Positions 1 through 64,000 of a DNA stretch of 64,000 nucleotides are shown here, piece after piece (the stretch's first letter is position 1; every line of letters begins with the position of its first letter). The position numbers and the translations under genes were made by a program. The notes beneath the pieces are model-generated. The model was given only the letters and a program-made list of their open reading frames with translations. It ran no database searches and had not been told where the DNA came from. The DNA is from a virus (taxonomy: Duplodnaviria; Heunggongvirae; Uroviricota; Caudoviricetes), in the IMG/VR virus record IMGVR_UViG_3300035696_001272; one strand, given 5' to 3'.

Positions 1-2
1 TA

Positions 3-230
3 AGTTTATTAGAACAAGAGTGCCAAGTAGATTTCAATAATTACCCATTATCTTTTAGAAGGGGTGTTGCTGGCTATAAGGTCCCCAAGATAGTTGGCGA
101 TACTATGAAAAATAAGTGGTATCTAAATACTGAGCCACCAATTTTCACCAAGGATCAGTCGTTTCTCTCCAATATCTTTAAAAATGGCGCTGACATTTTT
201 AGACAGGAAAGTTTTAATGAACCTGCGTAG
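3..230 (+). CDS. C-terminal end of a tRNA(His) guanylyltransferase (Thg1)-like protein, truncated by the window start
   Basis: Open frame from pos 3: SLLEQECQVDFNNYPLSFRRGVAG...KWYLNTEPPIFTKDQSFL, resembling the Thg1 C-terminal NWNDLP..KRG / IPIF.KDR pattern; ends at TAG 228-230; absent from the ORF track. Confidence 0.6.
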   Translation, partial: SLLEQECQVDFNNYPLSFRRGVAGYKVPKIVGDTMKNKWYLNTEPPIFTKDQSFLSNIFKNGADIFRQESFNEPA

Positions 231-702
231 GTTTGTAAGAGCAAAAGGTGAAGTAATAGATTGCCCGTTCTGTCAGTTCCCATTGTCTTACATCGACCAT
301 CAGTATTTCAAAACGCAAGGACAGATAGGCTATCGGTGCCTTCGATGTACAGTGTCAGGTGCTCGTACTGTCAATGATAAGCCATTTTCCAGATACCATG
401 TTGCTGTCATAGAAGACTTTACAACGGGCACTATAACTTTTGGACAACTTATCATTAGTGAATCATTCGTGATTCATGTGGAAGATAACAAATGGTATAA
501 CGTCAGCAATAGTCTCATCAAAGAACAAACTGCTATAGTAATGGTTGAACCCGCTAGTAAGGAACATTTTTTTGATGGTGAGAAGGTAGCCGGTTTGGCT
601 CATGTAAGTACTCAATTATATTTTCCTTTGATAGATTCCTGGGAGCCTTGGAATAGAGAGGCTACCTTGGAGAAAATCAAAACTTACATACTATTTTCTT
701 AA
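184..702 (+). CDS. Hypothetical protein with CxxC...CxxC zinc ribbon
   Basis: ORF track; CPFC and CLRC motifs; start may be ATG 217. Confidence 0.6.
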   Translation: MALTFLDRKVLMNLRRFVRAKGEVIDCPFCQFPLSYIDHQYFKTQGQIGYRCLRCTVSGARTVNDKPFSRYHVAVIEDFTTGTITFGQLIISESFVIHVEDNKWYNVSNSLIKEQTAIVMVEPASKEHFFDGEKVAGLAHVSTQLYFPLIDSWEPWNREATLEKIKTYILFS

Positions 703-744
703 CATATTGGCGGGAGCCCTAGTAATTTATAAGATTACGCGGGC

Positions 745-774
745 TTGACATCTGGTAATAAATGGATATATTAT
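745..774 (+). promoter_or_regulatory. Sigma70-like promoter for the tRNA cluster
   Basis: TTGACA 745-750, 18-nt spacer, TATTAT 769-774, 12 nt before tRNA-Thr; also contains GGATATAT. Confidence 0.6.
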
Positions 775-786
775 ATGCACGAGTAA

Positions 787-860
787 GCTGGCTTCGTATA
801 ATGGCATTATTCTACCCTTGTAACGTAGAGACCCGAGTTCGATTCTCGGCGCCAGCTCCA
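787..860 (+). tRNA. tRNA-Thr(UGU)
   Basis: Cloverleaf GCTGGCT...CGCCAGC-T-CCA; anticodon loop CT-TGT-AA; T-arm CCGAG TTCGATT CTCGG. Confidence 0.93.
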
Positions 861-936
861 TTTGGTAAGGCTACGTAACCAGTCGTAGACTAAATACTCG
901 GGGAAGCCCATCCTCGTGATTCAAGACGGGCATTAA

Positions 937-1011
937 GCTGACGTAGTATAACGGTCATTATTCATCTTTGGTAAAGATGAGAATCGAGTTCGACTCTCGA
1001 CTTCAGCTCCA
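937..1011 (+). tRNA. tRNA-Thr(GGU)
   Basis: GCTGACG...CTTCAGC-T-CCA; anticodon stem CATCT/AGATG, loop TT-GGT-AA; T-arm TCGAG TTCGACT CTCGA. Confidence 0.93.
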
Positions 1012-1054
1012 TAACAATCCATCACATTTGATATATTCGTTAAGTGGTGAACAT

Positions 1055-1960
1055 ATGACAAGTTGGTGGAACAAAAATTTGCCGGGTGAACGCCTGGAAG
1101 AATTCAAATCTTGGGTAGAAAAAGACTTACAAACCGATAGAGTTTATTGTAGGAAATATATAGCTGAAAAACTCTACGAAAGTATCTTGGATTGTGGCTG
1201 TGGTATGGCTACTGACTACTACGGTTTTAAAGAAGAGAATTACCCAATCAATTATGCTGGACTGGATAGTTGTACCTATCTAATTGAGTTGCATCGAAGC
1301 AATGGCATTCCAATGATTGATGCAGAGTTGGACAATCCTTTACCAGTTGCAGAAGACAGCTACGATTGTGTTTATGGTCGTGAGATAATGGAGCATCTCC
1401 AATATCACCGACGTGCACTAGATGAGTTTATTAGGATTGCTAAAAAAGAAGTAATCATTTCTTGGTTCATCAAACCAGATCATAAACCAGAGGATATCAG
1501 ATATCGTAGAGATGAAGATATCTTTCATAATAAGTACAACATCGATCAGCTACAGAACTTTATACTAAGTAATGATAAGGTAGAAAGTTTTACATGGGTC
1601 GAGCCAAACGATAAGCATGTTGTGCTCCATATTATGTTGAAGAACAGAGGGCCTAGACTTTCTGTAGAAGAACGAGATGGTATTATAGAGCTGGAAAGAA
1701 TAGCGAGCATGACTCAGGAAGATGTGATCAAGTGGGAAACGCTAACTAACGAAGAAAAAGAAGCGGAAAGAGCAAGATGGGCAGCCTTAACTGAACAGGA
1801 AAGAGAAGCTGAGCGAGTGAGAAAGGCTAATGGAATTGTAGAGCCAAATCCAACGGATGATGCAAGATTGGCTGCTGAACTTGAAGTTACTCCAGAAGTC
1901 GTGGAGTCAGAGGCAACACCAGAGCCAGTAGTCGAACCAGAATCTGATAAGACTGAATAA
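1055..1960 (+). CDS. Class I SAM-dependent methyltransferase with acidic C-terminal tail
   Basis: ILDCGCG motif I, YAGLD, SYDCVYGREIMEHL; ORF-track start 968 lies inside a tRNA, so ATG 1055 is used. Confidence 0.8.
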   Translation: MTSWWNKNLPGERLEEFKSWVEKDLQTDRVYCRKYIAEKLYESILDCGCGMATDYYGFKEENYPINYAGLDSCTYLIELHRSNGIPMIDAELDNPLPVAEDSYDCVYGREIMEHLQYHRRALDEFIRIAKKEVIISWFIKPDHKPEDIRYRRDEDIFHNKYNIDQLQNFILSNDKVESFTWVEPNDKHVVLHIMLKNRGPRLSVEERDGIIELERIASMTQEDVIKWETLTNEEKEAERARWAALTEQEREAERVRKANGIVEPNPTDDARLAAELEVTPEVVESEATPEPVVEPESDKTE

Positions 1961-1966
1961 ATTAAA

Positions 1967-2040
1967 GCTGATGTCGTATAGTGGAATTACGCTGCCTTCG
2001 TACCGCAGTCACGTGAGTTCGATTCTCACCATCAGCTCCA
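1967..2040 (+). tRNA. tRNA-Thr(CGU)
   Basis: GCTGATG...CATCAGC-T-CCA; loop TT-CGT-AC; T-arm GTGAG TTCGATT CTCAC. Confidence 0.92.
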
Positions 2041-2063
2041 AAGCATTTTATTAGAGGATTCAA

Positions 2064-2291
2064 ATGATATCAGTTGATCGAGTTGCTGAAGTTATTCAGA
2101 AGTATCAATCGCTTATTGATGTGGAACAAGATTCAGAGACAAAGAAACGAATGATATCTTGGCTCGATGGTATGAAGAAGGTATACGAATCTCTTGTCAG
2201 GGCTAATGTTCCCTGTCCAACCGAATTAGAAGAAGAAGTAGATAAGGCACTTAAAGTTATAGAGGGTATGTATAATAACCGCATAAATTAA
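2064..2291 (+). CDS. Hypothetical protein
   Basis: ORF with GAGG SD upstream. Confidence 0.65.
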   Translation: MISVDRVAEVIQKYQSLIDVEQDSETKKRMISWLDGMKKVYESLVRANVPCPTELEEEVDKALKVIEGMYNNRIN

Positions 2292-2301
2292 CATAATTAA
2301 T

Positions 2302-2653
2302 GGGCACGCCCAGGTTTCGACGTGGTAAAGAATCAACGAAACGATACAGACAGAAGAGATTACACTTCTCAAAGTAATCAACGTTTGAATGCTAACGATA
2401 ATGCATTTGCTGAAGCAGCCTAAACAGCACTTCACGTTCTGAGATGAGATATTTTTGGTAATCAAAAGAACGCCAACCCACAAAAGATAGGTTTGAAATC
2501 GGTTACGGGTTTCAAATTGAAATTAACAGTAGATAGCCAGTTGGAGCGAGTATCTAACAGCGTTGTTAGTGACGCTAATACTAACTAAGTCTGTGAACGA
2601 ATTTCGCTGAGGGCATATCGCGGACAAGGGTTCGATTCCCTTCGTGTCCACCA
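2302..2653 (+). ncRNA. ssrA: tmRNA; tag reading frame 2391-2423 encodes ANDNAFAEAA*
   Basis: 5' GGGCACG pairs with 3' CGTGTCC-A-CCA with a G3:U70 Ala determinant; 5' GGTTTCGAC motif; T-arm AAGGG TTCGATT CCCTT; tag ORF GCT AAC GAT AAT GCA TTT GCT GAA GCA GCC TAA. Confidence 0.95.
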
Positions 2654-2662
2654 GAGGTAAGT

Positions 2663-2857
2663 ATGGATTTTCCAAATCTTAGTAGCATCGAAGCATTTTA
2701 TCAAGAGCAGCTGGATGCTGCCGGCCCTTTTGCAGATTGTGTTGAAGCAAAGGAAACTTGGTGGGAATACAATCAATTGATTGAACAGGAAGTGGCCGAT
2801 GAGCTTGCTGAAAAGAATATTCCAAAAGAAATTTACACTTTGAACGATTCGTGGTAA
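2663..2857 (+). CDS. Small acidic hypothetical protein
   Basis: ORF with GAGGT SD directly after the tmRNA. Confidence 0.6.
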   Translation: MDFPNLSSIEAFYQEQLDAAGPFADCVEAKETWWEYNQLIEQEVADELAEKNIPKEIYTLNDSW

Positions 2858-2859
2858 GT

Positions 2860-3348
2860 ATGAAATGGCCTCTCCGAAATAAAGTGCCTGCCCTTCCACC
2901 TGTGGGAGGTGTGGGCGATTTTGGTTTTAGACGATCATTCTACCATCATCCGGGCGTGGATGTTTACTGTGGCTTTGGTCAAGAAGTCCAAGCCATTGAA
3001 GATGGAACAGTTATTCTTGTTGAGAATTTCACTGGACCGAATGCAAATCCCCCCAGTCCATGGTGGTTAGACACATGGTCAATCTTGGTGGAAGGTGCAT
3101 CGGGTGTTTTGGGCTATTGCGAAATCAAACCGCTTCCCCATATCAAAATTGGACAAACCGTCAAAGAGGGCGAGTTGATTGCCACTGTTATTCCTGTCCT
3201 CAAGAAGGACAAGGGTAACGGAACGACTATGCTGCATTTTGAACATTATGTTCCAGGAACTAAGAATCACGTTACTTGGGTCTTGGATACTATCAAACCA
3301 GAAGAGCTTTTGGACTCCAGAGTATTGCTGGAAAAATTAACCGACTAA
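2860..3348 (+). CDS. M23-family metallopeptidase domain protein
   Basis: HPGVD (HxxxD), AIEDGTV, MLHFE. Confidence 0.75.
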   Translation: MKWPLRNKVPALPPVGGVGDFGFRRSFYHHPGVDVYCGFGQEVQAIEDGTVILVENFTGPNANPPSPWWLDTWSILVEGASGVLGYCEIKPLPHIKIGQTVKEGELIATVIPVLKKDKGNGTTMLHFEHYVPGTKNHVTWVLDTIKPEELLDSRVLLEKLTD

Positions 3349-3369
3349 TAAAAGGATATATGAGTTGTC

Positions 3370-3963
3370 ATGAGTCTATAGAACCAATTGATTATCGATA
3401 TGAAGGGCACTCTACAAACCGAGTCCCAATCCGTGTATCAACACGGCGTCTCTGTCAAAGAGCACATTTTTGAATTGATTTCATTTTTAAAAACCGGCCA
3501 GATTAGTGAAGGTTGGCGATTACCTACCTGGATGTATGATTACCGAGCACAATTATTGTCCTCGCTTCTTTCAGAAGATATCATTGAAGAGTACACTATC
3601 TTCCATGATTGCGGTAAACCATACTGCTTGACCATTGATGAAAAGGGCAAGCGACACTTTCCAGATCATGCCGAAGTTTCTTATCGTATCTGGCAGACTG
3701 TCAGTTCCAATCAAACAGTCGCCAATCTCATTCGTATGGATATGAAAATTCATACCATGAAAGCGGCTGATATTGATGAATTCATTCAGCATCCCGAGGC
3801 CACAACGTTGTTGTTGGCGGGATTAGCTGAAATTCATAGCAACGCCAAGATGTTTGGCGGCATTGAATCTGAGTCCTTTAAGATCAAGTGGAGTCAAATT
3901 AACAAACGTGGCAAAGCGATTTGTCAGAAACTATTTGGAGATAATCATGTGTCTATAGATTAA
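3370..3963 (+). CDS. HD-domain phosphohydrolase (similar to HD domains of tRNA nucleotidyltransferases); proposed ATG 3370 start with in-frame TAG at codon 4
   Basis: HGVSV...IFHDCGKP...RHFPDHAEVS; ATG AGT CTA TAG AAC CAA in frame with ORF 3388..3963; alternative starts TTG 3388 or ATG 3400. Confidence 0.75.
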
Positions 3964-4294
3964 AGAAGGCGACAAGCTATATGTTATTACTCGTAGGGAT
4001 TTGGAACCGGGTTACCAAGCCGTGCAAAGCATGCATGCTTTGAGACAGTTTACGGCTGATCATCCCGAGATTGATAGGCAATGGTTTGAGCAATCTAATT
4101 ACTTAGGTTTGCTCTCAGTCGCAGATGAAAAAGAGTTGACAGATTTGATTGAACAGGCAACGTATCATAACATTCCGTTCTCTGTTTTTAGAGAGCCTGA
4201 TGTTGACAACCAGATCACAGCAATTGCTTTGGCACCTGGTACAAAATCAAAGAAGTTGTGCAGTCGATTGCCTTTGGCATTAAGAGGAAAGTAA
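3947..4294 (+). CDS. Peptidyl-tRNA hydrolase 2 (PTH2/PTRHD1)-like protein with in-frame TAG at codon 4
   Basis: KLYVITRRDLEPGYQAVQSMHA...SVADEKEL...FREPD...ITAIALAP; GGAG SD 6 nt before ATG TGT CTA TAG ATT AAA; the conserved first strand lies upstream of the ORF-track TTG 4001. Confidence 0.75.
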
Positions 4295-4295
4295 A

Positions 4296-4565
4296 ATGAA
4301 GTGGACTGATAAAGAAGATGGGCCCGAATGTTTTTGTGGTATGCCAACCTTCGTGATTGTGGATGAAAGTGGCACTGCCGGTTTGATCTGCATTCTTCAT
4401 GAAGGAGCTAATGGAGCTTTATTTCCATTACCAAATGAAAGGCCCGAAACTTGGCCTAACCTTTCCATTGACGACTTGGATGCATTAATGCTTAAGGGTC
4501 AAGATGAGCATGATGTTCGGGAAGCGGAAAAGGAACATGAGAAAAACAAGCTTAGCCTCTCTTAA
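4296..4565 (+). CDS. Hypothetical protein
   Basis: ORF track; translationally coupled spacing. Confidence 0.6.
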   Translation: MKWTDKEDGPECFCGMPTFVIVDESGTAGLICILHEGANGALFPLPNERPETWPNLSIDDLDALMLKGQDEHDVREAEKEHEKNKLSLS

Positions 4566-4875
4566 AGAGCGGTTGACTGGTTGGTTACCGTGGGATAAAG
4601 CCATGTATGAAGTAGGCGCTTGCTTGGGATTTTGGCCCGAATTTGGAGCGCCACCTTCTGTGGATGATTCTAATGATCCATGGAATGGAGTCAAAGATGT
4701 CATCTACACCACTAAGCATGAGCCACTAGGAGCTATACTAGAATGGTTCTTAATAGATTTAGTAGAAGTAGGGTGCATTGAAGACAAAGCAGTGGATGAA
4801 GACGGAGTGCCCACTTCTTATTATAGATGGAATCCAAATTATAAAGGGGAAGCGGATATCATTACTATGCTATGA
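4537..4875 (+). CDS. Hypothetical protein
   Basis: AGGA SD before ATG 4537, within ORF 4504..4875. Confidence 0.6.
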   Translation: MRKTSLASLKERLTGWLPWDKAMYEVGACLGFWPEFGAPPSVDDSNDPWNGVKDVIYTTKHEPLGAILEWFLIDLVEVGCIEDKAVDEDGVPTSYYRWNPNYKGEADIITML

Positions 4876-5066
4876 TAGTATGCCTCCATAGCTCAAAGGA
4901 AGAGCAGCCGTCTCTAAAACGGTGGATGCGATGTCAGAATTCGCTGGGGGCGCAAGAGGTTATTATGGTTATCGTTTCATGCTTACTAATATCTATAGTT
5001 GCTGGTACATTTTTAGGAATCCTAATGCATATTTGGAATGATTGGGTTGAACGTAATAAAAAGTAA
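4872..5066 (+). CDS. Small membrane protein
   Basis: Hydrophobic stretch VIMVIVSCLLISIVAGTFLGILMHIW. Confidence 0.5.
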   Translation: MIVCLHSSKEEQPSLKRWMRCQNSLGAQEVIMVIVSCLLISIVAGTFLGILMHIWNDWVERNKK

Positions 5067-5073
5067 GTCGTAT

Positions 5074-5146
5074 GGGCTGTTAGCTCAGTTGGTAGAGCGG
5101 ATACCTCTAAATTATCTGGTCACGGGTTCGACTCCCGTACAGCCCT
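5074..5146 (+). tRNA. Amber suppressor tRNA, anticodon CUA (no encoded CCA)
   Basis: GGGCTGT/ACAGCCC acceptor, GCTC/GAGC D-stem, GATAC CT-CTA-AA TTATC anticodon arm (CTA at 5107-5109), ACGGG TTCGACT CCCGT T-arm, U73 followed by CAA. Confidence 0.9.
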
Positions 5147-5157
5147 CAAGGAGAATC

Positions 5158-5370
5158 ATGAAAAGTCATACTTGTTCTGCCTGGAAAAAAGATGAACATG
5201 CAGATTGCAATACCAAGTGTCCAGCTTGTCGTGCTCAAGACAATATTGAATGCACCTGTCCAGATTGGTGGTTTCCACAAGACCGTCGAGAACAATTGAG
5301 AAAATTACCTCATGATTACGGTAGGATACTTCAACATCACGCGTCCTGTGCCAAAAGAAATCACGAATAA
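5158..5370 (+). CDS. Small Cys/His-rich hypothetical protein
   Basis: AGGAG SD before ATG 5158; the ORF-track extension to 5038 runs through the tRNA. Confidence 0.55.
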   Translation: MKSHTCSAWKKDEHADCNTKCPACRAQDNIECTCPDWWFPQDRREQLRKLPHDYGRILQHHASCAKRNHE

Positions 5371-5388
5371 AATGATATATAATTTGAC

Positions 5389-5571
5389 ATGCAAAAATTC
5401 ATGACTAAATTAGAGATGCAGATTCGTGTGAAAGATCTTCGTGAAGAATTAGAAGCTAGGACCAAAACTGGCATCGTCAAAATGGCCGCTGAAGATGGCA
5501 CACCTGTACCAACTGAAACTCTTCAAAACGAGATGTTTAACCTTATTTATCGATTGAGCAAATTTGAGTGA
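5389..5571 (+). CDS. Hypothetical protein
   Basis: ORF; TGATATAT 8 nt upstream. Confidence 0.6.
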   Translation: MQKFMTKLEMQIRVKDLREELEARTKTGIVKMAAEDGTPVPTETLQNEMFNLIYRLSKFE

Positions 5572-6034
5572 ATTGAAATTGACCATTGAGTTGGTTCCAT
5601 CTACCTCATGGGGAAACAACATAAGAGCCGTAATGACGAACAGACAATGGAACGCACTAAGCGGCATGGTCTGTGATCAGGCTTGGAATGTCTGCGAGGT
5701 TTGTGGTGGAGTTGGTCCCGAACATCCAGTTGAGTGCCATGAAATATGGCAATACAACGAGCGGACACAAATCCAGAAATTAATTGGAATGGTTGCTTTG
5801 TGCCCAGATTGCCATATGGTCAAACACATTGGCTTAGCTAGAGTCAAGGGTAAATACAAAGAAGCGCTCAAACACTTCATCAAGGTAAATGGTCTAAAGC
5901 GGCAAGCAGCTGAAGAATACATTGCACAAGCTTTTGACACTTGGAGAAGCCGTAGCAAACAAAAATGGACTCTAGATCTATCGTATCTGAAACGGTATGG
6001 CATTGATCCAGAAAAGCTAAAGGAACCCGAATGA
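5564..6034 (+). CDS. HNH-family endonuclease
   Basis: CEVCG...ECHEIWQY...ALCPDCHMVKH. Confidence 0.75.
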   Translation: MSELKLTIELVPSTSWGNNIRAVMTNRQWNALSGMVCDQAWNVCEVCGGVGPEHPVECHEIWQYNERTQIQKLIGMVALCPDCHMVKHIGLARVKGKYKEALKHFIKVNGLKRQAAEEYIAQAFDTWRSRSKQKWTLDLSYLKRYGIDPEKLKEPE

Positions 6035-6447
6035 TTACTAAGTGGTACTTTTCAAGTGGTGGAAGCATACCGTCTGATTCTCAACCTGACAAAAGATATT
6101 GGGTGTTAGAAGATCCGCGTAAGATGGGTCTCAAGAATGGCCTTCGCCAATTGACTGTCGAGCAATTAGAAAGAGTCATTAACTATCCTGGCGAAATGGT
6201 ATTGGACTCATTTAATTATGAAGACGGAAAGTTCTGTCCTTTGGCTGTGGCGTTGGAACTAGACAAAACCATGACTAACCCCACACATGATAAGGTTTTC
6301 CAAACCTTGACAGACATGGGTTACAAAGTTTACAATACTCGCGGAATTCCAGGCGAGTTTTACACAACCAATAGACTGGAAGATTTGCTGGAAGCAGCAA
6401 AAGAAGTGTTACAGGAGAAAATCAAGCTAAATGCAAACAACCAATAA
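6031..6447 (+). CDS. Hypothetical protein
   Basis: ORF; ATGA overlap. Confidence 0.65.
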   Translation: MITKWYFSSGGSIPSDSQPDKRYWVLEDPRKMGLKNGLRQLTVEQLERVINYPGEMVLDSFNYEDGKFCPLAVALELDKTMTNPTHDKVFQTLTDMGYKVYNTRGIPGEFYTTNRLEDLLEAAKEVLQEKIKLNANNQ

Positions 6448-6973
6448 TCAATCTCAGTATCGTACTCGTATCAATAAGTATATTCGTGTTCCTCAAATCC
6501 GAGTGGTTTTATCGGATGGTAGCAATGGTGGTGTGATGAACACCTATGAAGCTCTCAAGCTGGCTCAAGATCAAGGTCTTGACTTGGTAGAAATCAATCC
6601 GCGAGCCGTGCCACCAGTCTGCAAGATTATGGACTACGGCAAATACAAATACGAAGAAAAGAAAAAGGCTCAGGCAGCTAAGAAGAATCAACAGACTCAA
6701 GAGATGAAAGAGTTGACCTTCCGTCCTAATACTGATGAAAATGACTTAAATCATAAGCTAGTTCAGGCTAAAGAGTTCCTCGAAGAAGGAAACAAAGTTA
6801 AGTTTGCAGTTCGCTTCCGTGGTCGTGAAATTGTCCACTCTGATATAGGTAGAGCAAAGCTTGAGTGGATTCTTGAGCAATTGGACGGTCTTATCTCCAC
6901 CAATCCACAGATTTCGTTGGAAGGCAAGATCATGTGGATGATGGTTAACCCCGCTAAAGGTAACGGCAAGTAA
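6431..6973 (+). CDS. infC: Translation initiation factor IF-3
   Basis: RINKYIRVPQIRVV...LDLVEINP...PPVCKIMDYGKYKYE...KELTFRPNTDENDL..K...FLEEGNKVK...FRGRE. Confidence 0.95.
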   Translation: MQTTNNQSQYRTRINKYIRVPQIRVVLSDGSNGGVMNTYEALKLAQDQGLDLVEINPRAVPPVCKIMDYGKYKYEEKKKAQAAKKNQQTQEMKELTFRPNTDENDLNHKLVQAKEFLEEGNKVKFAVRFRGREIVHSDIGRAKLEWILEQLDGLISTNPQISLEGKIMWMMVNPAKGNGK

Positions 6974-7404
6974 TGAAATGTCCTACGTGTTTTTCCATTA
7001 TGAAATGTATTAGTGAGATTCATGCCCTCCCACACCAACCTGGCAGAGAGAGAATGGATTTGCACTGTTACAATCGAGGAGATCCGCGAGAACCCAATAG
7101 ATGTCGTGCAAGATGCCATATGGGCGTAATCACCGAGGACCCCAAAGAATGGGTCTGTCATGAATATAGTTTTTCCTTCAAACATAAAGAAAAACACTAT
7201 ATTCTACGAAGCTACGATTACCTAGTAGATCCATACCATCAAGGTAGGCCATATGAAGCCAAAACGATTTTAGAAGCTTGGGATTTTCAGCCAGCAGGCA
7301 TTATTGAATTACCATATTTCATTCCAATCTCTACTAGTGATGATATGCATGAAAGAGCTTGGGATCTTTTTCATCGTTTGATAAATCTGAAAGTTTATGC
7401 TTAA
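6973..7404 (+). CDS. Hypothetical protein with N-terminal CPTC
   Basis: ORF; TAATG coupling. Confidence 0.6.
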   Translation: MKCPTCFSIMKCISEIHALPHQPGRERMDLHCYNRGDPREPNRCRARCHMGVITEDPKEWVCHEYSFSFKHKEKHYILRSYDYLVDPYHQGRPYEAKTILEAWDFQPAGIIELPYFIPISTSDDMHERAWDLFHRLINLKVYA

Positions 7405-7682
7405 TGAAATTCAAAGTTCTATTCAGTTTGAATGCAAATAGGCAAACTCCTATCATGTCCTACTATCGTCCAGATTGGGTATCAGATAGCAAGCCAGATT
7501 ATAATTGTGCTCAGATTCTGATTGACGTGCCAATACTTAACCCAGGAGAAAAATGCACGGGTATATTAGAACCATTGGCTATAGATTTTTGGAATAATGT
7601 TGCCATTAATGACGTATTAAAGTGTATGGAAGGGCCAAAACAAGTGGGTGAAGCCATTGTTTTGGAAATCATGTCCCCGTAG
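7404..7682 (+). CDS. Stand-alone EF-Tu domain-3-like beta-barrel protein
   Basis: KFKV...RQTP...YRP...LNPGE...EGPKQVGEAIVLEI vs EF-Tu KF...RHTP...YRP...VMPGD...EGGRTVGAGVV; TAG stop overlaps the tRNA-Arg 5' end. Confidence 0.6.
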   Translation: MKFKVLFSLNANRQTPIMSYYRPDWVSDSKPDYNCAQILIDVPILNPGEKCTGILEPLAIDFWNNVAINDVLKCMEGPKQVGEAIVLEIMSP

Positions 7683-7748
7683 CCTAAAGGATAGGCAACA
7701 GTTTCCTAAACTGTTTTTATGTTGGTTCGAGTCCAATCGGGGATACCA
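7673..7748 (+). tRNA. tRNA-Arg(CCU)
   Basis: GTCCCCG/CGGGGAT-A-CCA; ACAGT TT-CCT-AA ACTGT; GTTGG TTCGAGT CCAAT. Confidence 0.92.
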
Positions 7749-7768
7749 TAACTGATATATAATCCGTT

Positions 7769-8506
7769 ATGAAGAACGGAATTATTCTAGCTGGCGGAAC
7801 TGGCTCTAGATTGTTACCTCTCACCCAAGTTGTTAACAAACACTTGTTGGGAGTCAACGGAAAATTCATTATTGATTACCCCATAGAATCACTCAAGAAA
7901 ATGGGGTGCCAAGATGTCACGGTCATCTTGGGCGGCAATCATTACTCCCAGGTTGTGGGATACTTAGGTGACGGCAACCGATACGGCCTAAATTTCAACT
8001 ATGTCTACCAGTCCGAGCCAAAAGGCATTGCTCACGCTATCAGTTTGTGCAAAAAATTCGTCTATGACGATTCAGATTTTTCTGTCATTTTAGGTGACAA
8101 TATTTTCGAGAACACATTGCGCTGGAACAATCCTAATTGGAAAACCAATCCACGAGCACAAATCATGCTATCTCACCATCGTGATTTGAAGCGTTTCGGC
8201 GTTGCCTCTGTAGATCAAGAAGGTAAGATAATCAAGATTGAAGAAAAGCCTAAAGAGCTAGATCCCAATTACAAAAATTTAGCCATTTCTGGCTGTTACC
8301 TCTTTACTCCTCAGTATTTTGAGTATTTTGAAAGATTAAAACCAAGCGCTCGTGGCGAATATGAAATCACTGACATCATTCGCTACTATTTGCAAGATGA
8401 CAATCTTTCATACTCCACCATCAATGGCTTATGGAGTGACGCAGGCACACACGAGTCAATTGCATTTGTCAATAATTACTTCTATACTAAATCTCAAAAT
8501 CTTTGA
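7769..8506 (+). CDS. rmlA: Glucose-1-phosphate thymidylyltransferase (RmlA-like sugar nucleotidyltransferase)
   Basis: GIILAGGTGSRLLPLT..VNKHLL, QSEPKGIAHA, LGDNIF, RFGV, EEKP, PSARGEYEITD, WSDAGTHES. Confidence 0.88.
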   Translation: MKNGIILAGGTGSRLLPLTQVVNKHLLGVNGKFIIDYPIESLKKMGCQDVTVILGGNHYSQVVGYLGDGNRYGLNFNYVYQSEPKGIAHAISLCKKFVYDDSDFSVILGDNIFENTLRWNNPNWKTNPRAQIMLSHHRDLKRFGVASVDQEGKIIKIEEKPKELDPNYKNLAISGCYLFTPQYFEYFERLKPSARGEYEITDIIRYYLQDDNLSYSTINGLWSDAGTHESIAFVNNYFYTKSQNL

Positions 8507-8547
8507 TATAGTAGACTCAGATTACTGTATTAACGATTTGGAGAGCG

Positions 8548-9435
8548 ATGAAAGTACTAACTTTAGGTTCCGGCTTTATAGCTGATCATTTGCCATATGA
8601 TAAGATAACTGGTAGGGTGTTGCCTAGCAGTGACGAGGTTAACGCTTTGCTAAAGACAGCCGCTGTACAATTTGGTGGGAAACCAAATGTCATTGTCAAC
8701 TGTATCGGCAAAACTGGCAGGCCAAACGTTGATTGGTGTGAGTCTCATAAATTTGAGACTTATGAATCCAATGTAGTTATTCCATTATTGATATCCGAAT
8801 GGTGTAAGAAAAACGATGTACACATGGTCCAGATTGGATCGGGCTGTATTTATTTTGGTGAGTCACCTAATGTTAAATGGATTCAACCACAAAACGTAGC
8901 ACGGGCACCAGCAATTGAAGTTGATTTTGGTTGGAAAGAAGATGACTTTGCTAATCCCAAGTCATTCTATTCCAAGACCAAATATGCTTGTGATTTGATG
9001 TTAGGGCAGATGCCGCACGTGACTACATTGCGCATTAGAATGCCAATCTCAGATCAAGATACTTCACGCAATCTCATTAACAAGCTTAGGGGATACAAGC
9101 AAGTAATTGATATCCCAAATTCTGTGACTTTTATGAGCGACCTAACTCGTTGTGTTAAATGGGCCGCTGATAATAGACCCGGAGGAATTTATCATGTAGC
9201 CAATCCGGAACCATTAACGGCTGCTCGTGTTATGAAAGAGTTCCAGAAATATGTTCCAGACCATAAGTTCGAAATTATTAACGAACAACAACTGGATCAA
9301 TTGACGGTGGCTAAACGATCTAATTGCATACTTTCTACTGAAAAATTGGTAAGGGCCGGTTTCCGGATGACCAATTCAGAATATGCATTAGCCATTTGTA
9401 TGACCGAGTACGTCAAAAATATGCAAGGAAGATAA
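8548..9435 (+). CDS. NDP-4-keto-6-deoxyglucose 3,5-epimerase/4-reductase (NRS/ER, RmlD-like SDR)
   Basis: LGSGFIA, NCIGKTGRPNVDWCE, SFYSKTK, TLRIRMPIS, IPNS, GIYHVANP. Confidence 0.8.
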   Translation: MKVLTLGSGFIADHLPYDKITGRVLPSSDEVNALLKTAAVQFGGKPNVIVNCIGKTGRPNVDWCESHKFETYESNVVIPLLISEWCKKNDVHMVQIGSGCIYFGESPNVKWIQPQNVARAPAIEVDFGWKEDDFANPKSFYSKTKYACDLMLGQMPHVTTLRIRMPISDQDTSRNLINKLRGYKQVIDIPNSVTFMSDLTRCVKWAADNRPGGIYHVANPEPLTAARVMKEFQKYVPDHKFEIINEQQLDQLTVAKRSNCILSTEKLVRAGFRMTNSEYALAICMTEYVKNMQGR

Positions 9436-9629
9436 TGTCTAACAAGAATGTTACTATTGATTTGAAAGCTAGAAAAGATGTTGACGGCCAAACTTTTTAT
9501 GTTGGCAAGATTAAGGCACCGATTTTGATTGACTGCTCCATGGGCGCAGTGTTTCTTGTCTTCGTTTCTGATAAGGGCGATGAACAACTTCAAATTGCTT
9601 TGATGGATAATAAAGAATTGGACGATTGA
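9435..9629 (+). CDS. Hypothetical protein
   Basis: TAATG coupling to the upstream gene. Confidence 0.6.
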   Translation: MSNKNVTIDLKARKDVDGQTFYVGKIKAPILIDCSMGAVFLVFVSDKGDEQLQIALMDNKELDD

Positions 9630-9630
9630 G

Positions 9631-9933
9631 ATGACTATCCACTTTGAAGAGCTTTGGGTAAAATGCGAAGACTTTTTCAAAGAGTCTAATAGTTCGACTC
9701 AATCCGTTCTAGAAGAGCTTACTCTAAAGTGTAATCTTTATAAAGTAATCGATTCCAGAACAGAAATTCCAGAAGAAGAACGCCAAAAGATAAAATCTCG
9801 CACAATGGGCGAGATTCTATTGACACTGACTTGCTTGTCCTTAAAGGACAATGTTAACGTCTTTGAAGCTTTGAATACGGCTTTACAGTATCGTAATATA
9901 GAGCACTACAGTAAGAAGCATCCAGTAGCTTAA
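9631..9933 (+). CDS. Helical protein, possibly degenerate MazG-like
   Basis: GEILLTLTCLSLKDNVNVFEAL resembles GDLLF...DPEEAL of MazG; weak. Confidence 0.35.
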   Translation: MTIHFEELWVKCEDFFKESNSSTQSVLEELTLKCNLYKVIDSRTEIPEEERQKIKSRTMGEILLTLTCLSLKDNVNVFEALNTALQYRNIEHYSKKHPVA

Positions 9934-10265
9934 ACTGGATTAACCTTCAAGACGAATGGTAGCTTGTTATGGCTAGCCAATTGGTTAACAACATTTTGAA
10001 TTGTTGTAACGGTAGATTGAGTGGCTCCTGGTCCAAGCTTGACATCCAATCGGTCAGCGGCTGCCACCATACCATCAGGTCCCTTTTGAATCATTGCTAG
10101 GACGGCAGGTGGAAGAGCGGCCTTAATAACCTCTACTTGGTTCAATTCTGGTTTAGCTGGCTCCATGTGCTGTGGGGCAGTTTGAATTTGTGCCAACTTT
10201 TCAATTGCCTTTTGTTGCTTTTCGGCAATTTTTACGAGTGTTTCGATAATCTTCTTGGAATCCAT
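9930..10265 (-). CDS. Hypothetical protein, paralogous N-terminus with 10297..10668
   Basis: IIETLVKIAEKQQKAIEKLAQ; GGAG SD. Confidence 0.7.
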   Translation of the reverse strand: MDSKKIIETLVKIAEKQQKAIEKLAQIQTAPQHMEPAKPELNQVEVIKAALPPAVLAMIQKGPDGMVAAADRLDVKLGPGATQSTVTTIQNVVNQLASHNKLPFVLKVNPV

Positions 10266-10296
10266 AGTAGCTCCTATAATTGATAATACCAGATTA

Positions 10297-10668
10297 TTAG
10301 TCAGTAAATGTGATCGAAAGTGTAGCCCCCAAATCTGGTTTTTGGGACTGTACTTGAGCCTTTAGAGTGTCAATGTATTTCTGGCGAATTTTGTTATCTC
10401 TTGGGGCGCCTTTTACGAAAACTGAGTAGTTTGGAGCCGCAACTACCAAGCTACTAGAGCCTGGAGTTGAGCCAAGGCCACCGCCCTTATCATGTTTCAC
10501 ATCGATGCTGGTAGCGGCAAATCCAACATTCATTGCAGCTACTTGGGCGGCTTTTCTCAAATACTCAACATTAGGGTCAAGTCCTTGGGCCAATTTCTGT
10601 AGAATATCCTGTTGCTTTTTGGCAATTTTAACTAGTTTTTGAATAATAGTCTTTTCTTTGGAATTCAT
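10297..10668 (-). CDS. Hypothetical protein, paralogous N-terminus with 9930..10265
   Basis: IIQKLVKIAKKQQDILQKLAQ; GGAG SD. Confidence 0.7.
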   Translation of the reverse strand: MNSKEKTIIQKLVKIAKKQQDILQKLAQGLDPNVEYLRKAAQVAAMNVGFAATSIDVKHDKGGGLGSTPGSSSLVVAAPNYSVFVKGAPRDNKIRQKYIDTLKAQVQSQKPDLGATLSITFTD

Positions 10669-10670
10669 AA

Positions 10671-11117
10671 TTACTCCGCACTTGATGTTTGCTGTAACAA
10701 ATAGCAGACTTCTTCACGCTTGCTGGCAATCTCCATAATCATATCGTCCAAACCTAGCGTCAGCTTGCCCTCTTCTTCAAAGCAGTTGTAGGCGTCCTGG
10801 GAGAATTTAAGAAAATCTTTCTCGACCTGGAGGCCCATCTGCACTGGGTCACTTTCTAAACTCTCATATTTCAATAAAACTTGACGCAAGAGATTGGCCT
10901 GTAGTTCGTAGTCGAGGCATGGAGCGCCAAAGAGACCTATGAATTTTTCAGCAGCCGCATCCAGATTCTTCAAGGTATCATTGTAAACTCTCTCATACAT
11001 TAGGTGATTACCATAAAAAGCAATACCTTTGGCAGTCCAATGATTATGTTGATGAATTAGTGCTATTGCCTTGAGTGAAGCAACGTACAAAGCACATATC
11101 TTGCCGCATTTATCCAT
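10671..11117 (-). CDS. Dps/ferritin-like protein
   Basis: HNHWTAKGIAFYGNHLMYERVY...LDAAAEK keeps the HW/H/D...E ferroxidase pattern. Confidence 0.75.
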   Translation of the reverse strand: MDKCGKICALYVASLKAIALIHQHNHWTAKGIAFYGNHLMYERVYNDTLKNLDAAAEKFIGLFGAPCLDYELQANLLRQVLLKYESLESDPVQMGLQVEKDFLKFSQDAYNCFEEEGKLTLGLDDMIMEIASKREEVCYLLQQTSSAE

Positions 11118-11168
11118 GAGTTGTCCCTACTAACTGGTTTGCAAAAGCATATGTTTTTATTAGTAACT

Positions 11169-11777
11169 TTATAGTAAAATAGTCTGTTTCAAGCCTACTT
11201 CATCAACTTCTTGGGCATAAACCGCAACTTCCTTGCTGTACAGATTTCCTAATTGCATTGAATAACTGTAATATTGCGGAGCCCTGCTAGTTAATGGGTT
11301 GTTAGAGATAACATAGCCTAACCCACCATTATAAGACTGGTGCCAGGGCTTATCCTGATACTGAGAGACAAAGCTTAGTTCTAGATTATCGAATAGTTCA
11401 CCTTTACTGCTAGTACCATATGGAATACCACCATCTGTGATCAATACGCTACGAGTTGGAAAGTTTACCAAAACAACATTACACATGTTGCTTATCCATT
11501 GACTCACTTTAGTATCTTCTGTTTCTTTAAGTAATAGAAGATCATATCGGCCTGCTATATAGATAACTTTTTTAGAGATCAATAGTTCATTCATTTGATC
11601 AATGCGATTTTTAACTTCTTGAATGTCATCATAAGGGTAACTTAATCCACCATTGAAGACGATACAATCATAGTTAGGCATTAATTCTTTGACTCGTGAT
11701 AGTTTATTAGTCTGATTGTAGATTGGTCCTACTACCAATAATTTACGGATAGCCTTCTCTATAATTAACGCTGTCAT
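11169..11777 (-). CDS. Calcineurin-like metallophosphoesterase fold, degenerate motifs
   Basis: VVGPIYN (cf. GDIHG), VFNGGL (cf. GDLVD), IAGRYD (cf. GNHE), ITDGGI (cf. HGG). Confidence 0.5.
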   Translation of the reverse strand: MTALIIEKAIRKLLVVGPIYNQTNKLSRVKELMPNYDCIVFNGGLSYPYDDIQEVKNRIDQMNELLISKKVIYIAGRYDLLLLKETEDTKVSQWISNMCNVVLVNFPTRSVLITDGGIPYGTSSKGELFDNLELSFVSQYQDKPWHQSYNGGLGYVISNNPLTSRAPQYYSYSMQLGNLYSKEVAVYAQEVDEVGLKQTILL

Positions 11778-11891
11778 ATTGATCAGTTATATCCGAGCCC
11801 GTAAAAAATCAAAAAGGCGAACTCGATCTCGACAAACGATGAGGGGGTACCCTATAGGGGGAGTAGTGGTTATATATATTTTTGGAGTCCC

Positions 11892-12233
11892 ATGAAGAAA
11901 CAAAAGACAGTCGTTCCCTTTTCTTTCAAAGATATGACCAATCAACAAATGGTAGATCACCTAAATGAGAACTATCCAATAAGTCTAAAACACAATGAAG
12001 ATCTAGTTGAACGAGTCCATGCCAGATATCCTTTGCTAGACAAGTCAGAGGTGGGAATCATTATCAAAGCAGTATTTGCAAGTTTTCGCGATCTTCTGGT
12101 TCTCGGAAAAGTTCTGAATTTCAATAATTTGTTTTTCGATGCAAAATTACATTTCTTTGAGCATCGACGAGACGGTCATATATTACCTTCTCTGAAAGTT
12201 CGCGTCTCCACCCCGCCAAGGCTGAGGAAATAA
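11892..12233 (+). CDS. Divergent HU/IHF-like DNA-binding protein
   Basis: LDKSEVGIIIKAVFASFRDLLVLGKVLNFNNLF...KVRVSTPPRLR. Confidence 0.5.
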   Translation: MKKQKTVVPFSFKDMTNQQMVDHLNENYPISLKHNEDLVERVHARYPLLDKSEVGIIIKAVFASFRDLLVLGKVLNFNNLFFDAKLHFFEHRRDGHILPSLKVRVSTPPRLRK

Positions 12234-12565
12234 TGTCAAACAAAGAGTTAGATGATCTTCTATTAACCAACGAACCGCTTGTCGAAACCAAATTAGACTT
12301 AGACAAAGTAAAAGAAAATCTTCCTAAGTTTAGTAGTGAGAAGATATGTGAAATGATCGTTTGTGATCGTTACTTTGGTTTGGAGCAAAAAATTTCCAGT
12401 ATCTGCATGGAAGAATTATCTAAGCGCAGATTGGCTGGTGATAATTTTGATTTCGAAAGTTATATTGAAAAGGTGCATGGTGAATTACCCGAATTAGATT
12501 TATCTGTTTCAGATATTCGTACTGTGCTTCAAAAGGCCATCAATATGAGGAAATTTTCTAGATGA
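12233..12565 (+). CDS. Hypothetical protein
   Basis: ORF; coupled. Confidence 0.65.
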   Translation: MSNKELDDLLLTNEPLVETKLDLDKVKENLPKFSSEKICEMIVCDRYFGLEQKISSICMEELSKRRLAGDNFDFESYIEKVHGELPELDLSVSDIRTVLQKAINMRKFSR

Positions 12566-13122
12566 ATCAAAAGTTGACTGAACAAATAGTGTATCATGTC
12601 TTAGCAAATCTGGGTGCATTACCATCTACTTTTGTTGGGCAAAAGGCTACACAATCTCTCATAGATAAGCAATTTCTTTTACCAGAAAAAGTATCTTTTG
12701 AAATCGAAGGTGGAGAAATTCAACGCAAGAATATTTATGGTTGTCAGATTACGGTAACAAATTCCAAGGAGTTCAAGATGCTTTTAGCAGATTGCACTCA
12801 AGACAAAGATTTACCAGAGTATTGTTTGCTAGTTCAGTTAAAAGATTCTCCCACATTTGCTCTTTATTTAGTTTTCAATCAATTGGTTAGCGAACCAACT
12901 GACTCAGAGGCTATGATCGCTGTTAGTGTTGATAAGGTACATTGGATGCCATGTAGCGCTTATTTACAAGCAACTTTCTTAGCAGGTATGGAACAAATTC
13001 GAGATTTAGGTTTTAGCTGGTCCAAGTGTACTGGTTATCAAGAGCAATATAAGCATTTGCTTTCTTTTATCAAATTTCACAACAATTTTTATGGAGCTGA
13101 AGATGAGGGGCAAGAAAGCTGA
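12562..13122 (+). CDS. Hypothetical protein
   Basis: ORF; ATGA overlap. Confidence 0.7.
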   Translation: MNQKLTEQIVYHVLANLGALPSTFVGQKATQSLIDKQFLLPEKVSFEIEGGEIQRKNIYGCQITVTNSKEFKMLLADCTQDKDLPEYCLLVQLKDSPTFALYLVFNQLVSEPTDSEAMIAVSVDKVHWMPCSAYLQATFLAGMEQIRDLGFSWSKCTGYQEQYKHLLSFIKFHNNFYGAEDEGQES

Positions 13123-13576
13123 TACTGTTTTTATTTCTGAATTCATACAACATTGTGTTGCGGGTCTAGGGCTGCAAACATCTGATGACATCGTCAAGCA
13201 AGCCAAAATTATCATTCAAGAGATTGATGAAGACATTCGCGCTGTCGAGAAAAAGAAAATTACTCGCTCCAAGTTATTGGATGTTATAGCTGCTTTTGAA
13301 AAACCAACCAGCAACAAAGCCGAAGAGGCCAAGATGCTGTCTTTCTTCAAAATCCAGTATCCGAAAACTTGCAAAGAAATTTGTGAGTTATTGAAGCATA
13401 AAGTAACGTTCTTGCCAACTTCAAATTGGGTAACTACTGATCTCGATGTTGCCGAGTACAATTTTTGCATCAAACAAATGATCGAAGCTAAAATACTTGC
13501 TAGAGCCGAAGAAAAACTAGTTCGTGGTGAGCGATTTGAAGAATACATGACTTTCGTATTAGGTGAGGACCAATGA
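13103..13576 (+). CDS. Hypothetical protein
   Basis: GGAG SD before ATG 13103. Confidence 0.65.
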   Translation: MRGKKADTVFISEFIQHCVAGLGLQTSDDIVKQAKIIIQEIDEDIRAVEKKKITRSKLLDVIAAFEKPTSNKAEEAKMLSFFKIQYPKTCKEICELLKHKVTFLPTSNWVTTDLDVAEYNFCIKQMIEAKILARAEEKLVRGERFEEYMTFVLGEDQ

Positions 13577-13607
13577 TTCTTTTACTATTACAAGATAGAA
13601 AAATAAG

Positions 13608-14000
13608 ATGCACCTAGTGGATTATACTGGCCCTAATGGTAACAAGTACACTATTTGCGGTCACATTTATTTTGGCTCCATCTCTCCACAAAATGAAGTG
13701 GTTAATCTTTTAGCTTTGGATAATGCCGTACATAATATTTGTCGTGATTGCTATAGTACTTACGAGGCTATGGTAAGGTGGAGTGATTTTCGTGATGTTA
13801 AGAGCACCTTGCAAAACGAACTTACTAGAAATTGTAAAATACAAGAACAGGGCGGCGATTTGTGGACCGAGTATTGGTATCTTGAAGACAGAGATGATGG
13901 TCCAGCAAAACATATGCAAAAAGCTCGTAAGAAGAATAAAAAGTCTCGTAAAAGAAAGAACTATTTGCAATTTCTGCCCAACGTTACATCTGGGAAATAA
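13608..14000 (+). CDS. Hypothetical protein with Cys/His zinc motif and basic C-terminus
   Basis: ICGH...ICRDC; RKKNKKSRKRK. Confidence 0.55.
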   Translation: MHLVDYTGPNGNKYTICGHIYFGSISPQNEVVNLLALDNAVHNICRDCYSTYEAMVRWSDFRDVKSTLQNELTRNCKIQEQGGDLWTEYWYLEDRDDGPAKHMQKARKKNKKSRKRKNYLQFLPNVTSGK

Positions 14001-14326
14001 TGTCGTTGAGTATAAGTAAAAGAGATTTATGGCACTATGTTAATCGTAAAATAAAGCGATTGATTCATCATTACCATGTATTTAGTGTCATCAGTATCCT
14101 ATTTGAAGAGATGATAAAGGACTTGCAAGCGGGGCAAGAGATTAAAATCGCTAACTTCGGTACATTATTGTTGAAAAACACATCACCACGCAAGTATCAT
14201 GATGTAAGATTTCGTCGCATAATGGAGTCACCAGGTCATCGAATTATGAGGTTATTTTTGGCCAAACCTATTCGCAAAAAATTGTGTGACTCTTTAGATC
14301 TTGACAACAAATTGAGGAATAATTAA
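14000..14326 (+). CDS. HU/IHF-like DNA-binding protein
   Basis: LFEEMIKDLQAGQEIKIANFGTLLLK...PRKYHD...F.A.PIRK. Confidence 0.7.
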   Translation: MSLSISKRDLWHYVNRKIKRLIHHYHVFSVISILFEEMIKDLQAGQEIKIANFGTLLLKNTSPRKYHDVRFRRIMESPGHRIMRLFLAKPIRKKLCDSLDLDNKLRNN

Positions 14327-14327
14327 G

Positions 14328-14714
14328 ATGAACAAAAGAGGCCCTCGTCCCGTCGTTTTTGTGTGCATTGGTATGGATCATCAAAAGCCTAATGAATTTG
14401 TGTCGAGAGTAATTCAGGCAGTTTCCCAACAGGAAGCCGCCTCTTTATTTTTTGAACAAACGAAAAGTAAAGCGCAAACTGTCCATGGCCCTTTTCGACC
14501 AAAGAGAGCGCAAGTATTAGAGAATACGCGCACTTTGAAATTCTCAAGTGAACAAAAACGAGCATTTTATAATGATTGGGAAGTTACCGCTGTCTTTTTG
14601 AAAGAGCCCGAAAACCATGCATATTTAATCTTTATCAAAAGGACGGATGGTAAAAAACAGCCCGCCCCGAAGGGTACAGTGGTTGTGCCCCTCTCTGAAC
14701 TGAGGTTTATCTGA
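14328..14714 (+). CDS. Hypothetical protein
   Basis: ORF. Confidence 0.65.
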   Translation: MNKRGPRPVVFVCIGMDHQKPNEFVSRVIQAVSQQEAASLFFEQTKSKAQTVHGPFRPKRAQVLENTRTLKFSSEQKRAFYNDWEVTAVFLKEPENHAYLIFIKRTDGKKQPAPKGTVVVPLSELRFI

Positions 14715-15068
14715 ATGAATAAGTCATTTCTTCAAAAAATGAAAAACTCGCTTCTAGCACAGAAGCAAGATCTATTAAAGCAAACTGTACAACAAGAAGT
14801 CGATGTGGACACCGAAGGTGATGAAACAGACGAGATTCAAGGCAATATGTTGATCGAAATGACCAACCAACTCAATAGCCGCAATTCCGTCAAGCTGTCC
14901 CAAATTGAAGCGGCACTCAAGAGAATTGAAGAGAACTCTTACGGCTTATGTCTAGACTGTGGTGAGTCAATTCCTGAGAAACGATTGTTGAACAATCCAT
15001 ATTTTCAAACCTGTGTTTCTTGTGCAGAAGAACGTGAAATCGAAGAGAAGCAACGAAAGAGGTCTTAA
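14715..15068 (+). CDS. dksA: DksA/TraR C4 zinc-finger protein
   Basis: GDETDE coiled-coil tip; IEAALKRIEENSYGLCLDCGESIPEKRL...TCVSCAE. Confidence 0.88.
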   Translation: MNKSFLQKMKNSLLAQKQDLLKQTVQQEVDVDTEGDETDEIQGNMLIEMTNQLNSRNSVKLSQIEAALKRIEENSYGLCLDCGESIPEKRLLNNPYFQTCVSCAEEREIEEKQRKRS

Positions 15069-15070
15069 TC

Positions 15071-15655
15071 TTGAACACATTAGTATTAGAGCAAACTGAA
15101 CATGGTGAAGTGCCGATGGATGTGTATCAGAAGTTGGCTAATGACAGAATTCTGTTTATCACAGATTACATTGATGACGATACTGCAACTGATCTCATCG
15201 CTACCTTGTTATTGAAAGATAACGAAGATGAAGAAAAGAAAATCACTCTTTTCATTAATTCACCTGGCGGTGATATTCGCAACGTCTTCATGATCTATGA
15301 TGTTATGCAAATGGTCCACGCGCCTATTGAAACGTGGTGCATCGGTGCCGCCTCTGATGAAGCCGCCTTACTGTTGGCTGGTGGAACTAAGGGTATGCGC
15401 ATGGCCACCAAGAACTCTGTCATTTCTGTTAATCAGTTAGTCAATAATTGGCACATGCATACCAATATGACAGATGCTAAGAATTTGATGGAACAATTTA
15501 AGACTGATAATGATCGTTTGCTAGATATTTTGTTCAAAGCAACCGGCAAAACTGTCAAACAGTTGAGAGAAGATTTTGATCGTCGAATGTACTTTACTGC
15601 TTCCAAAGCTATGAAGTATGGTCTAATTGACAAGGTTGTATCGCCAAACAAATGA
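15071..15655 (+). CDS. ClpP-family subunit lacking the catalytic triad (ClpR-like)
   Basis: DRILF, INSPGG, CIGAASDEAA (Ser->Asp), SVNQ (His->Asn), DRRMY (Asp->Arg), YGLID. Confidence 0.85.
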   Translation: MNTLVLEQTEHGEVPMDVYQKLANDRILFITDYIDDDTATDLIATLLLKDNEDEEKKITLFINSPGGDIRNVFMIYDVMQMVHAPIETWCIGAASDEAALLLAGGTKGMRMATKNSVISVNQLVNNWHMHTNMTDAKNLMEQFKTDNDRLLDILFKATGKTVKQLREDFDRRMYFTASKAMKYGLIDKVVSPNK

Positions 15656-15664
15656 GGCAATATC

Positions 15665-16255
15665 ATGAGTAAGACAAATGAACACGAACATGGTCCACTA
15701 GTCGCCCCACTTTTGAGAGGTTATGCTGATAGTTATGTTAAGATGTCCAAATTTCGATCAGCCTTTCTGTCAGAAGACGTTACCGACAAAGTGGCCGCTG
15801 AACTATCAGCCATGATGTTGTATTTCGATCATCAAGATCACGAAGAGCCAATTCAATTGTATCTTCATTCCAATGGTGGTGCCATCAGTGGCATGCTTAA
15901 GATTTATGACGTTATGCAAATGATTCATGCGCCAGTTCATACCATATTATTGGGAAAGTGCTATTCAGCTGGGGCTGTTATTCTGTCCGCTGGCACTAAA
16001 GGTGAACGCTATGCTTTGAGAAGTTCTAATGTCATGATTCACGGCATTCAGTTTACTTTTCCAATTCCTGGCGAAGATATGGTCAATAGCAAGAACTATT
16101 TAGAGTTTGTAGATGACACTAACGATCTTCTTATGAAGATTTTGTCTAAACATACTGGTCAAACTCTGGAGAAAATTAAGGAAGACTGTGCTAGAGAGTA
16201 TTGGATGGATGCCAAGGCAGCCAAGGAGTACGGCATTATCGACCATATTATTTGA
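15665..16255 (+). CDS. clpP: ClpP protease proteolytic subunit
   Basis: HSNGG, CYSAG (Ser), MIHG (His), REYWMDA (Asp->Glu), EYGIID. Confidence 0.88.
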   Translation: MSKTNEHEHGPLVAPLLRGYADSYVKMSKFRSAFLSEDVTDKVAAELSAMMLYFDHQDHEEPIQLYLHSNGGAISGMLKIYDVMQMIHAPVHTILLGKCYSAGAVILSAGTKGERYALRSSNVMIHGIQFTFPIPGEDMVNSKNYLEFVDDTNDLLMKILSKHTGQTLEKIKEDCAREYWMDAKAAKEYGIIDHII

Positions 16256-16256
16256 G

Positions 16257-16697
16257 ATGGATAAGAAATTATTTGACTTGGTATATTGTGATTTTGACTG
16301 GAAAGAACATCACTTTCTAGAAGGTCCGATAGGTGCCACGTTAGAAGATTTTAAAGAACTCTGTGCCCGCCTTTTACCAAAGGCAGGTTATCGAGCCGCT
16401 CTTAAACATCTAGACCCAAGGAAGAAGGGCTGGATTGGATGGAGTGAAGTTGTGGAGTCGTTGATAGCCCTGCTTTCAGAGCAGGGTTATCAACGTGTTT
16501 CTTTGGAAACCAACCAAATAGAAGGCGGCATAATAATTGGAATAGACTCTGATGATGGTCTTGTAGACGAAAGATTGGGGTTTGCCGGACCTTTGATTGC
16601 TGATTATAATCGTAAATTAGAAAAGAAATTGCAGGAAGACCGAAAATTCAAAAAGTTTCATTCTCTTAGAAAAAAAGCAGTTCAAATCATCAAGTAG
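16257..16697 (+). CDS. Hypothetical protein; TAG stop followed by TAA TAA
   Basis: ATG 16257 within ORF 16188..16697. Confidence 0.6.
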   Translation: MDKKLFDLVYCDFDWKEHHFLEGPIGATLEDFKELCARLLPKAGYRAALKHLDPRKKGWIGWSEVVESLIALLSEQGYQRVSLETNQIEGGIIIGIDSDDGLVDERLGFAGPLIADYNRKLEKKLQEDRKFKKFHSLRKKAVQIIK

Positions 16698-16717
16698 TAA
16701 TAATTCATTATATTTGT

Positions 16718-18211
16718 ATGGAAAAGACTGCTCGAAAGCCATCTGCTGATCCCGTACAGGAGAGGTTGAGGCAAAACAAAACAAATTGGAACAAAGAGGT
16801 TTCGGCGTTCATTAACGACTTGATTCATTTCAAGAAGACGATGAATGGTTGGCCTTCCAAGTTTTTTAAAGAGCGTTCCCGCATTATTGAGCCAGTTCCC
16901 GCTGATCCAGCCACTATTATTGGGGCTCTTGCTGGTGATTTCCAGGAAATTGTTAACAGAGGCAACAGTATTATCCAAGAGCAATTGAACTATTCCAAAA
17001 CACGTCGTCAAAAACAGCCGAAGCAATTGAACTTGCCATTTCCACAGCCAGCAACTCCAGCCACCCCAACTGAGCCTCCTAAACCAGCCCCAGACCTATC
17101 CAAACAGTTACAACTAGGTTTGGCCGCTGATGATAGTTATTATCTCATTTCGCAGGCTTCTAATCCATTAAGCCGATTCTTTACACGCCTTCTCACTCCA
17201 GGTATTGGTCGTAGTGAGGCCGCTAGAATTCGAAGATACAGAATGTCATTGCTTGATGCAGCTCTTGCAATGTACAAAGACATGAAAAAATTACAATCAG
17301 CCGTTGTCGGATCTGGTCCTGAAAGCATTTTCATAGCTAGCAAGCTTTTGGACAAATCTGAGAACAGTTGGGTATTTCTTACTTCCGGTTTCAGAACATT
17401 TGTAGAGACCTTACCAGGTCCAGTTGATACTGGTGCCAAAATTGAAATACCACCTTCCGTTAAAGGAGAAGAGGCTCCAACTTCACCTGTGGCTGGCCCA
17501 GCTCCACAAGCTGCGCCCGCTTTAACAGATCCAAGAGTAGTTAAAGCTTTAGCCGCCGTACAAGATATTCAAACTTATAGCAACAACTTTAGAGGCGTTA
17601 TTGGAATGCCTGGCCTAAGACAAACTGCCAAGAAGTTTGCTTTAGCTATGCCTGACGAAAAACTACAGATGGTAGATGCTTTCTTGGATGAATATCAGAG
17701 AATGGTTATACAAGTTTGTGCTAATAAAGCAATTCCTGTGCAAAATTCTTTCGCTGAGATTGCTGCATTCGAACTAAAGACGCCACCTACAACTGCTTCA
17801 GCTAATGATCAATTGCAAACAGTTGCACAAGCATTTCTTAAAAAGCTCAAGCATCAAATTTCACCATTCGACAAAACTTCTTCTTTCCGTCTAGATATCT
17901 ACAAGATGGCCGTACAAAACAAGAAGCTTCTTGATAAGGTTATGGATCATCTAGAAGAGGGACTTAATAAAGAAGCCATTGCTGCACTGTTAAAAGAAAT
18001 TGGCGAAAATATGCTCAAAATGAAATCGCTGATGCAAGGTCTAACTTCCACAATTCGTGGACAAGGATATCAACCAGAGTTCATCAATTTGTTAGAGCGT
18101 GGTCGCTTGGGTGATTATGGTGTAGATTTGGCTCCAAAGCAAAAGGCTGAACTGAGCAAGCTATTGCAACAAAAGCAAATGCGTGAACTTGTTAAGATGT
18201 ATGGGAAATGA
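16718..18211 (+). CDS. Large helical hypothetical protein with Pro-rich linkers (possible virion/internal protein)
   Basis: ORF; three helical blocks separated by P/A-rich linkers. Confidence 0.7.
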   Translation: MEKTARKPSADPVQERLRQNKTNWNKEVSAFINDLIHFKKTMNGWPSKFFKERSRIIEPVPADPATIIGALAGDFQEIVNRGNSIIQEQLNYSKTRRQKQPKQLNLPFPQPATPATPTEPPKPAPDLSKQLQLGLAADDSYYLISQASNPLSRFFTRLLTPGIGRSEAARIRRYRMSLLDAALAMYKDMKKLQSAVVGSGPESIFIASKLLDKSENSWVFLTSGFRTFVETLPGPVDTGAKIEIPPSVKGEEAPTSPVAGPAPQAAPALTDPRVVKALAAVQDIQTYSNNFRGVIGMPGLRQTAKKFALAMPDEKLQMVDAFLDEYQRMVIQVCANKAIPVQNSFAEIAAFELKTPPTTASANDQLQTVAQAFLKKLKHQISPFDKTSSFRLDIYKMAVQNKKLLDKVMDHLEEGLNKEAIAALLKEIGENMLKMKSLMQGLTSTIRGQGYQPEFINLLERGRLGDYGVDLAPKQKAELSKLLQQKQMRELVKMYGK

Positions 18212-18621
18212 TTATGGAACAAGGTTACGTTTTCATTCACAATAATGTCTTCTCAACTTTGTTAGCTATCTCCTCTGAAGAACAAAGTCAGGGACTTATG
18301 CATCAAGTTTGGCCACCTCCAGTTATGTCTTTTGTTTATGGTGCGCCATGTATTAACAAATTCTGGATGAAGAATACCCCAAGTCCATTAGATATTGTCT
18401 TTTGTTGTGAGGGTAGGATTTGTGAAATTCATTATGGTGAGCCAAACTCCACTTCTATTATTGGCGGTGACAAACCAAGTGATTTGGTAATTGAATTACC
18501 TCACGGTACAGTAGATGCCGCACAAATCAAAATCGGCCAACTAGTTGGATTGGTAAAGCCAACACCAACTGAACTACGTAAGCTAATTGCCGAAAAATTT
18601 GAACATTTTGTAAAATTCTGA
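18208..18621 (+). CDS. DUF192 family protein
   Basis: A.S.EEQ.QGLM, FWMKNT..PLDIVF, VIELP.G. Confidence 0.85.
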   Translation: MIMEQGYVFIHNNVFSTLLAISSEEQSQGLMHQVWPPPVMSFVYGAPCINKFWMKNTPSPLDIVFCCEGRICEIHYGEPNSTSIIGGDKPSDLVIELPHGTVDAAQIKIGQLVGLVKPTPTELRKLIAEKFEHFVKF

Positions 18622-18667
18622 TACCCCTTGCGCCCACAATTTATAGGATTAGATTGTTAGATAAGTC

Positions 18668-19660
18668 ATGGATACCATTCAACATTTCAACAACATTTTG
18701 AGTTCGTTTCATATCAATGCCAACTGTGTGAATACTCAACAGGTTGACAACTACATTTTTTATGATCTCAAGTTGCGACCCAATGGCAAGGTGAAAGAAA
18801 TTCAGAAGTACAGCGATGAGATTTCGCTGGCTTTGAAGAAACCCAGCAAGCCTAGCATCAAGGTTTTGCATGAGCAAGGTGTAGTTCGTTTGGAATTCGC
18901 CATGACTCGTGAAAAGCCTCTCAAGCTGTTTGAATACTTCACCAATGATAACGTACCTGATGGTGGAATGGTTGCTCTATTGGGCCAGACGGTTGACGGT
19001 CAAAAGATGTGGATGGACTTGTCACAGAATCCGCACATGATCATTGCGGGTACCACAGGTTCAGGTAAGAGCACATTGCTTCACAACATCATTGCCAATA
19101 TGCTCAACTACAATGATTGCCACATGTATTTAGTGGATCCCAAGAACATTGAGTTCCACGAGTACGGTAAGAAAGTTAGACGCGACATTGATGTCTCGTA
19201 TACATACGATGAAGCTATGTTCGTCTTGGACACTTTGCTTGCTACCATGGATGAGCGATATAATCTAATGCGAACTGGTAAGCCAGCTTCAGATTTTCCA
19301 TACATTCTTCTGATGATAGACGAATTTGCAGATCTGATTATGCAAGACCGGGATGATTTGTTTTTTACTAAGTTGTGCAAGTTGGCTCAGAAATGTCGGG
19401 CTGCCCATATTTCTATCGTTCTATCTACACAAAGGCCCTCAGTCAATATTATCAATGGAGCCATCAAAGCCAACTTCCCAGCTCGTATTGCTTGCAGGGT
19501 GGCCAGCCACGTTGACTCTAAGGTAGTTTTAGACTCTACCGGGGCAGAAAATTTGCTAGGAAAAGGAGACGCACTCCTTCGTGATAACTTTCGTCATATG
19601 GAACGATTTCAGGTGGCATATACGGATTCAACGGAAGTGTGTAGGTTTTTTGGAGAATAA
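18668..19660 (+). CDS. FtsK/SpoIIIE-family ATPase (motor domains only)
   Basis: PHMIIAGTTGSGKS, IDEFADL, STQRPS, IKANFPARIA, LDSTGAENLLGKGD. Confidence 0.9.
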   Translation: MDTIQHFNNILSSFHINANCVNTQQVDNYIFYDLKLRPNGKVKEIQKYSDEISLALKKPSKPSIKVLHEQGVVRLEFAMTREKPLKLFEYFTNDNVPDGGMVALLGQTVDGQKMWMDLSQNPHMIIAGTTGSGKSTLLHNIIANMLNYNDCHMYLVDPKNIEFHEYGKKVRRDIDVSYTYDEAMFVLDTLLATMDERYNLMRTGKPASDFPYILLMIDEFADLIMQDRDDLFFTKLCKLAQKCRAAHISIVLSTQRPSVNIINGAIKANFPARIACRVASHVDSKVVLDSTGAENLLGKGDALLRDNFRHMERFQVAYTDSTEVCRFFGE

Positions 19661-20997
19661 TGGAAGCTGCTCGTCCACTTAATTTATTGGACGTTGATTC
19701 CTTGATAGAAGAATTTCTAGAGGAACACGAACAAGGAATTGCCACTCTACATCGAATATATTTCAAGAGTGACAGTGCAATATCCCTGCGTGCACTGAAG
19801 GAAGAGGTTAAAGAAGAACTTCGAACTGGTTGTGTAACCTTTGTCAACAATGGTTCGCCACTAGACGAATTGAATGACTACCTATTCTACATTGTCAACG
19901 CGTTTTGTAAGAAGACCAGCAAACCACAACAGAAACAAAAAGCAGAATATATTTGTCCGGGCTGCGTTTTTTTGGGCAAAGAATATTCTGTCCTCTTTTA
20001 TACCAAAGTGTTTCAATGTGATGAGTGCGAGTCAGAATTGAAAAGCAACTCATCCGATCCCAAAAGAGAGCACTTCTTCCGAATATTTCATCGTCACAAT
20101 AAGAGTGGCTATCGATGTCCGGATTGTGAAAGGTTTATTCCACATCCCTTAGATAATTCATCTGCGGTTTCTTGTCCATATTTTGATTGCCTTTTTACAG
20201 GCAATATTAAAGAGTTGCAGAAGATGCATCACCCAACATCCAAATCGAATCCTGAAAAGCTGATTTTGGATGTTTCTAAAGAGGGATTTTGCTTCAAAGA
20301 CAACGTGGCGTCTCAAGAAATAGATGCTCAGACTCAATTGGAAATCACAGAAGACTTACAAGACAAGGTAGAGTCACTCAAAGAAATCATTGAAACACAA
20401 AGCAATAATACTGCTTACAGTAGCTCTGATGCAACTGTTAAGCATAAACAGCTGGTTTATCAAGCGATTTCCAATCTTTTGGATAAGTTTCCTATGGAAA
20501 TGGCAAGCTATTTACTGAGTAGCACTGATAGCCATATGGGCTTTCAGCACAAGATATTCCAAGAGTACATTAGATTATTAGAAGACTCGCTACCGTTTAT
20601 GATTACAAAGAATCGTCGTCTTATTAAGATCGATAATTTGCTTGATGACAATTTGTGTTTGTTCGATGGTATTTCCACCTTCAATGGTGTGATTAATGAC
20701 AAGCTTGTCATCAAGAATGGAACCACAGAGTTTTATATTGGTGGAAGAAAAGCTACCTATGCTAAACCATTTTACATTGGTAAGTTGTTAAATATAATTC
20801 GACAAGATACGAAGACGCCATTGATGCAGCAAGTAAAAGATTACAGCTTCTCTAGAATCCGTATGCGAGATATAGAACCGGGTGTATCTGTTACCGTGAC
20901 ACATCTACGAGTACCGCCTCACTATCAAATGGGTGGTATGGCTTATGTCAACCGTGTTCGTAAAAAAATCGTTGAGCGTGCAAGGACATTACAATGA
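19660..20997 (+). CDS. Multi-zinc-ribbon hypothetical protein
   Basis: CPGC...CDEC and CPDC...CPYFDC. Confidence 0.7.
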   Translation: MEAARPLNLLDVDSLIEEFLEEHEQGIATLHRIYFKSDSAISLRALKEEVKEELRTGCVTFVNNGSPLDELNDYLFYIVNAFCKKTSKPQQKQKAEYICPGCVFLGKEYSVLFYTKVFQCDECESELKSNSSDPKREHFFRIFHRHNKSGYRCPDCERFIPHPLDNSSAVSCPYFDCLFTGNIKELQKMHHPTSKSNPEKLILDVSKEGFCFKDNVASQEIDAQTQLEITEDLQDKVESLKEIIETQSNNTAYSSSDATVKHKQLVYQAISNLLDKFPMEMASYLLSSTDSHMGFQHKIFQEYIRLLEDSLPFMITKNRRLIKIDNLLDDNLCLFDGISTFNGVINDKLVIKNGTTEFYIGGRKATYAKPFYIGKLLNIIRQDTKTPLMQQVKDYSFSRIRMRDIEPGVSVTVTHLRVPPHYQMGGMAYVNRVRKKIVERARTLQ

Positions 20998-21494
20998 ATC
21001 ATTTAGCTGATTTACAAAGAGAATTGCTATCTATTATAAAAGCTTTGAGCCCTTCCAAGATTGAAATAATTAGGGTGAATATTTCATCTTCTTTTTTACC
21101 ACGTGCCCGCTGTAAAAAATGTGGAAAGGGACCGTCCTTCTACTATTTTCGTAGGAAGTCTGCCCTATTAAAAAGTCCACTTAGAGAGGCAACTAAGAGA
21201 TGGCTGAAGCGCATGACTGCTGATTGGTATCTAACTGAATCACCTAAAGATTTTGATCATATCGAAGATTTTTCTTTTAGACTTTTCGATAAGAGTTATC
21301 GACCAGTAATGCACAAAACACGTGGTTTTTCTACTGGTAAAGATCATATAGTGGAGGCATTAAGTTGTGATTGCGGTCACGCTGTCTGGTTATTCAATCA
21401 TAAATCAGTTAAGAATCGTCCCGAGATTAGAAATCGTAAGGGACGATATGGTTACCCACAAAAATTTGAGGGGTATGATGTAGAATTCGCTTGA
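20994..21494 (+). CDS. Basic Cys-containing hypothetical protein
   Basis: CKKCG...CDCGH. Confidence 0.55.
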   Translation: MNHLADLQRELLSIIKALSPSKIEIIRVNISSSFLPRARCKKCGKGPSFYYFRRKSALLKSPLREATKRWLKRMTADWYLTESPKDFDHIEDFSFRLFDKSYRPVMHKTRGFSTGKDHIVEALSCDCGHAVWLFNHKSVKNRPEIRNRKGRYGYPQKFEGYDVEFA

Positions 21495-21870
21495 CCTGAG
21501 CTTCCAAAGCGGGAAAGTCATCGGCTAGTTCTTCAAACAATTTCCATTGTCGATTGATTAATTTGTAACATGAATAGTACGAAAGTCTAGCGATCGTATC
21601 ATAATATTCTTTGCTAGCGAATTTGAGATGCTGAGGAACTATAGTATTAGCGAAAAAAATCCAATCGCCCAAATTTTGGTAAACTAAAAAATCTTGTTTA
21701 CTGCGGGCTTGCGCGAACAGCAAAGTGATGCTATCTTTAGAAAGATCAAATTCGGCTGTCTTGTATTTTCCATAAATACTAACGATGTATGCCTTAGTAT
21801 CGTTTTGGCATTTAAGATCAGCTAACAGCTCATCGAAAAAACTACTGACATTCCCGTTCATCAGTTCCAT
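21427..21870 (-). CDS. Conserved-looking helical hypothetical protein
   Basis: LGDWIFF...YYDTIARLSY...LFEELADDF resembles an uncharacterised bacterial family. Confidence 0.6.
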   Translation of the reverse strand: MELMNGNVSSFFDELLADLKCQNDTKAYIVSIYGKYKTAEFDLSKDSITLLFAQARSKQDFLVYQNLGDWIFFANTIVPQHLKFASKEYYDTIARLSYYSCYKLINRQWKLFEELADDFPALEAQVKRILHHTPQIFVGNHIVPYDF

Positions 21871-21906
21871 TATATGATGTTGGAATATTGAAAGACTTGG
21901 TAATTA

Positions 21907-23703
21907 ATGAAGACATTAGTAATTGTAGAATCTCCAGCAAAAGCATCAAAGATTCAAGGATATCTCGGTAAGGATTACGTAGTATTAGCTAGCAAAGGTC
22001 ATATCACTGATTTGGCTAAAGGTGGCAGGTTTGGTTTGGGAGTTGATATTGACAAAAACTTTCATCCACATTATGTGTTGATGGAAGATAAAGTGGACAC
22101 TTTGGATGTGCTCATAAATGCTGCCAAGAAGTGTGACCAAATTTTTGTGGCAAGCGACCCTGATCGTGAGGGTGAAGCTATCGCTTGGCACTTGGCCCAA
22201 CGTCTTGCTGATCTGGAAAAGCCAATCAAACGAATGGTCTTCAACGAAATTAAGAAGGCTAAATTGCTTAAGGCAGTCAAAGAGGTTCGCGATATTGACA
22301 TGGACTTGTTCCATTCCCAGGAAGCTCGTCGCATTCTGGATCGTTTAGTTGGATTTATGGCCTCGCCATTCCTAATGAACTTTTTCGGCCCCAAGTTGTC
22401 AGCCGGTCGTGTTCAATCAGTAGTAACCCGTATGGTTATCGACCGAGAACGAGAAATTGAAGCATTCGTACCGGAAGAATTTTGGACCGTTCAAGTAATT
22501 CTGTCCAAGGATGGCAAGACTGGCTTTGCAACCAAATTCAATGGTCGTCCAACCAATGAAAAAGACGCTTTAGCTGTAAAGAAAACGCTGAGTACCGATC
22601 CATATGTTGTTTCGGAAGTGACGTCTAATGAAGAAGCAAAATACCCGCAACCACCATTGGTGACCTCTACGCTTCAACGAATCATGTCCAAAGAGCATGG
22701 ATTCAGTGCAGATCGCACCATGAAAGCCGCTCAGTCTTTATATGAATCAGGTTACTGTACCTACATTAGAACTGACTCCGTTAGAGTTAGCGATGAAGCT
22801 TTGACAGAAGTGCGTCAATGGTTAACTGACAACAAGCACTCAGTTCCAGCCAAGGCTTATGCCTACAAGAATAGAGATGCCGCACAAGATGCTCACGAAT
22901 GTATCAGGCCATCCGATTTGACTTTAGTTCCTAATGATAACTATGCGATGGCAGATCCCGATGAGAAGCTGGTGTATGAAGTTATTTGGAAGCAATTCGT
23001 AGCAAGCCAGATGATGCCAGCTATTTATGATACCTTGAAAGTAACTGCTCATCTTCAAAGCGATAAGAAGCAAGAAGTGAAGGCTTCTGGCAAAGCTCTT
23101 AAGACCAAGGGCTTTCTTGAAATCTTGGGTATTCAGGATGATTCTAAGATTGAGATTCCACTACTAAATGTTGGCGATGTCTTAAAGTTGTTCGGAAAAA
23201 TTCCGGTTCAGTTGGAGAAGAAGGCAACCCAACCTCCTCCAAGATACTCCGAAGATAAGTTGATCAAGGAATTGGTCAATAAAAATATTGGTCGTCCAGC
23301 CACTTATGCCGAATTGCTAAGCAAAATTACAGCTCGTAACTATGTAGAAAAGAAGGGTAGTGTATTCCATGCTACCGACTTGGGCAAGAAGATTACTGAT
23401 GAACTATTGCAGTTCTTTACTTTCATGGATTATGATTACACCGCTAAGATGGAACAACAGCTTGATGAAATCGAAAGTGGTAAAGTTAACCACGTAGATA
23501 TGTTGAAAAAGTTTTTCCCAGAATTCAAAAAGGAATTGGACAAGGCATATCTACAACATGGTGCGACCATGTGTCCAAAATGCGGAAGTCCAATGTCAGT
23601 TCGTACGACAAAAACTGGCGATAAGTTTTTAGGATGCTCCGGATATCCAAAGTGTAAGAACACTATTAATCTTGGTGCATCACCCTCACAGAACGTTGCT
23701 TAA
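21907..23703 (+). CDS. topA: DNA topoisomerase I (type IA) with one C-terminal zinc ribbon
   Basis: LVIVESPAK, SKGHI, ASDPDREGEAI, LSAGRVQS, LYE.GY.TYIRTDS, AHECIRP, IGRPATY, CPKCG...FLGCSGYPKC. Confidence 0.95.
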   Translation: MKTLVIVESPAKASKIQGYLGKDYVVLASKGHITDLAKGGRFGLGVDIDKNFHPHYVLMEDKVDTLDVLINAAKKCDQIFVASDPDREGEAIAWHLAQRLADLEKPIKRMVFNEIKKAKLLKAVKEVRDIDMDLFHSQEARRILDRLVGFMASPFLMNFFGPKLSAGRVQSVVTRMVIDREREIEAFVPEEFWTVQVILSKDGKTGFATKFNGRPTNEKDALAVKKTLSTDPYVVSEVTSNEEAKYPQPPLVTSTLQRIMSKEHGFSADRTMKAAQSLYESGYCTYIRTDSVRVSDEALTEVRQWLTDNKHSVPAKAYAYKNRDAAQDAHECIRPSDLTLVPNDNYAMADPDEKLVYEVIWKQFVASQMMPAIYDTLKVTAHLQSDKKQEVKASGKALKTKGFLEILGIQDDSKIEIPLLNVGDVLKLFGKIPVQLEKKATQPPPRYSEDKLIKELVNKNIGRPATYAELLSKITARNYVEKKGSVFHATDLGKKITDELLQFFTFMDYDYTAKMEQQLDEIESGKVNHVDMLKKFFPEFKKELDKAYLQHGATMCPKCGSPMSVRTTKTGDKFLGCSGYPKCKNTINLGASPSQNVA

Positions 23704-23726
23704 CTGAAAGAACGAGTAATCGAAGA

Positions 23727-25031
23727 ATGAGTACAGATAAAACAGAATATTTAACTCCGCAAGATTTGGAGAAGCAAGAACATCTTTCTCTTCAAAGGCT
23801 AGCGAAGTTAGAGCCCTCGGGCGACTTACTTTTGAGTGTCCGTCCTCCCGCCAACTTCATTGAATTGATGAACTGGACGCTGGAGAACTTTGGTTCTTTT
23901 CTTAAGGATCAAACCCGCCTAAACAAATTCGTGCATAACCGAATCATCATTGATGGACAATTTATGCAGTTTTGTGAACAGAACAATGTAACTGTAGAGT
24001 GTTTATTCAAAGACTCTAACATTTCTTGGACTACAGACCACGATTTTGAAAAGTTCTTTGTTCAGGGAGTTTTCCTTATCAAGGCAAAAGGTTTGGAGTT
24101 TTTGCATGCCGCTCTGTTCCACAAGGGCAATCAACAAGAAGATGAAATTAGCTTCTTCGTAATTGTCTCTGAGAAGAACTTCGAGAAGTATGCTGAATTG
24201 CGCAATCAATTTGATGATTGGGTTCAGGACCGAGACCGTAGCAATCTCCACATTCGTGTAATCGAAGGTGATGATATTCCTTATACAAAGGATCATACTT
24301 GGGATGATTTGTTCTTGCCAAGTGGAATTAAGGACGAAATTAGAGGATTGGTTGAGAATTTCTTGGCCTCCCAAGAGTTTTATGTCAAAAACAGAATCCC
24401 TTGGAAGCGTGGTATCTTATTGTACGGCAAGCCAGGTAACGGAAAGACCTCTCTCATCCGAACCATTATTTCTCATTACAACTTCAAGCCTGTAACCATT
24501 GTGCCAGAGGCTAACAATGAGGCAGTACGTGAAGCCTTTACTTATGCAGAGGAGCAGAGTCCATCACTGCTTTATTTTGAGGACTTGGATTCTCTACTTG
24601 AGAAAAGCATAGATACATCTTCCTTCCTTAATTTGATGGACGGAATCTCAGCAAAGAATGGTTTGTTGATTATTGCAACAGCCAACGATGTTAAAAAGCT
24701 AAAGTCAAATATTACTGATAGGCCATCCAGATTTGACAGAAAGTTTGAAATTCCATTACCAAACACAGAAATGGCTTATATATATCTTAAGAGATGGTTT
24801 GGTAATCTCATCTCTGCAAATAAGTGCAGGGACCTTGCCAAATACGCTGCTAAATACGAATTTTCTTATGCTTACTTGAAAGAACTATATATTTCTGCAA
24901 TGTTTGAAGCTTTAGCATATAATCGTAAAGCTCCGACTGAGAAAGATGTTCAGAACGCACTTAACCGACTAGTCAAAGACAAAAATCTACTGAATGGCGG
25001 TTCTATTAACATGGATAAATACTCTAAGTGA
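23727..25031 (+). CDS. AAA+ ATPase
   Basis: RGILLYGKPGNGKT, FEDLD, LNLMDG, TAN, RPSRFDRK. Confidence 0.9.
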   Translation: MSTDKTEYLTPQDLEKQEHLSLQRLAKLEPSGDLLLSVRPPANFIELMNWTLENFGSFLKDQTRLNKFVHNRIIIDGQFMQFCEQNNVTVECLFKDSNISWTTDHDFEKFFVQGVFLIKAKGLEFLHAALFHKGNQQEDEISFFVIVSEKNFEKYAELRNQFDDWVQDRDRSNLHIRVIEGDDIPYTKDHTWDDLFLPSGIKDEIRGLVENFLASQEFYVKNRIPWKRGILLYGKPGNGKTSLIRTIISHYNFKPVTIVPEANNEAVREAFTYAEEQSPSLLYFEDLDSLLEKSIDTSSFLNLMDGISAKNGLLIIATANDVKKLKSNITDRPSRFDRKFEIPLPNTEMAYIYLKRWFGNLISANKCRDLAKYAAKYEFSYAYLKELYISAMFEALAYNRKAPTEKDVQNALNRLVKDKNLLNGGSINMDKYSK

Positions 25032-25055
25032 TAAGGTTAAAACGGGCTCTCAAAA

Positions 25056-25421
25056 ATGAAAGACCATAATAGAAGAAACAAGAAGAACTTTAAGAAGGCG
25101 CCGAAAGGGGGTGAATCATTAGCCGATGTTCCCAGAATTGGCCCAGGAGAGGCAATTCAAGCTCAACCACTAGAAGTCAAAGTGTACGGGAACAATTTCG
25201 ATAAAGCCCTCAGAGCTTTTCGAGCACTAGTGCAAAAGGAAAGAGTTCTTTCCACATACAAAGAAAAACAAACGTATGAAAAGCCATCCGATAAACGTAG
25301 AAGAAAGCGAAATGAATCCGTAAGGAAACAACTTGAATTCTGCAGCAAAGGCGAGTGCATTCACGCAGAACATGCCAAGAATCGCAAGCCAAGAACATTC
25401 AAGCGCAAGTCTTCAGAATAA
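25056..25421 (+). CDS. rpsU: Ribosomal protein bS21 homolog with N/C extensions
   Basis: LEVKVYGNNFDKALRAFRALVQKERVLSTYKEKQTYEKPSDKRRRK. Confidence 0.85.
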   Translation: MKDHNRRNKKNFKKAPKGGESLADVPRIGPGEAIQAQPLEVKVYGNNFDKALRAFRALVQKERVLSTYKEKQTYEKPSDKRRRKRNESVRKQLEFCSKGECIHAEHAKNRKPRTFKRKSSE

Positions 25422-25432
25422 CTGGAACTAAA

Positions 25433-26152
25433 ATGTCTGATACCGATGGAAAACCAAAACTTCATAAACATCCCGACAGGGATAAGCCTGTGACATATAA
25501 ACCATATGTGCCACAGTATCAAATTGAGGGTGTAGAGCCACAGGTGTATCAGGGCGGTGCAGTGGTACCTGGTGGTGTAATCATCACCAGGGCCAACGAA
25601 CTTCCATCTGATAACCCAAGGGCAAGAAGGACAGTTCGTCAGCCATATGCTGCCGCAACTCCTTCACCCATCGGTCGTGGTCCAGTACCTAATGTAGGAA
25701 ATAATATGGAACATTCATGGTCAAGCGGCGTTGATGGCGAAATTGTAGATGACTTGGATCAACAAGAAGTTGACCCTAATCATCCAATGGTAGATAATAA
25801 TGACTTTGTTACTCAAGAGGCACTTGGATTCAGAAATGGCTTAACTGCCGCTGATATTCAGCCTAAATTTGAGACCTTCCCAGCTGCTGTAATAGAGAAG
25901 GAAGTGCAAGCTATTCGTCAAACTACTAATTCAGAAGATTTAATGCCAATTGTGGCTGATTTAGATTTTGAAGCTTATTTGTTGATTGTAGCTGGGGTAC
26001 CAGTTTGTTCAGGCCCTAAAGAAGAGATCGAAGACCAGGCCAGAGCCCTAGTTTTTGGTGAACATGAAATATGTGATGGAAATCCTGTACCAGTTGATGA
26101 TATAGTTATTCTTAAGAGAGTCAAGGTAAAAGTTGGTCTTTTCTTAGAATAA
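25433..26152 (+). CDS. Hypothetical protein
   Basis: ATG 25433 within ORF 25355..26152. Confidence 0.65.
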   Translation: MSDTDGKPKLHKHPDRDKPVTYKPYVPQYQIEGVEPQVYQGGAVVPGGVIITRANELPSDNPRARRTVRQPYAAATPSPIGRGPVPNVGNNMEHSWSSGVDGEIVDDLDQQEVDPNHPMVDNNDFVTQEALGFRNGLTAADIQPKFETFPAAVIEKEVQAIRQTTNSEDLMPIVADLDFEAYLLIVAGVPVCSGPKEEIEDQARALVFGEHEICDGNPVPVDDIVILKRVKVKVGLFLE

Positions 26153-26160
26153 AGGACACA

Positions 26161-27081
26161 ATGCCACAGGAACCAAGGAAAGCTACTGATATACTTTTAG
26201 AGTTAGAATCCAAGATGAATATGATGTTAGACATCATTCGTACTCAGGATTTGAACATTAAGATATTATCCAATAAGCTAAATGATGCTATGGGCCAGCT
26301 CAGGCAACAAAATGAGCAAAAGAAAATTATTGTCGAAGCGGTAAATACTACGCCAATGCCTAAAGCGCCAGAAATGCCGCCTGGTTTCGTTCAGTTACCG
26401 GCTGGTGATCCTGAGAGAACTATTCCCATTCAGGCCGAATCGACGTTACCTCAGTCTAATGAGCCAAAGGGTTTCCGTCGTACTTCACGACCTGAAAGCT
26501 TTGCTGGTGATGATGCTTACCTAAACCGTTCAGCAAATCCACCAGAAGATGTAAGAATGCCAGTGCAGTTGCCTCCAGGAATGAAGCAACAGCAACTTCA
26601 ACAACAACCTCAACCTCAGCCCCAGCCTCAGCCTCAACAAGTTCCTCCTGGTCGTCAACAAATGGTGCCGCCTCCTGGTCGTTCCCAATCAGAGACTTTT
26701 GCGCCACCTCCACCAACTCCGGAATATGCAAATAGAAAAGGTGCAGTTATGCCTGGCCCCCAACGTCAGCCATCTTCACCTTACAGAGAGTCTCAACCTC
26801 CCCAAGGCGCAGTTCCTATTATGCAACGTATAGTGGATAAGAATGGCAAATCAATTTTCTTGGCGGATGTAGAAGTCACGGACTTATCAACCAGTCAGCC
26901 AGTTTTCAAAACAAGAACAAATGGAACTGGAAAATGGATGGCATCCCTTGGTATAGGAGCTTATCAGGTGAAGATTGGTAAGCGTGCTTCTGGAAACAAG
27001 GAAAAACTAGAAGCCGTACAAGATATTCAAGTGGATGGTTCTCAATCACCTCTCGAATTACCAATGTTGATTATCAAGTAA
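26161..27081 (+). CDS. Coiled-coil/Pro-Gln-rich protein with C-terminal beta-sandwich (carboxypeptidase-regulatory-like)
   Basis: QQQPQPQPQPQPQQ repeat; ADVEV...KTRTNGTGKW...GAYQVKI. Confidence 0.65.
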   Translation: MPQEPRKATDILLELESKMNMMLDIIRTQDLNIKILSNKLNDAMGQLRQQNEQKKIIVEAVNTTPMPKAPEMPPGFVQLPAGDPERTIPIQAESTLPQSNEPKGFRRTSRPESFAGDDAYLNRSANPPEDVRMPVQLPPGMKQQQLQQQPQPQPQPQPQQVPPGRQQMVPPPGRSQSETFAPPPPTPEYANRKGAVMPGPQRQPSSPYRESQPPQGAVPIMQRIVDKNGKSIFLADVEVTDLSTSQPVFKTRTNGTGKWMASLGIGAYQVKIGKRASGNKEKLEAVQDIQVDGSQSPLELPMLIIK

Positions 27082-27093
27082 TTACGGGGTAAT

Positions 27094-27813
27094 ATGAACA
27101 AGAAGTTCCGAGTAATCGTGGCGGACCCTCCCTGGCCGTTCAAAGATTCTTTAAAAATGTCCGACGTCAAGCGTGGGGCTCTGGCTAACTACAGCACCAT
27201 GACAATGCAACAAATTCGGGAGCTGCCCGTCGAAAAAGTTTGCAATCCAGAGGGGGCGGTGTTATGTTTATGGGTGCCTGGATCTTTGCTGCAAGAGGGC
27301 CTTGACACCATGAAAGCTTGGGGCTTCAAGCACAAGCAGACATATGTATGGGTCAAAACTAAGAAGCAACCATTAGACTTCTTCAAGAAAGCTATTCTCA
27401 AAGCACGCAAGCAACCTGAAATTGTTTATGATAAGTTTGCTTATATGAGAATAATCAAATCAATTGCTGAAGCTTGTATTCCAGTTGGTAAAGATTTGCT
27501 CAAGACTTTGGCTTTTGGTATGGGTCGTTTATTCAGGCAGACTCATGAAATTTGTTTGGTTGGCATTTCCAACAATCAAATTTACCATCAGCTCGAAAAT
27601 AAATCACAACGCTCGGTTTGTTTTGGAGAGAATTTAAGTCATTCATCCAAACCCGAAGCATTACAAGACTCTTTGGAAATTATGTTTCCAAAAGCTCGTA
27701 AACTAGAATTGTTCGCCAGGCGCATCCGTCCCGGTTGGACTTGTCTAGGTAACGAGGTATGTAACGGAGAAGATATGCAAGTATCTCTCTCCAAACTAAT
27801 CAACGGAGGTTAA
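27094..27813 (+). CDS. MT-A70 family N6-adenine methyltransferase
   Basis: VIVADPPW, YSTMT...I..LP, LCLWV, WGFK.K..YVWVK, GMG..FR..HE.CL.G, HSSKP, KLELFARR...GW...GNE. Confidence 0.9.
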   Translation: MNKKFRVIVADPPWPFKDSLKMSDVKRGALANYSTMTMQQIRELPVEKVCNPEGAVLCLWVPGSLLQEGLDTMKAWGFKHKQTYVWVKTKKQPLDFFKKAILKARKQPEIVYDKFAYMRIIKSIAEACIPVGKDLLKTLAFGMGRLFRQTHEICLVGISNNQIYHQLENKSQRSVCFGENLSHSSKPEALQDSLEIMFPKARKLELFARRIRPGWTCLGNEVCNGEDMQVSLSKLINGG

Positions 27814-27821
27814 TAGTCAAT

Positions 27822-28331
27822 ATGTCAAAGAAAACGCTATTACTGAATGCCAGTTATGAGGTGCTATCTTTCATTCCCGAAAGAAAAGTCTTCAAATTGC
27901 TTTTCAAGGACAAGGTAGAAGTCATCTCTACTTGGGATGATGTCATTGCCTGGGGTTCCGGAAAGGTTAAGCACCCTTCTATCTTGAGATTGAAGAATCA
28001 CGTAAAAAGAAACTACTTCAACTCAAACTTCAGCCGTAAAGCTTTGGTTAAAAGAGATAGAAGCACTTGTCAGTTTTGCGGTCGGAAGTTAACTGCTTCT
28101 CAAATTACAATCGACCACGTATTGCCTAGAGCACAAGGGGGTATTACCTCTTTCACTAACTGTGTGGTATGTTGCCAGATTTGTAACAACAAAAAGGCCG
28201 ACAGAACGCCTGAACAAGCAGGAATGAAGCTTCTCAGAAAGCCTACACACCCATCCTTTTCTGCACATTATTATGTGGCAGATCCCCAAGAACATTGGCA
28301 TTCGGATTGGGATGACTTTTTGAAGGGCTAA
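27822..28331 (+). CDS. HNH endonuclease
   Basis: LLLNASYE, RDRSTCQFCG, TIDHVLPRAQGG, NCVVCCQICNNKK. Confidence 0.9.
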   Translation: MSKKTLLLNASYEVLSFIPERKVFKLLFKDKVEVISTWDDVIAWGSGKVKHPSILRLKNHVKRNYFNSNFSRKALVKRDRSTCQFCGRKLTASQITIDHVLPRAQGGITSFTNCVVCCQICNNKKADRTPEQAGMKLLRKPTHPSFSAHYYVADPQEHWHSDWDDFLKG

Positions 28332-28338
28332 AATAGGG

Positions 28339-28370
28339 AGGGGATAATAGAAATATTATCCCCTTTCTTC
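28339..28370 (+). terminator. Intrinsic terminator
   Basis: AGGGGATAAT-agaaat-ATTATCCCCT perfect 10-bp stem followed by TTCTTC. Confidence 0.7.
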
Positions 28371-28422
28371 GGTCAATAATAAGGAATACCTGTATAACCA
28401 CTCCTGATATATAGGTAGCACT

Positions 28423-28683
28423 ATGACCCAGAAATCTTGTAACTGCATTGTCTGCGCTAAAGAGTTCAACTTAGAAGAACTTCAGAGTGTAGCTTTGTCT
28501 AAAATCAATGTTACACGTTTCAAAATTTGTCAGGCTTGCCTAGATCAATGTGATCCGGCTGAGGATTACCGTCAGGCTCGTGAAATTATCAATTCTTATC
28601 TTTGGTTCGCTGAGACTAAGGGTCTCTTCAAGGAAGCTTCTGATATTGTAGATGACGTGACTTCTAACAAGAAGCGGTCATAA
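28423..28683 (+). CDS. Small zinc-finger protein
   Basis: CIVC...CQAC. Confidence 0.65.
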   Translation: MTQKSCNCIVCAKEFNLEELQSVALSKINVTRFKICQACLDQCDPAEDYRQAREIINSYLWFAETKGLFKEASDIVDDVTSNKKRS

Positions 28684-28833
28684 TTCAATAACAATTACCC
28701 CAGGAAAGTCTTCTTCTTTCTTTTCCTCTTCCTTTTCAGGTGGTGGAGGTATTAGTTCTATGTACAAAGGCTGTAGTTCTTCCTGCTTTTTCTTTTTCTC
28801 AATCTCGAAAATGAAAGGAAAGAAATTGTCCAT
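28678..28833 (-). CDS. 51-aa charged protein absent from the ORF track
   Basis: GGAG SD, MDNFFPFIFEIEKKKKQEELQPLYIELIPPPPEKEEEKKEEDFPGVIVIEL*, fills the intergenic gap. Confidence 0.65.
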   Translation of the reverse strand: MDNFFPFIFEIEKKKKQEELQPLYIELIPPPPEKEEEKKEEDFPGVIVIEL

Positions 28834-28873
28834 AGCAACTCCCGGTCTGTGTATATGTTAGAATATTAATAAC

Positions 28874-29068
28874 ATGATGTGCGCAAACTGTTCCAAACTA
28901 GCTTATTTGTTTACCAAGAAGAAATGTCTTCGTTGTCAAGGGGAAGTTGCGATTAATATTGCCACAGTTTGCGAGCGTTGCTCGATAAATGACAAAATTT
29001 GCTCGGTCTGTGTAAGAAAGCTCCCAAGTCCACAACCTCCCAAGGGTTGCAATTGTGGTCACAAGTGA
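28874..29068 (+). CDS. Small Cys-rich protein
   Basis: CANC, CLRC, CERC, CSVC, CNC. Confidence 0.55.
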   Translation: MMCANCSKLAYLFTKKKCLRCQGEVAINIATVCERCSINDKICSVCVRKLPSPQPPKGCNCGHK

Positions 29069-29098
29069 TTACAATATTTCGGGGTATATAGATAAAAG

Positions 29099-29629
29099 AT
29101 GATTATTACCAACGATGAAGCTAAGCTTCGAGTATTTTGTGAACCCGTGACCCCAGATGAGGTTGGTGCACTGATAGAAACTCTTGAAAAAGAGTTAGAA
29201 TATGCCAATCGATTAGGCAAAGGTGGAATAGGTTTGGCAGCCCCGCAAATAGGTATTGCCAAGAATATCGCTATTGTACGCTTGCCCAAGATGAACTTCA
29301 ATTTGGTTAATGCTAAATTGGTGCAGGGATACGATCCTGCTATGTTCACAGATGAAGGATGTTTATCATTTCCTGGTCGTTCGGAGAATACCATGCGATT
29401 TCAGGAGGTTTTCATCTCCAACAATCTGGTTGAGCCTCACAGTTTCATCGCCAGGGGTTTCGTAGCAGTAGTTTGTCAACATGAATTAGACCATCTCAAT
29501 TCTACTTTGTTCATGGACAGAAAAGTAGTTAAACCAACTACCGTTGTCAAAACGACTATTAAAGTTGGCCCCAATGAACAATGCCCTTGTGGTTCTGGCA
29601 AAAAGTATAAGAAATGCTGCGGAAAATAA
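29099..29629 (+). CDS. def: Peptide deformylase with C-terminal SEC-C motif
   Basis: [22 protein letters not shown]; [13 protein letters not shown]. Confidence 0.93.
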
Positions 29630-29662
29630 AATGTTCTGGTATAGATCATACAGGAGAGTATT

Positions 29663-29917
29663 ATGACCGATAAGAAACCAGATCCCAAGAAAGTAGAAAT
29701 AACTACTGAAGTGCTTCTAGCAGATGTTATGTTAAGAATTACTGCTATTGAAAAACTTTTGATTGAAAAGGGTATTTTTACTCAAGAAGAACTTTCGACG
29801 TCCACTGATGAGATTGCCAAGCGAGTTGCTAAGGTAGTTTTAGAAAAAGCACAAGCTTCCAAGAGTGTTGACGAATTTATTAATACTCTTGAGAACTCAG
29901 ATAAGAAGATTAATTGA
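29663..29917 (+). CDS. Hypothetical protein
   Basis: GGAG SD; ORF. Confidence 0.65.
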   Translation: MTDKKPDPKKVEITTEVLLADVMLRITAIEKLLIEKGIFTQEELSTSTDEIAKRVAKVVLEKAQASKSVDEFINTLENSDKKIN

Positions 29918-29918
29918 T

Positions 29919-30227
29919 ATGTTGTTCATTACCCAAGAAGAAGAGATAAATATGGATTTGCCTTTGCAGGCTTTATATTTTTACGCTTCTTGGATGCCCT
30001 ATCATAAGAAGTTTTTAACCATGATAGGTAAAATGGAAGAAAAGCACAAGGATATTTCTTTCTTTGCTATTGATGTAGATCAATTCACTAGTCAATGTAA
30101 GAGGTTTTCAATTAGTTCTGTCCCTACAGTTTTAATTTTGCAGGGCGGTAAAGAGGTCAAAAGAATTAATGGCTTAGTCTTAACCAGCGCATTTAAGCGT
30201 GCTTTTGCTGATATATGTACATCTTGA
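29919..30227 (+). CDS. Thioredoxin-fold protein lacking CxxC
   Basis: YFYASWMPYHKK, FFAIDVD, FSISSVPTVLILQGGKEVKRING. Confidence 0.8.
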   Translation: MLFITQEEEINMDLPLQALYFYASWMPYHKKFLTMIGKMEEKHKDISFFAIDVDQFTSQCKRFSISSVPTVLILQGGKEVKRINGLVLTSAFKRAFADICTS

Positions 30228-30247
30228 ATCCATAAACGGAGTTTAAT

Positions 30248-30667
30248 ATGCCAAAGAAAACATTAAAAGCAAAAAAATCCTCTAAGAAAACCAAGACTAC
30301 AGCTAAGGCACCAAAGAAGACTAAGAAGACCAAGAAGGCTGCTCCAGCAGTAGTAGCTCCTCCAGCGGTAGTTCCAGCTGCACCAGCTGTTCCGGCTGTG
30401 CCAGTCGCTGCGCCAGCTCCTGTTAAGTCAGAAGCAGAAAAGATTTGGTCCGAGATTAAGGATCTTCCAATTGATATGTTTGGATTACCAAACCAATTTG
30501 TTTCCATGCACTGTACATTTGTTACAGTTGAACCAAGTCAATTGTATGTGACCATTCGTTCCAGTGCCACCTTGCCATCTTTGGAAGCAGCCGTTGCACC
30601 ACATTTTGTCGTTGAACTAGCTGACAAGTTTGTGATTGTAAAGCGTGTTCCAAAGTTATTGAAGTAA
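30248..30667 (+). CDS. Protein with Lys-rich histone-H1-like N-terminus and Ala/Pro linker
   Basis: KKTLKAKKSSKKTKTTAKAPKKTKKTKK; PAVVAPPAVVPAAPA. Confidence 0.65.
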   Translation: MPKKTLKAKKSSKKTKTTAKAPKKTKKTKKAAPAVVAPPAVVPAAPAVPAVPVAAPAPVKSEAEKIWSEIKDLPIDMFGLPNQFVSMHCTFVTVEPSQLYVTIRSSATLPSLEAAVAPHFVVELADKFVIVKRVPKLLK

Positions 30668-30679
30668 TTGGGGAGGCTC

Positions 30680-31207
30680 ATGTCAAACGATAAAAAAGAG
30701 AAAAAAGCGTTCGATGAGGAAGAGCCGAAAGAATACAAACCAAGGGTAGGTCTGAAACAACAACCTGGACAAAAGTCCATGTTTGAAGCCAAGCCTCGCC
30801 CTCCAACTCAAGAAGAATTCCGTCAACAGGTCGAATCCGTTGAAGAAGTAAAGTCAGGCTATAAGAAACGAGCAGCTGACTTATTTGTTAAGTTTGATCG
30901 TGCCATGAAGGATAAAACGCTCGCTCAGAATCGTAATATTTTGAATGCTGAAACTGAAAAGGAAATGCTTCAAATGATGATTCAGTTGGCTATTGATATT
31001 AACAATGATCCCAACGAACAAGAGGGCATGGGCTCTTTAACCTGGATCACTTTGTTGTTCAAGCAATGCTTAGCTCAAAGAGATAGAATGAATGAGCTAG
31101 AGTATGTTATCAGTCTTTTACAAAAGAAATTAGATTCTGGGGTTTTGTCTGACTATATAAACAAAGAAATTACTAAGGCGCTTGACAAGAAAAAAGATAG
31201 TGAATAA
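30680..31207 (+). CDS. Hypothetical protein
   Basis: GGGAGG SD before ATG 30680. Confidence 0.7.
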   Translation: MSNDKKEKKAFDEEEPKEYKPRVGLKQQPGQKSMFEAKPRPPTQEEFRQQVESVEEVKSGYKKRAADLFVKFDRAMKDKTLAQNRNILNAETEKEMLQMMIQLAIDINNDPNEQEGMGSLTWITLLFKQCLAQRDRMNELEYVISLLQKKLDSGVLSDYINKEITKALDKKKDSE

Positions 31208-31214
31208 CTTAGCC

Positions 31215-31394
31215 ATGACACCTAAAGAGCTACTTTTATTTCTAATTTCTGAGGAAAAGGAACGCTTTGGAGAATATTCACAATTATGTGCCCATTACCT
31301 GATACCAGTGGACCCGACAGCAACAGCGAGACATCAGGGGAGACTGGAAATTCTGCAACGTCTTTTGCAGGAAAAGATTATTATCAAGAGCTGA
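31215..31394 (+). CDS. Small hypothetical protein overlapping the next gene
   Basis: ATG 31215; 109-nt overlap with 31286..31903. Confidence 0.4.
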   Translation: MTPKELLLFLISEEKERFGEYSQLCAHYLIPVDPTATARHQGRLEILQRLLQEKIIIKS

Positions 31395-31903
31395 TTGGGC
31401 GAGCTAATACTGCTCCACTCGTCAAGATATTCAAGCACTATGGTATCCGTTTAGATGCTTACAATAGAAAAGTAACATGTCCCTTCAAATCTCATAAAGG
31501 TGGCCGCGAAAGCACGCCATCTTTTTATTTTTATCCAGAGACTAACACCTTCTATTGTTTTGGTTGTAAGATAGGCACTCGTCCCTGTGACTTCGTAGCA
31601 GAGATGGATAACTGTACTAGAGTGCAATCTGCACACAAGGTACTGGAACTTTTCGAGTCTGATGTTGACGAGGATAACATTTACGATAAGGCGAGCTTTT
31701 CCGAACGCCTAGAAATAATGTTAGATTTTTCTAACGCTGTCAGAGAATTTCATCAAACATATCCTACCGAACATGCGAGGGTATATGTTGAGGCAGCATG
31801 CAAGAAATACGATGCGTTGAATCTGAAAAAGAAGCTTAATAATGAAGCATTGCGTCGCACCGTAGAGCAGCTAAAGGAATACATTACTCTATACAAACCA
31901 TGA
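31286..31903 (+). CDS. Stand-alone CHC2 zinc-finger (DnaG primase zinc-binding domain) protein
   Basis: CPFKSHKGGRESTPSFYFYPETNTFYCFGC. Confidence 0.85.
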   Translation: MCPLPDTSGPDSNSETSGETGNSATSFAGKDYYQELIGRANTAPLVKIFKHYGIRLDAYNRKVTCPFKSHKGGRESTPSFYFYPETNTFYCFGCKIGTRPCDFVAEMDNCTRVQSAHKVLELFESDVDEDNIYDKASFSERLEIMLDFSNAVREFHQTYPTEHARVYVEAACKKYDALNLKKKLNNEALRRTVEQLKEYITLYKP

Positions 31904-33096
31904 CAACTGCCATTATTCTTGGCGATGTGCATTTGGGTAAGGGAACCAATATCGGCAAAGCTGGTGTAGGTTCTGCACTCAATAGCCGTATCGTCGATCA
32001 ACTTAATCTTTTGGACTGGACGTTAGATCGTGCTGTGGAGCATTATGCAGAGCACATTATCATTACTGGTGATGTGTTTGAGGAGCCCAAGCCACATCCA
32101 GCGCTCATTACGCTTTTCATTTCTTGGCTTAAGAAATGTCAGGTACATGATATCAATGTCCACATCATCGTAGGAAACCACGACATTCTACGTACTGGAT
32201 TTGTCTACACTTCACCGTTAGATATCCTTGGTGCGGTAGATATGGACAAGATTCATGTCTACAAAGACATTGATACCATCATTATAGGAACATCAGCATT
32301 TACATTGGTGCCCTATCGTGATAGAAAATCGTTCAGCGTTGGATCAAATGCTGAAGCCGTTTCCATTGTGCGCGATAGCCTCGTGTATGAGTTGGCCAGT
32401 ATTCCAATCACCTATCGCAAGGTATTGATTGGCCATCTAGCACTAGAAGGCTCGATCCCTATTGGAGACGAGATTGATGATCTAACCAATGAAATATTCT
32501 GCCCTCTGGATATGTTTCAGGGATATGACTACGTTTGGATGGGACACGTCCATAAACCACAAGTCATGCGCAAGAAAGATCCATACATTGCCCATATTGG
32601 CAGCATGGACATATCCAATTTCGGTGAAACAGATCATAAAAAGCATATCGTCATTTTCAATTGTGCAGAGGAAAACGGATGGAGCAAAGAGGATTTGCCC
32701 ACGAGAGCTTTGCAGAAAATTACTGTTAGTGTTCCAAAGGACACCGAAGATACCACGGCCTATGTTATGGAAGAGATAAAGAAGGCTGGCATTCAGGACA
32801 AATCAATTGTTCGCGTGGAGATTGCTTTAACCACTCCAGAATTGAAATCCGTAAACAAATCTACCATTGAAAAATTCTTGACATCTCAAGGCGCATTCAA
32901 TGTCAATGCTATTTCCGAATCCAGGAAAGTTAACCTAATCAAAAAAGATAGTAGCAACACCATCGATACAAAAATGGATGTTTCTGCTGCCATCAAAACT
33001 TATGCGCAGACATATATAGATAGTGACAAGAGGGCGGGCTTTATTGAGCTAGCAATGGATATCTATAATGTCTATAAGACTGAGGGCAAGGAATGA
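31900..33096 (+). CDS. sbcD: SbcD/Mre11-like nuclease
   Basis: GDVHLG, TGDVFE, VGNHD, GHL, MGHVHKPQ. Confidence 0.88.
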   Translation: MTTAIILGDVHLGKGTNIGKAGVGSALNSRIVDQLNLLDWTLDRAVEHYAEHIIITGDVFEEPKPHPALITLFISWLKKCQVHDINVHIIVGNHDILRTGFVYTSPLDILGAVDMDKIHVYKDIDTIIIGTSAFTLVPYRDRKSFSVGSNAEAVSIVRDSLVYELASIPITYRKVLIGHLALEGSIPIGDEIDDLTNEIFCPLDMFQGYDYVWMGHVHKPQVMRKKDPYIAHIGSMDISNFGETDHKKHIVIFNCAEENGWSKEDLPTRALQKITVSVPKDTEDTTAYVMEEIKKAGIQDKSIVRVEIALTTPELKSVNKSTIEKFLTSQGAFNVNAISESRKVNLIKKDSSNTIDTKMDVSAAIKTYAQTYIDSDKRAGFIELAMDIYNVYKTEGKE

Positions 33097-35318
33097 GACC
33101 AGCTAGGCTGTATATTGACAACTTCATGTGCTATGATGATGCCTTTATTGATTTCAATCAATTCAGTTCAGCGCTCATTGTTGGCAAATCTGAGATCAAC
33201 AGCGATGAGTCGAATGGTGTGGGTAAGACCACCATTTTTAGGGCTATTGAATATGTGCTTTTTAATCATGCTGATGTCAAAGTAGAAAACATTATACGAG
33301 ATGAAACAGATAAATGCAGCATAACTCTCGATTTTATCGTGGATAATCAAGAGTACAGAGTCACGCGCACACGTACACGCAAGGGTACAACTGACCTTAC
33401 AATGTTCAAAAGGACAGCTGTAGATGGCACAGAAACAGAGGCTCTACATAGCATCAAGGGAGATCGTTATACTCCAATTAACGATGAAGAGCAAAAGTAT
33501 TGGAAAGACATCTCTGGTCGCAGAGCTGCCGATACAGAAAAAGAATTGGCCAAATTAATCAAGGTTAATCTAAAGTCATTCAGAATCTTCGTGCATTTCA
33601 TGCAACATGACTTCAATGGTTTGGCTACTGCCACGCCCGAGAAGCGCAAACTCATCTTGAAAGATGCACTTAATCTTGTCATTTACTCAAAGTTGGAGAA
33701 AATAGCCAAAGAAAAATCCAGCGCTTTATCTAAAGAGTTCGATCGTTTTGATACACTTGTTAGTTCTCTTGGAGACCCAGATGTGTTGCTATCGGAACTA
33801 TCTCAAAAGTTGGTTGATACCGAACAGAAATTGGCCGATTGTTCAGTTAGAGCGGCAGATTTAAATGCAACCCTATCTCAGTACAATGAGAAAATAAATC
33901 AACTTATGAACGAACACTCTAATTTGGAGAGTAAGTTTTCTACTTTGTTGGTTAAGGAACAGGCGCTCAATAACGAGAAAACTAGAATAGAAACCTCTAT
34001 TAAAGAGTATACTACTAAGAAGTCCAATGTTATTCGAGCCGCCCAGGAGATACTAGCAGAACTAAAAGAGCTAGAGAGCACTCAAGTTAAATTGGCTGAG
34101 CTTGATTTTAATCAAATTGATATTCTGTCAGAACAGATAGTGGCAAATAAAGAAAAAGTTGCACAACTCAATCTAACCATCCAAAATGATATGGCTAGGA
34201 TTAGCAAACTTTCAGTTCCTATGCCCGCAGGCAGTGAGTGTGAGGAATGCCGTCAGACAATTTCTATCGAGCACAGAAAGGATTGTCAGAAGAAATTTGA
34301 CATGGAGATGCGTGAGAAGCAGGCCAATATCCAAAATTGCAGGAAAGAGATTGCCGCCCTTAACTCTCAAAGCGTCGTTCATCAGCAGAACATTAACAAA
34401 CTAACTCTATCTAAACAGCATCTTGAAAGCCTCAATACTAAGATTGCCAGCAAGAAGAAGGACATGGCAGATAAAAGGGCCTTTCATGACGAATATAAAG
34501 AGTTATTGGAAAAGTTCAATAAAGAACTAGAAGATAAAATCAAAGAACTTGAAGAAGTTGATAAAGAATTACAGAAGTCTTCTATTAATGAAGCTAAGAT
34601 TATTGAAAAACAAATTCAAGCAGAAAAACAAAATATAGCATCGGTTAATACTCAAATACTGGCTCTTAATAAAGAGACTACGCATTTTAGCAATACTAAA
34701 GCTATCATTCAGGATAACCTCAATCAAAAGACGGAAGAGAAACGCAAGAAAATTGAGTTCATTAGAATACTCAAAGAACTAGAAAACAAGTTGGATATGT
34801 ATCCAGATGTTATTCAAGCTTTCTCCAGCACGGGCATTCCAAATCTGATCATCCAAAATGTCTTGGATGATTTACAAATAGAGTCCAACAATCTATTGAA
34901 TCAGTTGAAACCAGGACTGCAATTATCATTTGCTATAGAGAAAACGGTAGAGAAAACTGGTGACCAAGCCGATACTTTGGATATTAACTATACTGTCAAT
35001 GGCAAAAAGAGATACTATGAGAACATTTCTGGCGCTATGCAGCTTGTTGTTAACTTTAGCTTGAAGATGGGACTTTCATTCCTCTTGCAAAAGTTGATGG
35101 GCGTAGACGTTAGGTTTTTGCTCTTGGATGAAATCGATCAATCACTCGATAAAGCCCGTGTGGATTTCTTTGCCGATCTCGTGAAATTCTTCCAAAAAGA
35201 CTACACGATTTTGGTTATCACTCACAACGACAGATTGAAAGACAAATTCTCTCACGCCATTTTAGTAGAGCAAGATATAAACCTGGTATCCCGAGCTAGG
35301 GTAGTTTCTTCATGGTGA
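33093..35318 (+). CDS. sbcC: SbcC/Rad50-like ATPase
   Basis: SNGVGKTT, coiled coils, CEEC zinc hook, ISGA signature, LLLDEID, ITH. Confidence 0.9.
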   Translation: MRPARLYIDNFMCYDDAFIDFNQFSSALIVGKSEINSDESNGVGKTTIFRAIEYVLFNHADVKVENIIRDETDKCSITLDFIVDNQEYRVTRTRTRKGTTDLTMFKRTAVDGTETEALHSIKGDRYTPINDEEQKYWKDISGRRAADTEKELAKLIKVNLKSFRIFVHFMQHDFNGLATATPEKRKLILKDALNLVIYSKLEKIAKEKSSALSKEFDRFDTLVSSLGDPDVLLSELSQKLVDTEQKLADCSVRAADLNATLSQYNEKINQLMNEHSNLESKFSTLLVKEQALNNEKTRIETSIKEYTTKKSNVIRAAQEILAELKELESTQVKLAELDFNQIDILSEQIVANKEKVAQLNLTIQNDMARISKLSVPMPAGSECEECRQTISIEHRKDCQKKFDMEMREKQANIQNCRKEIAALNSQSVVHQQNINKLTLSKQHLESLNTKIASKKKDMADKRAFHDEYKELLEKFNKELEDKIKELEEVDKELQKSSINEAKIIEKQIQAEKQNIASVNTQILALNKETTHFSNTKAIIQDNLNQKTEEKRKKIEFIRILKELENKLDMYPDVIQAFSSTGIPNLIIQNVLDDLQIESNNLLNQLKPGLQLSFAIEKTVEKTGDQADTLDINYTVNGKKRYYENISGAMQLVVNFSLKMGLSFLLQKLMGVDVRFLLLDEIDQSLDKARVDFFADLVKFFQKDYTILVITHNDRLKDKFSHAILVEQDINLVSRARVVSSW

Positions 35319-35324
35319 GGTCAC

Positions 35325-35918
35325 ATGTATAAAATTGCAATTTCAGGTAAGGCTAATACGGGCAAGAACACACTGAGTAAAATGATAGTCAAGGAATTGC
35401 GCAAAGATAGAGACGCATACCTCGGTGTGAAATACATGGCCTTTGCGGATCCTATTAAAGAAATGGTCCGTCAAATGTTTCCATCATTACCTCGAAACTA
35501 CCTTTATGGCTCATCTAAATACCGTGGAGAAATCATTCCCGGTGCTTTCAAAGATGGTAAACCTTTGACAATTCGTCAATTGCTTTTGGATTTAGGGACG
35601 GCTGTTGGTAGGGGTTACAAAGAAACCGTTTGGTTAGATAACTTCGATTTTAGACTCGATAAAGTTAAGTACAAAAAAATTATAATGGTAACTGATGTTA
35701 GATTTCGCAATGAATTCGAGCATCTCAAGAATAAAGGTTTTTACCAAATAAGGCTTTACAGAGATACCGGTCAGCCCGCTATACAGCACGTAAGCGAATC
35801 TAATCAGAATACGATTGCTGATAGTGAATTTGATTATGTCATTCATAACGATAAAGGGTTAGGGGATTTGAAGCGAGAGGTAATCGGGCAGATAATTCCT
35901 AATTTGAAGTATACCTAA
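35325..35918 (+). CDS. Deoxynucleoside monophosphate kinase (T4 gp1-like)
   Basis: ISGKANTGKNT, FADPIKE, RQLLLDLGT..GR, TDVRFRNE. Confidence 0.85.
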   Translation: MYKIAISGKANTGKNTLSKMIVKELRKDRDAYLGVKYMAFADPIKEMVRQMFPSLPRNYLYGSSKYRGEIIPGAFKDGKPLTIRQLLLDLGTAVGRGYKETVWLDNFDFRLDKVKYKKIIMVTDVRFRNEFEHLKNKGFYQIRLYRDTGQPAIQHVSESNQNTIADSEFDYVIHNDKGLGDLKREVIGQIIPNLKYT

Positions 35919-35941
35919 GTATATTTTGACATACATTTATC

Positions 35942-36256
35942 ATGAGCGTCGAGGCACTCAAAAACGAGTTTGTACCTAAATTCCTGTTAAAAGGTGAACA
36001 GGGATTCTATCGCAATTTGCTCGCTCTAGCCACCAAATTGTTGATGAATACTCAAAAAGGAACCTATAAAGGAACGTCCCCTGAGTTGCTTTTTCTAAGG
36101 TGTTACGAACAGTTCATAATTTTGTATAGAAGAGAAGGTGAGGATATTTACCTAGATTTAGCCCGAGTTTTTCGCAGGGCAGCTCATAAAGTCTATCGTA
36201 CGATGTTAAGATCGAAGATGACCGAAAAGAATTCTAGATTCCTCAATTTGGTATAA
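35942..36256 (+). CDS. Hypothetical protein
   Basis: ORF. Confidence 0.65.
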   Translation: MSVEALKNEFVPKFLLKGEQGFYRNLLALATKLLMNTQKGTYKGTSPELLFLRCYEQFIILYRREGEDIYLDLARVFRRAAHKVYRTMLRSKMTEKNSRFLNLV

Positions 36257-36257
36257 T

Positions 36258-37328
36258 ATGGCAGTTATTTGCGTTACAGTTACACAATCTTCCGAACAAG
36301 TAGTTTCGGGCATTCCTAGAACAGTATCCATTACTACCAATATTCCTGCAACCATTTTCTATACTTTAGATGGCACTACTCCTACTTTATTTTCGACCAT
36401 ATATACTGGCCCAATCTTTTTGCCATTTGATCAGTTATTAGTAACGCTTCAGATTCTTGCTACCAATGGTACGGACTCTTCGCCTATTGTTGTTGAGCAA
36501 TATCAAACCAACATCGTAGATAGTAATGCTCGTTTGCCACATGCTGGTACTACCGCACGTGCAGCCCACTTGGTTCCAGATAGATACCCTTACGGTAACC
36601 CACCTTTCCAGCCAAAACAAGACTATACTAACCCAGCTGATTCGGGCGCCTACGGTGGCGCTGTTTACGACCCAAACGATCCAAAAGCTGTCCCAAATGC
36701 TTTTGATGCCAATGGTAATCCAACGAATTTCTCTAACGAACCATACAATACTAAAAACTATCAAATCGTTTACAATGATAGAGATGCCGAAGGTGCTGAA
36801 GGATTCGGACTTATCAGCAAAGGCGTATCAGGACCAGGCATTGGAAACATACCAGGTAAAGTTACATTACCATATCCAGATGACGTACAGATAGATCCGG
36901 GACAAACTGGTAACCAAGGTCCAGAACAAACCAATCAATTTACGTCGATGTTCGATCCTAGAGCTTTGGTAATTTTTCAAGACTTCACTCAAGAGGATCC
37001 AAATGATCCGCCACAAGTTAACCGTCAATACTTTACTTTGGAAAATCCTGAAAGAGCCAGAGACGGAACTTTCTATTTCAATACTGGACAAGATGCTTCT
37101 GCTCCAGTCAGCGGTTCATTCCTCAGAGCCCATTACAATCCTAGAACTAACATGATCACACATTACTATCGTGACTCATGGTCTAACAGATGGATTATTT
37201 CCACGGCACCATATCAGCCAGGTCCATCTGGCGGTGGTATTAATATGGCCCAATCAGCGATGGGCCTTAAGAGCGGAGCTGGGGTCGTATTTGAGTGGCT
37301 TCCCTTTACAAGAAGAGTACTATTTTAA
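36258..37328 (+). CDS. Protein with N-terminal chitobiase/Fn3-associated domain (possible virion protein)
   Basis: ATIFYTLDGTTPTLFSTIYTGPI. Confidence 0.65.
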   Translation: MAVICVTVTQSSEQVVSGIPRTVSITTNIPATIFYTLDGTTPTLFSTIYTGPIFLPFDQLLVTLQILATNGTDSSPIVVEQYQTNIVDSNARLPHAGTTARAAHLVPDRYPYGNPPFQPKQDYTNPADSGAYGGAVYDPNDPKAVPNAFDANGNPTNFSNEPYNTKNYQIVYNDRDAEGAEGFGLISKGVSGPGIGNIPGKVTLPYPDDVQIDPGQTGNQGPEQTNQFTSMFDPRALVIFQDFTQEDPNDPPQVNRQYFTLENPERARDGTFYFNTGQDASAPVSGSFLRAHYNPRTNMITHYYRDSWSNRWIISTAPYQPGPSGGGINMAQSAMGLKSGAGVVFEWLPFTRRVLF

Positions 37329-37329
37329 A

Positions 37330-37641
37330 ATGCTCAAGATCGGTAAGATTGAACTAGAAGACTGGATTTATCCATCCGTATCTGATGGTCGTGGTAATTA
37401 TACCATGTATCATAGTCCATATAGATTCATACCTGGCGATGATTTTAACGGTATGTATTTTGGACGCACTTGCGTTTTTATTAACTGTAGCGGTCCTGGT
37501 GAATTCTGGCCAGAATTTCATGGAGACTTGAAGTTCTTGGAAAAAAGCTACCGACCAAAATCTTTTCATTCTTACGAAGACGCCATGGAATATGTTGATA
37601 ATTTTCTACGCAAGATGGATAGTTTGATAATATTCGCCTGA
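37330..37641 (+). CDS. Hypothetical protein
   Basis: ATG 37330 within ORF 37171..37641. Confidence 0.6.
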   Translation: MLKIGKIELEDWIYPSVSDGRGNYTMYHSPYRFIPGDDFNGMYFGRTCVFINCSGPGEFWPEFHGDLKFLEKSYRPKSFHSYEDAMEYVDNFLRKMDSLIIFA

Positions 37642-37676
37642 TATATACTGATTACACATTAAACGAAAAGATTATT

Positions 37677-38462
37677 ATGACAGAAGATTTGCGCCTATCG
37701 GTAAGCAAAACCAAAACTTTTTTGGATTGCAAAGCCAAGTATAAGTTTTGTTACGTCGAAAAATTACCACGTAAAGATTGGGACTTCCACATATTCGGTA
37801 AGTTCTGCCACAAGGTTCTTGAATGGTTTCATCAACAATATGTCGATGGCTGTTTGTTACCTTACAACACAACAATGACTGATGCTTTCAAAGTCGCTTG
37901 GGCCGAGTTTAAAGATAAGATGACTCCCGAGATGAAGAAAGAGTGCTGGGATATCATCAATCAATATTTGAAATTGATCACGCAAGATAAGAAGAGTGGA
38001 TTGCCTGCAAACGTAATTCAAGTTGAAAAAAGATTTGAGATTCCCATCGCCGAAAATCTTGTTTTAAATGGCGCAATTGACAGAATTCAACTAGATGCTG
38101 ATAATGTCATCCACGTGGCCGACTACAAAACCACTAAACATAAAAAATACTTGAAGAACGATTTTTTCCAACTTTTGACATATGCTTATGTTATAGCTTT
38201 GGATGACCCAAGTATTAAAAAAGTTAGAGCCTCTTACATTTTGCTCCGACATGATTTTGAATATGTTACCCAAGAATTTACGAGGTCAGAGATACTAAAG
38301 GTTAAAGACAAATATCTGGACTACGCTGAGAAGATTTTAGCGGAAAAGGAGTTTGAACCTAACCCAACTAACTTATGTAACTACTGTGACTATTTAGATA
38401 ACTGTCCGGCAGGCAAGAGTAAAGCTTACAATCAAAACGTTTATGGTGAAGTTAACTGGTGA
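37677..38462 (+). CDS. PD-(D/E)XK (RecB/Cas4-like) nuclease
   Basis: LSVSK...DC, GAIDRI, VADYKT, QLLTYA, CNYCDYLDNCP. Confidence 0.88.
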   Translation: MTEDLRLSVSKTKTFLDCKAKYKFCYVEKLPRKDWDFHIFGKFCHKVLEWFHQQYVDGCLLPYNTTMTDAFKVAWAEFKDKMTPEMKKECWDIINQYLKLITQDKKSGLPANVIQVEKRFEIPIAENLVLNGAIDRIQLDADNVIHVADYKTTKHKKYLKNDFFQLLTYAYVIALDDPSIKKVRASYILLRHDFEYVTQEFTRSEILKVKDKYLDYAEKILAEKEFEPNPTNLCNYCDYLDNCPAGKSKAYNQNVYGEVNW

Positions 38463-38470
38463 GGAATACA

Positions 38471-38836
38471 ATGATTAAGAAAATTTCGTCAATAGGTTTC
38501 ATTTTAGCATTAGCAGGATGTGCAACAGCTCCACGTGTGGTGCCCGTACCACCAATTCCAGATGCTGCAGAGATAGTGATATCTCCAGACAATCAATATA
38601 TGAGTGTCCATTATGAAGTGGCAGTGGCATCAACGGTGCAATTAGCTTCCAAAGAGGGAGATGATTTGGCAGCCAAGCTTGAACTCGAAGCAGTCAAGAG
38701 AGCCAAGAACGTCTGTACCTTTTATGATATGAAAACCGTTCTTCGTACCAGGGGTTCTGTAGCACAAGAGAATAACAAAATAATCGGCAAAGCACAAGTT
38801 TTGTGTGGCGCAGCAGCACCAGCAGCAGAGGAATAA
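38471..38836 (+). CDS. Lipoprotein
   Basis: MIKKISSIGFILALAG-C lipobox; GAGGA SD. Confidence 0.7.
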   Translation: MIKKISSIGFILALAGCATAPRVVPVPPIPDAAEIVISPDNQYMSVHYEVAVASTVQLASKEGDDLAAKLELEAVKRAKNVCTFYDMKTVLRTRGSVAQENNKIIGKAQVLCGAAAPAAEE

Positions 38837-40084
38837 ATGCAAATCGATATTACTGAAATAGAGCCATGTAAGTTGTCTGTTCATTATGAGGCTAATACTC
38901 TAGAGATTATGGACAAACGAGCTGAGGTGCAAAACGCCTTCAAGAAAGCTCCAGTGCCAGGATTTAGAGAAGGTAAGGCGCCTCCAGAGGCTATCAAGAT
39001 GCACTACAATAAGCAGATTGAAGAATCTCTTAAGCGTGCATTGGCAGAAGACGCCTATCACAATACACTCTTCGAAAAGAAGTTGCGCCCACATGGAGCA
39101 CCTCGTTTCATTGGTATGTTACTAGATGGTGGCAAGTTCACTTGTGATTTCGAAATGTTCACCAAGCCAGAATTTGAACTTCCTGCTTGGAAGGATATGG
39201 AAATTCCTAAGCCACATGAAGATAGTGATGTTGTCCAATTGACAGAGCGCATGCTGCAAGAACTGAGAGTTCGTCTAGGAGATGTGTCACCATACAACGA
39301 GACAGACTTCGTTCAAACTAATGACTCTGTCATTGTAGACTACGAAGCCTCCGTTGATGGTAAGGTCTTAGACGCTTTAACTGCCCAAGGAGAAATGATA
39401 ACAGTTGGTTCAGGTCCGATGGCGGCTTTTGATAGCAATTTGTTGGGCATGACATTAGGTGAAACCAGAGAGTTTGATTTCCAAGCTCCAGAGGGTGGAC
39501 TGCCATCTATCTCCGGTAAGATGATTCATTTCAAAGTAACTCTTGTCATGGGCTCCAAAACAGTTCCATGCCCTCTCGATGATGAGTTGGCCAAAAGAAT
39601 GAACAAGAAAGATTTTGCAGAAGTAAAGGAATTTGTGTCTCAAACTGCCTTTGCTAGAACAGAGCATATGAACAAATCAAAGCTTCGTGATGCGGTATCT
39701 AAGAGATTAGTGACAGAGACTCAAGTCAAAGTTCCTAACTGGATGGCATTGTCAGAGGCACAATATTTGGCAAGCCAATCTCAAATAGATTGGAATGCAA
39801 TTCCAGATGTTGACAAAGAAAAGTTTTTAGAGTTAGGCGAGCAGAACGTTAAGTTAACTCTCATCCTAGATAAGGTTAGAGAAACTGAACCAGAAGCTCA
39901 ATTAACAGATCAAGAAGTATTTGATATTATCAAGAGGAATTTGGCAAATACCAAAACTGGTCAAAGCTTGGATGATATGATCCAGCAAATGAACCGTACT
40001 GGATATCTACAAATTCTGTTCTCTCGAATTAAAGATGAACACACAATGGATCATATTACCAAAACGATTAAGGTAGTGGAGTAA
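38837..40084 (+). CDS. tig: Trigger factor
   Basis: APVPGFREGKAP ribosome-binding signature, FKBP-like middle (DSVIVDY...FDSNLLGMTLGETREF), C-terminal SurA-like region. Confidence 0.9.
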   Translation: MQIDITEIEPCKLSVHYEANTLEIMDKRAEVQNAFKKAPVPGFREGKAPPEAIKMHYNKQIEESLKRALAEDAYHNTLFEKKLRPHGAPRFIGMLLDGGKFTCDFEMFTKPEFELPAWKDMEIPKPHEDSDVVQLTERMLQELRVRLGDVSPYNETDFVQTNDSVIVDYEASVDGKVLDALTAQGEMITVGSGPMAAFDSNLLGMTLGETREFDFQAPEGGLPSISGKMIHFKVTLVMGSKTVPCPLDDELAKRMNKKDFAEVKEFVSQTAFARTEHMNKSKLRDAVSKRLVTETQVKVPNWMALSEAQYLASQSQIDWNAIPDVDKEKFLELGEQNVKLTLILDKVRETEPEAQLTDQEVFDIIKRNLANTKTGQSLDDMIQQMNRTGYLQILFSRIKDEHTMDHITKTIKVVE

Positions 40085-40088
40085 ATAA

Positions 40089-40412
40089 ATGACAAAGAAA
40101 GATGGTGCTGGTGCATTGACCAGCTTGCCCAAAAAATGGGATGACATGATTAAGAAGATGCCTGAGTTCAAAGACACGGCCGATGCGGCTAGTGTTGACG
40201 ACCTCAAAAAAATCATTGTTGAGTGTGAAGGTAATATTCATACTGTCAGCAGAGATGAAGAAGCTGATATTAAGTTAAGTGGTGCTAGGGAGATGGCCAA
40301 GGAATTGTCTGCTCCATACCGCGAGGCTAAGAAGTATCAGCAGGCCAAGATCCAATACGCCCTCCTATGCTTAGAAAGCAAGGGTGTAGATTTGGATAAC
40401 AGAGAAGAATAA
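40089..40412 (+). CDS. Helical hypothetical protein
   Basis: ORF. Confidence 0.65.
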   Translation: MTKKDGAGALTSLPKKWDDMIKKMPEFKDTADAASVDDLKKIIVECEGNIHTVSRDEEADIKLSGAREMAKELSAPYREAKKYQQAKIQYALLCLESKGVDLDNREE

Positions 40413-40690
40413 TGAAGGTTGAGAAAATCGTAGTACAAGCTTGTTGCGGTCGCAAACAGATTTCCTTCAAATTGGATAGACCTGTTGACAAAGCTTTACT
40501 CGACGTTCTGAAAAGTAATGGGTTCACAGAACTCCCCCACTTTACACAGGCTGGTATATTATATGCCGATAATCCGGACTTAATAGTATCGGGTCCATTC
40601 GGCGCTGATAGAATCAACGCTAAGTGTAAAAAGGCTGACTGTGACCAAATCCTCAATGATTTTGAGGCATTACTTCTCAGAACGGGGTGA
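40412..40690 (+). CDS. Hypothetical protein
   Basis: ORF; TAATG coupling. Confidence 0.65.
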   Translation: MKVEKIVVQACCGRKQISFKLDRPVDKALLDVLKSNGFTELPHFTQAGILYADNPDLIVSGPFGADRINAKCKKADCDQILNDFEALLLRTG

Positions 40691-41358
40691 GAATGGCTAA
40701 AGGCACAGGATCTATTGCTGAAATCAGAAAGAAAGTAACCAAGACCCATGAATCAATTTCGACCTCTTATCATGAGGCTGGACATACGATTTATGCACTT
40801 TTACACTTTATGAAAGTAAGTTCAGTTTCAGTCTTCGAAGACAAAAAGCTGAAGAGAATCAACGGGATAACCTATTATGATTTTCCAACTGATTTGGATA
40901 AAATCCAGGATCTTGAGCTTCTTAATACCCTAGTTCAGGCAGAAGTAGGCGTTAGTTATTCTGGCTTAATTGCCGAAAAAACTCTTTTTAAGAGCATTTC
41001 CGGCTCCCAACAGATACCTATGTTTATTAGTGAGGGTTCTGCTGAAGATAATAAAGCAGCTCGCAACTCCATTATTAAATACAATTTAGCGCCACCTGGC
41101 CAAAAAAGAAGTGCTTATAAACAAAAATTAATGAGAAAAGTTCAAAGTGAACTTCATGATAATTGGGATGCTGTTACACTAGTTGCACATGCCTTATTTT
41201 CTCATCGCAGACTTACCTTTGATGATCTACAAATATTGCTCACCACAAAATCCAAGAAGAAAAAATTCTGGAAAGAGCAATTCAAGAACATCACTTATTT
41301 TTACAACAATAATGAACACCTTGACGAAAATGATCTAAAATCTATATTGTCTAGGTAA
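40687..41358 (+). CDS. Stand-alone M41 (FtsH protease domain)-like zinc metallopeptidase
   Basis: YHEAGH, GLIAEK, S.ED..AA. Confidence 0.7.
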   Translation: MRMAKGTGSIAEIRKKVTKTHESISTSYHEAGHTIYALLHFMKVSSVSVFEDKKLKRINGITYYDFPTDLDKIQDLELLNTLVQAEVGVSYSGLIAEKTLFKSISGSQQIPMFISEGSAEDNKAARNSIIKYNLAPPGQKRSAYKQKLMRKVQSELHDNWDAVTLVAHALFSHRRLTFDDLQILLTTKSKKKKFWKEQFKNITYFYNNNEHLDENDLKSILSR

Positions 41359-41473
41359 CTTCACTTTAACGCCGTATTCCCTGGCAACGCGTACGCAGTC
41401 TATCCTTAGACTGAACAGCTCCTGATGTGAGTCGATATGCAAATGTCATAATACACAACCCAATGGAGGTCTT

Positions 41474-44400
41474 ATGACCGACTTCGTTTCTTTGCACAAT
41501 CAAACTGAATTTTCTATTCTCGATTCACTTATCACGCCCAAGGCACTTTTCAAACGTGCCAAAGAATTAGGGCAGACAGCTGTAGCGGTTACCGATCATG
41601 GTTCGTTGGCTGGTGCTTGGGATGCCTGGAAGGCTTCCAAAGATACTGGCGTCAAACTAATCATCGGCTGTGAATGCTATTTCCAAAATGATGCCACTAA
41701 TGTCAACGAGAAGTTTCGACATATCATTTTGTTGGCTAAGAATGCCACTGGTTATCGAAACCTACTCACTCTCAATAAAAAGGGATTTGACCAAAGCTCC
41801 TTCGTAGGTAAGCGCGTCTATTCGGTATTGGATTGGAAGTTGTTAGCAGATCACACTGAGGGTCTGATTTGCTTGACAGCCTGTGGCAACGGTATCATTA
41901 GCCAGCTACTAATGAATCACAAAATGGATGAGGCAGAAAAGACTCTGCTGAAACTTAAAGACTTTTTCGGTGACAATTTGGGTATTGAAGTTCAACCCAA
42001 CAATATGAAACGCGGTTCGAACATTTTCAATGATGAAATCGATCAGCAGTTTTTGAACAGACAACTTATCAACTTGGGCAAGAAGCACAATGTTCGTGTG
42101 GTGGCGGCTTGTAATACGCATTACCTAACCAAGGAAGAATCGGAAACACACGACGTCTTCCTGGCTATTGGTTCACATCAGCCCATCTTCTCCAATTATC
42201 GTTTGCGTTATCCGGTGTCTGATTTCTATTTGAAGACGGGCGATGAAGTAAAAGCTTTCTTCACCAGAAACTATGGCGAAGAGACTGCGCAGCAATTGTG
42301 CGACAACAGTATTTACTTTGCCAATCTATGCGAGAAGCCAGAGTGGATTGATCCCAAATTCTCCAACCCAACCGGCAAAGAGCTTCCAGTCTTCCCTGTC
42401 AAGGACGAACCTGATTATCAAAACTTTTTGACCTGGGTTTCTCATCAGCCAGAAAATATTCAGAAGCTAGAGGAAGATAAGCTTTTCCTACGCTATCGTT
42501 GTAATGCCAACTTCATAGCTCATACCCTAATTAAGGAAATGCAGCCTTCTCAAATAGAACAATACCAGAAGCGCATAGACGAAGAACTAGACGTTTTGGA
42601 ATACCACGGCTTCTCCAGCTACATGCTCATCGTTGCTGATTTTATAGAATGGGCTAGAAAGCATGAAATTGCAGTTGGAGAGGGTCGAGGATCTGTCGGA
42701 GGCTCTTTGATTGCGTTCTTGTTAGGAATCCACCAGGCAGATCCAATCAAATACAACTTGATTTTCGCCAGATTCCATAACAAGGAAAAGTCCAGCTTTC
42801 CAGATATCGATACAGACTTTGCTCCATCTGGTCGCGAGAAGGTTCAAAACTATCTCAGAAAAAAATACGGAGAGGACCATGTGGCCCACGTATCTAACGT
42901 CAATACCATTACGCCCAAAGTGTATGCAAGAGATATTGCACGTGCTTGCGAATTGGGTGGCTCCAAAGAGGCATCTGTCAAAATTGGCAACGAAGTGGCA
43001 GATTGTATTCCATCAGAGATACACTCCATCGATGATGCTTTGGCAAAGGTTCCTCTCTTTGCGGAGTATGCTAAGAAATATCCTGAGTTCGAAAAGTACA
43101 AGGATATCTGTGGCAAGTATCGTGCATGGTCCACACACGCTGGCGGTATCATCATCTCTGCTCGTCCACTTACTGGACTTGTACCTTTGAGAAAAGATAA
43201 AGATGGAGCCCTGGCAATTGAATACGACAAAGACAAGGCCGAAGAAAATGGCTTGGTCAAGATGGATACTCTCGGTCTTTCGACTCTAGATATCATCGGT
43301 CAAACTATGCAGCTCATCAAGGCTTCAGGTAAGACTATGCCTCCTAACAATCTTGACTATGATGAGTATGATCAGTTGGCCTATGACATCATTTCCAACG
43401 GTGATACGTTCTGTGTATTCCAACTCGGAACATCTGGCGGCACCATTGATTTGTGTCGTCGAATCAAGCCAAGATCAATCAACGACATTAGTTACATTAA
43501 CTCGCTAGCTCGTCCCTCTGCTCGTGATATGCGAAATGACTTCATCTTAACTAAGGATGGTAAGAAGCCATTTGCCCTGCTTCATCCAACGCTTGGAAGA
43601 GCCTTCAACAATACATTCGGATTCGGATTGTACGAAGAAAGCTTGATGTATCTGGCCCAAGACGTAGCTGGATGGTCTTTGCACTCAGCCGACCGTTTGC
43701 GCAAGCTAACCAAGGAAAAGGGCAAGAATCCTAAGAAAGCCCAAGAATGGAGAGCGGAATTCATCAAGGATGCCGTTGTCAACGATGTTAATGAGGCCAT
43801 TGCCAAAAGAATTTGGGATGAAGTCGTAGATAAGTTTCAAGGTTACGGATTTAATATGTCACACTCAATCTTGTATTCTATGACAAGTTACAAGACAGCT
43901 TATCTGAAGGCACACTTTCCAATCGAGTTTTTGATGGCTAACTTGATGGCAGAAGTTAAATCCAATGCTCCAGATGCTCGAAGCAATATTGAGAAAATCA
44001 AAAAGGAATTGCGTAAGCACAAGGTTAAGGTAATTGCGCCAAATATCAATAAGTCCCAATTGGTTTACACAATTGAAGATGGCAATCAATTAATCACTGG
44101 GTTAGATGCTATCAAGTTTGTTGGAGAAGACGCCATCAAAGATATCATTGAAAAACGACCATTCACTGACTTTGCGGATTTCATGGTCCGTGTAAGTTCT
44201 AAGGCTGTTCGAGCTAATAGTATTCAGGCATTGGCAGCATGCGGTGCTTTGGATTCTTTTGGTATACCACGCAAGATGATGTTCTTGTACTGCTCTGACT
44301 ATCGTAAGAAATTACAAGTCTGGCTCAAGAAACATGATCCCAAGGTTGAGCAATTTGTTTATCCTTGGCCAAGTGAACCAGAGTGGTCTAAACCGGAATT

Positions 44401-44989
44401 GTATGCTCTAGAACAATATTATCTGGGCGAATCTTTTATCTGCAAGCCAGCTGTAGCTTATGGTCAATTTTTCAATGATGAACACACTACAGTGTCTGAT
44501 GTTAAAAAGTCTAAAGACAAAACTAACATCGATACTATCAAAGTGGTGGTACGAGACTTCTTCGAGTTTAGAGTAAAGAAGGAAGGCAAGTATTATGGTC
44601 AGGCTATGATCAAAGCCGTCGTTGAAGACAAGTTTGGTGAGCAGTGTACTTGCACAATCTTCCCAGATCGATGGAAAAATGTTCAGCAGAGAATTCAGGA
44701 AATTAACAAGAAGGCCGAGTTCGGTATAGGTATAGCATTGCACTTCTCTGGAAATACAAATAATTACGAAGATAATATGGGAATCATATTAGATCAATTA
44801 TTCAATATCGCTTTACCGCCTGGTTTACCCAGCGACTTGAAAGCTAAGAAGATCAACCTCAAAGAGGCTAAAGCCAAACTCAATATTACCGAAAAACCTA
44901 AGAGTCCTCAGGAGATACTCGATCAGATAGAGGATACTTTATATGATGAAGGACTCATCGATTTGGATGAAGAACCAGAGGACGATTGA
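41474..44989 (+). CDS. dnaE: DNA polymerase III alpha subunit
   Basis: PHP (LHNQTEFSILD, TDHG), GRGSVGGSL, FPDIDTDF, HAGG, KMDTLGL, YGFNMSH, C-terminal OB fold. Confidence 0.96.
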   Translation: MTDFVSLHNQTEFSILDSLITPKALFKRAKELGQTAVAVTDHGSLAGAWDAWKASKDTGVKLIIGCECYFQNDATNVNEKFRHIILLAKNATGYRNLLTLNKKGFDQSSFVGKRVYSVLDWKLLADHTEGLICLTACGNGIISQLLMNHKMDEAEKTLLKLKDFFGDNLGIEVQPNNMKRGSNIFNDEIDQQFLNRQLINLGKKHNVRVVAACNTHYLTKEESETHDVFLAIGSHQPIFSNYRLRYPVSDFYLKTGDEVKAFFTRNYGEETAQQLCDNSIYFANLCEKPEWIDPKFSNPTGKELPVFPVKDEPDYQNFLTWVSHQPENIQKLEEDKLFLRYRCNANFIAHTLIKEMQPSQIEQYQKRIDEELDVLEYHGFSSYMLIVADFIEWARKHEIAVGEGRGSVGGSLIAFLLGIHQADPIKYNLIFARFHNKEKSSFPDIDTDFAPSGREKVQNYLRKKYGEDHVAHVSNVNTITPKVYARDIARACELGGSKEASVKIGNEVADCIPSEIHSIDDALAKVPLFAEYAKKYPEFEKYKDICGKYRAWSTHAGGIIISARPLTGLVPLRKDKDGALAIEYDKDKAEENGLVKMDTLGLSTLDIIGQTMQLIKASGKTMPPNNLDYDEYDQLAYDIISNGDTFCVFQLGTSGGTIDLCRRIKPRSINDISYINSLARPSARDMRNDFILTKDGKKPFALLHPTLGRAFNNTFGFGLYEESLMYLAQDVAGWSLHSADRLRKLTKEKGKNPKKAQEWRAEFIKDAVVNDVNEAIAKRIWDEVVDKFQGYGFNMSHSILYSMTSYKTAYLKAHFPIEFLMANLMAEVKSNAPDARSNIEKIKKELRKHKVKVIAPNINKSQLVYTIEDGNQLITGLDAIKFVGEDAIKDIIEKRPFTDFADFMVRVSSKAVRANSIQALAACGALDSFGIPRKMMFLYCSDYRKKLQVWLKKHDPKVEQFVYPWPSEPEWSKPELYALEQYYLGESFICKPAVAYGQFFNDEHTTVSDVKKSKDKTNIDTIKVVVRDFFEFRVKKEGKYYGQAMIKAVVEDKFGEQCTCTIFPDRWKNVQQRIQEINKKAEFGIGIALHFSGNTNNYEDNMGIILDQLFNIALPPGLPSDLKAKKINLKEAKAKLNITEKPKSPQEILDQIEDTLYDEGLIDLDEEPEDD

Positions 44990-45082
44990 TATATACGATA
45001 TGGAATAATAACAAAATCGACGTTTTCATCAAAAAAAGATACAAATGATATCGGTTGTATACTAATAATAAGGGATGTAATC

Positions 45083-45967
45083 ATGCCGAAAATAAAATTG
45101 AAGGAATGGGCCGACAAACATAATCTGTCATACTTGACTGCAAACAGGCATTTTCATGCGGGTATGATACCTGGAGCTATGCAGCTTGATTCTGGTACCA
45201 TCCTTGTAGAAGATGATTCCCTGGAGCAAACAATGGCTGGTAGTACATCCAACGATGCAATGTCCCTTTTTCTGAGAAAGACAGTTGAGTTTAGTAAGAA
45301 CAATTCTTCAGTAGAAGACTTTGCAGCTTATGTTATTTCTAATTTCCAATTGAAACTCAATAGCATTTCAGATAGCCCCAAGTATTCTAAGAATAAACCA
45401 AAGGCCGAAGAAGTTCAGAAGCATTTTCAGAAATTCATTCCTGATCCAAAGAATGTTGAACACCTCAAGGCTGTCAAAACATTACTTAAGGAAGGCAAGA
45501 CCGCTGGTGACGTGGTGCCATCAAGTCTATCCCCAACATCTGGTGAACTACCAGAAGTATTTCCGACCGTTGATAATACTTCAAATGATTATTTCACACA
45601 ATCTTTAGATGAGGTTGAAGCTAACTTCAATTCCGTCTTCACAAGTTCCCCTACTGAAGGTCTGGTTACAAGAAGTGTTGATTGTAACACAACTCCACAA
45701 CAGATCAACTATACCGGCTCTACTAGCCAGACTTTCAGTGGTGGACCAACTTCTTCCATTATAAGTAGCAATATGGTAAGTAATAGTATTGGCGATTCTT
45801 TTGCCAACAATGATATGGGATGGCAATCAGGCGGTCTGTATTTTAACGGCCAGGGATCATTTCAACCTACCCAAAAAGAACTAATGTCTGCTGCCAAGGT
45901 TATAGAAACAGCCGAGACTGAGGACTTGCCTCGTAAGCGCGGCAGAAAACCATCTAAGAAGAGATAA
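45083..45967 (+). CDS. Protein with N-terminal IS607/MerR-type HTH and C-terminal AT-hook-like motif
   Basis: KLKEWADKHNLSYLTANRHFHAGMIPGAMQLDSGTILVE; PRKRGRKP. Confidence 0.6.
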   Translation: MPKIKLKEWADKHNLSYLTANRHFHAGMIPGAMQLDSGTILVEDDSLEQTMAGSTSNDAMSLFLRKTVEFSKNNSSVEDFAAYVISNFQLKLNSISDSPKYSKNKPKAEEVQKHFQKFIPDPKNVEHLKAVKTLLKEGKTAGDVVPSSLSPTSGELPEVFPTVDNTSNDYFTQSLDEVEANFNSVFTSSPTEGLVTRSVDCNTTPQQINYTGSTSQTFSGGPTSSIISSNMVSNSIGDSFANNDMGWQSGGLYFNGQGSFQPTQKELMSAAKVIETAETEDLPRKRGRKPSKKR

Positions 45968-45969
45968 CT

Positions 45970-46950
45970 ATGAAATTGCAAGAATTATTCCAAAAGGGCG
46001 CCTCTCAAACTTTCAAAGATTTTTTGGACAAAAATCCAGAACTTGTGAGGAAGTATGTTGATACTAGCATTGTAGCATTGAACTATGTTCTAGTTCCAGT
46101 TACTACTTTTGTAAAGCACCTACTTACTGTTAAAGGGTTAGATCCTAACTCTGAGCCTGGTAAGCAAGAATTGTTAGCCTTACTAGGAGTTTTTGAAAAG
46201 TTTCATCAAAGTGAATACGATGATGATTATGACGTTTCTTGGGTTCAAAAGAAATTCGATAAAGTTCGTGAAGATGCAAGATGGGGAGATTTAACTCAAG
46301 AAACATTTGTGGGTCTCACTGACATTTCTAATTTAACAAGAAGTGAATCTAGTGGCCCATTCACCATTGACCAAGAAGTCAATCAAATTGCTCCCGTTTC
46401 TGCCAAAAGAGAAATTCCTTTGATAGATGAGGATCAAGAGCGTGAGAACCTAAAAGCCGAGTTGAAGAGTATTAGTCAGCATGCTGATCAATACATAAAG
46501 GGAGAAGTTGCCACATTTAATCCTGGTGATGCACTCCAACAACTAGTAGATATTGCACAAAAAGCTGGCGTATTTGACGCCAAAAAAGAAAAAACAACTA
46601 AGAAGAAGCCTGGTATTAAAACCACCAAGAAAAAGTTAAACAAGAAGATTACTAGAAAACCAACCCCAGGTATCAAGGAATCAGTTTCTACTCCTGTGGT
46701 AAATCTAGATAATCCAGAAGATCGTAAAGAATTCCGAGCCCAATTAGCCGGGAAAGCTGAGAAGGCCCAAGCTTTAACGGCCAAACTGGTAAAGATGAAT
46801 CTACTACCAAATGATGCAGTCGCTATTGCAGAGCAGGTAGCACAGAATATGATGTTAAATGACGACGCTCTCGAATCTCTAGAGAGAGTATTAGATAAGA
46901 TGGACAAGCCTCAGAAATCTAATTTCAAAGGCAGTTTTAGAAGGTATTAA
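45970..46950 (+). CDS. Hypothetical protein with Lys-rich linker
   Basis: ORF. Confidence 0.7.
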   Translation: MKLQELFQKGASQTFKDFLDKNPELVRKYVDTSIVALNYVLVPVTTFVKHLLTVKGLDPNSEPGKQELLALLGVFEKFHQSEYDDDYDVSWVQKKFDKVREDARWGDLTQETFVGLTDISNLTRSESSGPFTIDQEVNQIAPVSAKREIPLIDEDQERENLKAELKSISQHADQYIKGEVATFNPGDALQQLVDIAQKAGVFDAKKEKTTKKKPGIKTTKKKLNKKITRKPTPGIKESVSTPVVNLDNPEDRKEFRAQLAGKAEKAQALTAKLVKMNLLPNDAVAIAEQVAQNMMLNDDALESLERVLDKMDKPQKSNFKGSFRRY

Positions 46951-46951
46951 T

Positions 46952-47455
46952 ATGAATTTCTTCAAAAGATTTTATCTCAGCTTAGTTACATGGTTTGCTA
47001 CTTTTCTAATGAATCGTACCAATGCTGTTTTGCGCTATTTGATTGTGTTGAAGGGCAAAGACCCAGATTACGTAGCGCCACCACCTCCTCCTGCCTACTC
47101 TGAAGTTAATGATCCCCGTGGGACACCTTTCCCAACGGTAGAAGAGAGCAAGGCTGCTTGGATGGTTGATCTGAAGGCTCGTCCTAGTTTGCAGGCTTTC
47201 GTTTCAAGCGACACTTTTGTTAAGGATAACTCGAAACATCCTGTTCTTTTATCTCGTAAATCCTATGAAGAAAAGCAAGCTAAACTAGCTGCTCAAAAGG
47301 CAGTTAAATCAATTCCTGTTACTATCGTTTCTCCTCCAATCACAACCGATGTTACTGAAATAGGTGGTGACGCTATTGATTCTTTGAGGGAAGCCGTTAA
47401 TGGTATGGAACAAAGTTTAGGAATAACATCTCCTTCTGAAACAGATAAGGATTAA
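46952..47455 (+). CDS. Hypothetical protein
   Basis: ORF. Confidence 0.65.
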   Translation: MNFFKRFYLSLVTWFATFLMNRTNAVLRYLIVLKGKDPDYVAPPPPPAYSEVNDPRGTPFPTVEESKAAWMVDLKARPSLQAFVSSDTFVKDNSKHPVLLSRKSYEEKQAKLAAQKAVKSIPVTIVSPPITTDVTEIGGDAIDSLREAVNGMEQSLGITSPSETDKD

Positions 47456-47456
47456 G

Positions 47457-48284
47457 ATGAAGTGCATATCTTGTGAAATAGACATCAATCCACAGTGGAA
47501 ACACGCCATTGATATGAACGTGTGTCCATTTTGTGGCAAACACATAATGGAAGAGCACCTTAAGAATTTGTTAACTTCCTTGCGTGAAAACATGGAATCC
47601 TTGCAACAATATTCTGCACAGTTGGATGATTTCTTACTGTCTAATTACAATTACATTAAGACAGACTCCCCAAGTCTCAGAAACTATTTGCCAAAAGAAG
47701 CCATTAAAGAAATGCGCAGAGAAATTGACGATGCTGAGTTCCAGGAGAAAAAGAAGTCCATTGTCAAGATTAAAGCACTTGATGAAAACGGTGAAGTGGT
47801 AGAGCAAGAAGTGGTTGTAGAAAAAGTCCAATCGGATGCCAAAGCTGCAGGATTTTTCGATAGGGCAGAAGCTCTCAAGACCACAGACAGGGACAAAAAG
47901 GACGCTCCTAAAAGTGTCGCAGAAAAAACTAGAGATCTTAAAGCAATGGCAGAGCGAATCAAAGCCGAAGGAGCCCTCAGCACCAACGAAGGTGGTATGG
48001 CATCTATGATTAGTCCTGATATGCTAGATCAAGCCGATCCAGACGCTGTGGCAGAATTTCAGTCGCAGATTGCTGGTGGTGATATAGTTGCTTCAGGTTT
48101 GCCAGAATCCGCTACTGGCGACGATGATGAAATTCCATCAATAGTTCTATCTATGGCCTCTAGAGCCGCTAACAAGTCTAGCTCCCAAGACAAGGATTTA
48201 AAGACTTTGCACGAGATGCAAAACAAAGTAGCAAACGCTCAAAAACGATTGAACTCTGGTAAAGGCGGCTTCTCTAGAACGTAA
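47457..48284 (+). CDS. Hypothetical protein with N-terminal zinc ribbon
   Basis: CISC...CPFCG. Confidence 0.7.
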   Translation: MKCISCEIDINPQWKHAIDMNVCPFCGKHIMEEHLKNLLTSLRENMESLQQYSAQLDDFLLSNYNYIKTDSPSLRNYLPKEAIKEMRREIDDAEFQEKKKSIVKIKALDENGEVVEQEVVVEKVQSDAKAAGFFDRAEALKTTDRDKKDAPKSVAEKTRDLKAMAERIKAEGALSTNEGGMASMISPDMLDQADPDAVAEFQSQIAGGDIVASGLPESATGDDDEIPSIVLSMASRAANKSSSQDKDLKTLHEMQNKVANAQKRLNSGKGGFSRT

Positions 48285-48294
48285 GGTAAGATAA

Positions 48295-48588
48295 ATGCCT
48301 CTCAAGATTATTGACAACAAAAAAGTGGAAATGACTGATGATGAATGGACGATGTACCAAAAAATCGTTAAGTCCTATACTACTATGATGAACAAGGGCG
48401 AAGATTTGTTTATCGATCTTTTTGAGTCAAATGATGAGGGTATCATTATGTTCCTCAAGCCTCCTTCCAAACGCCAAACTAGTTTGGAAGTATTCTTATT
48501 TCTGATGGCCTTAATGCAGCATCAGCACCTGCGTATGATGCACAAACAGGTGGACGAAGTAGTGGCCGAGTTAAAGAAGAAAAAATAA
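48295..48588 (+). CDS. Hypothetical protein
   Basis: ORF. Confidence 0.65.
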   Translation: MPLKIIDNKKVEMTDDEWTMYQKIVKSYTTMMNKGEDLFIDLFESNDEGIIMFLKPPSKRQTSLEVFLFLMALMQHQHLRMMHKQVDEVVAELKKKK

Positions 48589-48653
48589 TTCGCTAAAGCA
48601 ATTTTTGTCGAGAAAAAGTTCGACTAATTATATATTACAGAAGGAAGACAGAC

Positions 48654-49160
48654 ATGAGCCAACAAGTAAGACTTGGCGATCTTTTAGGGTCTAACCTAGT
48701 GGAAGACTTTAGAAATTTCGACCTAACGGAGATACAGGAAGTATTAGAACAACTCAGGGAAACAGACGCAATAGATTTGGCTCACGCTGAACTTTTGCAA
48801 CAGAAGGCACTTAGATGTGCAGACATCATGGCAGAATATCTGGCCAAGATGGTAAAGACGATAAGTTATCTAGAATCGCAAGTAAATAGCATAAAGAACA
48901 GAGTGTCTTTAGAATATGTAGCTCCTGATGGGGCACGAACGACAGTAGACATGAAGAAATGGGCAGCAGAATCATCGCCCGATGTAGAACAAGCGTATAT
49001 TAAACTAGGAGATGCTAAAGGCGGCAAGATGGCGCTGGACCGAAAATACGAGATTTTGATCAAGGCACACCACCATTTTAAAGATATTGCGGGTGGCATG
49101 CGCAAGACGATCCTCGGATATAGTTCAGGCACATCGAACGCGGCCGAAGGCTACGAATGA
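48654..49160 (+). CDS. Helical protein, possibly UvsY-like recombination mediator
   Basis: All-helical, similar size to UvsY, directly upstream of the recA-like gene; weak resemblance only. Confidence 0.4.
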   Translation: MSQQVRLGDLLGSNLVEDFRNFDLTEIQEVLEQLRETDAIDLAHAELLQQKALRCADIMAEYLAKMVKTISYLESQVNSIKNRVSLEYVAPDGARTTVDMKKWAAESSPDVEQAYIKLGDAKGGKMALDRKYEILIKAHHHFKDIAGGMRKTILGYSSGTSNAAEGYE

Positions 49161-50365
49161 TGGGAGATAAAATGTCAGATGATAAGAAAAAGAAAAGCGA
49201 CACGCTAACGAGTTTTTTTAAGAGTTTTGCAGAAGCCGACGAATTACTAGACTTCAGAATGGCCCATGAAACAGTTGGTCAAAAGTTACCAGTTACATCC
49301 ACGGGTTCTCTCGCATTAGATGATGCACTCTCTTCTGGCGGAATCCCTAAAGGCAGACTAATTCAATATTACGGTCCTGCCGGTTCTGGCAAAACCATGA
49401 TGGCCATGTTAGCCATCAAAGAAGCTCAGATGGCAGACCCTTCTGCCCAGCAAATGTTTATTGACGCAGAAGGAACCTTCGATCCAAATTGGGCAGAGAC
49501 GTTAGGATTGGATACATCACGCATTATCGTGGTGGACCAAGAGACGGCTGTTATTGGACGCAAGTGCTTTGAAATGATCCTTGGCGTTCCCAAGGAAGAC
49601 AAGAAGACTCACGAATTGGTAGGCAAGCAAAAAGACGGTTTGTTAGACCTAATCATGGCTGGCGAGTTGAACATCAATATGGTCGTTCTAGACTCGTTAG
49701 GTGCCATCATGCCACCAGGCGAAGATATCTCTAGAGTTGGCAAGATGAACATGTCTCTGTTGGCCAGATTCTTGACCACCACCTTCCGTAAGCTGTCATT
49801 AGACGCTAACAAAGCGAAGGTACCATTCATCTTCATCAACCACAAGAAAGATGGAATGGATCCATATGGTGCTGACCATACATTCTCTGGCGGTAACAGC
49901 TACTCTCACTTTTTGTCTGTCAACGTTTACTTCGAGGCAGCCACAGCGAAGGATAAGCTCATTCTAGACGAAAAAGAAAATAGAATTGGTGCCACCATTC
50001 GCGCTGCTATCGAAAAATCAAAGTTCGGACCTTGGCCACGCAAGTGTGAATTTAAGGTGAACTTTGGAATCGGTGTTATAGACAGGCACGAGGAAATCGC
50101 ACAGCTCGCCAAAGACTATGGCGTCATTCAAATGACCTCCACAGTTTCTCATGAATATGGCGACAAAAAGTGGGTTGGATTTCCAAAATTGTGTGAAGCA
50201 ATTAAAGATGATCCAGCATTAGCTAATGAGTTAACTATAAAGATTGGTGAAGCTCGTGATGCTAAGATGGAAGCAGCAAGAAAAGAACAAGAAGCTAAAA
50301 AGAATGGCGTAACTGTTTCTGATCAAGCTGTTGAAGAAGCCAAAAAGAGCAAGAAGGGTAAGTAA
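49157..50365 (+). CDS. recA: RecA/UvsX-like recombinase
   Basis: STGSLALDDALSSGGIPKGR, YGPAGSGKT, FIDAEG, VVLDSLGA, IFINH, GG....HF. Confidence 0.92.
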   Translation: MMGDKMSDDKKKKSDTLTSFFKSFAEADELLDFRMAHETVGQKLPVTSTGSLALDDALSSGGIPKGRLIQYYGPAGSGKTMMAMLAIKEAQMADPSAQQMFIDAEGTFDPNWAETLGLDTSRIIVVDQETAVIGRKCFEMILGVPKEDKKTHELVGKQKDGLLDLIMAGELNINMVVLDSLGAIMPPGEDISRVGKMNMSLLARFLTTTFRKLSLDANKAKVPFIFINHKKDGMDPYGADHTFSGGNSYSHFLSVNVYFEAATAKDKLILDEKENRIGATIRAAIEKSKFGPWPRKCEFKVNFGIGVIDRHEEIAQLAKDYGVIQMTSTVSHEYGDKKWVGFPKLCEAIKDDPALANELTIKIGEARDAKMEAARKEQEAKKNGVTVSDQAVEEAKKSKKGK

Positions 50366-50367
50366 TT

Positions 50368-50718
50368 ATGCCAATTGATTTAGGACCAAATAGCTTGACT
50401 GGAAGTGGGGCGCCTACTTTAAAGAAGCCGCCATTTCTAATTACGTTAGAAAGAACTGAAGGCAAACAGCATATTGTTGAAAGATTTATTTCTTTAGATA
50501 AGCCAGAGTCTCTAAATGGTTTTATTCAAGTAAAGGGAATTTTCTGTGAAAAGGCAGAAGATGAAATAATCAAATCCTTTAGTTCCATCTTGACAAGTAC
50601 TCCCAAAGAATTAATTTTGGAGATGATGTTCCCGTTGCACAGAATTATCCACATTAGAAGTTTGGTCTTCAATGCAGTTAAAACTACAACTACGGTAAGT
50701 CCGTCAACAGACAAATAA
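50368..50718 (+). CDS. Hypothetical protein
   Basis: ORF. Confidence 0.65.
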   Translation: MPIDLGPNSLTGSGAPTLKKPPFLITLERTEGKQHIVERFISLDKPESLNGFIQVKGIFCEKAEDEIIKSFSSILTSTPKELILEMMFPLHRIIHIRSLVFNAVKTTTTVSPSTDK

Positions 50719-50743
50719 TTACAAATAAGGAAGTGAGTAATAA

Positions 50744-51058
50744 ATGACACGTAAGAGGAATATGCGCAGAACCGAGAACTGGTCTGCATCAGATATAAGT
50801 GAAATTGTGTTTCGTGGTATCAATTCGATTATGGAAGGACAATCTGGAAGCAACTGGACTGGAACGATGACGAATTTGACAACTGCTCTCAACAGAGTTT
50901 TGAGCAAGCGTCAAAGGACTTTTCTACCCGGTTCCCCAGGTGCTCTCAGAGTGGTCATTAACAGAGTAGTCAATAGACTGCGCAATAGAGGTATCGGCGT
51001 AAGATTTGGCCGAACCACTGACCATGCACGCACTCGTTTCGTAAGATTTACACGCTAA
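50744..51058 (+). CDS. Small basic putative DNA-binding protein
   Basis: WTGTMTNL...PGSPGALRVVINR...LRNRGIGVRFGR. Confidence 0.6.
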   Translation: MTRKRNMRRTENWSASDISEIVFRGINSIMEGQSGSNWTGTMTNLTTALNRVLSKRQRTFLPGSPGALRVVINRVVNRLRNRGIGVRFGRTTDHARTRFVRFTR

Positions 51059-51145
51059 TGTGTTGAATGAATTACGATCGATGTTTTGTTAAGAAGAAAC
51101 GTACCTTAGTGTACAATAGAAAAAAAATAACAGTAGGAGATCAAT

Positions 51146-51865
51146 ATGACTACATTCGGTGAAGTATCTTGGAATGATGATGTTTTTGCAGGTGAAGGTG
51201 GTAAAAAGACCACTAACAGTAAGGATTTATTCCTTAGACTAGATGAAGGCGCAAACGAGGTTAGAATCCTCACCCAGCCCTTTCAGTACTTCGTTCACAA
51301 GTACAAGAAGGAAGGTGATGCAGGTTTTGGACAAAAAGTTCAATGCTCTGCCATTCATGGAAGCTGCCCACTTTGTGCAACGGGTGATAAGGCTAAGCCA
51401 CGTTGGTTGCTCGGTGTAATAAGCCGTAAGACCAACTCTTACAAGATTTTGGACATTTCTTTTGCTGTGTTTTCTCAAATCAGAAAATACAACAAGAACC
51501 CAAAGTTCGGTGACCCAAGCAAGTATGATATCAACATTGAAGTTGATAAGAACGGTGGAGCAACTGGCTACTACTCAGTACAAGCCATGAGCAAAGAACC
51601 ACTATCCGCTGCTGATCAAGTAATTAAAGACGGCCAAGTTGATATGGATGATCTCAAACGTAGAGTGACTCCTCCATCTCCTGAGATTGTTCAGAAGAGA
51701 TTGGATAAGATCAATGGTGTTGCCACTAGCACTGCTCCAGTAGCTGCTAAGACAACTACCAAAGCCGCAACGCCAAAGGCTGTTACTCCAGCCGTCAGCA
51801 TGACAGATGATGAGGAGTTGGAGAATTCCTTCCCTTCTTATGAAGGCGACTCTTCTCAATCATAA
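51146..51865 (+). CDS. Phage single-stranded DNA-binding protein (gp32-like)
   Basis: FLRL..G.N.VRIL, CS....SCPLC, GDP...YDI.I.....G..T.Y.V, acidic C-terminal tail; AGGAG SD. Confidence 0.75.
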   Translation: MTTFGEVSWNDDVFAGEGGKKTTNSKDLFLRLDEGANEVRILTQPFQYFVHKYKKEGDAGFGQKVQCSAIHGSCPLCATGDKAKPRWLLGVISRKTNSYKILDISFAVFSQIRKYNKNPKFGDPSKYDINIEVDKNGGATGYYSVQAMSKEPLSAADQVIKDGQVDMDDLKRRVTPPSPEIVQKRLDKINGVATSTAPVAAKTTTKAATPKAVTPAVSMTDDEELENSFPSYEGDSSQS

Positions 51866-51888
51866 TCAACATCAGTCCCTAGATATCA

Positions 51889-51926
51889 AAAAGGTCCATA
51901 ACTAACGTTGTGGGCCTTTTCTTTTT
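51889..51926 (+). terminator. Intrinsic terminator after the SSB gene
   Basis: AAAAGGTCCATAAC-taac-GTTGTGGGCCTTTT followed by CTTTTT. Confidence 0.75.
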
Positions 51927-51945
51927 GACCGATATATTACCAAGT

Positions 51946-52506
51946 ATGACAAAAACTATACTTGGATTTGATGCTTCTTCGACCACTATTGGATATTGTG
52001 TACTAAGTTGGGAAGAAGAAACTAATGCTATCAGCTTTGTAAAAGCAGGCTACATAAAGCCAGAAAAAGAAGGCTCTATTATAGAACGTATAGTAGATAC
52101 TAGAAATGAAGTTCAAAAGGTTATTGTAGACTCCAAACCTGACTTTATCGCTATTGAAGAGATTATTAAGTTCATGAAGGGTCATAGTACTGCCCAAACC
52201 ATTATTATGCTAACTACTTTCAATAGAATGATTGGATTGACTTCTTATGACTATTTAGGTAAATCTCCTACTCTTTATAGTGTAATGACAATTCGTCATG
52301 GTTTGAAGACCGGCAAAGATTTACCAAAAAAAGAAGATATGCCGGCTCTTGTGGCAAATCATTTAGGAATTACATTTCCTTACGAGTACAATAAAAAGGG
52401 CAAGATAAAAGTTGAAAGTTACGACAAAGCCGATGGTGTTGCTGTCGCCCTTTATCACGCATTTGTGTTGGCTGGAAAAGTCAAGCGCAAGGGTAAGAAA
52501 AAATGA
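51946..52506 (+). CDS. RuvC-like Holliday junction resolvase
   Basis: ILGFDASSTTIGY, IAIEE, YDKADGVAVA. Confidence 0.85.
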   Translation: MTKTILGFDASSTTIGYCVLSWEEETNAISFVKAGYIKPEKEGSIIERIVDTRNEVQKVIVDSKPDFIAIEEIIKFMKGHSTAQTIIMLTTFNRMIGLTSYDYLGKSPTLYSVMTIRHGLKTGKDLPKKEDMPALVANHLGITFPYEYNKKGKIKVESYDKADGVAVALYHAFVLAGKVKRKGKKK

Positions 52507-53018
52507 AAATTTGTTCTATTTGCCATATAGAAAAAGAAAACCACTGTTTCATTAGAGGTAATGCAACGCCAGTATGCAAGTCTTGTAAAGATAAACGTCG
52601 CAGAGAATATGCAAAGAGATATCGACAAGATAACAAAGACAAAATTTTGCTCAAAAACAAGCTCTATAAAAAGAGGCGTAGGTCCGATGATCCGTCTTTT
52701 AGATTGGCAAACAACTGTTCAAGAATGATTAATTTAGCATTAAATGGTAATAAAAATAATTATTCAATTTGGGATTTTCTTCCATATACCGTAAGTGAGC
52801 TAAAGAGTCACTTAGAGTTTCAATTTGACGAATGTATGAGCTGGGACAATTATGGTAGTTATTGGCATCTTGATCATATTACTCCACAGTCTAGTTTCTT
52901 CTATACATCTATGAAAGATGATGATTTTCTGAAGTGTTGGTCATTGACTAATTTGCGACCTTTAGAGGCAATCGAAAATATTAAAAAATCCAACAGGTTG
53001 ATTTATGAAATTGAGTGA
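52503..53018 (+). CDS. Free-standing HNH-type (homing-like) endonuclease
   Basis: CSIC...CKSC; WHLDHITP...CWSLTNLRPL...NIKKSN. Confidence 0.75.
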   Translation: MKICSICHIEKENHCFIRGNATPVCKSCKDKRRREYAKRYRQDNKDKILLKNKLYKKRRRSDDPSFRLANNCSRMINLALNGNKNNYSIWDFLPYTVSELKSHLEFQFDECMSWDNYGSYWHLDHITPQSSFFYTSMKDDDFLKCWSLTNLRPLEAIENIKKSNRLIYEIE

Positions 53019-53931
53019 AGCTTATACGATTCTTGGTTTGTCCTCTAGCGCCTCGTCCGAGGAAGCTAAAAAACAATACAGGAAATTGACCAAGGAATTT
53101 CATCCAGACATAAACAAGGAGCCTGGAGCCGAGGACAAGTTCAAGAAAATAAATGAGGCTTATCAAGTTGTACAAACTGGTAAAAGCACTGACTTGGAAG
53201 ACAGGCATTCACAACGTTCTCCATTTCATAAACAACATGTTATTCAATTAGACAATGTAGAAGTTCATTTAACTGTTTCTTTCAAAGATTCTGTTTTAGG
53301 ATGTAAAAGAGAAGTCAAATATTCACGCCAAGCTAAATGCAGTCAATGTGATGGTGCCGGTGACGTTCGTCTCAACAACGGTTGTAAAAAATGTGGTGGC
53401 AAGGGACAGACCGTTGTGAGACAAGGGCAATCAGTTATGATTACCACTTGCTCTGAATGCTTTGGTAGGTCCAGTATTGAGGAATGTAGTTCTTGCAAGG
53501 GCGAAGGTGTTATGCACACAGACGTATCCGTGCACGTGTCCGTGCCTGCGGGAATTATCAACAACACTATTCTACGACTTCAAGGTATGGGAAACTATGC
53601 TGGTTCTTTTATGGGATTTGCAGATCAGTATACGGATGCTTTTTGTCACGTTCATGTGACCGCTGATCCTGATTTGAGCTTAGAGGGCAAGAGTGTGGTC
53701 AGTCACTTGACAGTATCTTTATTGGATGCTTTGCGGGGTTGTGCGCGTACTGTTAAGACCATTCATGGTGATAAAGAAATCCAGGTTAAACCACAGTCCA
53801 GAAATTGTGATGAGGTAATTATCCCTCATTGTGGTGTAAGCGGTACTGGTGAACAGCGAGTGATTCTGGACGTACAATATCCCAAGAATATCGATAAGCT
53901 GGTGGATGTCTTACGAGATGAGGTAAAATAA
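53005..53931 (+). CDS. dnaJ: DnaJ chaperone
   Basis: J domain with HPD, four CxxCxGxG-like repeats, C-terminal beta domains; G/F region almost absent. Confidence 0.9.
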   Translation: MKLSEAYTILGLSSSASSEEAKKQYRKLTKEFHPDINKEPGAEDKFKKINEAYQVVQTGKSTDLEDRHSQRSPFHKQHVIQLDNVEVHLTVSFKDSVLGCKREVKYSRQAKCSQCDGAGDVRLNNGCKKCGGKGQTVVRQGQSVMITTCSECFGRSSIEECSSCKGEGVMHTDVSVHVSVPAGIINNTILRLQGMGNYAGSFMGFADQYTDAFCHVHVTADPDLSLEGKSVVSHLTVSLLDALRGCARTVKTIHGDKEIQVKPQSRNCDEVIIPHCGVSGTGEQRVILDVQYPKNIDKLVDVLRDEVK

Positions 53932-54293
53932 TGGCTCTTGCACTATTCTGTAACAACACATATACTGATGACAAAGGTAAACAAAGAAAATGTGGCGAGA
54001 TGGAGCCTTACATGGACCCCAAAACAGATAAGGTCTATTGTTCCAAATGTGATAGTGAGATGACCAACGTTACTCATTTCATGAAGTCCACCATGAAAAC
54101 GCTGAAGCAATACAGGCAAAAGCAGCCGGTAGCTTTTGGCGTCAAATGCAAAAACTGTGGAAAAGATGCGCAACCCAAGATAGTTGGCGATGATATAGTG
54201 TGTCCAGGGTGCGGTAAAGCGCACGATCAGCTGAGTGAGCCATTCAAAATTATGTTGAGAGACAAACTCAGGACCGCAAATAAAGACGTATAA
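53931..54293 (+). CDS. Double zinc-ribbon protein
   Basis: C..C, CSKC, CKNC, CPGC. Confidence 0.7.
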   Translation: MALALFCNNTYTDDKGKQRKCGEMEPYMDPKTDKVYCSKCDSEMTNVTHFMKSTMKTLKQYRQKQPVAFGVKCKNCGKDAQPKIVGDDIVCPGCGKAHDQLSEPFKIMLRDKLRTANKDV

Positions 54294-54296
54294 AGC

Positions 54297-55073
54297 ATGT
54301 TAGATAAAATAGTAGAGTCCTGTCAATTTCTGTTGAACAATTATCCAGAAGCACAGGCAAGCAAATCTTACCTCGATTCTCGATTGGAATCGGAGAGTCA
54401 AGAAGCTTTTCAGTTTGGTTATTTTCCAGGTGTCCAAAACATCGCGGCCCTTACTGACTTAGTGGGCGAAGAAGCTCTAATCAAAGAAAGATTGCTCTAC
54501 ATTAGAGATATTGAGGATTCACTTTTCCCACGAAAGGTCCGCTCTTGTTATTTTGAAGAGTACCCTCTGGTAATGCCTTTCCGTAATATCTATGGTCAGG
54601 CAGTTGGTTTGGTGGGTCGAACCTTGCTGGGTGAAGATGAGCGTAAGAAGCGAAAACTCTCCAAATACAAAAATACATTAGAATCCCCTCTATTTAAAAA
54701 GGGTAACTTATTATTTGGACTTTATGAAAATAAGAAGGCCATATTAGATCTTGGAGAGGTCTTTGTCGTAGAAGGTCAATTTGATGTTATTAAGGCAATG
54801 GAGAAAGGATTTAGGAATATTGTTGCTTTAGGTAATTCTAATATGACTTCCTATCAATTTTCCGTCATTAGCAGATACACTAGTAACATATGTCTGTTAT
54901 TAGATAATGATGAAGCCGGTGACAAAGGGAGGAAACGGATCATTAAAAAGTTTGGCGAGTTCGCCAATATTCGTGATTTTTACATACCAGACGGGTTTAA
55001 GGACATAGATGAGTACATCACTAAGGGAAACATTAGTGACTATACTGAGATGTCTTTTACCCTTAAGAATTGA
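54297..55073 (+). CDS. DnaG-type primase catalytic/TOPRIM core without zinc-binding domain
   Basis: YL.SR, PFRNIYGQAVGLVGRTL, KYKN..ESPLFKKG, VVEGQFDV, LDNDEAG, KDIDE. Confidence 0.9.
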   Translation: MLDKIVESCQFLLNNYPEAQASKSYLDSRLESESQEAFQFGYFPGVQNIAALTDLVGEEALIKERLLYIRDIEDSLFPRKVRSCYFEEYPLVMPFRNIYGQAVGLVGRTLLGEDERKKRKLSKYKNTLESPLFKKGNLLFGLYENKKAILDLGEVFVVEGQFDVIKAMEKGFRNIVALGNSNMTSYQFSVISRYTSNICLLLDNDEAGDKGRKRIIKKFGEFANIRDFYIPDGFKDIDEYITKGNISDYTEMSFTLKN

Positions 55074-55144
55074 AATTTATTGAAAATTTCAATCATCCCG
55101 TATTGTTATATTGTGATTGTGTTCTTTTACTCTTTAGGGGATGA

Positions 55145-55720
55145 ATGTATCAGACTTATGTGGTGGTAAACAAGTTAAACGGCAAGATATATGTTGGCTC
55201 TACTGAAAGAGAGCTTAAAATACGATGGCAGAAACATCTTGTTAAAGTCAATGAGGGATCATTATGCACCCTTCATAAAGCCATCAGAAAATATGGAAAA
55301 GATAACTTCGATATTCGAATGATCGAGGAATATCCTACCAAAAAAGCTATGTTAGTGGGCGAAATAGATTGGATTTCTTATTTCGATACCTATAAATCTC
55401 CTTATGGCTATAATGACACGCCAGGAGGTGAAGGCGGTAATACTAATGGTGGCAAGAAGTTTTCCGAGGAATGGAAGGCTAAGATTTCCGCCAGTAATAA
55501 GGGTAGAGAATTTTCAGAGGAACATAAAAAAAATCTTTCAGAAAGTCAGTTGGGACATGTGGCACCCAATAGAAAATTAACTTTTGATCAAGCGGAAGAG
55601 ATAAGGAAAGAATATGCCACTGGCTTGATCACCCAGAAGCAATTAGGTAAAAAATACAGTTTAACGCAAGACTGTATTTTCAAGATTGTAACTGGTAAAA
55701 CCTATAATGAGCGAGGTTAA
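55145..55720 (+). CDS. GIY-YIG homing-type endonuclease with NUMOD3/HTH tail
   Basis: TYVVVNKLNGKIYVGST, RW..H, E..WI...., GYN.T.GG, FSEEHKKNLSES. Confidence 0.85.
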   Translation: MYQTYVVVNKLNGKIYVGSTERELKIRWQKHLVKVNEGSLCTLHKAIRKYGKDNFDIRMIEEYPTKKAMLVGEIDWISYFDTYKSPYGYNDTPGGEGGNTNGGKKFSEEWKAKISASNKGREFSEEHKKNLSESQLGHVAPNRKLTFDQAEEIRKEYATGLITQKQLGKKYSLTQDCIFKIVTGKTYNERG

Positions 55721-55721
55721 T

Positions 55722-56162
55722 ATGGAGAGACGCAAGAATAGGTCAGATAAATACCAGTGGGTACTTCTTGAAACAGTTTGTTCAAATGATATGATGGAAG
55801 CCTTTTGCAATGAGGATAGCATTGCTGCAAGACTTAATCCATTTGAGTACAATGAAGATTTGATCGAGCTGGAAGAGCAGCTCAAGAAAGAGTTCTGGAG
55901 AGTGGTAGATACCCTACTAACCGACAGACAAAGACAAGTAATTAGACTTTATGCTGATGGCTACACTCAAATGGAGATAGCTAAGATGCTAAATGTCAAC
56001 CAAAGTTCCATCACCAAGTCGTTAAATGGCAACGTAGATTACAAGAACGGTAAGAAGATTTATGGTGGAGCTAGGAAGAAAATTCGCAAGATCGTTGAAA
56101 ACGATGATAAGATCAAGGATATTTTGGCCAAAATGCGCGATCTTAGAGATGAACGCTGGTAA
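55722..56162 (+). CDS. Sigma-70 region-4 HTH protein (phage sigma-like factor)
   Basis: LTDRQRQVIRLYADGYTQMEIAKMLNVNQSSITKSL. Confidence 0.75.
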   Translation: MERRKNRSDKYQWVLLETVCSNDMMEAFCNEDSIAARLNPFEYNEDLIELEEQLKKEFWRVVDTLLTDRQRQVIRLYADGYTQMEIAKMLNVNQSSITKSLNGNVDYKNGKKIYGGARKKIRKIVENDDKIKDILAKMRDLRDERW

Positions 56163-56266
56163 TAATTTGTAATTTACCTGATGGGCAACCCTCATCAATA
56201 AAAGACAGAATATTATCAATATTTCTCTATCTAAGATAGGGTATATCCTGTTCAATGGGAGACACG

Positions 56267-56731
56267 ATGTCTAAATTTTCGATAGATTACTCAGGCTTGG
56301 CTAACCAGATTACTAAAAAAGCATACCGTCTTTCTGACGTTAAAGATCAGTTGGAGACAGTTGCTTTCGATGTAGTTAGGTTTAAAGACGGAGATAAAGG
56401 TGCCGAGCTATGGCAAGTTCAAAGTGCGGATGATGGAGATTACATCGTTGCTCTTTATGATGAAGATGAGTCCGAGAAGACTGCCTCCCAAAATCCTTGG
56501 AGTGTATTAGTTACCAAGAGCGGTACAGATTTGCAAATTTCTTACAAGGGCGATCCTATTGTAAGATTTGCAGCATCTAAGCTTGGCATTCCTTCAACCG
56601 AATTGCACAAGGCTGAACAGTACCTACCTGAGAAATTGGCTACCAATAGCAAACTAGTGAAAACTCTCTTGAGTGAGTTGAACGAAGCTGCTAGACAAGA
56701 GGTAGCTAGAAGATATCCAGAACTGGTTTAA
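56267..56731 (+). CDS. Hypothetical protein (probable virion cluster)
   Basis: GGGAG SD before ATG 56267. Confidence 0.7.
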   Translation: MSKFSIDYSGLANQITKKAYRLSDVKDQLETVAFDVVRFKDGDKGAELWQVQSADDGDYIVALYDEDESEKTASQNPWSVLVTKSGTDLQISYKGDPIVRFAASKLGIPSTELHKAEQYLPEKLATNSKLVKTLLSELNEAARQEVARRYPELV

Positions 56732-56746
56732 CGGAATAGGTGTTTA

Positions 56747-58357
56747 ATGAGCCTCGATAAATTATACCAATTGGTAGGTTCTCTAGCAAAAGCAGTAGAT
56801 GACAATGAAAAGTTAGCTACTCCACTTTTAGCAGCTAAGCTAACTAAATGTGTAGCAGCCTATCCTCAAGATCAAACCATCGGTGCGATGTCCAGAGTTA
56901 TCGGCAAGATGGCTCAAAATGAGACCCTTTTTATTCGTAAGGGTGATTTGAAAGCCCTATACCACAAACTTTATTCTCGTGGTACTAAGTTTAACGAACT
57001 CTTTGCCTCTGAACTTGGCGAAGAGCCAGCCGAGCCAGAGATAACCACTTATCAACGTGATGAGGCTGTTAAGGCTAACGCTTATCACATTGGTGATCAA
57101 GTATTGGCTAACGCCCTCAATAGTGCTTTTGATAATCAACTTCCACTAAAGATGTATTCGCAACCATTGGCTGAAAAGGCCGTTAAGTCGGTTAGCGCTA
57201 CCCTAGATGCTTGGAACCTCAAGCCATCTCACTTAACTGTCAGTGCTGGTAACGATAAGTTTATCGTTATTAAGGCTGATTATGAGACTCCAAAGGGTAT
57301 CACTAGTTTTTACGTTCCAGTAGAAGTAACTAAGAATGAAGTTCTAGAGCCAGAAGTTTTCATGGGTAATACTGGACCAGAAGACCTCAATCACACTTCT
57401 ATTAAAGCCTATTTGACTCAGCAAGCTGGTGTCAAGACCAAGATTGCTGCCACTGATATTTTAACAGCGATTACTGCTGCTACCACGGAAAAGCGTGAGG
57501 TTACTGCCGCTGAATTGGCAGTTGCTCGTCTCAACGCTTCTCGTCAATCAAACTCTGAATTCTTCCAAGGACAAATTGTTGGACAGAAGGTAGCCGAAGC
57601 TGCTAAGAAAGATGTTGAACTTCCAAAGTCTGATGAGTTCTTCTCCTTCGAAAAGAAATTTACCACTCCACAAGGACTTGCTTCTTGGAGATTTGGTCAG
57701 GACGTGTTGGACGCTGCTAGAGTTCATCTAGCTCGCGAAATCGCTTCTTTTGGCTTTTCTAACCCACAGATTGTTGTAACTGGTAACGATGAGAATACTA
57801 TCTTCTATGGCATCTCTCTAGATACGGGCAAAGTTGCATTCACTGTTCCAGTTAAGGTAGCTGGTGGCAAAATTCAAAAGCCAGCCTTCATGCTGTGCAA
57901 CGGTTCATTGGCCTCCTTCGATAAGTCAGGAATCAATCAACTAGTTAGTGAAAACAAGACAGACGTTAAGACAGCTGCTGTTGCTTCTAACATGGCTGCT
58001 CTCAAGCCAAGTGAAATTGTTAACAATCTACGTCAAGCTTTGGCTGATGAAAACTTTGCTAAGGCAGAAGACGCTCTCAATGTGCTAGCTAACTCTGGCG
58101 ATTCAAAGGCTTATGCCACCGCATTCCAAATCTATATGGATGGATTGGTTGGTAACAAGACTGCCGAGACCAAGTGCTCTAATATGATTCAACCAAAGAA
58201 GGGTTCAGTCAGTGAGTATCCAATTTGTTCCCACACTGGATTACCAATCAATAAGGTATACCAAGACAAAGATGGCAACTGCCGTCCATTGTACCGTAAG
58301 GGTATGGATGAGACTTACGAGGGTGCCTCCTTCATGAACTCTAAAATCTTCGGGTGA
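56747..58357 (+). CDS. Large hypothetical protein (probable virion/structural)
   Basis: 536-aa ORF. Confidence 0.7.
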   Translation: MSLDKLYQLVGSLAKAVDDNEKLATPLLAAKLTKCVAAYPQDQTIGAMSRVIGKMAQNETLFIRKGDLKALYHKLYSRGTKFNELFASELGEEPAEPEITTYQRDEAVKANAYHIGDQVLANALNSAFDNQLPLKMYSQPLAEKAVKSVSATLDAWNLKPSHLTVSAGNDKFIVIKADYETPKGITSFYVPVEVTKNEVLEPEVFMGNTGPEDLNHTSIKAYLTQQAGVKTKIAATDILTAITAATTEKREVTAAELAVARLNASRQSNSEFFQGQIVGQKVAEAAKKDVELPKSDEFFSFEKKFTTPQGLASWRFGQDVLDAARVHLAREIASFGFSNPQIVVTGNDENTIFYGISLDTGKVAFTVPVKVAGGKIQKPAFMLCNGSLASFDKSGINQLVSENKTDVKTAAVASNMAALKPSEIVNNLRQALADENFAKAEDALNVLANSGDSKAYATAFQIYMDGLVGNKTAETKCSNMIQPKKGSVSEYPICSHTGLPINKVYQDKDGNCRPLYRKGMDETYEGASFMNSKIFG

Positions 58358-58360
58358 TCC

Positions 58361-59173
58361 ATGAGGATGTTTAGACTGGCCAAACTTTTCGAGCATAAGC
58401 ACGGTTTAGGCTCGTTTGTAAAAACATCTGCATCTCCCAAAGATATTCTAGAGGATGCTAAGGATCAAATTTTAACCAACTACAAAATGTGGGTCATGGG
58501 TAAATATCGAGCCCTCAAGATATTGGCCGAGAGTGGCGAACCACATGCTAAAGCTTTGTATGCACTTTACAATGATTTGGTAGCCAATATTGACACTTAT
58601 TCTCCATTACAATTATTCAATCGTGTCAATAAAATATTGGGCATGATCAGCGAGATGCATGCTAATAAAGCATATCGACAAAGCATTCATGATTCAGTTG
58701 CCGTTTCAAAAGAATCTGATAGGAATTTCCGAGAACACCTTAAATCTGGTTTTGAAACCAACTTACGCAGTATTTCTTCTGGTTTAGACAAAGTCAGAAA
58801 ACTATTAAAAGCTTTTGTTCCTGGTGCCGAATTGACTGGTGGACCAGTGGCTGCTCAGCGTAAAGCCTTGAGCAAAGAAAAGCTACTGATGTTCATGCAT
58901 AGTCGTGCGGCACAGCAATACGGTCTAGATAACCTAGAAGTTATGACACAATTGCTAGCTTATCCAGAGACTAAAGAAAGATTAACTACACTTATTAATG
59001 CCATTGATCGAGGACATTTCCCAATAGATGGACCACAGGTCATGGCTGAAGCTGCTGCGATAAAGGCGTGGTTAGATGCTAAAAAGACTAATCTTCCGGC
59101 ATTAGAGCAAGGCCCAGAGAAACCGGCCTCTCCGGTCTCCCTTTTTGAGGAAGAGGACGAGGAAACCGATTAA
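58361..59173 (+). CDS. Hypothetical helical protein
   Basis: ORF. Confidence 0.7.
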   Translation: MRMFRLAKLFEHKHGLGSFVKTSASPKDILEDAKDQILTNYKMWVMGKYRALKILAESGEPHAKALYALYNDLVANIDTYSPLQLFNRVNKILGMISEMHANKAYRQSIHDSVAVSKESDRNFREHLKSGFETNLRSISSGLDKVRKLLKAFVPGAELTGGPVAAQRKALSKEKLLMFMHSRAAQQYGLDNLEVMTQLLAYPETKERLTTLINAIDRGHFPIDGPQVMAEAAAIKAWLDAKKTNLPALEQGPEKPASPVSLFEEEDEETD

Positions 59174-59184
59174 GAGGATAAACT

Positions 59185-59898
59185 ATGAGAACTGCTGAAC
59201 TATTAAACGCTATGGCTGCTTGGCTAGAAAGTCCAAATAACGAAGCTATGTTACTTGCTGAAGGCGATGAAGATTGCCTACACGTAGTAGCTGAGTCTTG
59301 TGTTCTTGCTGCCGAGTTGCTCAAGAAGGCTGCTGAAGAGGTTGATACCTTGGAGCCAGCCACCGAATCTCTTATCACTGCCGAGTCGATTGAAGAGACT
59401 GCCGCTTTAGCACAAGCCCTAGATGCTGCTGGTGATCCTCAACTCAAGAAGATGGCTTCCGTACTAGACGAATTGCTACTTACCATCGCTGCCCCACCTC
59501 AGGCATTAGCTGAGAAGAAGGCTGCTGAGAGTAATCGTATCGAAGAGCTACGTAAGAAATATCAGGGTGTTCGTGAAAAACTTCACGAGTACAACAAGAT
59601 TGGTATTTCCGAGAAGGCCATTGATAAAAGCAACTTCACTAAGGAATATAGAATTCTAGAAGCTCCGCTCAACACACGTTACTGTCCAGACCATCCAGGC
59701 GCTCAAATTGCACGTGTTGGTGAACACATGTGGCAATGCGATTTAGACAAGAAGACTTACAATTTTGAGACTGGTTACGAACTCAATAACGGAACGAAAG
59801 TACCTGGTGGAGATGTGGCTGAACAAACTCAAAGTCTCAATATTCCATACCACGCCATTTTTGACACCCGTGAGGGCAGACTAGGTTACAATAAGTAA
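59185..59898 (+). CDS. Helical protein with C-terminal C/H zinc ribbon
   Basis: YCPDHPG...WQC; GAGGA SD. Confidence 0.7.
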   Translation: MRTAELLNAMAAWLESPNNEAMLLAEGDEDCLHVVAESCVLAAELLKKAAEEVDTLEPATESLITAESIEETAALAQALDAAGDPQLKKMASVLDELLLTIAAPPQALAEKKAAESNRIEELRKKYQGVREKLHEYNKIGISEKAIDKSNFTKEYRILEAPLNTRYCPDHPGAQIARVGEHMWQCDLDKKTYNFETGYELNNGTKVPGGDVAEQTQSLNIPYHAIFDTREGRLGYNK

Positions 59899-59925
59899 TA
59901 CTTGGGTTCGATATAACAATGTATA

Positions 59926-60681
59926 ATGAACAAAAACGCACTCAAGAAAATTCTGGATCATCCAGATAAAGATGAAATTATTGCAAAACTAGTATTAGAT
60001 TATCCTGCTAAAGATATTCATGATTGGTTAGCTGCTAAGTATACTAATGTCAGCGAAGCTAAATTTGTCGTAGCTGAGAAATCAATTAAGACATTCAAAG
60101 ATAATTATTTGGATGTTTATAATATGATTCGTGAAGATATTCAGAAAACTAAACAAGCTGTAGCTACTAGCACAGAAGCTGAGTTAGAGCTAGCTGTTAG
60201 GAACAATCCAACTTATAAGAGTAAAATGTTGGAATTGGCTAACAAAGAAATAGATGTTCGTCAAATGGTTGCCCAATTGTGCATCGCCATTGAGACCCGT
60301 TTAGGCCAGGTTTTCGACGAAATCCAAGAAAACCCCCGCGACATAAACAGTCGAATTGACCGCGTATTGATTGAATACGGTGAGTTGCTCGGCGGTCTAT
60401 TGGAAAAATATTATAAATTCACTGAAAGCCCAGCCGACTTAGTTATCCAGCACAACGTGACTTTGCAGGCAGTGGATCAGCATATTTCGGTATTTCATGA
60501 TGTAATCCGAGAAGTTTTGTCTCAATTGGACTTGGAAAGTTCTATGTTATTTATGGAACTTTTTCAGGAAAAGATGGCTAAACTCAAGCCGCCTACTCCT
60601 GAATCAATGCCCAACACAGATGTGAAATTGGCCGAGGCTAAACTCTTAAATGAAACAATTAACAAAAAGTTGAATCAATAA
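59926..60681 (+). CDS. Hypothetical helical protein
   Basis: ORF. Confidence 0.7.
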   Translation: MNKNALKKILDHPDKDEIIAKLVLDYPAKDIHDWLAAKYTNVSEAKFVVAEKSIKTFKDNYLDVYNMIREDIQKTKQAVATSTEAELELAVRNNPTYKSKMLELANKEIDVRQMVAQLCIAIETRLGQVFDEIQENPRDINSRIDRVLIEYGELLGGLLEKYYKFTESPADLVIQHNVTLQAVDQHISVFHDVIREVLSQLDLESSMLFMELFQEKMAKLKPPTPESMPNTDVKLAEAKLLNETINKKLNQ

Positions 60682-62672
60682 TGCCAGAAATCAAATCTTC
60701 CAAGAAATCAATTAAGGACGTACCTTCCAAAAAACTGGAAAAGGTCAACCCTTATGAACAGGAAGCTTCTAAGCTGGAAAGCGAAATTCGCGACTTGAAA
60801 AAATTAAACGATCCCGAGTTGCAAGCCAAAATACAAAAGCTTATGGAGTCGTTTGATTTATATGGCATCGATTATAGTAAGTTTAATCCGGAATTGATTT
60901 CTTTCATCACTGACAAAAAGGCTTATCCAAACGTCGATCAGTATATGTTCATACCTAGCCGTCATGATATGAAGAAATGGATGTTCGCTCTGAAAGATGT
61001 TCATTATAAGCAGAAGGCCGGCTTTCAATATAAAGATGCTATTCGTCAAGCAACTTCTGGTTGGCCTAAAATGGAAGTATACGACTTTTTGAATTGGCTA
61101 AAATTCTATGACGAAGGGGCTCATATGAAATACAAAACCGCACAAGTCTGGTATGAAAATGGACAACCAGGTTACTTTTTACATATCAAGCCAGATCCAA
61201 AACCAGAGCCTCAACCATTAACAGATGCTCAATCTGTCAATGATGCTCGTGAAGAGGCTAACAAACTAGAGGAAAAGAAACAGACCATTGAAAAGCAACG
61301 TCAAAAGATTATCGGACGTTTGGATTCTGCTGAGAAGCTTCTACGCTCTCCAGAGGGACAAATGTTCGCTGGCGACGAGTTGGAAAATTTGATGGAAGCT
61401 ATTTACAGCCTCAAAAAGAAAGTTCAGTTAGTTAACAAGATTAGTGTTTCCACTCGACTATATGAAGATATGATCGTGCGTGAAGGCAACGTTCTCAGCC
61501 GTAAAGGTTTTGTCAAAGCTGCTGGATTGCTATACTCATTAGCTCAATCCCCAGGTCAATCCGGTGAAAAAGCCACTGGTAAAAAGAAAGGTGGCGATGT
61601 AGGTTTGATCCCACCAACTCCACCAGCCGATCCTTCTGGCGCTGGTCAATCTGGAACTATGAGCGGCCTTCCGGCTACTATTCCAGGAACTCCAAATGTC
61701 CAAACTCCAGTTGATGGAGATCAGCAATTAGATCATCCAAATATGAAGGGATTAACCCCCGCTCCTAAGGCGGACCCAGGTACTGCAGTATCCAGTCCAG
61801 CCATCATACCACAAGAAGATCCGCAACCAAAAGGCATCAAAGAGTTCATTGAAAATATGAACAAAGGTAACAAGACTGACGAAACGGGCGCTGAGGATGA
61901 TCTAGAAGTGTTCGATCATTTAGAAGTTGAAGACCCAGGAACTTCGATGGTTACTGAAGCTCAAGCTGCCCCACCAGTTGCCCCACCAGGTGTACCACCT
62001 GCCGTTTTGGAAGATGTTCCAATGACAGATTCACCTGCTCCTGAGAGAAACCCACCAACTTTCATTCCAACAGTTGCTCCAAAGGCAGATAAGCCAGCTA
62101 AACCAGCGGCTGAAGAACCATTGGAAGTAACCGAGGATGATATCCCGGTAACTGCTCCAGGCGGATTCAGCGCTAAAATAAATGGCACCTTTGCTGATGT
62201 TACTTTGGCTGATATCGTATCCGAACTAGAAGATATTTCCAAGTCATACAAGACTAGAGAACAACCAAGGAGACTAGGTTGGGTTGATATGGCTTTAGAT
62301 AGCAAAGGCTTAGCTTCTTTCTTCCCTTCACTTTCTGAAGCTCAGAACAAAGCACTGGAAGCTAACAACTATATTTCAACTCGTATAGATGACATTTTGT
62401 CCAAACTACGTGGAGCTATGGCTAGCCAGGAAGCTGCACCAACCGCTCCAGAGCCAGAGAATCCAGAACTTGCTGGCATCAAAGGCAAACTACAAAGCGA
62501 GCAAGATAAAGAAAAGCAACGCAAGCAAATGAGAAAAGAGCAAGAAGCTGCCGAATTAACCGCCCCAAAGAAAGAGACTCCAGTAGTCGAAATGGGTGAG
62601 TTAGGCGCACCTGCCGCTCCACCACCTCCTGCCGCACCAGCAGTCGGTCCAGCTCCAAGGCCATTAGGCTAA
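60681..62672 (+). CDS. Large Pro-rich hypothetical protein
   Basis: 663-aa ORF with P/A-rich linkers. Confidence 0.7.
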   Translation: MPEIKSSKKSIKDVPSKKLEKVNPYEQEASKLESEIRDLKKLNDPELQAKIQKLMESFDLYGIDYSKFNPELISFITDKKAYPNVDQYMFIPSRHDMKKWMFALKDVHYKQKAGFQYKDAIRQATSGWPKMEVYDFLNWLKFYDEGAHMKYKTAQVWYENGQPGYFLHIKPDPKPEPQPLTDAQSVNDAREEANKLEEKKQTIEKQRQKIIGRLDSAEKLLRSPEGQMFAGDELENLMEAIYSLKKKVQLVNKISVSTRLYEDMIVREGNVLSRKGFVKAAGLLYSLAQSPGQSGEKATGKKKGGDVGLIPPTPPADPSGAGQSGTMSGLPATIPGTPNVQTPVDGDQQLDHPNMKGLTPAPKADPGTAVSSPAIIPQEDPQPKGIKEFIENMNKGNKTDETGAEDDLEVFDHLEVEDPGTSMVTEAQAAPPVAPPGVPPAVLEDVPMTDSPAPERNPPTFIPTVAPKADKPAKPAAEEPLEVTEDDIPVTAPGGFSAKINGTFADVTLADIVSELEDISKSYKTREQPRRLGWVDMALDSKGLASFFPSLSEAQNKALEANNYISTRIDDILSKLRGAMASQEAAPTAPEPENPELAGIKGKLQSEQDKEKQRKQMRKEQEAAELTAPKKETPVVEMGELGAPAAPPPPAAPAVGPAPRPLG

Positions 62673-62685
62673 GCGAAGAAAATGA

Positions 62686-63459
62686 ATGAAACTCCGAGAA
62701 CTACTTCAAGAAATGAAGACAGTACAAGAAGAAATAGGAGCCTCACCAGCTTTTATTTGCGGAGGTACGCCCAGAGATAAGTTTATGGGCCATTTGGAAA
62801 ATATCGCTGATTTAGATATTACAACGGGTGATAAAACAGTTGATTATCTTTCGCAAGAGTTTTATATCAAGTTTAGAAAACGTTACAACGTTACCAGAAA
62901 AGCTATGGAAGATGGTCATAGCACCATCTTTGTAGGTAAGTTAAAAGTAGACTTCTCATCTAATTTTATGGTTCCTAACATAGATCACATCTTAAATCAG
63001 ATGGGAATTAGAGAGCCCAGCGATATGCAGCGCGAAATGTTCAGTCGCGATTTTACATGCAATTCGCTTTTGTTGACTTTGGATTTAAAGAAAATCTTGG
63101 ATCCAACTAAGCATGGACTTCAAGATATCAAGGACCGTAAAATCAAGACATGCTTATCTCCAGAGATAACTTTAACCGCTAATAGAAACAGGGTAGTTAG
63201 GGCTATTTATCTGGCCTGTAAGCTAGATTTCAGTATCGATCATGCTATTATTGATTATGTAAGTAAGAACCCACAAACCGTTAAGATATCAACTGAAAAG
63301 TCTCTGACAGAGAAGTTAAATGATGCTTTTTCACGAGATGCCGATAAGGCCTCTTATCTTATCAGTAAAATGAATTTGTGGAGTTATATTCCCGTTACTG
63401 AAACTATGTATCCTTACTATATAAAGCAGACTCAAGGAATTACCAATGTCCAGAAATAA
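62686..63459 (+). CDS. Class II tRNA nucleotidyltransferase (CCA/poly(A) polymerase family)
   Basis: ICGGTPRD, ADLDIT (DxD), SRDFTCNSL, LDP..HG..DI....I, RVVRAI. Confidence 0.85.
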   Translation: MKLRELLQEMKTVQEEIGASPAFICGGTPRDKFMGHLENIADLDITTGDKTVDYLSQEFYIKFRKRYNVTRKAMEDGHSTIFVGKLKVDFSSNFMVPNIDHILNQMGIREPSDMQREMFSRDFTCNSLLLTLDLKKILDPTKHGLQDIKDRKIKTCLSPEITLTANRNRVVRAIYLACKLDFSIDHAIIDYVSKNPQTVKISTEKSLTEKLNDAFSRDADKASYLISKMNLWSYIPVTETMYPYYIKQTQGITNVQK

Positions 63460-64000
63460 AATAGCTTACTTTCAGGGCGGTGGTGGAGTAAACGAACCAA
63501 CTCCCGGTCAGAAAAAATATAAATCAGATCCAGCCTTGGTGGTTCAACCACGATTCAAGGAACCATTTTATCGCAACTACGATTTGTATACGATTCCTGG
63601 AATGGAGCACATCGGTCCCGGCACAGGCTGGCATGGTCTACAAAATTATAATACGGTGGAAGAATTTCTAGAAGCACGTCGAAAGAGACTCAAGCCCCGT
63701 TATGTTGCCGATGATTCTTGGCAAATTGATAGTGGCGAAAGAGTAAAAAAGAATCCTAATATCAAAGCTCGCGCTGCCATTTTTGAAAAAATTATCAAGC
63801 AAGCCCGCATGCCTGGAATGGGTTTAGTGCACCAATTGCAAAACAAATTCAAAGGTGATGATAACGATGGTCCCAACTTTGATTATGGTGATGGCGCTTA
63901 CACTGCTATGAGCGAAGGTAAAAAGATAAAGTCCATCACGGATGCTCCTCATAAGAGTCCGGGCGCCTTCTTTGCCGATGATAATGATGACCATATGCTA
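63446..64000 (+). CDS. Hypothetical protein, truncated by the window end
   Basis: Open frame from ATG 63446 (MSRNKIAYFQGGGG...) to the end of the window. Confidence 0.65.
   Translation, partial: MSRNKIAYFQGGGGVNEPTPGQKKYKSDPALVVQPRFKEPFYRNYDLYTIPGMEHIGPGTGWHGLQNYNTVEEFLEARRKRLKPRYVADDSWQIDSGERVKKNPNIKARAAIFEKIIKQARMPGMGLVHQLQNKFKGDDNDGPNFDYGDGAYTAMSEGKKIKSITDAPHKSPGAFFADDNDDHML

What the first reader, a model, noticed from the sequence alone, without database searches (positions are those of the whole stretch)
3370..4294. Two adjacent tRNA-recycling genes each start with the same M-(S/C)-L-amber minigene in frame with the main ORF
Seen: the HD gene begins C-ATG-AGT-CTA-TAG-A (3369-3382) and the Pth2-like gene begins C-ATG-TGT-CTA-TAG-A (3946-3959). 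That is 13/14 nt identical, with TAG at codon 4 in frame with each downstream ORF. The Pth2 ATG has a GGAG SD, and no ATG/GTG/TTG lies between the TAG and the conserved KLYVITRRDL strand, so full-length protein seems to need readthrough. The HD ATG sits 8 nt after the GGATATAT element, the same spacing as other gene starts. Established: very short minigenes cause peptidyl-tRNA drop-off that Pth resolves (lambda bar minigenes), and prfB uses an early Leu-codon + stop as a sensor. Inference: this is a translational switch in which the nearby CUA tRNA, or RF1 limitation, gates production of an HD phosphohydrolase and a peptidyl-tRNA hydrolase. I know of no described system of this form.
Basis: partly seen in the sequence, partly recalled or inferred. 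Interest (0 to 1): 0.93.

Follow-up and report, generated by a model that had tools for sequence, protein, structure and literature searches.

The report
Stop-codon-gated tRNA enzymes beside suppressor tRNAs
Two neighbouring giant-phage genes for tRNA-end enzymes each carry a UAG stop as their fourth codon, next to the phage's own two UAG-reading tRNAs. Over a hundred related phage loci keep this layout, so the enzymes are probably made only while those tRNAs override the stop, which gives such puzzling phage tRNAs a concrete target.

Summary
CATG(A/T)GTCTATAGA occurs exactly twice (3369-3382, 3946-3959; 0.00 expected), placing TAG as codon 4, in frame, of an HD gene and a Pth2-fold gene.

The window holds two tRNA(CUA) genes (4882-4952 and 5074-5146), not one. 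The 252-kb record (about 59% of the genome) otherwise uses the standard code and avoids TAG as a stop (7 of 254 long ORFs).

Comparative evidence:
- The early TAG recurs in 54 distinct Pth2-like contexts (median 50% protein identity) and 45 HD contexts, while the flanking codons vary.
- Homologues without the stop have a sense codon there (M-A-T/R-I-K-E-G).
- A tRNA(CUA) lies on the same strand within 6 kb in 54 of 63 TAG loci.
- One sister phage carries tRNA(UCA), and both its genes are gated by TGA.

I read this as suppressor-tRNA-dependent translation of two tRNA-3'-end enzymes (confidence 0.68). The switch's purpose is inferred, and nothing is experimental.

The shared M-(S/C)-L peptide and the CTATAG palindrome are local to this clade, not the conserved element.

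This scan has already noted the same pairing on many other genomes. Five literature searches found no description of it, and the XacN1 paper (PMC5852040) says that phage's suppressor tRNAs have no known target.

The parts
3355..3362 (+). GATATATG, a promoter-like element 7 nt before the HD start codon. It implies a very short or absent leader.
   Evidence: GATATATA occurs 13 times on + and once on - in the record, and lies 6-9 nt before several gene and tRNA starts. It is conserved as GGATATATA before the HD ATG in close relatives. Function was not tested.
3370..3381 (+). HD gene leader: ATG AGT CTA followed by the in-frame amber gate TAG (3379-3381).
   Evidence: An early TAG is present in 45 of 63 distinct HD contexts and in all 16 HD genes of the Pth2-query loci.
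3370..3963 (+). HD-domain phosphohydrolase-like gene (197 codons including the TAG; stop TAA 3961-3963). Its fold resembles the HD region of CC/CCA-adding tRNA nucleotidyltransferases.
   Evidence: Pfam HD 19.6 bits, below the 22-bit cut-off. phrog_14850 E 5e-65. AF2 pLDDT 93.3, with residues 2-9 after the TAG forming a confident helix. Foldseek: 3wfq and relatives TMq about 0.6, AFDB O67911 residues 254-445 TMq 0.66.
3937..3940 (+). Shine-Dalgarno GGAG, 6 nt before the Pth2-like ATG.
   Evidence: In the 25 of 54 contexts where an SD is recognisable, it lies 5-9 nt (in one case 13 nt) before the upstream ATG, not before the codon after the TAG.
3947..3958 (+). Pth2-like gene leader: ATG TGT CTA followed by the in-frame amber gate TAG (3956-3958). 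It overlaps the 3' end of the HD gene.
3947..4294 (+). Pth2-fold (peptidyl-tRNA-hydrolase-2-like) gene, 115 codons including the TAG.
   Evidence: Pfam PTH2 31.7 bits against a 23-bit cut-off. The profile hits archaeal Pth2 2zv3 at E 6.7e-7. AF2 pLDDT 95.7. Foldseek TM 0.74-0.78 to 2zv3, 3erj, 1q7s and 1xty.
4882..4952 (+). tRNA with anticodon CUA, copy 1. It folds as a cloverleaf but has a 4-bp T stem and a non-canonical 9-nt T loop, with discriminator G73.
   Evidence: Rfam tRNA 45.3 bits; ARAGORN missed it. Cloverleaf MFE. Its anticodon stem-loop matches the first CUA tRNA of relatives L028 and L029, which have U1-A72 and G73.
5074..5146 (+). tRNA with anticodon CUA, copy 2. Canonical cloverleaf, U73, no encoded CCA.
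   Evidence: ARAGORN. Rfam 63.6 bits.
2302..2653 (+). Phage tmRNA (tag ANDNAFAEAA), part of the same translation-rescue island.
   Evidence: Rfam RF00023 116.8 bits. A tmRNA lies at the same relative place in relatives.

Best explanation
The HD gene (3370-3963) and the Pth2-fold gene (3947-4294) start at their upstream ATGs, and their fourth codon is UAG. The phage's own tRNA(CUA) genes, 0.6-0.8 kb downstream on the same strand, decode that UAG. Each full-length enzyme is therefore made in proportion to suppressor activity relative to release factor 1. Without suppression the ribosome releases only a tripeptide.

The gate sits in a short, variable N-terminal tail. An aborted attempt therefore costs little, and the identity of the inserted residue hardly matters.

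Shown here: the anatomy, the conservation of the stop, its absence where the matching suppressor is absent, and the change of the stop together with the anticodon.

Inferred: that the tRNAs are expressed and charged (Gln is a candidate), that the stop is kept because it couples these two tRNA-3'-end enzymes to suppressor activity, and the reason for that coupling. The reason could be feed-forward supply of rescue or recycling enzymes while stop read-through is on, or feedback on the suppressor itself.
For: 1. Start sites. GGAG lies 6 nt before ATG 3947. Across relatives a recognisable SD lies 5-9 nt before the upstream ATG. The HD ATG lies 7 nt after a promoter-like GATATAT(A/G) element, the same spacing as other starts.

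2. The codons after the TAG are translated.
- HD relatives keep N-x-L-I with synonymous Leu and Ile codons.
- These residues form a helix with pLDDT 96.
- The residue after the Pth2 TAG is Ile or Val, encoded by ATT, ATC, ATA, GTT or GTA.

3. TAG-less homologues have a sense codon at the gate position: M-A-T-I-K-E-G, M-A-R-I-K-E-G.

4. The TAG is invariant in 54 distinct Pth2-like contexts, while 20 different codons precede it. The TAG-bearing subtree spans 23 amino-acid substitutions per site, with median pairwise identity 50%. Forty-five of 63 distinct HD contexts carry the gate, and 6 of 7 Pth2-HD fusions carry it at their N-terminus.

5. The device is specific to these two families. Across 86 loci, early-stop ORFs number TAG 113, TGA 62 and TAA 47. 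The TAG excess is entirely Pth2-like (58) plus HD (13). In this record, only these two genes convincingly show it.

6. Linkage. A tRNA(CUA) lies on the same strand within 6 kb in 54 of 63 TAG loci, against 3 of 18 TAG-less loci. For dereplicated proteins the Fisher odds ratio is 26, p 2.6e-6.

7. Codon and anticodon change together. Sister phages G007 and G005 share 75% identity in Pth2 and 60% in HD. G007 has tRNA(CUA) with TAG in both genes. G005 has two tRNA(UCA) with TGA in both genes.

8. A second in-frame TAG lies inside the conserved Pth2 core in two lineages, at a Gln position and a Glu position. Those proteins cannot be made without decoding TAG.

9. The record is TAG-depleted but not recoded. 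Code-11 ORFs cover 96% of it. Stops of long ORFs are TAA 160, TGA 87, TAG 7. The terminase and tail-sheath frames are open.
Against: - No RNA, ribosome or protein data exist for any member.
- The association of TAG with tRNA(CUA) is largely inherited. The tree needs only 6 changes of the TAG state, and the independent-pairs test has no power.
- The codon-anticodon switch is one event.
- Nine TAG loci show no CUA tRNA within 6 kb, although some of these contigs are truncated and ARAGORN misses some tRNAs.
- In G005, TGA remains the commonest stop near the cassette, so suppression there must be weak or costly.
- The suppressor tRNAs are heterogeneous in acceptor stem and discriminator base, so the inserted amino acid is unknown.
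- tRNA copy 1 in the window has a degenerate T loop.
- ATT, the commonest codon after the TAG (37 of 54), is also a weak start codon.
- In Mycobacterium cluster C phages a GTG with good SD spacing directly follows the TAG.
- The record is only about 59% complete.
Confidence: 0.68

Rival explanations
1. Leader mini-ORF with re-initiation. Ribosomes translate ATG-X-X-TAG, terminate, and restart at the next codon (ATT 3959) or at a downstream start (ATG 3400 in HD). The suppressor tRNA plays no part.
For: ATT follows the TAG in 37 of 54 Pth2-like contexts. All close HD relatives keep an ATG 6-7 codons after the TAG. In Mycobacterium cluster C phages the annotated start is a GTG directly after the TAG, with SD spacing that suits it. 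The window encodes its own IF3 (6431-6973), a start-codon fidelity factor.
Against: The codon after the TAG is GTT, GTA, AAC, AGC or CTG in other lineages, including the nearest relatives. The stop is always TAG, never TAA, although TAA is the commonest stop in these genomes. It becomes TGA exactly where the tRNAs are UCA. Second TAGs lie inside the Pth2 core. TAG-less homologues align M-A-T/R-I with M-X-TAG-I. HD residues between the TAG and the internal ATG are conserved as amino acids and fold as a helix.
Confidence: 0.1
2. Neutral by-product of incipient TAG reassignment. Once the phage carries a suppressor and has purged TAG stops, TAG is just another sense codon that drifted into two genes. 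It has no regulatory role.
For: TAG makes up only 2.8% of long-ORF stops, and the real TAG stops are backed by nearby second stops. This matches the path proposed for phage recoding: depletion of the stop, then gain of a suppressor tRNA, then in-frame stops (bioRxiv 10.1101/2021.08.26.457843). Extra TAGs do appear in the Pth2 core of two lineages.
Against: A neutral TAG would be lost by mutation. Instead it is kept at the N-terminus over 23 substitutions per site, while neighbouring codons turn over. It is confined to two unrelated gene families that sit beside the tRNA. Only these 2 of about 300 genes in this record carry it. Both genes switched to TGA together in G005.
Confidence: 0.12
3. 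The gate senses release factor 1, not the tRNA. UAG is read only by RF1, so read-through by host near-cognate tRNAs rises when RF1 is inhibited or titrated during infection.
For: TAG is the only RF1-specific stop. Termination on very short ORFs is known to be inefficient (my own knowledge, not tested here).
Against: No release-factor gene is present in the record, and no RF1 inhibitor was identified. This reading does not explain the tight same-strand linkage to tRNA(CUA), nor the TGA gates paired with tRNA(UCA).
Confidence: 0.05
4. Artefact, broken genes, or a DNA-level site. The TAGs are assembly errors or pseudogene lesions, or the palindrome (T)CTATAG(A) is a protein-binding site.
For: CTATAG is a palindrome and occurs at both starts.
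Against: Two runs give identical contigs. More than 100 independent loci carry the stop. CTATAG occurs 40 times in the record, no more than comparable hexamers, and is absent from most gated relatives, where TCG, ACG, ACT, AAG and other codons precede the TAG. Both proteins give confident complete folds.
Confidence: 0.01

Closest known systems
Stop-codon recoding in phages with phage-encoded suppressor tRNAs (TAG read as Gln, 'code 15'; crAss-like, Lak and other gut phages; bioRxiv 10.1101/2021.08.26.457843; PMC9523058)
   Same: The phage encodes tRNA(CUA). TAG is depleted as a terminator. In-frame TAGs can be read only when the suppressor acts. A role as a post-transcriptional regulator has been proposed.
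   Different: In recoded phages many TAGs are scattered through late, structural and lysis genes, and the 'code-change' genes themselves are written in standard code. Here the genome is standard code, including terminase and sheath. The stop is a single site-specific codon at positions 2-8 of two tRNA-enzyme genes, physically linked to the tRNA, and conserved as such.
bldA tRNA-Leu(UAA) and TTA-containing genes such as adpA in Streptomyces (PMC10732093 as background; the rest is my own knowledge)
   Same: The supply of one dedicated tRNA gates translation of a small set of genes that carry its codon.
   Different: bldA reads a rare sense codon, not a stop. Its targets are scattered regulators and are not linked in cis. 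Lack of the tRNA stalls ribosomes rather than terminating translation.
prfB (RF2) autoregulation through an early in-frame UGA (my own knowledge)
   Same: A translation-factor gene carries an early in-frame stop, and how that stop is treated sets the output of the gene.
   Different: prfB escapes by a +1 frameshift and senses its own product. Here the frame is kept, and the stop matches a separately encoded suppressor tRNA.
Lambda bar minigenes and peptidyl-tRNA hydrolase (my own knowledge; PMC10192219 for early drop-off)
   Same: Two- to four-codon ORFs that end in a stop, in a context linked to peptidyl-tRNA drop-off and Pth.
   Different: bar minigenes stand alone and are toxic when Pth is limiting. 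Here the mini-ORF is in frame with the enzyme gene, and neither its peptide nor its last sense codon is conserved.
Orphan amber-suppressor tRNAs of standard-code jumbo phages, e.g. Xanthomonas phage XacN1 (PMC5852040)
   Same: A large phage using the standard code carries tRNA(CUA) genes. The authors read through 18 amber stops and could not identify target genes.
   Different: The Pth of XacN1 (ORF295) is a canonical Pth2 with no early TAG and is not beside the tRNAs. The target proposed here does not apply to that phage.

Membership tests
Peptidyl-tRNA hydrolase 2 (Pfam PF01981, PTH2) | Sequence match above the curated family cut-off | tested here: met
   31.7 bits against a 23-bit cut-off; 30.8 bits in the genome search. 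The profile of 16 relatives hits M. jannaschii Pth2 2zv3 at E 6.7e-7.
Peptidyl-tRNA hydrolase 2 (Pfam PF01981, PTH2) | Pth2 alpha/beta fold | tested here: met
   AF2 pLDDT 95.7. Foldseek TM 0.74-0.78, E 5e-8 to 4e-6, to 2zv3, 3erj, 1q7s (human Bit1), 1wn2 and 1xty.
Peptidyl-tRNA hydrolase 2 (Pfam PF01981, PTH2) | Catalytic Lys of the GK motif and Asp of the D-A-G-x-T motif (residue roles recalled from the S. solfataricus work, not checked here) | tested here: inconclusive
   In the profile alignment to 2zv3, the Lys of G-K-G-K aligns with Tyr19, which is not invariant. D-A-G-H-T aligns with the invariant E79-P80-D81. An acidic residue is kept and the Lys is not, so the substrate and chemistry may differ from canonical Pth2.
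HD-domain metal-dependent phosphohydrolases (Pfam PF01966) | Sequence match above the cut-off, and the H...HD...D metal motif | tested here: inconclusive
   19.6 bits, below the 22-bit cut-off. An invariant H75-D76 (F-H-D-C-G-K-P) and further invariant His and Asp residues are present. The best fold matches are the HD region of A. aeolicus CC-adding enzyme (TMq 0.6-0.66, E 2e-3 to 8e-3) and GlnD HD domains.
TAG-recoded ('code 15') phage genome | Many in-frame TAGs in conserved genes, with coding density rising when TAG is read as sense | tested here: not met
   Code-11 ORFs cover 96% of the 252-kb record. Only the HD and Pth2-like genes need TAG as sense. Terminase (649 aa) and sheath (947 aa) frames have no stops. 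Caveat: the record is about 59% complete.
TAG-recoded ('code 15') phage genome | Phage-encoded tRNA(CUA) and depletion of TAG terminators | tested here: met
   Two tRNA(CUA) genes. TAG ends 7 of 254 ORFs of 100 aa or more.
Lambda bar-type minigene | A free-standing 2-3-codon ORF whose expression sequesters tRNA as peptidyl-tRNA and is toxic when Pth is limiting | not testable with these tools
   Only the short ORF plus stop is shared. Here it is in frame with a long ORF, and its last sense codon varies among 20 codons.

The most novel reading that the evidence does not exclude
The suppressor tRNA, the Pth2-fold protein and often the HD protein form one old, phage-borne circuit. The enzymes act on the suppressor tRNA, or on the peptidyl-tRNAs that read-through and early drop-off create. 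The N-terminal stop lets their synthesis report on suppressor activity, so the infected cell's level of stop-codon read-through regulates itself. The lock and key can be exchanged as a set (UAG with CUA, or UGA with UCA).
Probability: 0.25. Interest if true: 0.9.

Novelty: new variant of a known kind. Interest (0 to 1): 0.8.

Why it matters
Many large phages that use the standard genetic code carry suppressor tRNAs whose targets are unknown. The XacN1 authors say so explicitly (PMC5852040).

A conserved stop at the very start of two tRNA-3'-end enzyme genes, matching the anticodon of the adjacent suppressor tRNA, gives those tRNAs a concrete and testable target.

It would also be a natural example of expression gated by stop-codon suppression, a design otherwise known mainly from synthetic biology.

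It may represent an early stage of code change, or an alternative to it. It also links suppression, tmRNA, Pth-type enzymes and tRNA-end repair within one phage island.

Mycobacterium cluster C phages are cultured and carry the related gene next to a tRNA(CUA), so experiments are feasible.

Tried and rejected
- **Palindrome as a DNA site.** CTATAG is not enriched (40 copies) and is not conserved in gated relatives.
- **GGATATAT as a general start signal.** It has only 2 copies in the window, at chance level. The looser GATATATA motif is the real signal.
- **A genome-wide early-TAG device.** ATG, 1-6 codons, a stop, then a long ORF is no commoner for TAG (16) than for TAA (23) or TGA (20) in this record. 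Two ATG-TAG-ATG cases look like chance.
- **Phylogenetically independent test of TAG against tRNA(CUA).** The 109-column tree is poorly resolved, with 2 starred pairs and no power.
- **Expression.** No RNA holder was listed. Only two DNA runs hold the stretch, and both may be sources.
- **Amino-acid identity of the suppressors.** The acceptor ends are heterogeneous: G1-C72/A73 in 20, U1-A72/G73 in 8, and others. No GlnRS or release-factor gene is in the record. Gln is suggested only by a second TAG at a conserved Gln position and by the U1-A72/G73 class.
- **XacN1 as a further example.** Its Pth is canonical and has no TAG.
- **Cellular homologues.** The genome-contig scan returned only 3 loci, all on MAG contigs that carry tRNA or tmRNA genes as the phage loci do and may be phage DNA. 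Earlier notes of this scan report bacterial loci, which I did not test.
- **Nucleotide search of the phage collection.** It found nothing related beyond tRNA and tmRNA pieces.
- **Literature.** Five searches found no description of an N-terminal stop gate in Pth2-like or HD genes. A keyword search of an open-access library cannot prove there is none.
Full report
**1. The observation**

The window lies at 69,698-133,697 of a single 251,895-bp virus record with 41% G+C. CheckV estimates the record at 59% complete. The source is peat metagenomes.

- CATGAGTCTATAGA lies at 3369-3382 and CATGTGTCTATAGA at 3946-3959.
- The exact pattern has 0.00 expected matches in 100 shuffles.
- ATG-NNN-CTATAG occurs nowhere else in the record.

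In both cases TAG is codon 4 and lies in frame with the long ORF that follows.
- The HD ORF runs to TAA 3961-3963.
- The Pth2-like ORF runs to TAA 4292-4294.
- GGAG lies 6 nt before ATG 3947.
- The first canonical start after the Pth2 TAG is TTG 4001. Starting there would delete strand beta-1 of the predicted fold.

The TAGs are not assembly errors. Contigs from two sequencing runs are identical over 3300-5200, although both runs may be sources of this DNA.

**2. Surroundings**

Rfam finds three features that ARAGORN missed in the window:
- a tmRNA at 2302-2653, with tag ANDNAFAEAA;
- a third tRNA-Thr at 787-857;
- a second tRNA with anticodon CUA at 4882-4952.

The second CUA tRNA scores 45 bits and folds as a cloverleaf with an odd T loop. 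It adds to the canonical CUA tRNA at 5074-5146 (63.6 bits).

The island also holds these genes:
- a methyltransferase;
- an M23 peptidase;
- an HNH endonuclease;
- a complete IF3 gene at 6431-6973;
- tRNA-Arg(CCU).

**3. The genome is not recoded**

- Standard-code ORFs cover 96% of the record.
- ORFs of 100 aa or more end in TAA 160 times, TGA 87 times and TAG 7 times.
- The few real TAG stops are followed within 0-6 codons by another stop.
- The terminase frame (649 aa) and the tail-sheath frame (947 aa) are open.
- Early in-frame stops followed by long ORFs are no commoner for TAG (16) than for TAA (23) or TGA (20).

The device is therefore confined to these two genes. No release-factor gene and no GlnRS gene is present in the record.

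**4. What the two proteins are**

*The Pth2-like protein.*
- It passes the Pfam PTH2 cut-off.
- A profile of relatives hits archaeal Pth2.
- The model has pLDDT 95.7 and superposes on Pth2 structures at TM 0.74-0.78.
- The canonical Lys aligns with a non-invariant Tyr, and D-A-G-x-T is replaced by an invariant E-P-D.

I therefore call it Pth2-fold and leave its exact substrate open.

*The HD protein.*
- It has the H-D motif but falls just below the Pfam cut-off.
- Its model (pLDDT 93.3) best matches the HD region of the A. aeolicus CC-adding tRNA nucleotidyltransferase and the GlnD HD domains.

*A link between the two.* In seven distinct loci of other phages the two are fused into one ORF, with Pth2 first and HD second. 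This argues that they work on the same substrate, most simply a tRNA 3' end.

**5. Comparative test, Pth2-like gene**

A profile scan of IMG/VR returned 80 loci at 44-87% identity. Four published huge-phage genomes and three MAG contigs were added.

*The gate and its flanks.*
- Fifty-four distinct sequence contexts have ATG, 0-4 further codons, then TAG, directly before the conserved core.
- The TAG never varies, while 20 different codons precede it.
- The following codon encodes Ile or Val through five different codons.
- Where an SD is recognisable (25 of 54 contexts), it lies 5-9 nt before the upstream ATG, and in one case 13 nt.

*How long the gate has been kept.* The TAG-bearing subtree spans 23 amino-acid substitutions per site, with median pairwise identity of 50%.

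*Homologues without the stop.* They either start 1-3 residues before K-L-Y or read M-A-T/R-I-K-E-G. In the second case a sense codon sits exactly where the others have TAG.

*Extra TAGs.* Two lineages have a second TAG inside the conserved core: L042/L043 at the Gln of H-A-L-R-Q-F, and LR756501 at a Glu position. Those proteins cannot exist unless TAG is decoded.

**6. Comparative test, HD gene**

All 16 HD genes in the Pth2-query loci carry an early TAG.

A separate profile scan gave 63 distinct contexts.

| HD context | Number |
|---|---|
| TAG gate | 45 |
| TGA gate | 1 |
| Fused to Pth2 | 7 (6 with the TAG at the fusion's N-terminus) |
| No gate | 10 |

- In 41 of the 45 TAG-gated genes, no canonical start lies between the TAG and the conserved Met.
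- Between the TAG and that Met, relatives keep N-x-L-I with synonymous codon changes.
- The model places these residues in a confident helix.

**7. Specificity**

I counted unique ORFs across 86 loci that have an ATG within five codons before a stop and at least 80 open codons after it. The counts are TAG 113, TGA 62 and TAA 47. Of the TAG cases, 58 are Pth2-like and 13 are HD, and the remaining 42 match the background.

**8. Link to the tRNA**

- A tRNA(CUA) lies within 6 kb, always on the same strand, in 54 of 63 TAG loci and in 3 of 18 TAG-less loci.
- It often lies 12-150 nt after the gene or 60-210 nt before it.
- For dereplicated proteins the Fisher odds ratio is 26 (p 2.6e-6).

This association is mostly inherited. 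The tree needs only six changes of the TAG state, and the independent-pairs test has no power.

The sharper test is one natural switch between two sister phages, G007 (331,776 bp) and G005 (342,591 bp, complete with terminal repeats). Their Pth2-like proteins are 75% identical and their HD proteins 60% identical.

| Phage | Suppressor tRNA | Pth2-like start | HD start |
|---|---|---|---|
| G007 | tRNA(CUA) | M-K-L-TAG-N | M-T-TAG-V |
| G005 | two tRNA(UCA) | M-E-S-TGA-V | M-T-W-S-TGA-V |

Both gate codons follow the anticodon.

One caution applies. TGA is still the commonest terminator near the G005 cassette, so suppression there must be partial or costly.

**9. Mechanism proposed**

- Ribosomes start at the upstream ATGs. 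For HD this probably happens on a leaderless or nearly leaderless mRNA, given the GATATATG element 7 nt upstream.
- At codon 4, RF1 and the phage tRNA(CUA) compete.
- Termination releases a tripeptide. Suppression yields the full enzyme.
- The gate lies in a variable tail, which tolerates whatever residue the heterogeneous suppressor tRNAs insert.

Why these two enzymes are tied to suppressor activity is inference. They may be needed only while read-through is on, together with the tmRNA, or they may feed back on the suppressor. The Pth2-like gene stays next to a tRNA(CUA) even where the gate is absent, as in L070, L089, L106 and L121. This hints at a functional tie beyond expression.

**10. 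Rivals**

- *Re-initiation at the codon after the stop.* It fits ATT (37 of 54) and the mycobacteriophage GTG. It does not fit GTT, GTA, AAC or AGC, the exclusive use of TAG, the TGA/UCA switch, or the internal TAGs.
- *Neutral drift after loss of TAG stops.* It fits the depletion of TAG. It does not fit site-specific retention in two unrelated families.
- *RF1 sensing without the tRNA.* It does not explain the linkage to the tRNA.
- *Artefact or DNA site.* This is excluded by the comparative data.

**11. Relation to what is known**

The closest framework is stop-codon recoding in phages as a translational regulator (10.1101/2021.08.26.457843). In that framework the many recoded codons lie in late genes, and the code-change genes are written in standard code.

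The XacN1 paper reports that the targets of that phage's two tRNA(CUA) could not be found. Its own Pth is canonical and ungated.

Five literature searches found no description of the device.

Earlier notes of this scan describe the same pairing on many other genomes. One is an HD/Pth2 operon in a 359-kb phage that appears to be among my relatives. A later check there kept the observation but priced the self-contained-switch reading low. I treated these notes as leads only.

**12. Verdict**

Dependence on the suppressor tRNA is strongly supported by comparison. The regulatory purpose is plausible but untested. I classify this as a new variant of a known kind of system, namely suppressor-tRNA-dependent decoding of in-frame stops in phages.

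Noticed in passing
window 4882-4952: A second tRNA(CUA) that ARAGORN does not call. It has a 4-bp T stem and a 9-nt loop without the usual T-loop sequence. Its anticodon arm matches the first CUA tRNA of close relatives, which have U1-A72 and G73 (Gln-like). It may be decaying or atypical.
   Followed up: partly
window 2302-2653: Phage tmRNA (Rfam 116.8 bits, tag ANDNAFAEAA) that ARAGORN misses in the window. Relatives carry a tmRNA at the same relative place, with differing tags.
   Followed up: partly
window 787-857, 937-1011, 1967-2040: Three tRNA-Thr genes (UGU, GGU, CGU) bracket a class I methyltransferase gene (968-1960). Close relatives have four, including AGU.
   Followed up: no
window 6431-6973: A complete phage-encoded IF3 (both Pfam domains, E 7e-31 and 2e-26) lies 1.3 kb after the suppressor tRNAs. 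IF3 controls start-codon fidelity and affects leaderless mRNAs, which may bear on the short-leader starts seen here.
   Followed up: no
window 5374, 7754, 28406, 37640 and other places in the record: GATATATA occurs 13 times on the + strand and once on the - strand. It lies 6-9 nt before many start codons and tRNA 5' ends. It is probably a phage promoter element that gives very short or absent leaders.
   Followed up: partly
L146, L154, L156, L159, L160, L166, L167 (about 4650-5560 in each): In other phages the Pth2-like and HD domains are fused in one ORF, with Pth2 first. In six of the seven, the TAG gate is at the N-terminus of the fusion.
   Followed up: partly
L203 (G005:190000-206000), L181, L200: A complete 342,591-bp phage has two tRNA(UCA) genes and TGA gates in both genes, yet TGA is still the commonest terminator nearby (9 of 18 long ORFs). 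How its ordinary TGA stops escape suppression is unexplained.
   Followed up: partly
L108, L114, L115, L116 (Mycobacterium phages Catera, Phabba, ScoobyDoobyDoo, IkeLoa): The 'peptidyl tRNA hydrolase' of cluster C phages is preceded in frame by ATG-TAG or GTG-TAG, directly before the annotated GTG start. A tRNA(CUA) follows it. In the Catera record this tRNA is annotated as tRNA-Arg, but ARAGORN reads its anticodon as CUA.
   Followed up: partly
L042/L043 about 6088 and L110 (LR756501) about 6094: A second in-frame TAG lies inside the conserved Pth2 core, at a Gln position and a Glu position. No other gene in those loci shows an internal TAG with long open flanks on the + strand.
   Followed up: yes
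window 7359-7682: This ORF ends in one of the few TAG stops, and the stop lies inside the 5' end of tRNA-Arg(CCU) (7673-7748). tRNA processing would cut the mRNA at its stop codon.
   Followed up: no

Follow-up and report, generated by a model that had tools for sequence, protein, structure and literature searches.

The window, by which we mean the whole 64,000-nucleotide stretch analysed here, corresponds to bases 69,698–133,697 of a linear 251,895-bp IMG/VR virus record (hereafter G000; GC 40.9%), for which CheckV estimates a completeness of 59%. Between positions 2300 and 5400 it holds, all on the plus strand, a phage tmRNA gene (2302–2653; tag ANDNAFAEAA; Rfam RF00023, 116.8 bits), an HD-domain gene (3370–3963; phrog_14850), a gene encoding a PTH2-fold protein (3947–4294) and two tRNA genes with the anticodon CUA, termed here type A (4882–4952) and type B (5074–5146). 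Each of the two protein genes carries an in-frame TAG as its fourth codon. Nine related loci, fetched with the HD protein as probe (60–78% identity), share a single gene order, namely Thr tRNAs, tmRNA, HD, PTH2, tRNA(CUA), tRNA-Arg(CCU); the tmRNA occupies the same place in all nine, syntenic with the putative suppressor cassette.

The locus was found in two peat-metagenome DNA runs only, and no RNA run was listed for it; searched against the phage collection, the locus gave only scattered tRNA hits, none of them a closely related record, and the PTH2 alignment, run against bacterial genomes, matched no relatives. Related records of 340–480 kb each hold 55–58 tRNA matches, a tmRNA and many translation genes. 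Given the peat runs and the size and tRNA, tmRNA and translation-gene content of these relatives, the 252-kb record is a fragment of a huge peat-soil phage. A scan for promoters and terminators yielded about as many candidates as shuffled sequence does. A candidate promoter, suggested by the palindrome TCTATAGA and by the likeness of the HD leader to promoters of the T7/SP6 type, was dropped, the motif being unrepeated elsewhere and not conserved in distant relatives.

An earlier note had described a canonical cloverleaf with anticodon CTA and no encoded CCA at 5074–5146, and both ARAGORN (boundaries 5074–5147) and Rfam (RF00005, 63.6 bits against a gathering score of 29) agree with it: type B is a canonical class I cloverleaf with discriminator U (T in the gene), followed by CAA instead of CCA. 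The same note overlooked the second tRNA(CUA) at 4882–4952, type A, which scores 45.3 bits in Rfam and goes undetected by ARAGORN. Type A has the discriminator G, also followed by CAA, and the same anticodon loop as type B, CUCUAAA. The T arm of this type-A copy is atypical, with a 4-bp stem and the loop UGUCAGAAU, and its minimum-energy fold is a cloverleaf; in relatives, versions of type A occur whose T loop is normal and whose CCA is encoded. Given the non-canonical T arm, the window’s own type-A copy may be weak or inactive. Both genes fall within the elongator class I family RF00005, and they are unrelated copies sharing an anticodon. All 9 close relatives have an orthologue of type B in the corresponding position, and type A is present in 7 of 10 loci. 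When 25 distinct tRNA(CUA) genes of related phages are aligned, U33-C34-U35-A36-A37 is invariant (25/25), and compensatory changes occur at 17 of the 19 stem pairs. The marks of a suppressor that can be read from sequence are present: CUA in a seven-nucleotide loop, U33 and a purine at position 37, conserved while the stems vary. Because the loop bases are invariant and the stems covary, the comparison is strong evidence that selection keeps a working tRNA with a CUA anticodon.

Which amino acid such a tRNA would insert is less sharply indicated. The discriminator base among the tRNA(CUA) genes is A, G, U or C, and identity of the tRNA body to the phages’ own tRNAs ranges from 0.62 to 0.77 (Arg, Ile, Val, Lys, Met and others). 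An origin from tRNA-Lys(CUU), whose loop CTCTTAA the earlier note placed one substitution away, is permitted by the loop sequence but unsupported, as the body similarity favours no single isotype. Under E. coli identity rules, CUA with A73 tends towards Lys or Gln, and CUA with G73 towards Gln; no gene for Glu/GlnRS was found in G000 or in three relatives (G001–G003). In PTH2 homologues that have no TAG, the residue opposite it is T, A or R within an unconserved N-terminal tail, so the site sets no constraint on the inserted residue. The ‘Pyl’ label that ARAGORN attaches reflects the anticodon only, and it is the CUA anticodon by itself that would point to a tRNA for pyrrolysine or another non-canonical amino acid. 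Here G18 G19, T54-T55-C56, a 5-nt variable loop and 7/5-bp stems make an ordinary elongator shape; tRNA-Pyl is shaped differently, having a short D loop with no G18 G19, a 3-nt variable loop, a long anticodon stem and no T54-Psi55-C56. The type-A copy has no TTC and keeps the other elongator features, so that neither gene groups with tRNA-Pyl. The T, A or R aligned with the TAG in an unconserved tail speaks against this assignment as well, and we consider it to have next to no chance of being correct.

Gene ends in this genome are nearly free of TAG. In a mechanical, length-greedy ORF set that covers 95% of the record, the 94 ORF stops of the window comprise 58 TAA, 33 TGA and 3 TAG, and those of the whole record 178–180 TAA, 109–116 TGA and 10 TAG. 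The three TAG gene stops that the earlier note named among about 97, all on the plus strand, are confirmed: that at 228–230 has a back-up TGA six codons on; that at 7680–7682 closes ORF 7359–7682, lies within the 5′ acceptor stem of tRNA-Arg(CCU) and has its next in-frame stop three codons on; and that at 16695–16697 closes ORF 16188–16697, with TAA TAA immediately behind it. The genome is mostly plus-strand, and of the ten ORFs closed by TAG seven are short ones on the minus strand; among the plus-strand ORFs of the 251,895-bp record 3 of 260 end in TAG, with ORF 16188–16697 adding one; the TAG share of gene ends is about 1–3%. There is no general avoidance of the trinucleotide, whose observed/expected ratio is 1.01. 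TAG makes up 27% of stop-type trinucleotides genome-wide and 22% of the in-frame stops at the upstream limits of these ORFs (Fisher p = 1.6e-12, upstream-bounding versus gene-end stops), while TGA still accounts for 37% of stops. Coverage is 95.2% under code 11 versus 94.5% with TAG as sense, no large gene split by TAG was found in G000, and large frames are bridged across TAG in 3 cases, across TGA in 17 and across TAA in 29. Neither in-frame TAGs nor a rise in coding density places the genome among code-15 phages, and the view taken in the earlier note, that TAG is not reassigned genome-wide, is borne out. With coverage flat and TAG abundant outside gene ends, this is a standard-code genome whose gene ends are nonetheless almost devoid of TAG.

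Beyond the two genes described below, no further conserved in-frame TAG was found in G000 (252 kb) or in the 420-kb core of its relative G001. A tblastn comparison of open-flanked TAGs between the two yielded hundreds of matches to conserved DNA in non-coding frames, and the same sweep limited to annotated frames gave nothing convincing; a TAG-to-Leu match at G001 232118 was rejected as an off-frame alignment. Leaders of the form ATG, up to six codons, TAG show no genome-wide enrichment relative to TAA and TGA controls. The string ATG TAG ATG occurs twice in G000, which we take as chance. The last 60 kb of G001 was considered as a recoded region and set aside, the coverage gained with TAG as sense being equalled by that with TGA as sense; a test case from this region consists of two ordinary genes parted by a TAG stop.

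The PTH2 gene begins with GGAG, six nucleotides and then ATG TGT CTA TAG ATT AAA (3947–3964), its TAG lying at 3956–3958 and the PTH2 domain beginning at the ATT (3959) directly after it. The Pfam PTH2 profile (PF01981; 31.5 bits, gathering cut-off 23 bits) matches residues 10–101 of the leader-included reading at profile positions 2–103. An AlphaFold model of the post-TAG protein has a pLDDT of 96.3, with residues 6–12 as its first strand, and Foldseek aligns it to the full length of the solved Pth2 structures 2zv3, 1q7s, 1wn2, 3erj and 1xty (TM 0.72–0.80). The protein misses the NCBIfam equivalog cut-off (24.5 versus 126); on profile and model, then, it is a divergent member of the family, its hydrolase activity putative. 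The first canonical start after the TAG is a TTG at 4001, which is unconserved and whose use would remove strand 1; no conserved canonical start codon lies downstream of the TAG across the aligned loci.

A search with the PTH2 alignment gathered 31 loci with identity down to 48%, and in 24 of them a leader of ATG, one to three sense codons and TAG precedes the conserved IKEGDKLY. The sense codons of the leader differ by lineage (CTA, CTT, TTA, TCG, GCG, ACG and others), and the TAG is followed by ATT, GTT, ATC or ATA. A Shine–Dalgarno sequence (SD) precedes the leader ATG, at a spacing that fits this ATG and not the post-TAG codon. In locus L004 the HD gene ends upstream of the PTH2 ATG and the TAG is kept all the same, so its retention is not due to the overlap of the two genes.

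The leader of the HD gene is built in the same way, with the ATG at 3370 and the TAG as codon 4 (3379–3381), and all 16 of the HD-bearing loci have an ATG, two to five codons and an in-frame TAG. Between this TAG and an internal ATG at 3400 lies the motif L-I-x-D, conserved as protein through synonymous codons, and the match to the phrog_14850 profile begins ahead of the internal ATG, at residue 3 past the TAG. That ATG stands 6–7 codons past the TAG in most HD-bearing loci, and 13 codons past it in L066; the public record starts the HD gene there, as gene callers do. HD could be synthesized without read-through from this conserved internal ATG, which makes the case for HD weaker than that for PTH2.

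The leader TAG and the tRNA occur together. A tRNA(CUA) is present in 20 of the 24 loci with a leader TAG, within 5 kb in 19 of them and about 127 kb away in genome G006, and is absent from 5 of the 6 loci without one (Fisher p = 0.005, on counts that are not phylogenetically independent). The five loci that lack both (L051, L054, L055, L059 and L061) have a plain PTH2 start, M-A-T/R-I-K, and two of them, L059 and L061, carry an anticodon-UUA tRNA at the corresponding place; on a poorly resolved PTH2 tree, the loci that lack both features fall into two separate clades. No tRNA(CUA) was found in the whole genome of G007, and G008 has no canonical one, only an odd tRNA-like gene with a CTA anticodon and a non-TTC T loop. 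There are exceptions in both directions. L053, L062, L064 and L065 have the leader and no tRNA(CUA) in the available sequence; the first belongs to a complete 169-kb genome, G004, in which we found an odd 95-nt ‘tta’ tRNA-like gene and no canonical tRNA(CUA), and the records of the other three are incomplete or short. In L058 there is a class II tRNA(CUA) and no leader TAG. Genomes with tRNA(CUA) end 1.6–3.5% (G000), 1.6–2.5% (the G001 core) and 4.4–5.1% (G006) of their genes in TAG, as against 16.6–17.6% (G007) and 11.3–15.3% (G008) in genomes without it. Low TAG use thus tracks tRNA(CUA), an association that is suggestive only, as GC confounds it (35–42% in carriers, 56–59% in non-carriers).

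Four large relatives with tRNA(CUA), namely G001, G002, G005 and G006, encode a full-length RF2 with the SPF and GGQ motifs (in G001, TIGR00020 scores 383.4 bits against a cut-off of 370), whereas G007 and G008 have nothing beyond PrfH-like proteins, some 200 aa long. No RF2 gene was found within the 252-kb fragment of this genome, and RF2 is known from the relatives only. Of the kit for a code change, tRNA(CUA) plus RF2, the tRNA is thus present here and RF2 in those four relatives.

We put at roughly 70% the probability that these phages carry working suppressors, that the two leader UAGs are the conserved targets of these, that both genes depend on the suppressors, and that the loss of TAG stops together with RF2 accommodates the suppression. 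Both tRNA(CUA) species would be amber suppressors produced by the phage during infection, and their targets would be the UAGs 2–5 codons past the AUG in the adjacent HD and PTH2 genes, about 1 kb upstream. A ribosome starting at the SD-preceded AUG would meet the UAG at once and would either terminate, giving no protein, or read through by means of tRNA(CUA); since the codon would have these two outcomes, PTH2 and HD output would track how much mature, charged suppressor there is relative to RF1. Suppression would be global, which would explain the clearing of TAG from nearly all phage gene ends, and the RF2 of the large tRNA(CUA)-bearing relatives would serve UAA and UGA and leave UAG alone. 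PTH2 and HD would then probably be made only while the phage’s suppressor tRNAs work.

Our reading is that this would be a stable, minimal recoding of UAG serving as a gene-specific gate, not a passing stage on the way to reassignment. The earlier note had left the choice between a dedicated regulatory role on two minigene-led genes and an early stage of reassignment. The former gains from the TAG being kept in every close relative amid codon change, from the co-occurrence of leader TAG and tRNA(CUA), and from the PTH2 fold starting right after the TAG; the latter becomes less likely, the same state being seen across PTH2 identities of about 50–60% and GC contents of 35–42%. The gate may act as a checkpoint on the phage’s tRNA supply, and we would guess that it couples tRNA-recycling enzymes to the read-through load, beside the phage tmRNA. 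We infer the expression and charging of the tRNAs, the amino acid inserted and the gate’s purpose.

Three other accounts of these features deserve weighing. A host-directed weapon, in which the suppressors read through the UAGs of genes of the host or of rival elements, whether for host shut-off, for overloading ribosome rescue or for neutralizing a defence gene, would make the phage’s avoidance of TAG a matter of self-protection and the leader TAGs a side effect or minor sensor. Genome-wide removal of TAG stops is sensible only under strong, global suppression, and the phage tmRNA beside the cassette and the RF2 of relatives fit such a weapon too; left unexplained are the retention of TAG at the starts of PTH2 and HD in many lineages and the joint absence of leader and tRNA(CUA). 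We regard it as unlikely as the main explanation, although a host-directed role can be compatible with the gate that we favour. Slightly less likely again is a transitional state, with TAG loss and suppressors en route to full reassignment and leader TAGs that have drifted in without function. The order proposed by Borges et al. (10.1101/2021.08.26.457843), that is, stop-codon depletion, gain of a suppressor tRNA and then in-frame stops, fits it, and TAG scarcity, tRNA(CUA) and RF2 are all present among these phages. Drift, however, would spread TAGs over many genes instead of confining them to codons 3–6 of two, and the 252 kb and 420 kb surveyed hold no other conserved in-frame TAG. The same two genes keep theirs in place down to about 50% PTH2 identity while flanking codons change, GC is not low (41%), and TGA is still at its 37% share of stops.

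It might also be that suppression plays no part at all, the tRNAs being unrelated to the leaders and the mini-ORFs of three to five codons ending at UAG as upstream ORFs, followed by re-initiation or by a start at AUU, GUU or AUC. Very short ORFs are known regulators and sites of peptidyl-tRNA drop-off, as in the bar minigenes of lambda, so that precedents for regulation by such ORFs exist, and the internal ATG of HD, 6–7 codons past the TAG in most loci, would offer a place to begin. Against this, the PTH2 codon after the TAG varies among ATT, GTT, ATC and ATA, of which GTT is not known as a bacterial start; the spacing of the SD suits the upstream ATG and not the codon past the TAG; and in every case the mini-ORF shares the frame of the main ORF and has TAG as its stop, never TAA or TGA. 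The co-occurrence of leader and tRNA(CUA) is likewise at odds with unrelated tRNAs, and we judge this account very unlikely.

Several known systems resemble the gate that we favour. In the autoregulation of prfB (RF2), an early in-frame UGA balances termination against a +1 frameshift; here, too, an early in-frame stop in a translation-factor gene would tie output to the balance between termination and alternative decoding, but read-through by a suppressor tRNA is proposed in place of the frameshift, and the gated genes are PTH2-like and HD. The phage RF2 genes found in relatives have no internal UGA. T4 tRNAs without an encoded CCA (tRNA-Ser and its amber derivative psu1+) need host 3′ trimming and CCA addition, and amberless E. 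coli, with RF1 deleted, a ‘fixed’ RF2 and an amber suppressor, combines scarce TAG stops with RF2-only termination; the psu1+ and amberless suppressors are laboratory mutants or constructs, whereas the set described here is natural and conserved.

Among phages, recoding with suppressor tRNAs and RF2 has been described in the gut (10.1101/2021.08.26.457843; PMC13037316), and in-frame TAG has been proposed as a post-transcriptional gate in recoded phages (10.1101/2021.08.26.457843). Code-15 phages (crAss-like, Lak, Agate and others; Ivanova 2014; 10.1101/2021.08.26.457843; PMC9523058) likewise have a phage tRNA(CUA), RF2 as in the large relatives, and early genes readable in the standard code. 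They differ in that here two genes only, neither structural nor for lysis, bear the TAG, at codons 3–6, code 15 brings no gain in coding density, and the state is a stable one throughout a deep clade; the setting here is soil at 41% GC, theirs the gut at low GC. A scarce matching stop is also shared with standard-code phages that carry an orphan suppressor, such as the Agate phage in which Borges et al. note a TGA suppressor, or phage records annotated with tRNA-TERM; a single phage that uses the standard code and has a suppressor was put forward as a possible precursor state (10.1101/2021.08.26.457843). By comparison, the present phages have identifiable, conserved target codons and two unrelated suppressor copies. 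Al-Shayeb et al. (PMC7162821) reported RF1/RF2 and tmRNA in huge phages, and no suppressor tRNAs. We found no paper on leader UAGs in PTH2 or HD genes.

Phage suppressor tRNAs are usually ascribed to wholesale late-gene recoding and, where the code is standard, have been regarded as orphans or as a passing stage; the conserved targets found here would supply a concrete function. Similarly, scarce TAG, RF2 and tRNA(CUA) are usually viewed as a mere step towards a new code; nearly TAG-free gene ends, RF2 and tRNA(CUA) appear here to persist across a deep clade. More tentatively, and as a possibility that we would hold doubtful, UAG may be a clade-wide private regulatory codon of huge soil phages, in which RF2 terminates, tRNA(CUA) reads UAG so that in the infected cell this codon seldom or never acts as a stop, and the two genes combine a checkpoint on tRNA supply with dosing of recycling enzymes. 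The checkpoint would sense transcription, processing by RNase P, the trimming and CCA addition at the 3′ end of the one CCA-less suppressor, and charging, and the dose of recycling enzymes would be set by read-through and by the load on ribosome rescue. If this is true, such phages would be the natural equivalent of the amberless strains that have been engineered. More immediately, gene callers truncate or miss genes with a leader TAG, and the tRNAs and leaders make up a compact natural module for amber gating that is testable in laboratory strains.

The 3′ ends of the tRNAs bear on how the gate might be controlled. By ARAGORN calls, CCA is encoded in 14/14 other tRNAs of G000 and in 56 of the 57 of G001, but not in the putative type-B suppressor, and 13 of 20 distinct type-B-like genes have none. 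With no CCA encoded, the type-B suppressor would need 3′ trimming and CCA addition before it could act. Near the far end of the window, on the plus strand, a class II nucleotidyltransferase with the head domain of the CCA-adding family (62686–63459; Pfam PolyA_pol, 46.2 bits) is a candidate for maturing this CCA-less suppressor.

Both tRNA(CUA) genes of the window are followed closely by small open reading frames: a hydrophobic 33-aa ORF (4966-5066) lies between the two suppressor genes (4882-4952 and 5074-5146), and a Cys-rich 70-aa ORF (5158-5370) lies directly downstream of the second. Because each ORF has its Shine-Dalgarno sequence, GAGG and AAGGAG respectively, within the 3' trailer of the tRNA(CUA) gene upstream of it, processing of the tRNA 3' ends and translation of the ORFs may interfere with each other. 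A different overlap occurs at tRNA-Arg(CCU) (7673-7748), whose 5' acceptor stem contains the TAG stop of the ORF at 7359-7682, such that RNase P cleavage at this tRNA would strip the ORF of its stop codon.

Downstream of PTH2 in more distant relatives we observed tRNAs with the loop CUUUAAA, that is, with the ochre-type anticodon UUA (L059:5809-5884 and L061:5582-5654); the first of these loci also carries an in-frame ATG AAT GAG TAG one codon upstream of the PTH2 ATG. At the PTH2 locus of relative G004, the downstream position holds a 95-nt 'tta' tRNA-like sequence (L053:6731-6825). The 480-kb relative G001 also has an unusual tRNA-like gene (50073-50149, within L012) in which 'tta' occupies the anticodon position; its acceptor stem has 8 bp and its T stem 4 bp, and CCA is encoded. 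Two relatives without tRNA(CUA), G008 (L146) and G007 (L147), encode PrfH-type GGQ proteins of ~200 aa instead of full-length RF2.

The final 60 kb of G001 (420,000-480,000; L031-L033) contains numerous small genes and differs in composition from the remainder of that record, with a GC content of 49-57% versus 42% and a TAG share of stops of 14% versus 2%. Since IMG/VR classes the record as 'provirus', this terminal segment may derive from the host or from another element, or may reflect a chimeric join.

The window's HD protein (3382-3960) matches phrog_14850, a family of unknown function, solely across profile positions 86-268 of 270; as the match begins at position 86, homologues in other phages appear to be ~85 residues longer at the N terminus. 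Elsewhere in the window, Rfam detected a third tRNA-Thr, with anticodon UGU (787-857; 44 bits), that ARAGORN missed, and just 5' of it lies a good match to a sigma-70-like promoter (TTGACA-16-TATATT; 745-772).
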